Part shown: positions 1 to 25,439 of the stretch, one piece after another
How positions within the stretch are numbered: position 1 is the first letter of the stretch
Layout: each line of letters opens with the position of its first letter
Assembly: GCA_027022125.1 (NCBI GenBank)
Contig: JALVZI010000393.1
Coordinates: 1 to 25,439, forward strand
Reading direction: 5' to 3'
Source of the DNA: Anaerolineae bacterium
Lineage (GTDB): Bacteria; Chloroflexota; Anaerolineae; 4572-78
DNA length: 25,439 nt
Made by a program: the position numbers and the translations under genes
Notes under the pieces: generated by a model
Told to the model about the DNA's origin: nothing
Database searches by the model: none
What the model saw: the letters and a program-made list of their open reading frames with translations, nothing else

Positions 1-4
1 CCGA

Positions 5-694
5 ATGACTGTGATGACCCAAAACAAAATTCGTGTGCAACCCGCCGATGGCGCGGCACACAAAATACTGGTTGTTCCGGCGGAGGCATCGCTGCAAGCG
101 GTGTATGAATCGCCGCTGACACCGGCGCTGCTGCGCGAATCGCTCGGCAGCCCGACGACATGGCAATTGCGCAACGAAACCACCGCGCGCAAAGCCATCC
201 TTTCCCCGCAACTGGCGCCGAGATTCATCGCCGCACTGTTGGCGCTGGGCGCAACCGCCGAGTTTGCCGACACCACCCTGCCGCTGGAGCAGTATCTGCG
301 CCGCGCGGAAGAACGCTCGGATGTGCTGACCGCCATCCACATCCCCACGCTGGTTTCCGGGCGGGTATGGGCGGAAAAACACGTGTCGCGCACGCCCGCC
401 GATGAGCCGATTGTGTCGGTGCGGGCGGTAATTGACGCGCCCGACGGCACGGTTGCCGGTGCGCGGTTGGCGTTCACCGGCGCGTTCCGCGAGCATGCCC
501 GTCTCGCGCCCCAAGCCGCCGAATTGCTGCGCGGCAAATCGCTGACCGATGAGACCGTCGCGGCGGCGGCGCAGGCGGCAAGCGAAGAAGTTTCTCCCCC
601 CGATAATTTTATCGGCAGTGCAGAATATCGCCGCGCGATGGTGAAAATACTCACCCGCCGCGCGCTGGAATCTTGTCGAAGTGAGGTAAAATAG
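5..694 (+). CDS. Molybdopterin dehydrogenase FAD-binding-type (medium) subunit, YgfM/CoxM-like; possibly N-terminally incomplete or degenerate
   Basis: C-terminal part resembles the CO-dehydrogenase flavoprotein C-terminal domain (ARLAFTG...AAELLRG...SPPDNFIGSAEYRRAMVKILTRRAL). QLRNETT...AALLALGA aligns with the QIRNxATIGGN...ALLALDA segment. The stop is 2 bp before the Mo/Fe-S gene. Whether the frame is open upstream cannot be seen at the window edge. Confidence 0.75.
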   Translation: MTVMTQNKIRVQPADGAAHKILVVPAEASLQAVYESPLTPALLRESLGSPTTWQLRNETTARKAILSPQLAPRFIAALLALGATAEFADTTLPLEQYLRRAEERSDVLTAIHIPTLVSGRVWAEKHVSRTPADEPIVSVRAVIDAPDGTVAGARLAFTGAFREHARLAPQAAELLRGKSLTDETVAAAAQAASEEVSPPDNFIGSAEYRRAMVKILTRRALESCRSEVK

Positions 695-696
695 CC

Positions 697-3612
697 ATGC
701 AAAACAAAATGAATGTAACATTCACCATCAATAATGTGGAAAAAACGCTGACGGTCGGCGTGAAAGAAAGCCTGATGGACGCTCTGCGCGCCAACGGATA
801 TGTCAGTGTGAAACATGGCTGTGATACCGGCGATTGCGGCGTGTGCACCGTGCTGCTCGATGGCGACCCGGTGCGCAGTTGTATGGTGATGGCGGCGGAT
901 GTTGCCGGACGGCACATCACCACCATCGAAGGGTTGAGCACACGCGGCGAACCGCTGCATCCCGTGCAGCAGGCGTTTAAAGACAGCGGCGCGGTGCAGT
1001 GCGGTTTTTGCACCCCCGCGCAGATGCTCACCGCCAAAGCCCTGCTCGACAAAAATCCCAATCCCACCGAAGACGAAATCCGCGAGTCGCTGGACGGCGT
1101 GTACTGTCGCTGTACCGGGTATGTAAAAACGGTGGACGCGGTTCAGCACGCGGCGGCGCTGCTGCGCGGCGAAGAGTCGACCACCGGTGAGTATATCGAA
1201 AAAACCGTGCCCGCCGATGCGGAGAAAATCGGTGTACCGGACGCATACCGCCGCGCCGACGGCGGTCGCGCGCCGCTGCCGCCGCTGGTCATCACCCCGC
1301 CCGATATGCCCCCCACCGAGATTGTCGGCAAAGGGCAGAAAAAGGTGGACGCCGACAAATTGGTGCGCGGCTATCCCGTTTTTACCGATGACGTTCAGCC
1401 GGAGGGGATGCTGTATGGCGCGCTGCTCACCAGCCCGCACGCACACGCCATCATCAAAAATATCAATACCGAAAAGGCGAAAGCCATCCCCGGCGTACAT
1501 GCCGTGCTGACCTATAAAGATATTCCGCGTGTGCCGTATGCTTCCGGCGGGCAGAGTTACCCCAATCCGCACCCGTATGACCAGTTCAGTTTGGATTATA
1601 AAGTGCGGCACGAAGGCGACCGCGTGGCAATCGTCGCCGCCGAAACGCCCGAATTGGCGCAAAAAGCCCTGCGTGCCATCGAAGTGGAATATGAAGTGTT
1701 GCCGCCGGTGCTGAACGCGGAAGAAGCGATGAAACCTGGCGCGCCCGTCATCCATGATGAACCGGACGCGGTGGGCATTTTCGATGCCAAACGGAATCTC
1801 GTCCACCATATCGAAGCGGAAGTGGGCGATGTGGACGCGGCGATGGCTGCCGCCGAGCACGTTTTTGAGGGCGAATATCGCACGTCCAAACAGCAGCACA
1901 CCCATTTGGAACCGCACGTGTGCATCAGTTATTGGGATGAGGACGACCGGCTGGTGCTGCGCAGCAGCACGCAAGTGCCCTTCCATGTGCGGCGTATGGT
2001 CGCCCCGCTGATTGGCTTGCCCATCAAACAGATTCGGGTGGTCAAACCGCGGCTGGGCGGCGGTTTCGGCAACAAGCAGGAAATGCTGCTGGAAGACCTG
2101 TGTGCCCATTTGACCATCGCCACCGGACGCCCGGTGCGGATGGAATATACCCGTAAACAGGAATTCACCAGTTCACGCAGTCGCCATCCGAATATCATCC
2201 GCTATAAAATCGGTGTGACCGATGGCAAAGTTGTCGCCGCCGACCTGTATCTCATCGGCGATACGGGCGCGTATGGCACGCACGGGCTGACGGTGCAAAT
2301 GGTGGGCGGTTTTAAAGGATTGACGCTGTACAATGCGCCCAATTCTCGGTTTGTGTCTGATGTGGTGTACACCAACACCCCGCCGACCGGTGCATTTCGG
2401 GGATACGGCGCGACCCAGTGCCAATTCGGTATGGAAGTGCTGATGGAAGAAATTGCGGAAAAATTGGGGCTGGACCCGATTGAATTCAAACGGAATAACT
2501 GGCTGAAAATTGGCGAACCGATGTATCTGGCGCGTGCGCTCGGCGAGGGGCGCGAAGGGTTCGACCAGCAGATGGAAACGAACGGGCTGGCGCAATGCGT
2601 GCAAGCCGCCATCGAAGCCACCGATTACTATCGCAAACGCGAACTGTACCGCCAACAGACCGGCACCATCCGCAAAGGTATCGGGCTGACGGTGCAGATG
2701 CACGGCAGCGGCATCGCCGGGCTGGATATGGCGGCGGCAACGCTCAAAATGAATGATGACGGCTCGTTTAACCTGCAAATGGGCGCCACCGACCTCGGCA
2801 CGGGGTCAGACACTATTTTGGCGCAGATGGCGGCGGAAGTGCTCGGCATTCCGGTGGAAGACCTGATTGTCTATTCCAGCGACACCGATTTTACGCCGTT
2901 TGATACCGGCGCGTATGCCAGCAGCACCACCTATATCAGCGGCGGGGCGGTGCGCAACGCCGCACAGAAAATCAAAAAGCAAATTCAGGAACATGCCGCA
3001 CTGATGCTGGAAATTGACGACCCCGACTCGCTGGTGCTGAAAGACCGCAAAGTCATCGCTCCCGACGGGCGTTCGGTGACGCTGGCAGAAGTGGGATTGA
3101 GCAGTTTCCATCAGCAGAACCAGCACCAAATTATGGCGACGGCATCGCACATCAGTTACAGCAGTCCGCCGCCGGTTGCCGCACAAGTTTCTGAAGTGGA
3201 AGTGGATATGGAAACGGGGCAGGTGACGGTGGAACGGTTGCTGATGGTGGTGGATGCGGGACGGGTCATCAATCCCATCACCGCCGCCGGGCAGGTGGAA
3301 GGCGGTCTGGCGCAGGCGCTCGGTTTGGCACACAGCGAAGAGATGATTTTCGATGCGGAGGGTCGGCAGTTGACCACCACTTTCGGACCGTATCGGGTGT
3401 ACACCGCCAGCGAAATGCCCGCCGTGGATGTGATTTTCGTGCAGACGGATGAACCCACGGGTCCCTTCGGCGCGAAATCCATCTCGGAAATCCCGATGGA
3501 TGGGGTATCGCCCTCAATGGCGAGCGCCATTCACAACGCCACAGGTGTGTGGCTGCACGAAATTCCCTTCAAGCCGGAAACCGTGTGGCGTGCTCTGAGA
3601 GGTATGGAGTAG
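697..3612 (+). CDS. xdhD: Fused 2x[2Fe-2S] + molybdopterin-binding oxidoreductase (xanthine dehydrogenase family, XdhD-like)
   Basis: GCDTGDCGVC...C and QCGFC...CRCT Fe-S motifs; Mo-domain motifs STQVPF, GGGFGNK, AFRGYG, QVEGG; catalytic Glu in GAKSISE. The fused architecture next to a YgfM-like gene matches the E. coli ygfM-xdhD arrangement. Substrate cannot be determined from sequence. Confidence 0.88.
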   Translation: MQNKMNVTFTINNVEKTLTVGVKESLMDALRANGYVSVKHGCDTGDCGVCTVLLDGDPVRSCMVMAADVAGRHITTIEGLSTRGEPLHPVQQAFKDSGAVQCGFCTPAQMLTAKALLDKNPNPTEDEIRESLDGVYCRCTGYVKTVDAVQHAAALLRGEESTTGEYIEKTVPADAEKIGVPDAYRRADGGRAPLPPLVITPPDMPPTEIVGKGQKKVDADKLVRGYPVFTDDVQPEGMLYGALLTSPHAHAIIKNINTEKAKAIPGVHAVLTYKDIPRVPYASGGQSYPNPHPYDQFSLDYKVRHEGDRVAIVAAETPELAQKALRAIEVEYEVLPPVLNAEEAMKPGAPVIHDEPDAVGIFDAKRNLVHHIEAEVGDVDAAMAAAEHVFEGEYRTSKQQHTHLEPHVCISYWDEDDRLVLRSSTQVPFHVRRMVAPLIGLPIKQIRVVKPRLGGGFGNKQEMLLEDLCAHLTIATGRPVRMEYTRKQEFTSSRSRHPNIIRYKIGVTDGKVVAADLYLIGDTGAYGTHGLTVQMVGGFKGLTLYNAPNSRFVSDVVYTNTPPTGAFRGYGATQCQFGMEVLMEEIAEKLGLDPIEFKRNNWLKIGEPMYLARALGEGREGFDQQMETNGLAQCVQAAIEATDYYRKRELYRQQTGTIRKGIGLTVQMHGSGIAGLDMAAATLKMNDDGSFNLQMGATDLGTGSDTILAQMAAEVLGIPVEDLIVYSSDTDFTPFDTGAYASSTTYISGGAVRNAAQKIKKQIQEHAALMLEIDDPDSLVLKDRKVIAPDGRSVTLAEVGLSSFHQQNQHQIMATASHISYSSPPPVAAQVSEVEVDMETGQVTVERLLMVVDAGRVINPITAAGQVEGGLAQALGLAHSEEMIFDAEGRQLTTTFGPYRVYTASEMPAVDVIFVQTDEPTGPFGAKSISEIPMDGVSPSMASAIHNATGVWLHEIPFKPETVWRALRGME

Positions 3613-3636
3613 GGAGTAAGAAGCAGGGAGTAGGGG
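3606..3636 (+). repeat. Short heptamer tandem array (GGAGTAG-type)
   Basis: ggagtag ggagtaa gaagcag ggagtag; an inverted partial copy (ctacttcttactcc) lies at ~3707-3720. Confidence 0.6.
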
Positions 3637-3654
3637 AAAACGCATTGAACAAAT

Positions 3655-3710
3655 GTAGGGGCAGCCCTTGTGGCTGCCCTTTTGGGGCGACCACAAGGGT
3701 CGCCCCCTAC
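3655..3710. repeat. Inverted pair of GTAG-type REP-like palindromes
   Basis: GTAGGGGCAGCCCTTGTGGCTGCCC-TTTT-GGGGCGACCACAAGGGTCGCCCCCTAC. Each arm is an imperfect hairpin starting with GTAG and the arms are inverted relative to each other. Lies between convergent genes; a near-identical copy is at 9011-9066. Confidence 0.8.
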
Positions 3711-3726
3711 TTCTTACTCCATAACA

Positions 3727-4458
3727 TCAGTTTTCAATTTTGCGGAGTTTGGGTTCCAGTTCGCGCCGAATGCCGGTGAAACGGCGATTGAAATACGGAA
3801 ACAGATACAGCGACGTGCCCAGCCCGAACCAGAAGCCGGTCACGGTGCGCAGCCACCAGTTTATCGTGCCGATGGTGGTGCCGGAATAATATTCCGGTGG
3901 CATGATGCCGTTGGTTAGCCACACCGACCACAGATTGCCCGCGCGCCACACCGTGCCGAGCCGCTCGTCTGCCATATGGCTCAGCGCATCGAAAAACATG
4001 GGGAAGACAAATAGTATCAGCAGGGCGGGGGAGATGCGCGGTTGCCACAGATAACTGCTCCACAGCAAGCCGCCCGCCAGCAGCCCGATGAAAATTGCCA
4101 CCATACGGTGGTTCATCGCCATTTTCCAGCCCATTTCCGCATTGCCGACAAATGCCCGCAAGTTGTACCGATTGCCCCCCTGTGCCAGCACATCGTCCAG
4201 CGAGTAACTTTTCACCCCGCCGTCGGGACTGAACAAAAAATAACTGCGCTGCGGCAGTTGGTGGTCGTGCGGGGCGTATTGCCGGTACAGCCAGCGGGCG
4301 GCGTCTGTCCACCCCAGCGACATCACCAGCGGCGCGGCAATGGCACCCGCCAGCACCAGCGCGAACACACCGTTCACCGCCAGTTCCCAGTGGCGTGCCA
4401 GCCATAAAATTCGCTTTTGCAGAAAGAGGATGAGGGATTTGAAAAAAGGGGCGTTCAT
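3727..4458 (-). CDS. DUF2085-like predicted membrane protein
   Basis: 243 aa with several hydrophobic helices; HQLPQRSYFL matches the DUF2085 (C)HQxPxRS motif; FVGNAEMGWKMA..R follows. Confidence 0.7.
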   Translation of the reverse strand: MNAPFFKSLILFLQKRILWLARHWELAVNGVFALVLAGAIAAPLVMSLGWTDAARWLYRQYAPHDHQLPQRSYFLFSPDGGVKSYSLDDVLAQGGNRYNLRAFVGNAEMGWKMAMNHRMVAIFIGLLAGGLLWSSYLWQPRISPALLILFVFPMFFDALSHMADERLGTVWRAGNLWSVWLTNGIMPPEYYSGTTIGTINWWLRTVTGFWFGLGTSLYLFPYFNRRFTGIRRELEPKLRKIEN

Positions 4459-4485
4459 AGGATTTTTACGAAATAGCCAGAAATT

Positions 4486-4719
4486 TCATGCGGCGAGTTC
4501 CACCGATTGTACGCTTTCTTCTGCCAACCATGCTGCATAACGCAATGCTTGACGAATGTCTTCCGTCTCAAGGTAAGGATAAGCATCGATTATTTCGGGA
4601 ATGGTCATACCATTGGCAATTAAATTTAGAATCAGCGATACGGGGACACGCATATTTCGGATACATGCTCGTCCACCCATAACGTTTGGAGAGAAAGTGA
4701 TACGGTCAAGTCCTAACAT
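4486..4719 (-). CDS. DUF433 domain protein (antitoxin-type)
   Basis: RITFSPNVMGGRACIRNMRVPVSLIL...IIDAYPYLETEDIRQALRYAA is a typical DUF433 pattern; AGGAG RBS upstream. Confidence 0.9.
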   Translation of the reverse strand: MLGLDRITFSPNVMGGRACIRNMRVPVSLILNLIANGMTIPEIIDAYPYLETEDIRQALRYAAWLAEESVQSVELAA

Positions 4720-4731
4720 AATAATCTCCTG

Positions 4732-4959
4732 TCAAATTAGCGGGCTCATTCCCAATAGGTGTTCAATTTCAATACCATCATCCAAATCATCCCAGTAGAT
4801 GGCATACCCCCCCGGTTCGATTGACCAGTTATTCCGTTGGGTTTCAGAGGCGTTTGCGAGCCATTTTAGCCAATCAATTTTATCTACCGGTAAACTGATG
4901 GTACGATTATCGGATAGTAAAATTGACAATACCTTCCCTGAAAATTGCACATCTTTCAT
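4732..4959 (-). CDS. DUF2442 domain protein (antitoxin-type)
   Basis: DVQF...ILLSDNRTISLP...WLANASETQRNNWSI...GYAIYWDDLDDGIEIEHLL matches DUF2442. Start set at ATG 4959 (GGAG upstream); the longer GTG start at 4986 abuts the -10 box. Confidence 0.82.
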   Translation of the reverse strand: MKDVQFSGKVLSILLSDNRTISLPVDKIDWLKWLANASETQRNNWSIEPGGYAIYWDDLDDGIEIEHLLGMSPLI

Positions 4960-4987
4960 TTGATACTCCAATGCTAACACCACCAAT

Positions 4988-4996
4988 ATTATACCA
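4988..4996 (-). promoter_or_regulatory. Extended -10 promoter (TGGTATAAT) for DUF2442-DUF433
   Basis: Reverse complement of 4988-4996 is TGGTATAAT, an exact TGnTATAAT, ~30 bp upstream of the ATG. Confidence 0.6.
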
Positions 4997-5017
4997 TAAA
5001 CCCAAACATTCTCCCAT

Positions 5018-5045
5018 AAAAAAGCACACCGAGTTTTCGGTGTGC
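5018..5045 (-). terminator. Intrinsic terminator of the 5065-5661 gene
   Basis: 9-bp stem GCACACCGA/TCGGTGTGC with a 4-nt loop, followed on the - strand by a U6 tract. Confidence 0.75.
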
Positions 5046-5064
5046 CGGGGTTGGCGCGACACGG

Positions 5065-5661
5065 CTATTCGTCTGCTTTTTGGGGTACGCGGATGTAAAA
5101 AGTGCATTCTGGCGCACCGGTGGACATTCGCTGCAAAATGCCGATGGCAGCGCGCCCGTGCGGGGCGTGTTTATCTTCAAATTCACGGTCAACAAATGAG
5201 CGTTTTTCTGCCAGCGGCAGCGAGTCATCTAAATTGATGGTGTTCATCAGAAATGCCGGTTGTTTGCCCGTAACAATGTCAAACGCTCCCATCTTCATAC
5301 CCAAACACGCGGCGCAATTATGCTGATTTTTTTCGGTATATTCGATGTGCGGGCAGATTGTAATTCGCGCGCTGAAACGTTCGGGGGTATCCAGCAAAAT
5401 TTCTTCTTCAAATGAAAAACCGAATGGTTCCAGCAGGGTATAGCATTTGGCGAAAATATCGGCATAGCCTTCGCTGATGTCAAACGGTATCATTCCCCGC
5501 TCGACCATTTTTTGCAGGGCATGTTCCATAATTTCTGCCAGTAGCGGCACGGCGATGCGTTCGCCGTATTTGTCGGCAACCGTTTCGTAAATTGATTCAA
5601 ACGCAATTAAATGGAGAACATTTGCCAGAATTTTTGGGTCTGTCGAGTTTAGCGCCATCAC
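5065..5661 (-). CDS. Hypothetical protein with V4R/MetOD1-like Cys pattern
   Basis: 198 aa with a GAGGTG RBS and its own terminator; CPH...CAAC...MSTGAPECTF resembles V4R-superfamily small-ligand-binding domains. Family assignment is tentative. Confidence 0.55.
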   Translation of the reverse strand: MMALNSTDPKILANVLHLIAFESIYETVADKYGERIAVPLLAEIMEHALQKMVERGMIPFDISEGYADIFAKCYTLLEPFGFSFEEEILLDTPERFSARITICPHIEYTEKNQHNCAACLGMKMGAFDIVTGKQPAFLMNTINLDDSLPLAEKRSFVDREFEDKHAPHGRAAIGILQRMSTGAPECTFYIRVPQKADE

Positions 5662-5730
5662 TCACCTCTTGTCCATAAAAAATCCATTGAAATTGCTTTC
5701 ATTATACATTGTTTTCTGTCAGAGTGCATA

Positions 5731-5762
5731 AAAAATCCCCAACCGGCGCACCGATTGGGGAT
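5731..5762 (-). terminator. Intrinsic terminator of copA
   Basis: ATCCCCAA-CCGG-CGCA-CCGA-TTGGGGAT hairpin; the single mismatch becomes a G-U pair on the - strand RNA; U tract follows; 14 bp after the copA stop. Confidence 0.75.
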
Positions 5763-5776
5763 AGAAAATATGTGTG

Positions 5777-8236
5777 TCAGATTTTTGCCCGTCGCAAACG
5801 AAGGCTGTTGCTGACCACAGTGATACTGCTGAACGCCATCGCGCCGGCAGCGAGCATGGGGTTGAGTTGTCGCAATATATCTGGCACAAATGCGAAAGGA
5901 TACAATACACCCATAGCCACGGGAATGAGAATGATGTTGTAAATGAACGCCCAGAATAAATTTTGCTTGATAATCCGCATAGTGGCTTTGCTGAGTGCAA
6001 TTGACTGCGGCACTGAGCGCAAATCGCCGCGCATCAGGGTGACATCGGCGGTTTCCATTGCCACATCTGTGCCCGTGCCGATGGCAATACCGACATCGGC
6101 TTGCGCCAGCGCGGGGGCATCGTTGATGCCGTCGCCGACCATTGCCACCAGCCCGACCCCTTCCGCCTGCAATTTTTTCACTTCGGCGGCTTTTTCACCG
6201 GGCAGAACTTCGGCGCGCACGCGGTCAATCCCCACTTCGCGGGCGATGGCTTCGGCGGTGGCTTGATTGTCGCCGGTGAGCATAACCACCTGCAAACCGA
6301 GCCGGTGCATTTCCGCGATGGCTTCTTTCGATGTGGGTTTGATGGTATCTGCCACGGCGATGACTCCCGCCGCGTCGCCATCTACTGCCAGCCACATCGC
6401 GGTTTTGGCTTCCGACTGCAACTTTTCCGCCTGCGATTCCAGCCCATTCAGCCGCACCGAGCGTTCCAGCATCAGATTTTTGTTGCCCAGTGCGATTTCC
6501 CGCCCGTCAATGTGGGCAATAATTCCCCGCCCGGTGACGGATTCAAACTGTTCGGGTTCGGCAAGGGATAGATTTTCCGCCTGCGCGGCGCGCACAATGG
6601 CTTCGCCGAGCGGGTGTTCGCTGCCCCGTTCCGCCGATGCCGCCAACCGCAGCAGTTCGGCGCGGGGGTGGTTTCCGGCGGCGAGCACATCGGTGACCGC
6701 CGGTTCGCCCACCGTGACCGTGCCCGTTTTGTCGAGCACCACCACTTTCAGCGCGTGAGCGCGTTCCAGCGCGGCGCTATTTTTGAACAAAATGCCCTTT
6801 TCCGCACCTTTGCCCGTGCCGACCATAATGGCGGTGGGCGTGGCGAGTCCGAGCGCGCACGGGCAGGCGATGACCAGCACCGCCACCATGCGAATCATCG
6901 CCGGGGTGAACCCTGCGCCGACCACAAACCACCATACCAGCAGAGTCAGCGCGGCAATGCCGATGACCACCGGCACAAAAACCGCTGCCACTTGGTCAGC
7001 CAGCCGCTGGATGGGGGCTTTGCTGCCTTGCGCCTCTTGCACCAGCCGGATGATTTGCGCCAGCGCACTTTCCGCGCCGACTTTGGTCGCTTCGATTTTG
7101 AGCCGCCCGTTTTTGTTCAGCGTCGCGCCGATAACCGTGTCGCCGGTTTTTTTGTTGACGGGCATACTTTCGCCGGTAATCATACTTTCATCCACCGCCG
7201 ATTGCCCGTCCAGCACAATACCGTCCACCGGGATTTTTTCGCCGGGGCGCACGATGACCACTTCTCCCGCCGTCACTTTTTCGATGGGAATGTCAATTTC
7301 CTGCCCGTCGCGCACCACACGGGCGGTTTTGGCGCGCATACCCATCAATTTTTTGATGGCGGCGCTGGTTTGCCCTTTGGCGCGAACTTCCAGCAGTTTA
7401 CCCAATTTTATCAGGGTGATGATGACTGCGGCGGTTTCAAAATAAACGTGTTCCCCCGCTGCCAAACTGCCGAAAGTCAACATAATGGTGACGACGATGC
7501 TGTACACATATGCCACCGATGACCCCATCGCCACCAGCACATCCATATTGGCGGAGCCGTTGCGCAGGGCATGGTAACTGCCAACATAATAATCCCACGC
7601 GACATAAAATTGAACAGGGGTTGCCAGCGCGAACATCACCCAGTTGACCCACGGCGCGTGCGACCATGCGCCCAGAATGCCGAAATCGCGTGCCATGCTC
7701 AACAGAAATAGCGGCAGAGCAAACGCGACACCCACCCAAAATTTGCGGGTCTGGTCGGCAATTTCCGCGTCGCGGGCGGCTTGCTCGGCATCTTCCAAAT
7801 CGCCTTCAGTGGCTTCTACCACCCCGTACCCCGCGCGCTCGATGGCGGCAACCATATCGGCGCGGCTGACCAGCCCGGGAATGTATTCCACGGTGGCTTT
7901 TTCGGTGGCGTAATTGACCACTGCCGCTTTCACGCCGGGCACTTTTTTGTTCAGCGTGCGCTCGACGGTGGCGGCGCAGTTGGCGCAGGTCATACCGGTG
8001 ATGGGTAGTTCGATTTTGGCGGTTGCCACGCCGTACCCCACATCCTCAATTTTGTGGATGATGGCATCCATATTCAGGGCGGTGGGGTCGAAAGTGATGG
8101 TGGCTTTTTCGGTGGCGTAATTGACCACCGTGTCTGCCACGCCATCCATTTTTTTCAAATTGCGCTCAATGGTCGACGAACAATTGGCGCAGTGCATCCC
8201 CGTCACGGGGATGGTCAGTTGTTTTTCGGACATCAT
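5777..8236 (-). CDS. copA: Copper-translocating P1B-type ATPase
   Basis: Two N-terminal HMA domains (GMHCANC, GMTCANC), [28 protein letters not shown] and MAFSS Cu(I)-type transmembrane motifs. Confidence 0.97.
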
Positions 8237-8439
8237 ACCTCCGGTGGGTAGTTGATTTCTTCCAGCAGTGCGGCAATGCTATCCCATGTGGCGGGCGCAT
8301 CCCACTGCACGGTGACCATTTTGCTGGCTTCTTCTGCTTTCACGCTGGCAATGCCGGGCATTTCGCCCACTTCGCGCTCGATGGTCATCACGCAGTGACC
8401 GCAGGTAATGTTGGGTACTTTAAATGTTTTGCTTTCCAT
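8233..8439 (-). CDS. copZ: Copper chaperone (HMA domain)
   Basis: 68 aa with ITCGHC; the stop overlaps the copA start (ATGA coupling); GGAG RBS upstream. Confidence 0.9.
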
Positions 8440-8471
8440 CAGAAAATCTCCTTATTTTGGTAGTATGAAAA

Positions 8472-8538
8472 TATGAAGTATGGAGCAGGAAGTATGGGCA
8501 GCATACCCATGCTTCATACTTCCTGCTTCTTGCTTCAT
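8472..8538. repeat. Heptamer-built inverted repeat between csoR and copZ
   Basis: gaagtat ggagcag gaagtat ... atacttc ctgcttc ttgcttc; GCAGGAAGTATG and CATACTTCCTGC are exact reverse complements. Confidence 0.65.
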
Positions 8539-8831
8539 AATTTGCCGGTGGCTTCAAAAATACTCATAATTTCACCGATGACCCGTTCGCGCTCGGCGGG
8601 GTCATCGCTGCGCAGGGCGGTGGTCACACATGTGTGCAGATGGCGGTTCAGCACGATGCTGTTCACTTTATGCAACGCGCGCTGCACTGCCAGCACCTGA
8701 TTCACAATATCGATACAGTATTCGCCATTTTCCACCATACGCTCAATGCCGCGCACGTGCCCTTCCACGCTTTTCAGCCGATTGATGATGCTGACGGTGG
8801 TTTCATCGGTTTGTTTTACGATTGTATCCAT
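8535..8831 (-). CDS. csoR: CsoR-family copper-sensing repressor (alternative start 8852)
   Basis: RLKSVEGHVRGI, YCIDI, HLHTC (Cys/His/Cys Cu(I) ligands); first gene of the copZ-copA cluster. Confidence 0.92.
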   Translation of the reverse strand: MDTIVKQTDETTVSIINRLKSVEGHVRGIERMVENGEYCIDIVNQVLAVQRALHKVNSIVLNRHLHTCVTTALRSDDPAERERVIGEIMSIFEATGKL

Positions 8832-8856
8832 AATTATAGGTATCCCTCCCATGTTG

Positions 8857-8883
8857 ACCCCACCCCCTGGTGGGGGGGGTATG
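8857..8883. promoter_or_regulatory. Probable CsoR operator (C-tract/G-tract pseudo-palindrome)
   Basis: On the - strand ATACCCCCCCCCACCAGGGGGTGGGG lies just downstream of the predicted -10 box; TAC plus C/G tracts are the known CsoR operator style. Confidence 0.65.
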
Positions 8884-8891
8884 TGTATGGG

Positions 8892-8919
8892 AGTATAATC
8901 ATTTTTTATAACGAGTCAA
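8892..8919 (-). promoter_or_regulatory. Sigma70-type promoter of csoR-copZ-copA
   Basis: -35 TTGACT (8919-8914), 16-bp spacer, -10 TATACT (8897-8892). Confidence 0.65.
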
Positions 8920-8937
8920 ATCACCCCGCCGAGAAAT

Positions 8938-8966
8938 CTGACATTCGGCGGCAGACGGGGTATCAT
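8938..8966 (+). promoter_or_regulatory. Sigma70-type promoter of the aminopeptidase gene (divergent from csoR)
   Basis: -35 CTGACA (8938-8943), 17-bp spacer, -10 TATCAT (8961-8966). Confidence 0.55.
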
Positions 8967-9010
8967 ATCGAAAAGTAACTGTTTAGGATTGGGGTTCGCT
9001 TCGAACAACT

Positions 9011-9066
9011 GTAGGGGCAACCTTTGTGGCTGCCCTGTTCTGGGTGACCACAAAGGTTGCCCCTAC
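9011..9066. repeat. Inverted pair of GTAG-type REP-like palindromes
   Basis: GTAGGGGCAACCTTTGTGGCTGCCC...GGGTGACCACAAAGGTTGCCCCTAC; same family and same 56-bp length as 3655-3710. Confidence 0.8.
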
Positions 9067-9153
9067 ATATCAAACGAATATCTGGCTTGATTTTGCAGTA
9101 GGTTCTAAAATATCAATTGTATCAAGATGTATTATTTGAAAGGGGCACTAACG

Positions 9154-10260
9154 ATGGATATTTATATTGAAAAGATGGCAAAAGCCATTATTCACTATTC
9201 TACAGATGTGAAACCCGACGAGCGCGTGCTCATCCGTGTCACCAGCCCAGCGGGACAGCCGCTGGCACAAGCCCTCTATCGAGAGGCGCTGCGTACCGGT
9301 GCGTATGCGTTTACGTATATTCACATGAGCGATGAGAACAGTTTGGCGATGGAAGCCACCGATAATCTTGACCTACTTGCCGCGCCCAACCCCATGCTGG
9401 AATTGATGTACCAAACCTGCGATGTCGTCATCCGCGTGGACGCATCAGAAAACCCCAGCGCTCTTTCTGACTACCCCACCGAATTGCAGCGGGCGCGCGG
9501 TAAAAGTGCCGGCGCAATCCTGAAAATCCAAATGGAACGCGAAGGCAACGGCAGTATGCGCCGCTGTTCCACACTTTTCCCCACGCAGGGATACGCACAA
9601 GCGGCGGGTATGTCGCTGCAACAGTATGAGCGGTTTGTATACCATGCCTGTAAACTGCATTTGGATGACCCCGTCGCCGGTTGGTTGGCACTTTCAAAAG
9701 AACAGCAGCGGCTGGTGAATTGGCTGCAAGGGAAAAAACACCTCAAAGTCACGGGCAAAAATATCGATATGGAAATGTCCATTGAAGGGCGCACGTTTAT
9801 CAATTCCAACGGCAAATCGAATTTTCCCAGCGGCGAAATTTTTACCGGACCGGTGGAAGACAGCGTGAATGGCTGGGTAAATTTCACCTATCCGGCATAT
9901 TACGGCGGCAATCGGGTGGATGGCGTTTCGCTGGCATTTAAAGACGGGGTGGTGGCCAAAGCCACTGCCGAAAAAAACGAAGCGTTTCTGCTGGCTGCCA
10001 TCGATTCCGACCCCGGCGCACGGCGGCTCGGCGAATTTGCCATCGGCACCAACCGCGATATTCAGCGGTTTACCGGCTCCATCTTGTTCGATGAAAAAAT
10101 CGGCGGAACCGTGCATATGGCGCTGGGGCAGGGATATCCGCACACCGGCAGCGTCAACAAATCTTCCATCCATTGGGATATGATTTGCGATATGCGCGAC
10201 GGCGGTGAAATTTGGGTGGATGGCGAACTGTTTTACAGAAACGGCGAATTTGTGGTGTGA
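9154..10260 (+). CDS. Aminopeptidase, peptidase family M29 (AmpS/AmpT-like)
   Basis: NFPSGEIFTGP, LGEFAIGTN, LFDEKIGGTVHMALG and SIHWDMI motifs. Start set at ATG 9154 (AGGGG upstream); the ORF is open from 9127. Confidence 0.93.
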   Translation: MDIYIEKMAKAIIHYSTDVKPDERVLIRVTSPAGQPLAQALYREALRTGAYAFTYIHMSDENSLAMEATDNLDLLAAPNPMLELMYQTCDVVIRVDASENPSALSDYPTELQRARGKSAGAILKIQMEREGNGSMRRCSTLFPTQGYAQAAGMSLQQYERFVYHACKLHLDDPVAGWLALSKEQQRLVNWLQGKKHLKVTGKNIDMEMSIEGRTFINSNGKSNFPSGEIFTGPVEDSVNGWVNFTYPAYYGGNRVDGVSLAFKDGVVAKATAEKNEAFLLAAIDSDPGARRLGEFAIGTNRDIQRFTGSILFDEKIGGTVHMALGQGYPHTGSVNKSSIHWDMICDMRDGGEIWVDGELFYRNGEFVV

Positions 10261-10304
10261 AACCGGTGATGGTTCAAATTGATGGGTGAAATGAATGTTC
10301 TTTT

Positions 10305-10331
10305 CCCTCTCTTTCCATCGGAGAGAGAGGG
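10305..10331. other. Stem-loop downstream of the aminopeptidase (terminator-like or REP-like)
   Basis: CCCTCTCTTTCC-ATC-GGAGAGAGAGGG: 12-bp stem with one G-U pair; no clear U tract. Confidence 0.45.
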
Positions 10332-10516
10332 CTTCACCCACCGTTTGGCACGCGCACATTCCACCCACGCTCATTTCGACCATTGGACGAAAATGAGTAT
10401 AATCCCCATAACTATTTTTGTTGAGAGTGCACACAAATTTCCCATAAATTGGTTGCAATTACGCAATATGTGTAGCAAAAATTGTGTTTTTGCACAAATG
10501 CGCTAGCCATACGCCT

Positions 10517-13500
10517 ATGAACAAGCATACCACCGAAATATTAACACGCATAAAACCATATTTGCCGCCGACACTCGACTTTTCTGCTGCCAAGAACCTG
10601 TCGGTGGACGATGCAACGACCATCGCCATTCATTTAGCATCATTGCGACAGGGTATTGCCACCTACCTGCCACGTTACCTGGTTGAGCAGATAGCACAAA
10701 ATCCTGAATCGGGGCAGGTGCGCGGCGAGTTCCGGTTTGGTGCAGTGATGTTCGCCGATGTATCCGGGTTCACCGCCATGTCTGAAAAACTCTCGGTATT
10801 GGGCAAAGAAGGCGCGGAAGAGATTACGGGGATTGTTAACGGTTATTTTGATAAAATGTTGCGCATCAGTTCAAAATTTGGCGGCGACTTGCTGAAATTC
10901 GGTGGAGATGCACTGCTACTTTTTTTTGAAGGCACAGACGGCGCGCACCGTGCGCTGACCACCGCTTGGGCAATGCAAGCCGCTATGGAGCAGTTTGCGC
11001 GGGTAAAAACCTCGCAAGGGACTTTCCCGCTGCGAATGAGTATCGGCATTGGAACCGGCAATATCTTTTTGGCGGAGTTGGGCACGCCGGAAAATATGGA
11101 ATATGCGGTGATGGGGCAGGCGCTTATCAATATGGCGCGAGCCGAAAGTATTGCCAACGCCGGCGAAATTGTGGTTGATGTGGCAACCCGCCGCGCCACC
11201 GAGTCGGTAGCAGCGTATGAGCCGGTTAAAAACTTTTGGCGCGTGACAAACCTGCTCGAAACACTCGGACCGGTGGCATATTCCAGTAAAATTTATCCGC
11301 GCCTCCCCAATCTGGTCGAGTCATCCATTGAAACATTGCTTGAATTTGCGTTGCGGCAGGTCAAAATCGTCAATGGGTTGAAGCCGTTTTTGCCCGAAGA
11401 ATTGCTGCACCAACTCATTCTCAATCCGCAGAACCCGCTGTTGCCCGGTTCGCATCGCCCCGTTACGGTAATGTTTGCCAACTTTTTTGGCATTGATGAC
11501 ATCATCGAAGCGTTGGGCGAACCGCACCAAAACACCATCACCCAAATTTTGAACGACCATTTCGTGACGATGAGTCGCATCATCAACCAATTTGGTGGGG
11601 TGGTGAATAAAGTTGATACCTACGCCATCGGACACCGCATTATGGCGTTGTTTGGCGTGCTGCGGGCACACGAAGACGACCCCCAGCGAGCCGTCCGCGC
11701 TGCGTTGGCGATGAACACGGCGCTGGCGGATGTGAACCGCCGCACCGCCGCACTTTTGCGGAAAATTTGCCCAATCGGCGAAAAATTCGGCGATATGCCG
11801 CTAAAACAGCGCATCGGGCTGAACAGCGGATTCGTCTTCGCCGGAAATGTCGGTTCGGCAACGCGGCACGAGTACTCGGTGATGGGCGATGAAGTCAATC
11901 TGACAGCGCGGCTGATGGGTGTGGCAAAAGAGGGAGAGGTGCTCATCAGCCACAGCACCGCCCGGCGGGTAGAAGGCGCATTCGACTTGCGCGAAAAAGC
12001 CCCGGTGCGCGTAAAGGGCAAATCGCAACCCGTACGAAATTTTGTGGTGCTGGCAGCACGGCAACAGCCATCGCGCTGGAAGAATCTTTCTGAATCGCCG
12101 ATGGTGGGGCGCGATGACGAATTGCAAACGGGGTTAGCCGCCATCGAGCAGGTTTTGCAGGGGCGCGGTACAATTCTGGTCATCAGCGGGGTGTCGGGTA
12201 TCGGCAAAACCCGTTTCGCCGAAGAATTGGCGTATCGCGTCGAACAGCGCGGGGTGGATTTGTTGGCGGGCATCTGTCTGTCATACGGCAAAACGATGAC
12301 CTACCATCCGTGGGCAGATATTCTGCGCAGTCATTTCGGTATTGCTCAAAACGATGATATTTCGGCGCGGGTGGCGGCGGTTAGGCGCGGTATGACTGCC
12401 ATCGGCGAGGGGGATTGGACGCCGGTTATTGCCGATGTGCTGGGGCTGGATGTGCCCGATAATGACCTGACCCGCGCCATTGACGCCAAATTGCGCCGTC
12501 AGCGCATTATGGATTTGACGGTAAAATTGCTGCAAACCCGCGCCGTGCAAAAACCGCTGCTGCTGGTGCTGGAAGATGCTCACTGGGCAGACCCCGCTTC
12601 GATGGAACTGATAAATTATGTGGCGCGAAACATTGCCGACCATCCGATTTTGCTGGTGTTGCCCCACCGCACCGACCCAGATTTGCCCGATTGGACGGCA
12701 TTTCCGCACGCCATACACATCCCACTGGTAGATTTACCCGATGATGCCTGTTTGGAAATTGCGCGGGGGATGGTCGGCGGGGTGGAACTTCCGGCGGAGT
12801 TACAGCAACTCATCCTGTCGAAAGGGGAAGGCAACCCGTTTTTTATCGAAGAGGTGGTGCGGGTGCTGATTGACAATCGGGTCATCAAAAAAATGCCCGA
12901 TGGCACATGGAAACTCGCCGGAAATTTGGCGGGGATAGAACTCCCCGATACCATTCACGGCATTATCATCAGCCGCATTGACCGCCTGCTGGAAATTGAC
13001 CGCCGCATTTTGCGGGTGGCATCGGTGGTGGGGCGTATTTTCGCCTATCGGGTGGTCAGCAGTGTGCAAAATTATGGCAGCACAGAACCCATCGTGCGCG
13101 AACATTTGGATTATCTGCAAAATTTGGGACTGACCGAACTCTTTCAGGTTGAGTCGCTGCTGTACCGGTTCAAACATCTCACCACCCGCGAAGTGGTGTA
13201 CGAAAGTTTGTCGTTTGAGCAGCGGCGCACACTGCACCGCCGCATCGCCGATTTTTATGAGCATGTTTTCGCCGATTCATTGGGTGAACGGATAGATTTA
13301 CTGGCATATCATTATTTTGAAGGACATGCGTGGATGAAAGCAATAGAATACAATTTGCGAGCCGCCCGGCACGCCCGGCGAGAATTTGCCAATGCCACCG
13401 CCGTTGAAGCCTACCGGCGGGTGCTGGAATCTGCCGCGAATGTGGAAGATACTGATACCACCGCCGCCCGACTGGAAGCACACGAATCGCTGGGGGATGT

Positions 13501-14713
13501 GCTGATGCTGATGGGGCAGTTCGATGATGCGCTGGCACATCTGTCGCAGGCGCGAGATATTGTGCAATCAACCGGCGATGCGCCCCGGCTGGTGGATATT
13601 TTCCGCAAAATTGCCGCTGTGTACGAGCGCCGCAGCGAGTTCGACACGGCGTTTGAGTGGCTGGAGCGGGGGTTGTCGCACCTGCCCGCCGATACGCCCA
13701 CCGTCGAAGCGGCGCGCATATATCTGCTCGGCGCGGGTGTTTTTCGGCGGCAGGGGAAAAACGAAGAGGCAATTCAATGGTGTGAAAAAACACTGCATGT
13801 TGCTGCGTCGATTGATTCTCGCCTTAGCCTGCAAACCATTGCGCAAGCCTATTATAATTTGGCGGGAATTTACACGCGGTACGGTGATTTTCAGCGGGCG
13901 ATACAGTTTTCGCTCGATAGCGTGAAAGTGTATCAGCAAATAAACGATGAGGTAGGACTTTCGCACGCCTATAATAATTTGGGAAATGTGTACAGCGATT
14001 TGGGCGATTGGGAAAAAGCCACCGAAGCCTTTGAACGCAGTCTTGCTGTAAAACAAAAAATCGGTGATGTGCTCTATCAAGGCTTCATCAGCAACAATTT
14101 GGCGAACATTCAAATGAATCGCGGCAATTGGGCAGATGCCGAGCGACTGTTCTCACAGAGTTTGGATGTGTGGAAACAACTGGGGGCATCACTGCCGCAC
14201 GCTGTAACCGCCAGCAATTTGGGGCAATTGCGACTCTACCAGCAAAATTTCCCCGAGGCGAAACATTTGCTGGCAACCGCCGAAGAAATTTTCGCCAGCA
14301 TCGAGTCAGAGGACTTTTTGCCGGAGTTGGAACGCCGCTGGGCTGAATATCATTTACTCACCGGCGATACCGATGCCGCGCTGAAACACATCCGGCGGTC
14401 GCTGGAGTTGGCGGTTCAGCAAGAGGCAAAATTGGAAGAAGGGATGTCGTGCCGTGTGCTGGGGCTGGTTCAAATGGAAAATGGGCAAAAAAAACTGGCG
14501 GAAATCTCGCTGCAGCGAAGTTTGAGAATTTTAACGGAACTGAACAGTACTTACGAAATTGCGAAAACAAATGTGGCATTTGGTTTATTATGGCAAAATG
14601 AAAATCCGGCAGCGGCAAAACGGTATTTGCAGGTGGCAATCGAAACATTCCGCTCATTGGGGGCAAAGACAGATTTGCGCCACACTGAAAATCTCATCAG
14701 CCACTTGCCATAA
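10517..14713 (+). CDS. Tandem class III adenylate cyclase - STAND/AAA ATPase - TPR protein (soluble adenylyl cyclase-like)
   Basis: Cyclase 1: MFADVSGFT, LLKFGGDALL. Cyclase 2: VMFANF, NKVD, EYSVMGDEVNLTARL. Walker A GVSGIGKT, Walker B LLVLEDAHWAD, GNPFFIEE; C-terminal TPRs (AYNNLGNVYSDLGDWEKA). ORF open from GTG 10484; ATG 10517 preferred. Confidence 0.92.
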   Translation: MNKHTTEILTRIKPYLPPTLDFSAAKNLSVDDATTIAIHLASLRQGIATYLPRYLVEQIAQNPESGQVRGEFRFGAVMFADVSGFTAMSEKLSVLGKEGAEEITGIVNGYFDKMLRISSKFGGDLLKFGGDALLLFFEGTDGAHRALTTAWAMQAAMEQFARVKTSQGTFPLRMSIGIGTGNIFLAELGTPENMEYAVMGQALINMARAESIANAGEIVVDVATRRATESVAAYEPVKNFWRVTNLLETLGPVAYSSKIYPRLPNLVESSIETLLEFALRQVKIVNGLKPFLPEELLHQLILNPQNPLLPGSHRPVTVMFANFFGIDDIIEALGEPHQNTITQILNDHFVTMSRIINQFGGVVNKVDTYAIGHRIMALFGVLRAHEDDPQRAVRAALAMNTALADVNRRTAALLRKICPIGEKFGDMPLKQRIGLNSGFVFAGNVGSATRHEYSVMGDEVNLTARLMGVAKEGEVLISHSTARRVEGAFDLREKAPVRVKGKSQPVRNFVVLAARQQPSRWKNLSESPMVGRDDELQTGLAAIEQVLQGRGTILVISGVSGIGKTRFAEELAYRVEQRGVDLLAGICLSYGKTMTYHPWADILRSHFGIAQNDDISARVAAVRRGMTAIGEGDWTPVIADVLGLDVPDNDLTRAIDAKLRRQRIMDLTVKLLQTRAVQKPLLLVLEDAHWADPASMELINYVARNIADHPILLVLPHRTDPDLPDWTAFPHAIHIPLVDLPDDACLEIARGMVGGVELPAELQQLILSKGEGNPFFIEEVVRVLIDNRVIKKMPDGTWKLAGNLAGIELPDTIHGIIISRIDRLLEIDRRILRVASVVGRIFAYRVVSSVQNYGSTEPIVREHLDYLQNLGLTELFQVESLLYRFKHLTTREVVYESLSFEQRRTLHRRIADFYEHVFADSLGERIDLLAYHYFEGHAWMKAIEYNLRAARHARREFANATAVEAYRRVLESAANVEDTDTTAARLEAHESLGDVLMLMGQFDDALAHLSQARDIVQSTGDAPRLVDIFRKIAAVYERRSEFDTAFEWLERGLSHLPADTPTVEAARIYLLGAGVFRRQGKNEEAIQWCEKTLHVAASIDSRLSLQTIAQAYYNLAGIYTRYGDFQRAIQFSLDSVKVYQQINDEVGLSHAYNNLGNVYSDLGDWEKATEAFERSLAVKQKIGDVLYQGFISNNLANIQMNRGNWADAERLFSQSLDVWKQLGASLPHAVTASNLGQLRLYQQNFPEAKHLLATAEEIFASIESEDFLPELERRWAEYHLLTGDTDAALKHIRRSLELAVQQEAKLEEGMSCRVLGLVQMENGQKKLAEISLQRSLRILTELNSTYEIAKTNVAFGLLWQNENPAAAKRYLQVAIETFRSLGAKTDLRHTENLISHLP

Positions 14714-14743
14714 AATGTTTCGAATTATTGGAGGATGGAACCC

Positions 14744-17700
14744 ATGAAACAACAGATAAAACTTTTGACGGCGATTTTCGGCGGTGTTTTTGCCGTGTTG
14801 GCGGTATCGCTAATGTTGCAGGTTGTCGGTGGGAAAATCGCGCCGGTATACGCCGATAGTGGCGCGATAATCCGTGTAGCGCGCAGCGGTACAAACGTTA
14901 ATACTTGTGGCGCGGAAGCTCAACCATGTCAAACTATTCAGTATGCAGTTGACCGTGCCGCACCGGGGGATGAAATTCAGGTGGCAGAGGGATATTACAC
15001 GGAATGGTCATCGCGGAACGGTATGACCGCCACACTGTTCATCACCAAATCGATTGTTATTCGCGGCGGGTATACCACTACCAATTGGAGTCTGCCTCCA
15101 CAACCGTTTACCCAAGTTGTTACACTTGATGCGCAGGGTAGGGGGCGGGGTGTGGTTATTATGTCAACCACTGCCACGCTTGAAGGGTTCGACATTACTG
15201 GGGGCAACGCCTTGGGAAACAGTGGCGGTGGCGTTTATGTTTATAATGCCCCCAGTTCATTTTTGCGGAATAATATTATCCACGAAAACTCTGCCGATTT
15301 TGGCGGTGGTATCTATGTTTTTAATTCTAGTGGCATCTCTTTGGAATGGAATGATATTTTCTCAAATACGGCGCAAATAAAAGGTGGGGGGATCTTTTTG
15401 GTTGATACAGCGGCGTTGGTGAATAGTAACCATATTTTTCAAAATACATCAAATATAAATGGCGGCGGTTTAGCCATTGGATTTTCGGAAGTTTCTACCG
15501 GTACCTTGCAATTGTGGGACAATATGATTGCCGATAACCGCGCTAACTCGGCGGGGGGGGGCATATATTTCCACAATACAGTTTCTGGAGTGGGTACAGA
15601 GGCTGTCAATAATGTGGTGATAGATAATATGCTGACCGGCACGTCTGCCAGCGGTAGTGGTATTTTTATGGCGAGCAATGGTACTGCGCCGAAATTTTTT
15701 CACACAACCATTTCGAACAATACCGGTGGCGACGGCATCGGAGTGCATGTTGAAGGGTCTTCTCCCATCGAATCGGTGTGGTTCACCAACACCATCATCG
15801 CCGACCAAAATACCGGTGTGAAAGCGTTGAACATTTCGGCGGGAACAACCGTCACGGTGAATATAGACCATGTTTTGTGGTTCAACGTGCTAACCCCCAC
15901 AGTCAATGGTAGTGGGGGGCAAGTGAATACTTTTAATGAAACTTTCGCCGACCCGATGTTCGACCCGGATGGGTTCCATCTCACTGCGGGGTCGCAGGCG
16001 ATAGACCGGGGTGTGGAAGCCGGTATCCCCACCGATTTTGATGGTGATTTCCGTCCCTTTGGTGCGTCGCCCGATTTGGGCGCAGATGAGTATAGTTCTG
16101 GGGGCTTTTCTCCGGTGACAAATGTATCGCTAACGGGACCATTTACGGCGTTGGTGGGCAGTGATGTTACGTTTGTGGCAACGGTTGACCCGCCGGATGC
16201 CACCCAGCCGATTCATTACACCTGGACGGCAACCGATAAGGGCGTGCAAGAGTTCGATACAAACCTTGTATCGGCAGTCACCATACATTGGACTTCTCCC
16301 GGACAGAAAAATGTTTTCGTGCGGGCGGAAAATGGCACCACTGCCAGTGCCACCGCATCACAGACCATCGCCATTTTGGGAGATACCTTCGAACCGAATG
16401 ACGTTTATACCGATGCCTACCCCATTGTGCCAGATACGCCGTACCTGTCGTTCATCAGTACTTTAACCGATGTGGATTGGTACACATTCAACATTACCAG
16501 GACTTCTAAAATTACGGTTACATTGGAGGGAACGCCGTACCTGCCCGATGATTACGACCTGTTTCTGGTTTCGCCGCTGCCGCCAACCCCATACCCCGAA
16601 AGCGATGTATTGAGCGAGTTTACCGATGGGGTGGATGTAGATGCTGTAGGCAATTTGTCATCCATCGGCAATTTATCGTCCATCGGCAATCTGTCGTCCA
16701 TCGGCAATCTGTCGTCCATTGGCAATCTGTCGTCTATCGGCAATTTATCGTCCATCGGCAATTTGTCATCTATCGGCAATCTGTCATCCATTTCCACCAA
16801 CCCCATCACCTACCCGGAATACATCCGCACTACGGCTTATCTCCCCGGCGATTACTATTTGGTAGTGGCGCGCGGCGAAAGTGCCGCACCGCATTACAAG
16901 CCGTACACGCTCACCCTGACCACCCAACCCATACCCTCGCCCACCTGCCAGTGGGTTGCCCCGCTGTCTGGCACGGTTGTTTTACCGCCGAACCCACCCG
17001 CGCCGTATCCCGATGCACATATCGGCGGCGAAACACTCATCTTGTGGAATTACAGCCGTATGGCACAGACATATGGTATCACCGCAGCGAATACTTTGAG
17101 TGGCACACTCAAAACACTGGCAGATACCGTCACTGGCACACTGGTTTCGGTGGAGCATAACCCTTCTGTGGCGACGGCATATAACAACTGGAATGCCAAC
17201 TATTGCAACCCCCGCGCCGCCAATGCGGTGGGCGATGCCATCAAAACCGCGTGGATGCAAAATTTCAGCGGAAAATATGTGGTGCTGGTCGGTTCGGATG
17301 AGATGATACCCTTCTACCGCTCGCCGGATATGACCACCATTGCCAACGAGCGCGAGTTTGCCCCGCACTCGCAACTGTCAGACGGGGCAATTTGGGGCGC
17401 ACTCAATCAGGGCTTTTTGCTCACCGACAATTTCTACGGGGTTCGCAAGCGCGGATTCTTGATGCGCGGGCACGGGCTGTGGGTTCCCACACTGGCGGTG
17501 GGGCGACTGGTGGAAACACCGGCGGACATCAAAAAAATGGTGGATGGTTATTTGAACAAGCCTGTGATTCCGGTGGATGATGTACTCATCACCGCGTATG
17601 ATTTTCTCACCGACAGCGCCCGGCTCATTTCCGATACCGTATCAACATGGAACGTGACCACCCAAACCACGCTCATCAATGAAACATGGGTCGTCACCGA

Positions 17701-19126
17701 TGTGGTGAATGCGTGGACGCAATATGTGCCGGGGCGCGATGTCGTTTCGCTAAACGCCCATTTCGAACCGTGGCGCGCCCTGCCCGCCGCCCCCAGCACC
17801 GGCTACGACGCCTTCGACCTGTTTTACAATTTCCACATTACCAACAGCAATACCATCAGCGACAGTCTGATTTTCTCGATGGGCTGTCATGCCGGGCTGA
17901 ATATGCCCGATGCGGATGTGGATACGCCGTATATTGATGCAGGGGGCAACCCGTGGGAGGTGAATCCCGATTTTCCGCAGGCGTTGGCGCAAAAAGCCAG
18001 CGTGATGGTCGGCAATACGGGGTACGGTTACGGGGTGGATGACTCGCCCGAATATACCGAATGGCTGATGTACCTGTATGCGAAAATGCTCGGTTCGCGG
18101 CACAATATGCCGGTGGGCGAAGCCCTGCAACGGGCAAAACGCTATTACATCGGTTCTGCGCCGAGCGGCGGCATTTCGGTGTATCACGAAAAGGTTTTGC
18201 TGGAAGCCACGCTGTACGGCTTGCCCATGCAGCAGGTGGATGTACCCAAACCGACCCCCATCAGCAATAGCGCCATCAGCGGGCGGTTCAGCGGAATGCA
18301 GTCTGCGCCACGCCCGATTGCTGCAACGGCATCAAATTTCATCAGTGCGACCATTACCCTGACACCGACGCTCAATCAAAGCGGCAACGGTTCCTATTAT
18401 TCACTGGGCGGCGAAATTCAAGCCAGTCCCGGACGACCGATACAGCCGCGCGGCACGCTGTTCATCAGCAGTAATGCCAATGGATTGCTGCCGCATGGCG
18501 CGGTACTGTTCGACGCTACCTTCACCGAGACCACCACCTTCAACCCGATGGTTACTCGTCCCATTACTGATGTCACCCTGTCCGAACCGGACCTGAATGT
18601 CGGTGGATGGTTCCCCAATAAATTGTGGGCGGTGAACCGGTTCGGGAAAACCAATGCAGGTGACGATGACCGGCTGGTGATTGTTGGCGGGCAGTTTAAA
18701 ATGACCGATTTCACAAACGGGGTTGGCACGGAACGAGTTTTCACCCGGATGAATCTGCGCGTTTATTACAGCGAAGATGGCAAAGATTACCAGCCGCCCG
18801 TTATCTGGAAGTCTCGCGGCGTGAAGTTCGATGACAAAATGATTGTGGAGGTCGATGTGGAAGACCCGTCGGGAGTGCAGGGGGTGGTGGTGAGTTATCG
18901 CCCTTCGGCTGACCCGCTGGCGATTCGCAGTCTCGAACTTTCACCCGCCGAGATTGACAACTTTGGCAATGGCATCTGGCGCGGCGAAATTCCGGGCGAC
19001 CCGAACGTGAGTTTTTATGTGCAGGCGGTGGATGCTGCGGGGAATGTGCAAATGGCGGGCAATAAAGGATTGTCTTTCGCCCCCGATGAACCGGTGATGA
19101 CCTACCTGCCGCTGGTGTTGAAGTGA
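14744..19126 (+). CDS. Large secreted/surface mosaic protein: signal peptide, parallel beta-helix, PKD-like, PPC-like domain with hexapeptide-repeat insert, clan CD C25/gingipain-like protease, C-terminal YLPLVLK motif
   Basis: GGAGG 9 bp before ATG 14744; signal peptide ending VYA-DS; GGGIY beta-helix repeats and DFDGDFRPFGASPDLGADEY; DTFEPND...DVDWY...DYDL (PPC-like); VVLVGSDEMIPFYR, LAVGRL, NAHF (His), SMGCHAG (Cys), VGNTGYGYG. Confidence 0.85.
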   Translation: MKQQIKLLTAIFGGVFAVLAVSLMLQVVGGKIAPVYADSGAIIRVARSGTNVNTCGAEAQPCQTIQYAVDRAAPGDEIQVAEGYYTEWSSRNGMTATLFITKSIVIRGGYTTTNWSLPPQPFTQVVTLDAQGRGRGVVIMSTTATLEGFDITGGNALGNSGGGVYVYNAPSSFLRNNIIHENSADFGGGIYVFNSSGISLEWNDIFSNTAQIKGGGIFLVDTAALVNSNHIFQNTSNINGGGLAIGFSEVSTGTLQLWDNMIADNRANSAGGGIYFHNTVSGVGTEAVNNVVIDNMLTGTSASGSGIFMASNGTAPKFFHTTISNNTGGDGIGVHVEGSSPIESVWFTNTIIADQNTGVKALNISAGTTVTVNIDHVLWFNVLTPTVNGSGGQVNTFNETFADPMFDPDGFHLTAGSQAIDRGVEAGIPTDFDGDFRPFGASPDLGADEYSSGGFSPVTNVSLTGPFTALVGSDVTFVATVDPPDATQPIHYTWTATDKGVQEFDTNLVSAVTIHWTSPGQKNVFVRAENGTTASATASQTIAILGDTFEPNDVYTDAYPIVPDTPYLSFISTLTDVDWYTFNITRTSKITVTLEGTPYLPDDYDLFLVSPLPPTPYPESDVLSEFTDGVDVDAVGNLSSIGNLSSIGNLSSIGNLSSIGNLSSIGNLSSIGNLSSIGNLSSISTNPITYPEYIRTTAYLPGDYYLVVARGESAAPHYKPYTLTLTTQPIPSPTCQWVAPLSGTVVLPPNPPAPYPDAHIGGETLILWNYSRMAQTYGITAANTLSGTLKTLADTVTGTLVSVEHNPSVATAYNNWNANYCNPRAANAVGDAIKTAWMQNFSGKYVVLVGSDEMIPFYRSPDMTTIANEREFAPHSQLSDGAIWGALNQGFLLTDNFYGVRKRGFLMRGHGLWVPTLAVGRLVETPADIKKMVDGYLNKPVIPVDDVLITAYDFLTDSARLISDTVSTWNVTTQTTLINETWVVTDVVNAWTQYVPGRDVVSLNAHFEPWRALPAAPSTGYDAFDLFYNFHITNSNTISDSLIFSMGCHAGLNMPDADVDTPYIDAGGNPWEVNPDFPQALAQKASVMVGNTGYGYGVDDSPEYTEWLMYLYAKMLGSRHNMPVGEALQRAKRYYIGSAPSGGISVYHEKVLLEATLYGLPMQQVDVPKPTPISNSAISGRFSGMQSAPRPIAATASNFISATITLTPTLNQSGNGSYYSLGGEIQASPGRPIQPRGTLFISSNANGLLPHGAVLFDATFTETTTFNPMVTRPITDVTLSEPDLNVGGWFPNKLWAVNRFGKTNAGDDDRLVIVGGQFKMTDFTNGVGTERVFTRMNLRVYYSEDGKDYQPPVIWKSRGVKFDDKMIVEVDVEDPSGVQGVVVSYRPSADPLAIRSLELSPAEIDNFGNGIWRGEIPGDPNVSFYVQAVDAAGNVQMAGNKGLSFAPDEPVMTYLPLVLK
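16649..16792 (+). repeat. Coding tandem repeat, 8 x 18 bp, (GNLSSI)8
   Basis: Eight in-frame units GGC AAT YTR TCR TCY ATY; every difference between units is synonymous. Confidence 0.97.
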
Positions 19127-19192
19127 TAAAAATGGGTATGGTTCATTTTGGCTGACAATTATCTTTACAGATGACCGGCTGTTGCCAATGTA

Positions 19193-19255
19193 GAGCAGGA
19201 AGCAAGGAGCAGGAAGCAAGGAGCAGGAAGTAAGAAGTAGGGAGCAGGGAGCAAG
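19193..19255 (+). repeat. Heptamer tandem array (RAGYARG x9)
   Basis: gagcagg aagcaag gagcagg aagcaag gagcagg aagtaag aagtagg gagcagg gagcaag. Confidence 0.8.
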
Positions 19256-19295
19256 GGAGTAACTGTTTAACGCACGCTACTCGTCTCAAACAATC

Positions 19296-19388
19296 GTAGG
19301 GGCGGCTCGCGAGCCGCCCCTACGGACTTTGGCGCGAATTGACCGATTTTTTTCGGTTTCGTAGGGGCACGCTGCAGCGTGCCCCTAT
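19296..19388. repeat. Dyad of two GTAG-type 28-bp palindromes
   Basis: GTAGGGGCGGCTCGCGAGCCGCCCCTAC (perfect palindrome, 19296-19323) and GTAGGGGCACGCTGCAGCGTGCCCCTAT (19361-19388). Confidence 0.85.
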
Positions 19389-19727
19389 ATTTTTCCCTGC
19401 CGATTTCACCCTTCAATACGCACTGCAGGCTACTCAGGATACGTTTTTCCCCTCTCCCCTGAACAGTTACTTTTTGTGAACAATAGTTGCAATACAGATT
19501 ATTCGTTCCTTTCCCAATCTGTTGTAGTGTTTGTACGCAACGCAAAACATCTACCTACTGCGAACACTGCCGGTCGCCCAAACCGGCACGTTTCACGAAA
19601 ATCGTTGGCAAAAGCGTGAAATCTGTAAAGATGATTTTAGGGCAACGAACCGTGCCGACCGTGCCGACGTACATAAACTTGTTGTGCAACTTGACAATTG
19701 TTAGATCCTGTGTTATTTGTTATTTAA

Positions 19728-19966
19728 CTGATGTTACGCAGCAAGCATGTTGACAAACATTTACCGGGTCACGAAAGATTATATATTGGGTCAAACGCAA
19801 AAACGTAGGGGCACGCTGCAGCATGCCCCTACGAAGCCGAGAGAAGCGGTCGGTTTTTCGAAAAATAACGGCAAAATCCGTAGGGGCGGCTCGCGAGCCG
19901 CCCCTACTTTCGCTATTATATTCCGGCTTGCCGGGGGAACTCAAATTCTCAACTGCGTAACATCAG
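19728..19966. mobile_element. MITE-like non-autonomous element, 239 bp
   Basis: Perfect 14-bp terminal inverted repeats CTGATGTTACGCAG (19728-19741) and CTGCGTAACATCAG (19953-19966), flanked directly by the repeat ATTTAA (19722-19727 and 19967-19972); no transposase ORF inside. Confidence 0.72.
19805..19907. repeat. Dyad of two GTAG-type 28-bp palindromes (inverted relative to 19296-19388)
   Basis: GTAGGGGCACGCTGCAGCATGCCCCTAC (19805-19832) and GTAGGGGCGGCTCGCGAGCCGCCCCTAC (19880-19907). Confidence 0.85.
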
Positions 19967-20040
19967 ATTTAATCCCAATTGCCTTGCGTAGCGTTACTTT
20001 AGAAACAACCGAATAATTTTCAATTTGGCTAGGAGGAACT

Positions 20041-20388
20041 GTGAAAAAAGTTTTGTATTTCTCGATTGTGTTGGCTTTAGTTGTGTTAATGTTGCCTGTT
20101 TTAAGTGGTGGCTGGCAAGGGGGAACGTCCATCGGCACCATTAACTCCATTGGAACTATCAACTCCATCGGTACCATTAACTCCATCGGCACGCTGAATT
20201 CCATCGGTACCATTAACTCCATTGGAACTATCAACTCCATCGGTACCATTAACTCCATCGGCACACTGAATTCCATCGGTACCATTAACTCCATCGGCAC
20301 GCTGAATTCCATCGGCACCATTAACTCCATTGGAACTATCAACTCCATCGGTACCATTAACTCCATCGGTAACCATAGTAGCTTTTAA
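20041..20388 (+). CDS. Secreted hexapeptide-repeat microprotein: N-terminal signal/hydrophobic leader + (SIGT[I/L]N)13-SIGNHSSF
   Basis: AGGAGG RBS (20031-20036), GTG start, MKK + hydrophobic stretch, 13 repeats with synonymous codon variation in this frame, intrinsic terminator downstream. Confidence 0.85.
20128..20370 (+). repeat. Coding tandem repeat, 13.5 x 18 bp
   Basis: Units TCC ATY GGH ACN (ATY AAC | CTG AAT); unit order a b c d c b c d' c d a b c. Confidence 0.97.
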
Positions 20389-20433
20389 AAAAGCCGTAAT
20401 GTTTAATACTTCGCTTTAAGTGCAATTGGGAAA

Positions 20434-20463
20434 AAAAGAACGAGATAGATGTCTCGTTCTTTT
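20434..20463 (+). terminator. Intrinsic (possibly bidirectional) terminator after the microprotein gene
   Basis: AAAAGAACGAGA-TAGATG-TCTCGTTCTTTT: 12-bp stem including flanking A/T tracts. Confidence 0.75.
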
Positions 20464-20522
20464 CTTGTTGGGTGACGTTGACACTTTTAGTTGTTTGTAA
20501 AAGTGGGGAAGAACCTGAAATT

Positions 20523-21683
20523 ATGAAAATAAAAACTATTGTTGTTCAAATTCTCTTGCTTGCGTTGTGGTTTTTTATCGGGTGGCGTGTGCGAGAACTG
20601 ACGTTGAGTTCGGATATAATCTCGTTGGAGCAATTACGGACAGTTATTGAAAATAATGTTTATTATAAAAACCCTCCACCTTCACCATCAGAACTGACTT
20701 TTGCCGCTTCTCGCGGCATGGTAAATTTGACAGACGACCCGCGTGCGGTGTTTATGGAACCCAATGTTGCCAAGGAATATATGAAAGACAAACAATCATT
20801 ACGAGCCGGTATCGGCTTTAAAATTGCCCACGAAGATGACCGGTGGGTAGTAACATTTGTCAACCCCGGTGAACAAGCAGAAAAAGCCGGACTTAAAGTT
20901 GGCGACATATTACTAAAAATTGACGATACACCGGTAGAAGATTATACGACATATATTGAAATCAGTATGTTAATCAGAGGTGAACCGGGAACGCCGGTAA
21001 CATTAACCGTTTTGCGAAATGGGCAACAAGTCCGCATTGATGCCATCCGTAAAAATCCTGAACAGGTAAGAATTCGTATGATTGGGACTGATATTGCTTA
21101 TTTGCGACAAGACGAATTTTCTATCCCGACCGCAGACTTGATGAAAAATAAATTGCAAAAATTACTTGATAATAATCCAAAAGGTTTGATTTGGGATTTA
21201 CGTTATAATGGCGGCGGTACGAAAATATCGCTGTTAAGAATTATGGGCTTCTTTTTTAAAGACGGTCCCATATTTTACGAAAAAACCAGAGATGGCGAAC
21301 CTCGTCTCAACCTTATTGAACCATCTGATTTCACCACAGATATACCGCTGGTTGTTTTAATTGATAAAAATACATATTCTTCACCGGAGGTTGCCTCTTC
21401 GGCAATTCAATACCGGCATCGTGGGATATTGGTTGGCGGGTCAACATTTGGTAAAGGCACAATAACTCAATTCTTCCTGTTTGCCAATGGCAGTGCGTTG
21501 CAGTTGAGTACTGAACACTGGCTGACACTCTCAAAAGAGTGGCTGGAAGGAAAAGGTGTATCTCCGGATATATATATTCAAGACGACCCTCAAACGCCCG
21601 ACGACGAACAATTGAACTGTGCAATTGCAATTTTGCGAAATCAAAATCAATCAGAAGATAATCTCAATAGCCTATGCCGGTAA
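20523..21683 (+). CDS. S41 family C-terminal processing peptidase with PDZ domain (CtpA/Prc-like)
   Basis: N-terminal hydrophobic anchor, PDZ (GIGF...AEKAGLKVGDILLKID), WDLRYNGGG, TYSSPE (catalytic Ser position), TFGKG (Lys), GVSPDI. ATG 20523 preferred over the ORF start at 20472. Confidence 0.9.
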   Translation: MKIKTIVVQILLLALWFFIGWRVRELTLSSDIISLEQLRTVIENNVYYKNPPPSPSELTFAASRGMVNLTDDPRAVFMEPNVAKEYMKDKQSLRAGIGFKIAHEDDRWVVTFVNPGEQAEKAGLKVGDILLKIDDTPVEDYTTYIEISMLIRGEPGTPVTLTVLRNGQQVRIDAIRKNPEQVRIRMIGTDIAYLRQDEFSIPTADLMKNKLQKLLDNNPKGLIWDLRYNGGGTKISLLRIMGFFFKDGPIFYEKTRDGEPRLNLIEPSDFTTDIPLVVLIDKNTYSSPEVASSAIQYRHRGILVGGSTFGKGTITQFFLFANGSALQLSTEHWLTLSKEWLEGKGVSPDIYIQDDPQTPDDEQLNCAIAILRNQNQSEDNLNSLCR

Positions 21684-21856
21684 ATCCGAATTGGAGAGAA
21701 TTATTGTAACCATGCAGTGTAGGTAACACAGCATTTAATCGTGGTTATCATTTTTAGCCACGAGTTTTCACGAATTTCACTGATTTTTTCTTAAAATTCG
21801 TGTAACTGCTCACTGTGTTGTGTTCGTCTCGAACTAAAGTTCAAGGATCAAAACTC

Positions 21857-21907
21857 AAGCCGACTTAAGTCGGCTTTGGCTTTGAGCGCGGAAATTTATT
21901 TCCGCGC
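21857..21907. repeat. Pair of palindromes (REP-like)
   Basis: AAGCCGACTTAAGTCGGCTT (perfect 20-mer) and GCGCGGAAAT-TT-ATTTCCGCGC. Confidence 0.65.
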
Positions 21908-21968
21908 GTTGACCGGTTACCGGTATCCGGCAAGGGTTTGATTTCCCCCTGCAAGCCAAAATACAGAC

Positions 21969-21996
21969 GCAGGGGCGGCTCACGAGCCGCCCCTAC
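21969..21996. repeat. GTAG-type palindrome, diverged copy
   Basis: GCAGGGGCGGCTCACGAGCCGCCCCTAC; two differences from the 19296 and 19880 copies. Confidence 0.8.
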
Positions 21997-22121
21997 AATG
22001 GTTCAGAATCTGTGTTCATCTGTGTACTATTTTTACCGCATCTGAACACGGTTTCGCGTTGCCAAAATTCTCATCAAAACAGCCGCCGCTGAACGGGCGG
22101 CGTTTTGCTGCCCGCCGCTCT

Positions 22122-24596
22122 TCAACCGAATGCCACCGCCTGCGCGATAGTGTCATCCGCGCCGAATGAAATGATTTGTTTGCCGCGATTGACGCGGTTG
22201 GCTTTGGGGAAATCTGCCACAGCGAGATGATGCCGCAACCCTTTGCCCGACATAATGTTGACCATCCCTTTGGCGGGCGCAACGGTTGCCGCGGCGACTT
22301 TTCCGGTGGCGGGGGTAATTTTCAGCGATTGCACCCCCTGCCCGCCGCGTCCCTGCGTGGGGAACTCTGCCAGCGGGATGCGTTTCGCCCAGCCGTGCTC
22401 GCTGACCAGCACCACCGCGTAATCTTTCTCATCCGGCGGGGCGATGGCGCCGGAAATGATGGCATCCCCTTTGCCCACTTTTATCGCCGCCACACCGGTG
22501 GCGCTGCCGCTCGCCTGCGGATTGACCGTCTCTTCTGCGAATTTTATCGCTTTGCCGTTTCTGGTGAACAGCATCACATTCTGTTTGCCGTTGGTGATGT
22601 CTGCCACCACAACTTGGTCATCACTGCCCAGCCCGCCCATCACGGTGAACCAGTGTCCCTCCCCCGCCGAAATGTCGGCGATGGCGGTGCGTTTCACTTT
22701 GCCATTGGTAGCCGCCAACGTCAGATAACTTTTCGGCGAGACAATCGCCCCTGCCACAATCACTTCCCCTTTTGCCAACCCCATGGCAGTGTTGGTGGTT
22801 TTATCGGGGATGCGGAAAATGGGTCCATACCACGCCCGTCCCCGGTTGGAAACCAGCAGCACTTTGTCGTCCTCTTTCGTTTTCAGATAGAATAACGGCG
22901 CGTCCACCGCCCGTTTCGAGATGCCTTTCGACTGTCTGCCGCTGAAACCTTTGGCGGGCACGCGGTACAGATTGCCACGGGTGGTGGCGGCGATAATCTG
23001 CGCCCCTTTCGGTTTCAGCAAATCTTCTTTCGTCACCAACCCGTCTTTGCCTTCTTCTTCCAGAATGACCGTTTTGCGCGGGGTGGCATAAGCCTCTTTG
23101 ATGTCGCGGGTTTCTTCCACCACCACCGCCAGCCGTTTCGCCTCCGACGCCAGCAGCGATTTGAGATATTTGATGCGGCGCGACAACTCTTTCCGCTCGT
23201 CATCGAGTTTTTTGCGTTCCAGCGCCGCCAGTCGCCGCAGTTGCATATCCAAAATAGCGGTGGCTTGTTCCGTGCTCAACTTGAATCGTTTCATCAGATT
23301 GGCGCGGGCGGTATCGGTGGTGCGAGATTTGCGGATGGTTTCAATCACCGCGTCAATATGGTCGAGCGCTTTCAGCAGCCCCAGCACAATGTGCAGACGG
23401 GCTTCGCGTTTTTTCAATTCGTGTTTGGTGCGCCGCACAATCACATCGAGCCGGTGTTCGATGAACAGCGTCAGCACGCGCGGCAGCGACAGATACTCCG
23501 GTTCACCATCCACCAGCGCCAAATTGATGATGCCGTAAGTGGCTTTCAGACTGGTTTTGCTGAGCAGTTGTTCCAGCACTTTGGGCGCGCGGTATCCGCG
23601 GGTGATGGTCACCACGATGCGCATGCCCTCATAATCCGATTCGTCGCGCAGGTCGCTGATGCCTTTGATTTTATCGTTCCGCACGCCATCGGCGATTTGG
23701 GTGAGCAGGGTGGATTTGTTCAGCCCGTATGGTATTTCGGTGATGATGAGTTTTCGCGCATCCTCCAAATTGCTCACCGGATTGCTGTTGCTGTCTTCGC
23801 CGGAAATAACCCCTTGCATGGTGATTTTTCCCTGCCCGGTGTTGTATGCCTGTTTGATGGTGTCCACAATTTCGCCGCCTTCGGGGCGTTTGCGGTAAAT
23901 GATGCCGCCGGTGGGAAAATCGGGTCCGGGGATATATTTCATCAGATGGTCAACGGTGATTTTTTTGCGGGCGCGCCAATTTTCCGCCATAAAAATGAGC
24001 GCATCGCACACCTCACCCAAATTGTGCGGTGGAATTTTGCACGCCATACCGACCGCAATCCCTTCACTGCCGTTGACCAGCAGGTTGGGGAATTTGGCAG
24101 GCAGATATTTCGGCTCTTTCAAGGTATTGTCGAAATTGTCCTGCCATTCGATGGTATCGGCGTCGATATCCGCCAGCAATTCTTCGGCGGGCGCCGCCAT
24201 CCGCGCTTCGGTATAGCGCATTGCCGCCGCGCCGTCGCCGTCAATCGAGCCGAAATTGCCCTGACCGTCCACCAGCGGCACGCGCATCGAAAAATCTTGC
24301 GCCATGCGCACCATCGCATCATAAATGGCGGCGTCGCCGTGCGGGTGGAATTTCCCCATCGTGTCGCCGACCACCCGCGCCGATTTGCGGTATTTCGCGT
24401 TCGAGCGCAGTCCCATTTGGTGCATGGTGTACAAAATGCGCCGGTGAACGGGTTTCAGCCCGTCGCGCACATCGGGCAGGGCGCGGTCTTTGATGGTTTC
24501 CACCGCGTAATTCAAATACGCCGATTTGAGCATACGGGCAAACTGTACGGTCGATTGCCCGGAAAGAATATCCATTGAAATTTGTTCGGGTGTCAT
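22122..24596 (-). CDS. parC: Type IIA DNA topoisomerase subunit A (GyrA/ParC family; probably topoisomerase IV-like)
   Basis: [30 protein letters not shown] (active Tyr), and a C-terminal beta-pinwheel of about six blades. The blade-1 GyrA-box is degenerate (FSGRQSKG) and there is no acidic tail. The parC versus gyrA call is inferred. Confidence 0.88.
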
Positions 24597-24609
24597 AATA
24601 TCTCTCCAA

Positions 24610-24745
24610 TAGCGAGTGACGAGTGACGAGTAGCGAATGGTAGTCAGCGTTCAGCCATCAGCATTCAGCGAATGAGTGAATTTTTATCACGTATCACGTT
24701 TTCACGTTACATTCACTATTCATTTTTCGCTATTCGCTATTCATT
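24610..24745. repeat. Nested block of several heptamer arrays between the topoisomerase genes
   Basis: tagcgag tgacgag tgacgag tagcgaa; tcagcgt tcagcca tcagcat tcagcga; tatcacg tatcacg; actattc ... gctattc gctattc. Outer arms TAGCGAA and TTCGCTA are inverted. Confidence 0.75.
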
Positions 24746-25391
24746 ACTCCATTTCCCCCATTCGTTCGATGAGCCACGATTTTCGCGGCGGCACCGATGA
24801 CCCCATCAGCAGTTCCAGCGATTGCTGTGCTGCGTGAAAATCTTCGATGGTGACCTGCACCAAATGCCGGTTGAGCGGCACGGGGTGGAAAACGGGTTTG
24901 TCATCGCCGTTTGAATCGCCGTTGGTGTAGGCATTGCGCGCCGCTTCAAACTCGGCGATGGCGGTTTTGGCGGCTTCCAGTTGTTCTTTGTCCACCGCGA
25001 AAACCGTTTCGCGCAGTTGGTCGGGGTTCATCTCGCCCAAACCTTTGTACCGCTGAACCTCCACTTTCCCCGACAACTTTTTCACCAGTTTGTCGCGTTC
25101 GGCATCGCTATAGGCGTAAAATCGTTTTTTCCCGGTGGTTATCTGATAGAGGGGCGCCACCGCCCAGAAGAGTCGCCCGGCGGCGACCATTTTCCGCATA
25201 AATTTGAACCCGAGCGTGAGCAGCAGCGCGCCGATATGCCCGCCGTCCACATCGGCATCCACCATGACGACCACCATGCCGTAGCGCATATCGTCCAAAT
25301 CGAAATCGGTGCCGACCCCGCCGCCGATGGCGCTGATGATGGACGAAATTTCGGTGTTGCCCATCGCTTTGTTCAAATTGGATCGCCACAC
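24744..25391 (-). CDS. parE: Type IIA topoisomerase subunit B (GyrB/ParE family), C-terminal TOPRIM part only; 5' end lost at the fold-back junction
   Basis: DADVDGGHI TOPRIM motif, QRYKGLGEMNPDQL, L.QVTIED. The upstream motif RGKILNV is present but inverted at 25391-25411. Confidence 0.85.
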   Translation of the reverse strand: MWRSNLNKAMGNTEISSIISAIGGGVGTDFDLDDMRYGMVVVMVDADVDGGHIGALLLTLGFKFMRKMVAAGRLFWAVAPLYQITTGKKRFYAYSDAERDKLVKKLSGKVEVQRYKGLGEMNPDQLRETVFAVDKEQLEAAKTAIAEFEAARNAYTNGDSNGDDKPVFHPVPLNRHLVQVTIEDFHAAQQSLELLMGSSVPPRKSWLIERMGEME

Positions 25392-25439
25392 GCGGAAAAA
25401 TTCTGAACGTGTGGCGATCCAATTTGAACAAAGCGATGG
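25361..25439. other. Fold-back (inverted-duplication) junction at the sequence end, probable assembly or library chimera
   Basis: 25361-25392 and 25408-25439 are perfect 32-bp reverse complements; the + strand from 25391 reads RGKILNVWRSNLNKAM, i.e. parE coding sequence in the opposite orientation. Confidence 0.85.

Follow-up and report, generated by a model that had tools for sequence, protein, structure and literature searches.

Exported arrays of identical oligopeptides accompany proteases and STAND-TPR signalling genes in filamentous Chloroflexota

The window (the whole 25,439-nucleotide stretch of DNA analysed here) contains two separate modules that share one design rather than a single co-assembly system, and we regard this assignment of the modules as highly probable. 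Module 1 (10484-19126) comprises a cyclase-STAND-TPR gene and a secreted C25-like protease carrying a peptide array, and module 2 (20041-21683) comprises an exported microprotein and a membrane-anchored S41 C-terminal processing protease (Table 1). Both are conserved, previously undescribed modules of filamentous Chloroflexota with the layout of a signalling ATPase, an exported perfect peptide array and a protease; module 2 is lineage-specific. The pairing of STAND with C25-like genes and that of microprotein with S41 genes were each seen repeatedly across many genomes. The original prediction had joined the three genes that lie between 14735 and 21683, the only ones there, into one extracellular system. 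Its arrays, its microprotein and its S41 link held up, whereas its pairing of the C25-like protease with the microprotein did not. As it had supposed, the literature searched contained no description of a system that combines these genes. No RNA runs containing the locus were found.

Table 1. Positions of the features in the window
Feature	Position	Strand	Basis and details
Cyclase-STAND-TPR cytoplasmic signalling protein	10484..14713	+	Two cyclase domains, AAA16 STAND ATPase, TPR sensor region (Pfam)
Secreted 1463-aa C25-like protein	14735..19126	+	Hydrophobic leader, ORF, Pfam, homologue alignment
(GNLSSI)8 array in PPC-like domain	16649..16792	+	Tandem Repeats Finder; residues 639-686
C-terminal heptapeptide YLPLVLK	19103..19123	+	Present at the end of all aligned C25-like homologues
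Low-GC stretch holding microprotein and S41 genes	19297..21995		GC about 0.38-0.47 vs 0.52-0.60 in flanks; five REP hairpins at borders and inside
AGGAGG ribosome-binding site	20031..20036	+	4 nt upstream of microprotein GTG start; read from sequence
115-aa exported microprotein	20041..20388	+	Sec-type leader 20041-20127; (SIGT[IL]N)13 20128-20361; tail SIGNHSSF
Terminator-like hairpin	about 20434..20470	+	13-bp stem and U-rich tail; between microprotein and S41 genes
Membrane-anchored S41 C-terminal processing protease	20523..21683 (alternative GTG start 20472)	+	N-terminal TM helix, PDZ, S41 (Pfam)

The C25-like protein is built, in order, of a leader, a parallel beta-helix, a choice-of-anchor Q domain, a PPC-like domain with the array, a C25-like cysteine peptidase, C-terminal Ig-like parts and a YLPLVLK tail. 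Residues 811-938 matched Peptidase_C25 (PF01364) with E 2e-8 and 34.3 bits, above the cut-off of 23, with only positions 28-144 of the 374 in the profile covered. The catalytic His (NAHF/NSHF) and Cys (GCH[AS]G) were invariant over eight homologues, down to 31% identity. No NCBIfam or Pfam model of the T9SS C-terminal domain, a gingipain feature, matched the protein. YLPLVLK, at its end, is a candidate sorting tag: 30 ORFs of the window genome end in a tail of this type, compared to none for the reversed motif.

The array of the C25-like protein was detected by Tandem Repeats Finder with an 18-bp period, 7.9 copies and a score of 202. Its seven distinct DNA units encode one peptide, with 59 synonymous and no non-synonymous differences between them. 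The array at locus L192 gave 172 synonymous and 0 non-synonymous differences, and in other arrays, too, a single peptide is encoded by seven to ten different DNA units. The units within an array are kept identical by selection. At least 485 homologous C25-like loci exist, and the analyses described here use the 79 listed, all from Chloroflexota MAGs and mostly from Anaerolineae; the hosts are filamentous and multicellular. A perfect array occupies the same PPC site in 66 of 69 homologue ORFs, with hexapeptide units in 64 and pentapeptide units in two, and its unit differs between species and between paralogs. Four congeners keep the eight-unit array; the congener units are GNLSSI, GNLGSI and GNLGAI, all eight copies having changed together. 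Paralogs within one genome carry AMFGS and AMFGN arrays, and in MAG CAZYSK01 a GQMSAV and a GQMSSV array occur at two loci (L179 and L184), where each is accompanied by a separate STAND gene.

The STAND protein of the window gave Pfam matches to Guanylate_cyc, AAA_16, TPR_12 and TPR_MalT, the cyclase domains forming its N-terminal part. A STAND homologue lies no more than 400 bp from the C25-like gene in 50 of the 79 loci. Only two conserved gene clusters, STAND and C25-like, were found at these loci; neither an importer for oligopeptides nor any other third gene was conserved there. The best NCBIfam match of the window STAND was the TOMM system kinase/cyclase fusion (TIGR03903; E 3e-85, residues 350-1316), at 287.1 bits and so below the curated equivalog cut-off of 705.75. 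A second relative of this nearest type, HaaT TPR, was likewise below its cut-off; both are proteins of RiPP neighbourhoods. The TOMM fusion is encoded next to ribosomal peptide precursors and is similarly a cyclase and STAND/TPR-type protein, but the window protein has no kinase domain and there is no cyclodehydratase or other modifying enzyme nearby.

The microprotein of module 2 consists of MKK, a hydrophobic core, thirteen SIGT[IL]N units and SIGNHSSF. Tandem Repeats Finder reported its array at 20128-20376 with an 18-bp period, 13.8 copies, a 108-bp super-period and a score of 428. The variable columns fall at codon positions 1, 2 and 3 in the numbers 1, 0 and 5, and pairwise codon differences comprise 189 synonymous changes compared to 30 I/L exchanges. 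The hairpin 3' of the gene has a minimum free energy of -22.3 kcal/mol (z -2.3) and was unlisted by a simple consensus scan. No homologue was found at E<=0.001 among 5.8 billion proteins, and the microprotein was absent from the 40 relatives searched. This lack of homologues in a large protein database, together with the fact that several reading frames stay open through tandem repeats of 18 bp, would suit low-complexity arrays born of slippage, with no function of their own and a spurious microprotein ORF. That explanation is extremely improbable, and both the codon analysis and the comparison with other genomes contradict it: unit differences lie nearly all at third positions of the proposed frame, a copy number of eight is conserved across species, the PPC array site is kept down to about 30% protein identity, and the microprotein gene comes with a leader, ribosome-binding site and hairpin, and with analogues beside its S41 relatives, described below. 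Both arrays are therefore real, coding and under selection, and the microprotein is a genuine exported gene, as had been predicted.

The S41 protease gave a Peptidase_S41 match (PF03572, E 2.7e-36) together with PDZ_6, PDZ_2 and PDZ matches, and scored 183.6 bits against TIGR00225 (prc), below the subfamily cut-off of 218.6. Ser286 and Lys311, 25 residues apart, are invariant in a 12-member clade alignment (A1), indicating a Ser/Lys catalytic dyad. Searches of 40 relatives and of 400 genomes sampled from the phylum gave no orthologue of the window enzyme. In the S41 tree, the window enzyme, on a long branch (1.49), and seven others form a distinct clade with 100/100 support. A microprotein with a signal peptide and perfect repeats was found near all eight of these enzymes and near none of 59 other S41s; a further 29 control loci, making about 88 non-clade loci overall, likewise had none. 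Two relatives were added, one with a heptapeptide array (L245) and one with a leader only, its contig ending after the signal peptide (L246), so that a repeat microprotein adjoins nine of the ten clade members examined. This distribution supports a functional tie between the S41 protease and the microprotein, as had been proposed.

The units of the clade microproteins are GGWVWS, GGWLWS, GGLLWS, GWAGPM, GFSWAD, GG[YF]TWA, GGY[NA]SWS, IGKVGF/IGRMS[AS] and SIGT[IL]N. Synonymous and non-synonymous differences between units numbered 44 and 0 at L053, and 105 and 9 at L055. All seven Trp-type microproteins end in the same repeat phase (...W[SA][GD]). The window microprotein has no Trp and its end, SIGNHSSF, is out of repeat phase. 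STAND-TPR genes were found near the microproteins of most members (L048, L052, L053, L054, L056/57 and the window). In the window the C25-like gene sits between the STAND-TPR gene and the microprotein; at the other loci named, the exported microprotein gene is next to the STAND-TPR gene, an RRNPP(A)-type layout. The STANDs of L052 and L053, where a GAF-HD phosphodiesterase-type gene lies between the microprotein and the S41 gene, align to residues 669-1405 of the window STAND (E 1e-58). Cytoplasmic TPR-STAND signalling proteins thus adjoin both kinds of array, and in the STANDs that are receptor candidates, AAA_16 or NB-ARC modules are combined with cyclase or BTAD domains.

In the original prediction, the microprotein would assemble into a beta-solenoid or amyloid that also stacks with the GNLSSI insert of the protease, anchoring a fibre or switching the protease, while S41 trims the subunit. 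The C25-like and microprotein genes are neighbours read in one direction, the two units follow the pattern G-x-[ILV]-x-x-I and have S-I-G in common, and the link between S41 and microprotein, which this scheme includes, is real. The linkage and co-variation that had been named in advance as its test were, however, not found. Three congeners have contigs long enough to cover the downstream flank, and in each of them only a gap of 112-560 bp, with neither microprotein nor S41 gene, separates the C25-like gene from gyrA; congeners without these two genes retain the eight-unit array. A repeat microprotein was present in none of the 79 listed C25-like loci (1.23 Mb). In another genome with both elements (G441) the units are mismatched, GG[YF]TWA and DIPLA, and most S41-linked microproteins have Trp-type units unlike any adjoining array. 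The shared S-I-G reflects one unit repertoire common to both array kinds, of Ile-Gly and Trp types with 5-7 residues, rather than a specific pairing. The terminal SIGNHSSF has no DNA homology to the C25 array, because the Ser codons differ.

The adjacency itself also depends on assembly through repeats. REP copies lie at 19297, 19362, 19806, 19881 and 21970, with 104 copies genome-wide. Public contigs break at REP copies, so that none bridges from C25 through microprotein and S41 to gyrA, and since no independent contig bridges the repeats, the adjacency of C25 to microprotein and S41 rests on the original assembly. Read depths in the likely source run were similar (34.9 and 30.9). Together, these results make co-assembly of the C25-like protein and the microprotein very improbable.

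AlphaFold2, run with no alignment, predicted the microprotein to be triangular and beta-helix-like, with one 3-residue strand per 6 residues (pLDDT 84), in line with the beta-solenoid-like fold that had been suggested, although perfect repeats are prone to over-confident solenoid models. In a complex run ESMFold2 gave the microprotein a pLDDT of 45. Foldseek returned weak neighbours, namely bactofilin, LpxA-type helices, GlmU, LpxA, LpxD, CsgA and FapC, which count in favour of co-assembly. The values were E>=0.2 and TM <0.2 for GlmU, LpxA and LpxD, E 0.63 and TM 0.14 for the CsgA fibril, and E 1.6 for FapC. Neither the microprotein nor the C25-like protein matched Hexapep (Pfam) at E<=0.01. 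AlphaFold2 modelled the C25 array as coil, with pLDDT <50 at model residues 97-133 and a strand at 138-143; the last GNLSSI unit supplies the native strand of the domain, and the seven before it are extruded as a loop. The array is therefore predicted to be an exposed, disordered loop, which argues against the co-stacking insert that had been envisaged. Co-folding of the S41 protease, the PPC array and the microprotein scored 0.00, a value uninformative for or against binding.

A structural or recognition role would explain some of these features in another way. Identical units could pair in any register to give a homotypic zipper, a kin-recognition tag of the filament or a beta-solenoid fibre, with the proteases only maturing or turning over the arrays. 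Strict unit identity combined with unit differences between species fits such register-independent self-pairing, the hexapeptide period and the predicted beta-helix of the microprotein fit a solenoid, and the hosts are filamentous and multicellular. However, units of 5, 6 and 7 residues occur at equivalent positions, unfit for one solenoid geometry, and 5-unit arrays are too short for a stable helix. The predicted disorder of the C25 array and the low ESMFold2 confidence for the microprotein also speak against this role. To our knowledge, the repeats of natural solenoids and amyloid subunits are imperfect. The constant cytoplasmic TPR-STAND neighbour would in addition be left unexplained. We consider a role of this kind, in a beta-solenoid or in adhesion, unlikely.

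The curli (CsgA/CsgB) and Fap systems likewise have a small secreted repeat protein, and the microprotein is modelled as a beta-solenoid. Their repeats, however, are of about 19-40 residues and imperfect, compared to perfect 6-residue units here; they require a nucleator paralog and a dedicated outer-membrane channel, neither of which is present at the locus; and the Foldseek matches (E 0.6-1.6, TM <0.2) are not significant. Membership of curli/Fap was rejected, as the repeat type, the nucleator and channel, and a conserved linkage of C25 and microprotein are all absent. In NLR-associated bacterial amyloid signalling (BASS), the same short motif occurs at the N-terminus of a STAND/NLR protein and at the C-terminus of a neighbouring effector. 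Here the STAND starts with cyclase domains and the window unit sequence occurs at two genome sites only, each within an exported protein and none at the STAND N-terminus, and BASS membership was also rejected.

The array sits in a pre-peptidase-type (PPC) domain that immediately precedes the catalytic one, a position that could point to regulation of the proteases. The arrays would then be pseudo-substrate or bait loops that keep the C25 domain inactive until cut, and the microprotein a decoy or competitive substrate titrating S41. That the microprotein accompanies one particular S41 clade, and that the constant C-terminal phase fits PDZ recognition, are consistent with such roles. A single bait site would suffice, however, and unit identity, paralog differences and the STAND-TPR partner are all left unexplained. 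We regard this alternative as quite improbable.

We propose, as a plausible reading that falls somewhat short of probable, that each array is a precursor of many oligopeptide copies, which its own protease would cut out and a TPR-STAND protein would sense. The PDZ domain of S41 would bind the free C-terminus and the enzyme would clip unit after unit, each cut producing the same C-terminus again; the C25 domain would cut its own array loop in an equivalent way. The released 5-7-mers would be species- or paralog-specific signals and, after uptake, would be read by the TPR sensor of the neighbouring STAND, whose output would be cyclic nucleotide synthesis or a DNA-binding BTAD domain. Overall, the process would resemble Rap-Phr/RRNPP signalling with many copies per precursor. 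The selection for identical units, the constant end phase of the Trp-type microproteins, the exposed C25 loop model, the hairpin 3' of the precursor gene and the RiPP neighbourhoods of the nearest STAND relatives count in favour of peptide precursors, and the unit variation between paralogs (AMFGS/AMFGN, and GQMSAV/GQMSSV with their own STANDs) counts in favour of signal specificity. Against precursors count the lack of a conserved importer at the C25-like loci, the AlphaFold2 beta-helix, which suits a structural role, and, in the window, the out-of-phase tail of the microprotein, its lack of Trp and the long S41 branch. TPR divergence without a unit-linked excess counts against them too: the values for the TPR and AAA16 regions were 71% and 74% in a congener with a changed unit (G004) and 66% and 69% in one with an unchanged unit (G006), so that in this weak test of three congener comparisons, TPR divergence tracked overall divergence and was not greater where the unit had changed.

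Multi-copy precursors are familiar from eukaryotes, as in yeast alpha-factor with Kex2, fungal Kex2-processed repeat proteins and FMRFamide-type neuropeptide precursors. Like the arrays described here, these have tandem identical secreted units, a dedicated protease, and a peptide that stays constant while the DNA drifts synonymously. Their units are separated by spacers and dibasic cleavage motifs, whereas the units here abut with no such motif, and the hosts here are bacterial and the proteases of other families. The closest bacterial parallel to the proposed scheme is Rap-Phr/RRNPP(A) of the Bacillota, in which a small Sec-exported propeptide gene likewise lies beside a gene for a cytoplasmic TPR-repeat receptor and a genome likewise has several paralogous pairs with slightly different peptides. 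There, extracellular proteases free peptides of 5-7 residues; here such release is proposed only. Propeptides with more than a single pheromone copy have been documented, and tandemly duplicated pheromones of Phr propeptides are cut by extracellular proteases (PMC11343458). The arrays described here have 5-15 perfect copies compared to two, make up either an entire mature protein or one loop within a large protease, and have their protease encoded in cis, by a separate S41 gene or as a C25 domain fused to the array. The RRNPPA fold is TPR with HTH or phosphatase and no NTPase, whereas the receptor candidate here, from the phylum Chloroflexota, is a STAND ATPase whose output would come from a cyclase or BTAD domain.

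Two features are new here: a C25-like peptidase that carries a selected, perfect and hypervariable oligopeptide array, and a module of S41 and microprotein whose array and STAND partner are of these same types. It is possible, although we hold it doubtful, that filamentous Chloroflexota have an unrecognised form of cell-to-cell peptide signalling, in which arrays of 5-15 identical oligopeptides would be cut to 5-7-mers by a cis-encoded protease and perceived by the TPR region of an adjacent STAND, leading to cyclic-nucleotide synthesis or transcription. In the window, the two channels, GNLSSI and GTINSI, might converge on one cyclase-STAND receptor.

Two related and undescribed modules emerge from this analysis. 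In each, a signalling protein of the TPR-STAND type goes together with a protease and with an exported array of perfect oligopeptide repeats. In the window, the C25-like gene with its cyclase-STAND-TPR neighbour belongs to the first, and the microprotein and S41 protease belong to the second. The original prediction had placed two repeat arrays, export leaders, and C25 and S41 protease domains in this region, and all of them are present where they had been claimed, the arrays by Tandem Repeats Finder and the protease domains by Pfam (see the table of features). The codon differences between units of the microprotein array were 189 synonymous versus 30 Ile/Leu, and the C25-like array encodes one peptide from seven distinct DNA units. 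The unit-to-unit differences of both arrays sit at third codon positions, so both are read in the frames proposed for them and purifying selection acts on them.

Features of the window and of the comparison loci (L, loci or contigs; G, genomes)
Feature	Locus	Position or repeat	Remark
18-bp array, C25-like gene	window	16649-16791	Tandem Repeats Finder
18-bp array, microprotein	window	20128-20376	Tandem Repeats Finder
C25-like ORF, 1463 aa	window	14735-19126	(GNLSSI)8 = residues 639-686
Peptidase_C25	window	in 1463-aa ORF	Pfam
YLPLVLK-type tail	window	19103-19123	
Purine-rich tandem repeat	window	19193-19262	
Microprotein ORF, 115 aa	window	20041-20388	array = mature part; MKK-hydrophobic leader
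AGGAGG site	window	4 nt 5' of microprotein ORF	
Hairpin, 13-bp stem and U-rich tail	window	3' of microprotein ORF	
PDZ + Peptidase_S41	window	in ORF after microprotein	Pfam
REP-like perfect hairpins	window	19297-19322, 19362-19387, 19806-19831, 19881-19906, 21970-21995	
Microprotein	L052	(GGWVWS)5	STAND neighbour: cyclase-AAA16-TPR
Microprotein	L053	(GGWLWS)8	STAND neighbour: AAA16-TPR; N-terminal part cut off by contig
Microprotein	L054	(GWAGPM)9	STAND neighbour: BTAD-NB-ARC(-TPR)
Microprotein	L055	(GFSWAD)10	
Microprotein	L056/57	(GGLLWS)6	STAND neighbour: BTAD-NB-ARC(-TPR)
Microprotein	L049	(GG[YF]TWA)6	
Microprotein	L048	IGKVGF/IGRMS[AS], period 6/12	STAND neighbour: MalT-like TPR-BTAD protein
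Microprotein	L245	(GGY[NA]SWS)n	heptapeptide
Microprotein	L246		leader only; contig end cuts ORF
Three small ORFs	L048	9447-9566, 9619-9861, 9944-10177	after MalT-like STAND
S8 subtilase gene	L055	2269-4014	
Tandem S41 pairs, examples	G014:C359	2942-3967 and 4223-5233	also G012:C63; G016:C24
Odd central unit of C25-like array	L205, L207, L210, L212, L213, L217, L221, L229, L231, L235-L238 and others		

The microprotein had also been proposed to co-assemble with the array of the C25-like protease, with the S41 protease trimming the subunit. Four congeners have an orthologue of the C25-like gene, and in each it carries eight units at the site of the window's array (GNLSSI in three, GNLGSI in one). 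For three of these congeners the contig extends into the downstream flank; there the gene ends 112-560 bp from gyrA, and neither a microprotein nor an S41 gene lies between the two (0 of 3). A tblastn search with the microprotein against 40 relatives picked up nothing but C25-like gene arrays and, in other frames, unrelated repeats, and no leader-plus-repeat microprotein was found in 79 further C25-like loci (1.23 Mb). The original prediction had itself named lack of linkage in other genomes as evidence against it, and this is what was found for the protease-microprotein pair. The co-assembly interpretation is therefore unsupported, except for its link between the S41 protease and the microprotein. 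Co-folding of the S41 protease, the PPC array and the microprotein gave a score of 0.00 and counts neither way. The meeting of both modules in the window is lineage-specific and possibly coincidental.

The GC content of the microprotein/S41 stretch is ~0.38-0.47, compared to 0.52-0.60 on both flanks, and five REP hairpin copies bound and interrupt it. The hairpin, GTAGGGGC-N12-GCCCCTAC, occurs in two sequence variants and in 104 copies in the assembly. Public contigs end at REP copies and none spans the C25 / microprotein-S41 / gyrA junctions, so for this genome only the original assembly places the C25-like gene and the microprotein side by side. The shorter side of a joint 19412->22007 measures only 18-23 nt, and this joint is probably REP-to-REP. 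Directly after the C25-like stop codon lies a purine-rich 7/14/28-nt tandem repeat (GAGCAGGAAGCAAG, ~4.4 copies).

In representative genomes at least 485 loci of the C25-like family were counted, and the 79 listed are from Chloroflexota MAGs throughout, mostly Anaerolineae. A homologue of the window's cyclase-STAND-TPR gene was found within 400 bp of the C25-like gene in 50 of the 79 listed loci, and STAND and C25-like genes make up the only two conserved gene clusters in these neighbourhoods. A perfect array of at least three units occupies the same PPC site in 66 of the 69 ORFs in which the PPC-like domain is present from its start (64 hexapeptide, 2 pentapeptide). The unit varies by species (for example GNLSSI, GNLGAI, GRMSSI, GQISNI, GQLGNV, GRIGAI) and includes Trp types (GGWASI, GGWWST, GQWAAT). 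Within one array the peptide is constant while the DNA units are not, and at locus L192 ten DNA units encode one peptide; how many distinct DNA units share a single peptide is the informative measure, as the zero non-synonymous count in perfect runs partly follows from the run definition. Among congeners, all eight units switched together (GNLSSI, GNLGSI, GNLGAI), with two base changes per unit. Paralogs of the same genome can differ by one residue per unit, as in AMFGS and AMFGN (L249, L251; genome G442) and in GQMSAV and GQMSSV (L179, L184; MAG CAZYSK01), the latter two each with its own STAND. All four arrays are internally perfect, and these single-residue pairs amount to natural experiments on specificity. 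Given an alignment of 52 sequences, AlphaFold2 modelled the PPC jelly roll confidently, with seven units as coil (pLDDT <50) and the eighth as the native strand.

In the more distant clade of the family, a deviant but conserved unit, G[DN]L[VTAI]D[LIM], sits in mid-array with about five perfect units on either side; such symmetry hints at a hairpin, or at a cleavage or turn site peculiar to the centre. The window's 1463-aa C25-like protein also contains a choice-of-anchor Q domain. Its YLPLVLK-type tail is found in both C25-like paralogs, in all C25-like homologues and in an unrelated 1994-aa protein of L048. The window genome (G000) has 5820 ORFs of 150 aa or more that end in a stop codon; 30 of them have [YF]LPL[VI][LVMF][KR] within four residues of the C-terminus, typically as V/I-YLPLVLK, and the reversed-motif control gave 0. 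The tail resembles a sorting or anchoring tag at the C-terminus, of a kind not yet described, and no TM helix follows it.

The S41-linked module was traced through its protease. The microprotein had no homologue at E<=0.001 in a word-indexed search of 5.8 billion proteins and no usable features in the ESM Atlas, and a degenerate DNA pattern encoding IGTINSIGT[IL]N gave three single, unrelated matches in representative genomes. Its assignment as a thiocillin RiPP, from a weak NCBIfam match (E 0.007, below cut-off), was rejected as a composition effect. The window S41 had no orthologues in the 40 relatives (best 37% identity, paralogs) and no clade-level relatives in 400 sampled genomes of the phylum, and a scan of genome contigs with this one protein yielded one match (29%). 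Metagenomes yielded relatives at 33-42% identity, adjoined on the same strand by a small ORF consisting of a signal peptide and perfect short repeats up to the stop codon. In a maximum-likelihood tree of 67 S41 proteases, the eight then known to have a microprotein formed one clade with 100/100 support, and no microprotein lies beside the remaining 59 or at 29 further control S41 loci. This bears out the proposed link between the S41 protease and the microprotein. Unit differences were synonymous over non-synonymous at 44:0 in L053 and 105:9 in L055, and the Trp-type microproteins all have the same repeat phase at the stop, ...W[SA][GD] (7/7). A STAND ATPase with TPR repeats adjoins the microprotein in most loci of the clade, and those of L052 and L053 align with the window STAND over residues 669-1405 (E 1e-58). 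In these two loci a GAF-HD gene lies between the microprotein and the S41 gene.

Several neighbouring features were also observed. The three small ORFs of L048 encode 39 aa ending in (YVYT)n, 80 aa with a weak Frankia_peptide match and the 77-aa repeat microprotein, and could form a small-peptide cluster. On metagenome contig L055, the S8 subtilase gene directly 3' of the microprotein-S41 pair may encode a second extracellular protease of the module. Tandem pairs of ordinary S41 proteases occur in many Anaerolineae genomes and are unrelated to the microprotein-linked clade. The S41 gene of L244 (contig of P0087), also outside this clade, gives its database protein only if TGA encodes Trp; the contig therefore derives from an organism in which a stop codon is reassigned.

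Read as G-T-I-N-S-I, the microprotein unit matches the C25 array consensus G-x-[ILV]-[SGN]-[SNA]-I, as do the L048 units (compare GRMSSI, GNLSSI), and Trp-type units are common to both contexts. This indicates, at the level of unit sequence, that C25 arrays and S41-linked microproteins share one unit repertoire. No evidence was found for a specific unit match between the two kinds of array within a genome, in G441 or in the window genome: G441 has GG[YF]TWA in its microprotein versus DIPLA in a C25 paralog, and the second C25 paralog of the window genome is without an array. The tail SIGNHSSF and the C25 array have only the codons TCCATCGG in common.

The most economical reading, which we put forward tentatively, takes the arrays as multi-copy precursors of oligopeptide signals, similar to Rap-Phr/RRNPP. 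They are exported as identical 5-7-residue units whose identity is selected within an array while the unit changes between species and paralogs. A protease is present in cis, as a fused C25 domain in one module and as a C-terminal processing protease with a PDZ domain in the other, and the cytoplasmic TPR-STAND neighbour has a cyclase or DNA-binding output. The constant stop phase of the Trp-type microproteins and the exposed, probably disordered loop predicted for the C25 form also count towards this reading. If the S41 protease recognises a free C-terminus, every cleavage of a perfect array would expose the identical C-terminus anew. In NCBIfam the two nearest relatives of the STAND score below cut-off; both are proteins from neighbourhoods of ribosomal peptides. 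Against signalling, no conserved importer gene was found near C25-like loci, no RNA run was found to contain the window's locus, the window microprotein has its stop out of repeat phase, and identities of TPR versus AAA16 regions gave no signal of receptor-ligand co-change in a small, phylogeny-confounded sample of three congeners.

It seems unlikely that the arrays are instead structural or recognition elements. In favour of such a role, and against signalling, AlphaFold2 without an alignment gave the microprotein a regular beta-helix model (pLDDT 84), whose fold neighbours, all non-significant, were bactofilin, LpxA-type helices, CsgA, FapC and ice-binding proteins. However, pLDDT was only 45 by ESMFold2, and equivalent places hold 5- and 7-residue units, a poor fit to one solenoid geometry. 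Perfect repeats are also known to be prone to over-confident solenoid models. Were the arrays recognition zippers or solenoids, strict selection for unit identity would still be an unusual and unexplained constraint.

For signal precursors, the nearest precedent from a full-text literature search, which returned no description of either module, is Rap-Phr/RRNPP, in which extracellular proteases are documented to cut tandemly duplicated pheromones (PMC11343458). The pattern of the Chloroflexota modules is widespread (at least 485 loci for the C25 form), sharply defined and testable with simple reagents. Chloroflexota is a large, mostly uncultured phylum, with filamentous bacteria that dominate sludge, sediments and vents, and we know of no peptide-based communication system in it. 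Nor do we know of characterised activating ligands for a class of STAND-TPR and soluble-adenylyl-cyclase-like proteins. If the arrays are multi-copy signal precursors, Rap-Phr-type logic would reach a new phylum with a new precursor design and with STAND/NLR-like ATPases that have a cyclase output as a new class of receptor, and STAND-TPR and soluble-adenylyl-cyclase-like proteins would gain ligands.

What the first reader, a model, noticed from the sequence alone, without database searches (positions are those of the whole stretch)
20041..20388. 115-aa secreted microprotein made almost entirely of a hexapeptide repeat
A 29-residue leader (MKK + hydrophobic core, ending LSGGWQGGT) is followed by 13 SIGT(I/L)N units. 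Strong AGGAGG RBS and its own terminator suggest a separately expressed, possibly abundant transcript. Codon variation (ATC/ATT, GGC/GGT/GGA, ACC/ACT/ACG/ACA) is silent apart from the conservative I/L change, which indicates selection on the peptide. Regular Thr/Ser/Asn spacing could form a flat ladder (amyloid, ice- or mineral-binding surface). The period-3 hydrophobic spacing is not a simple alternating beta-strand, so the fold is open. An alternative reading is a multi-core RiPP-like precursor with a GG leader, but no modifying enzymes or peptidase-containing ABC transporter are visible nearby.
Basis: partly seen in the sequence, partly recalled or inferred. Interest (0 to 1): 0.8.

Follow-up and report, generated by a model that had tools for sequence, protein, structure and literature searches.

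The report
Secreted repeat microprotein paired with S41 peptidase
The 115-residue open reading frame is a real exported protein made of 13 copies of a six-residue unit, and it belongs to an undescribed family in Anaerolineae-type bacteria that is almost always encoded beside its own S41 peptidase, in genomes whose secreted proteases carry matching repeat arrays.

Summary
ORF 20041-20388 (+) has an AGGAGG ribosome-binding site, a GTG start, a 29-residue Sec-type leader, 13 SIGT(I/L)N units, a SIGNHSSF tail and a terminator-like hairpin. Nine of ten column changes between units are at third codon positions, so the peptide is under selection.

It is not an orphan. Searching outward from the neighbouring S41 peptidase (20523-21683) showed that 17 of 20 non-redundant loci of one S41 clade carry an adjacent small gene on the same strand. 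Each has a similar leader and a 6- or 7-residue tandem array running to the C-terminus. None of 142 loci with more distant S41 genes has one. Units differ widely (SIGTIN, GQMTAI, GRMSSI, GGWSWA, GGYDSWA and others).

These cassettes sit among cyclic-nucleotide signalling genes. The same genomes encode secreted proteases (C25-like here, S8 elsewhere) with arrays of matching unit type.

In this genome the cassette lies in a low-GC stretch flanked by REP elements that same-genus relatives lack.

Function is inferred. My leading reading is a cargo processed by S41 whose array pairs with the protease array. A multi-copy signal-peptide precursor is the main rival. No curated family or paper describes this. 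No transcription data were found.

The parts
20031..20036 (+). Ribosome-binding site AGGAGG, 4 nt before the GTG start
   Evidence: It is unchanged in a divergent strain's contig (run X4).
20041..20388 (+). Microprotein gene, 115 aa plus stop
20041..20127 (+). Leader of 29 residues: MKK, a hydrophobic core, an ML-P motif and a likely signal-peptidase site about 3 residues after the Pro
   Evidence: It aligns with the leaders of L040, L041, L038 and L043 (M-K/Q-K ... VM-x-LP). The two strain variants at 20061 and 20064 are both synonymous.
20128..20361 (+). 13 tandem 18-nt units encoding SIGTIN (10) and SIGTLN (3)
20362..20385 (+). C-terminal variant unit and tail, SIGNHSSF
   Evidence: Other family members also end in short non-unit tails or exactly at a unit edge.
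20431..20466 (+). Terminator-like hairpin followed by a U-run, between the microprotein and S41 genes
   Evidence: (inverted repeat I8)
20523..21683 (+). S41 C-terminal-processing-type peptidase with an N-terminal membrane helix, a PDZ domain, and Ser286 and Lys311 invariant across the clade
14735..19126 (+). Secreted C25-like cysteine protease, 1463 aa, ending in YLPLVLK
16652..16795 (+). GNLSSI x8 array inside a PPC-like domain of the protease. In register it reads SIGNLS, against SIGTIN in the microprotein
10484..14713 (+). Cytoplasmic tandem cyclase, AAA-type STAND ATPase and TPR protein, 21 nt upstream of the protease gene
   Evidence: Homologues sit beside the cassette in L040, L045 and L126.
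19295..19907 (.). Cluster of REP-type palindromes (GTAGGGGC...GCCCCTAC) on the left flank of the low-GC stretch
   Evidence: 114 copies genome-wide; very high depth in metagenomes
21971..21996 (.). REP-type palindrome on the right flank, before gyrA

Best explanation
Shown: the ORF is a genuine gene for an exported protein, consisting of a Sec-type leader, 13 SIGT(I/L)N units and a short tail. It is this genome's member of an undescribed, fast-diverging family of 'leader plus short-unit array' microproteins. The family forms a two-gene cassette with a dedicated, membrane-anchored S41 serine peptidase, which here is the next gene. The cassette recurs among cyclic-nucleotide and STAND-TPR signalling genes. 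Genomes that carry it encode secreted proteases (C25-like here, S8 subtilases elsewhere) with internal arrays of the same unit class and period. Inferred mechanism: the protein is exported and its leader is removed. Its free C-terminus is then taken up by the S41 peptidase, which matures or trims the array. The array pairs strand-to-strand with the similar array on the secreted protease. The microprotein would thus act as a diffusible partner, either a scaffold or a competitor, that sets where or how long that protease acts. The adjacent cyclase-STAND-TPR protein would control or read this state.
For: Evidence that it is a gene: RBS, start, leader and hairpin; 9 of 10 inter-unit changes at third codon positions; and two synonymous variants in a strain from a second study. 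Cassette: the S41 clade (at least 35% identity including its N-terminal helix; alignment A1) has an adjacent same-strand leader-plus-array ORF in 17 of 20 non-redundant loci. Three of these are cut by contig ends inside or just before the array. The other three loci are truncated or carry a transposase. None of the 142 loci with more distant S41 genes has such an ORF. The S41 Ser and Lys are invariant. Context: a cyclase-AAA-TPR protein is adjacent in the window, L040, L045 and L126. A MalT-type STAND with a response-regulator-GAF-cyclase is adjacent in L038/L042 and L039. A GAF-GAF-HD protein lies between the microprotein and S41 genes in L126 and L187. A histidine kinase overlaps the end of the S41 gene in L047. 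Matching arrays are seen in five genomes: window C25-like GNLSSI with SIGTIN; G043 C25-like GAMTSI with GRMSA/GKVGF; L045 S8 GGYESWA with GGYDSWA; L047 and L121 S8 GGWAWT with GGWSWA; G042 S8 GGYTTWT with GGYSTWA-type units. Own-genome pairing scores highest of all 120 permutations. Synonymous sites differ between the paired arrays, so this is not recent gene conversion.
Against: There is no transcript or protein evidence: no RNA run was listed. The S41 processing step and the array-to-array contact are inferences from linkage and similarity. Same-genus relatives keep the protease array without any cassette, so the protease array does not need the microprotein. In two of five genomes the best-matching protease array belongs to another genome of the same class, and kinship inflates the permutation result. 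Unit period varies between 6 and 7, which argues against one fixed solenoid geometry. Operon links to cyclases, GAF-HD proteins and a kinase fit a signalling role at least as well. The microprotein's GC3 (0.60) differs from that of S41 (0.36), so the two may not share one history.
Confidence: 0.4

Rival explanations
1. Multi-copy pro-peptide. After export, the S41 peptidase (perhaps with the secreted protease) cuts the array into unit-length hexapeptides. These act as diffusible, lineage-specific signals that are taken up and sensed by the TPR domain of the cyclase-STAND protein, with a cyclic nucleotide as output.
For: Units are near-identical at peptide level although synonymous sites have diverged. 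A conserved leader carries a hypervariable cargo. A dedicated peptidase is always adjacent. A leaky-terminator-like hairpin lies between the cargo and peptidase genes. The cassette is operon-linked to cyclase-STAND-TPR, GAF-HD, response-regulator-GAF-cyclase and kinase genes. The 6- or 7-residue unit length is in the range of known peptide signals (my knowledge). In the loci read, every unit is followed directly by Gly (or Asp-Gly in L122) (my reading of the units printed).
Against: No bacterial precedent for spacer-less polyprotein signals is known to me. It does not explain why secreted proteases carry matching arrays, or why the window's two units differ at 3 of 6 positions. No peptide importer is linked in the loci read. 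S41 enzymes are known for single cuts or for degradation, not for measured cutting (my knowledge).
Confidence: 0.25
2. Self-sufficient structural protein. The array folds or polymerises into a beta-solenoid or amyloid-like fibre, coat or adhesive on the cell surface. S41 removes a C-terminal cap to start assembly. The resemblance to the protease arrays reflects common origin only.
For: AlphaFold2 gives a right-handed triangular beta-helix with mean pLDDT 83.6. Its closest low-rmsd match is bactofilin 6ria_A (Z 10.8, rmsd 2.0 A). The composition is Gly, aliphatic or aromatic, and Ser/Thr/Asn, with neither charge nor Pro. No capping elements are present. Fibre subunits paired with dedicated peptidases are known (TasA with SipW, the Fap system; my knowledge).
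Against: AlphaFold2 produces confident but unrealistic solenoids for perfect repeats (PMC11795689). ESMFold2 gave the array pLDDT 32-35. Foldseek found no significant match (best E 0.15). Natural solenoids rarely have identical units (my knowledge). Period 6 and period 7 members coexist in one family. Operon links to signalling enzymes are left unexplained.
Confidence: 0.15
3. Classical RiPP precursor, modified in the cytoplasm behind a Gly-Gly leader.
For: It has a repetitive core. There is a weak sub-threshold match to the thiocillin RiPP model (E 0.0069, 16.6 bits against a cut-off of 25).
Against: The leader is a hydrophobic Sec-type signal. No modifying enzyme or peptidase-ABC exporter was seen in the ORFs read in this window or in the family's other loci. 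The model match is below threshold and covers no stretch.
Confidence: 0.03
4. Not a functional gene: a DNA tandem repeat that happens to be open in several frames.
For: Three frames are open across the repeat. The ORF is absent from the 15-billion-protein collection. No RNA run was listed.
Against: Third-position bias, RBS, leader and terminator. The same architecture beside the same peptidase clade recurs in 17 loci whose repeat DNA is unrelated.
Confidence: 0.03

Closest known systems
Pro-peptides of RRNPP-type signalling (Phr, PapR, AimP) with TPR receptors, matured by secreted S8 proteases (my knowledge)
   Same: A small Sec-exported precursor is encoded next to a TPR-containing cytoplasmic protein. 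Maturation is extracellular and proteolytic. Active units are 5-7 residues. Sequences diverge quickly between lineages.
   Different: Here the cargo is 7-13 or more spacer-less tandem copies. The constant partner is an S41 peptidase. The TPR protein is a STAND ATPase fused to nucleotide cyclases, not an RRNPP regulator. The proteases themselves carry arrays.
Polyprotein pheromone precursors such as yeast alpha-factor (my knowledge)
   Same: A signal peptide followed by tandem identical units kept identical by selection.
   Different: That system is eukaryotic, has Kex2 spacer sites, longer units and no linked peptidase gene.
Functional-amyloid or fibre subunits with dedicated peptidases (TasA-SipW, Fap, curli CsgA/CsgB; my knowledge)
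   Same: A small secreted repeat protein sits in a cassette with a processing enzyme. A second protein carrying similar repeats could nucleate or join the assembly.
   Different: No curlin, Fap or TasA family match was found. The units are far shorter and identical. The partner peptidase is S41. The cassette is linked to signalling genes.
Matched amyloid signalling motifs in adjacent genes (fungal NWD2/HET-S; bacterial BASS motifs with NLR-like STAND proteins; my knowledge)
   Same: Sequence-matched short motifs occur in neighbouring genes, next to a STAND ATPase, in multicellular bacteria.
   Different: In those systems the motifs are single, cytoplasmic and lie on the STAND protein itself. 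Here the matched elements are tandem arrays on two exported proteins.
S41 peptidases Prc-NlpI, CtpA-LbcA, CtpB and the D1-processing CtpA (my knowledge)
   Same: The window enzyme has a PDZ plus S41 catalytic domain with the Ser/Lys dyad and faces outside the cytoplasm.
   Different: It scores below every NCBIfam equivalog cut-off. The clade has its own conserved N-terminal helix and a constant array-microprotein neighbour.
Bactofilin and left-handed beta-helix hexapeptide proteins
   Same: The predicted model has three short strands per 18-residue turn. Bactofilin superposes at 2.0 A. L040 and L041 give weak sub-threshold LpxD/LpxA matches.
   Different: There is no Pfam match. Those proteins are cytoplasmic with non-identical repeats. 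Left-handed helices match only as mirror images (rmsd about 11 A).

Membership tests
New family: leader plus tandem-array microprotein of the S41 cassette | N-terminal hydrophobic Sec-type leader with an M-K/Q-K start and a VM-x-LP-like end | tested here: met
   The alignment with L040, L041, L038 and L043 shows M1, K2, L5, V15, L18 and P19 invariant.
New family: leader plus tandem-array microprotein of the S41 cassette | Tandem 6- or 7-residue units running to, or within about 15 residues of, the C-terminus, with no other domain | tested here: met
   The same holds in L038-L050, L121-L126 and L187.
New family: leader plus tandem-array microprotein of the S41 cassette | Same-strand neighbour of an S41 peptidase of the clade with the conserved N-terminal helix | tested here: met
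   The S41 gene starts 135 nt downstream. The clade is defined by alignment A1. Linkage holds in 17 of 20 clade loci and 0 of 142 others.
Hexapeptide-repeat left-handed beta-helix proteins (Pfam Hexapep) | Match to the family model and left-handed helix geometry | tested here: not met
   No Pfam family at E <= 0.01. The model is right-handed, and left-handed structures align only at rmsd about 11 A.
Bactofilin | Match to the family model in a cytoplasmic protein without a signal peptide | tested here: not met
   No Pfam match and a signal leader is present. Only the predicted fold resembles bactofilin, and that prediction is unreliable for perfect repeats (PMC11795689).
RiPP precursors | Family model match plus nearby modifying enzymes or a leader-cleaving exporter | tested here: not met
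   The thiocillin model scores 16.6 bits against a cut-off of 25. No such enzyme was seen in the ORFs read in the window or in the related loci.
RRNPP-type pro-peptide | Small exported precursor next to its TPR receptor, with the mature peptide binding the TPR domain | tested here: inconclusive
   Adjacency to a TPR protein holds in the window, L040, L045 and L126. The TPR protein is a STAND-cyclase, not an RRNPP regulator. Peptide binding cannot be tested here.
Curli, Fap or RTX beta-roll repeat proteins | Match to the respective repeat models | tested here: not met
   No Pfam or NCBIfam hit for the window protein or for nine relatives. CsgA and FapC appear only as non-significant Foldseek rows.

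The most novel reading that the evidence does not exclude
The cassette is a bacterial polyprotein-type peptide communication system. The S41 peptidase cuts the exported array into unit peptides (here six residues). These act as lineage-specific signals read through the TPR sensor of a STAND-cyclase, with a cyclic nucleotide as output. Secreted proteases carry arrays of the same unit class, so enzyme release and signal are coupled.
Probability: 0.25. Interest if true: 0.9.

Novelty: new variant of a known kind. Interest (0 to 1): 0.72.

Why it matters
Small repeat ORFs like this are usually not called as genes. This one is absent from a 15-billion-protein collection, and three related contigs break inside or just before the array. 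The family has therefore gone unseen. It gives a concrete, testable system in filamentous Chloroflexota, with four parts: an exported array protein, a dedicated S41 peptidase, array-tagged secreted proteases of two unrelated catalytic classes, and cyclic-nucleotide/STAND signalling proteins. The way repeat units track each other between two exported proteins suggests a specificity code outside the cell. That code could be peptide signals or sequence-matched assembly. Either would be new biology for this phylum and would assign a function to an S41 peptidase clade.

Tried and rejected
- Direct homology searches with the microprotein failed. A word-indexed search gave one weak, unrelated hit. 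An exhaustive phmmer search gave 366 hits that are unrelated low-complexity repeat proteins. A profile of four family members found nothing at E <= 0.001. The ESM Atlas gave no usable hit.
- Exact look-up: neither this ORF nor the antisense ORFs are in the protein collection.
- Small-ORF hits in 40 relatives were off-frame or low-complexity, not family members.
- The complex prediction for S41 residues 40-386 with microprotein residues 78-115 scored 0.12 against a mark of 0.34: no support, and not evidence against binding.
- Foldseek against the PDB gave no significant match.
- Rfam found nothing meaningful in 19100-22150.
- No RNA run was listed.
- Literature searches found no description of the cassette. 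The conflict-systems paper PMC7159879 does not mention S41 peptidases.
- Ice binding was dropped. The source is a hydrothermal-vent metagenome, and the aromatic, 7-residue relatives do not share a Thr/Asn ladder.
- In the L050 genome no second array-bearing protein was found with that locus's microprotein as query.

Full report
**Observation.**
The ORF at 20041-20388 (+) is as described. AGGAGG lies 4 nt before a GTG start. A 29-residue leader follows, with MKK, a hydrophobic core and the end ...[12 protein letters not shown]. Then come 13 units (10 SIGTIN, 3 SIGTLN), the tail SIGNHSSF and a stop. Tandem Repeats Finder reports period 18, 13.8 copies, and a 108-nt higher-order period. In the whole 3.3-Mb, 685-contig assembly only two period-6 peptide arrays exist. 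Both are in this window. The second is GNLSSI x8 inside the upstream 1463-aa protease.

**Is it a gene?**
- The five DNA unit types differ by at least ten column changes, with 9 at codon position 3, 1 at position 1 (Ile to Leu) and none at position 2. By my own binomial arithmetic this has a chance of about 4e-4.
- The two antisense frames are open, but there the same changes alter residues.
- A hairpin with a U-run follows the stop (-21 kcal/mol, z -2.8).
- Contigs of four vent-metagenome runs from two studies hold the 5' part of the gene. In the divergent run X4 the upstream region has indels, while the two differences inside the leader, at 20061 and 20064, are both synonymous.
- No RNA run was listed.
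- No contig bridges 20157-20340, so the unit number is not independently confirmed.

**Local setting.**
The gene order is:
- a cyclase-AAA-TPR STAND protein (10484-14713);
- 21 nt later, a C25-like protease (14735-19126);
- a 914-nt spacer with REP palindromes;
- the microprotein;
- the hairpin;
- an S41 peptidase (20523-21683), which has an N-terminal membrane helix, a PDZ domain and an S41 catalytic domain;
- convergent gyrA.

The stretch from about 19400 to 21900 has GC 0.38-0.46, against about 0.55 on both sides. It is flanked by a palindrome family with 114 copies in the genome.

In three same-genus genomes the protease gene is followed directly by gyrA, with spacers of about 110-560 nt. 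The best S41 match in 40 relatives is 37% identical and lacks the N-terminal part. The cassette is therefore an insertion here or a loss there.

GC3 is 0.36 for S41 but 0.60 for the microprotein, which matches the host genes. This difference is unexplained.

**The protease array is old.**
Orthologues across the genus, family and order keep an array at the same point of a PPC-like domain. Their units differ: GNLSSI, GNLGAI, GNLGSI, GNLNAI, GQIGNI, GQIGAI, GFVSNI. All follow the pattern G-x-aliphatic-x-x-I.

**The family.**
Direct searches with the microprotein found only unrelated low-complexity proteins.

Searching from the S41 gene succeeded. Its closest homologues, at 35-44% identity and sharing the N-terminal helix, were fetched with their flanks. 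Of 20 non-redundant loci of this clade, 17 carry a small ORF directly upstream, directly downstream or within about 4 kb, on the same strand. Each ORF is a hydrophobic leader followed by a tandem array reaching the C-terminus.

The units found include:
- GQMTAI-type
- GRMSS(I/V)
- GKVGFI/GRMSA(V/I)
- GGWSWA
- GGWLWS
- GGIGWA
- GG(Y/F)TWA
- DGFSWA
- the 7-mers GGYDSWA/GNDGAWS, GGYNSWS, GGEYVWN/GGFESWA and DRMVWSG

Three contigs break inside or just before the array (L043, L046, L048). The three loci without a microprotein are truncated (L125, L127) or carry a transposase where the gene would be expected (L039).

None of the 142 loci with more distant S41 genes has such an ORF.

The leaders of the aliphatic subgroup align with the window's leader (M-K/Q-K ... 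VM-x-LP). No Pfam or NCBIfam model matches any member.

**Neighbourhood.**
- Cyclase-AAA-TPR proteins flank the cassette in the window, in L040 (42% identical to the window's), in L045 and in L126.
- A MalT-type STAND and a response-regulator-GAF-cyclase bracket the S41 gene in L038/L042 and L039, with 11-14 nt gaps to the STAND gene.
- A GAF-GAF-HD protein lies between the microprotein and S41 genes in L126 and L187, and directly before S41 in L125 and L127.
- A histidine kinase overlaps the end of the S41 gene in L047.
- Among the non-cassette loci only one has a cyclase-STAND neighbour.

**Matching arrays.**
S8 subtilases with C-terminal arrays sit next to the cassette in L045 (GGYESWA), in L047 and L121 (GGWAWT) and probably in L122, where the gene is cut by the contig end.

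In two genomes without an adjacent protease, searching with the microprotein found one elsewhere. One is an S8 with GGYTTWT x11 (G042). The other is a C25-like protease with GAMTSI x7 in its PPC-like domain (G043).

Unit class (aliphatic or aromatic) and period (6 or 7) agree within all five genomes. Own-genome pairing gives the top score of 120 permutations, and three of five microproteins match their own protease best. Kinship inflates this result.

Paired arrays differ at synonymous sites, so the match is held at the peptide level.

**Structure.**
AlphaFold2 on the single sequence gives pLDDT 83.6 with a three-residue strand every six residues. Foldseek finds only non-significant solenoid rows. 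VIA-align shows low-rmsd matches to right-handed triangular helices (bactofilin, 2.0 A). Left-handed hexapeptide enzymes match only at about 11 A, which I read as mirror images.

AlphaFold2 is documented to invent such solenoids for perfect repeats (PMC11795689). ESMFold2 left the array at pLDDT about 33. The fold therefore stays open.

**Mechanism.**
Shown:
- The protein has the features of an exported protein.
- Selection acts on the peptide.
- It is constantly linked to one S41 clade with an intact Ser/Lys dyad.
- It is recurrently linked to cyclic-nucleotide and STAND signalling genes.
- Array-bearing secreted proteases of matching unit type occur in the same genomes.

Inferred: S41 acts on the array through its free C-terminus, and the array works through its likeness to the protease arrays.

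I rank the readings as follows:
- An S41-matured array that pairs with the protease array as a scaffold or competitor: 0.4.
- A multi-copy signal precursor read by the TPR-cyclase: 0.25.
- A stand-alone fibre or coat: 0.15.
- A classical RiPP: 0.03.
- Not a gene: 0.03.

The signalling context favours the second reading. The matched arrays favour the first. Relatives keep the protease array without the cassette, so the microprotein modulates the protease array rather than enabling it.

**Comparison and verdict.**
The cassette resembles several known systems in logic: RRNPP pro-peptides, polyprotein pheromones, fibre subunits with dedicated peptidases, and matched amyloid motifs next to STAND proteins. 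It meets the defining tests of none of them.

Literature searches found no description.

I rate this an undescribed gene family and cassette, a new variant of the 'exported cargo plus dedicated peptidase' kind. Its function is still to be shown.

Noticed in passing
window 19295-19907, 21971-21996: REP-type palindromes (GTAGGGGC...GCCCCTAC) occur 114 times in the assembly. They show 50-fold excess depth in vent metagenome contigs and bracket the low-GC stretch. Many metagenome joints run from one palindrome to another, including 19412 to 22007, which would skip the whole cassette.
   Followed up: partly
window 19728-19741 and 19953-19966: Perfect 14-nt inverted repeats lie 211 nt apart just upstream of the microprotein gene. 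No parent element was sought.
   Followed up: partly
window 19103-19123; L047 3700-3763; L009-L017 protease ends: Secreted proteases of two unrelated classes (C25-like and S8) end in the same Y-(L/I)-P-(L/I/V)-(V/I)-(L/M/F)-K-like tail. It may be a sorting or anchoring signal in this group. No curated model was tested.
   Followed up: no
window 20041-21683: GC3 is 0.60 for the microprotein (0.45 in its leader and about 0.65 in the array, my count) but 0.36 for the S41 gene. Host genes are at 0.60-0.69. The two cassette genes may have different histories, or the array may have been remodelled in the host.
   Followed up: partly
L038 8619-8861 (= L042): An 80-aa ORF with a weak Frankia_peptide (PF14407) hit lies between the MalT-type STAND gene and the microprotein gene, preceded by a 39-aa ORF.
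   Followed up: no
L124 7893-11841; L048 1350-5298: In the GGYNSWS lineage the S41 gene is followed by an Mrr-type nuclease (which also matches a NACHT-associated inactive REase model), an LPG_synthase_C protein and a Band_7/SPFH protein. This hints at a conflict-system setting.
   Followed up: no
L043, L046, L048, L121, L122 contig ends: Public contigs repeatedly end inside these arrays or just before them. The family and the protease arrays are therefore probably under-represented and mis-counted in short-read assemblies.
   Followed up: partly
window 16652-16795 and orthologues (L002-L007, L009-L017): The protease array sits where PPC-type domains normally have one strand, just before ...STNP. 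Unit number (5 to about 13) and sequence vary between relatives while the position is fixed.
   Followed up: partly
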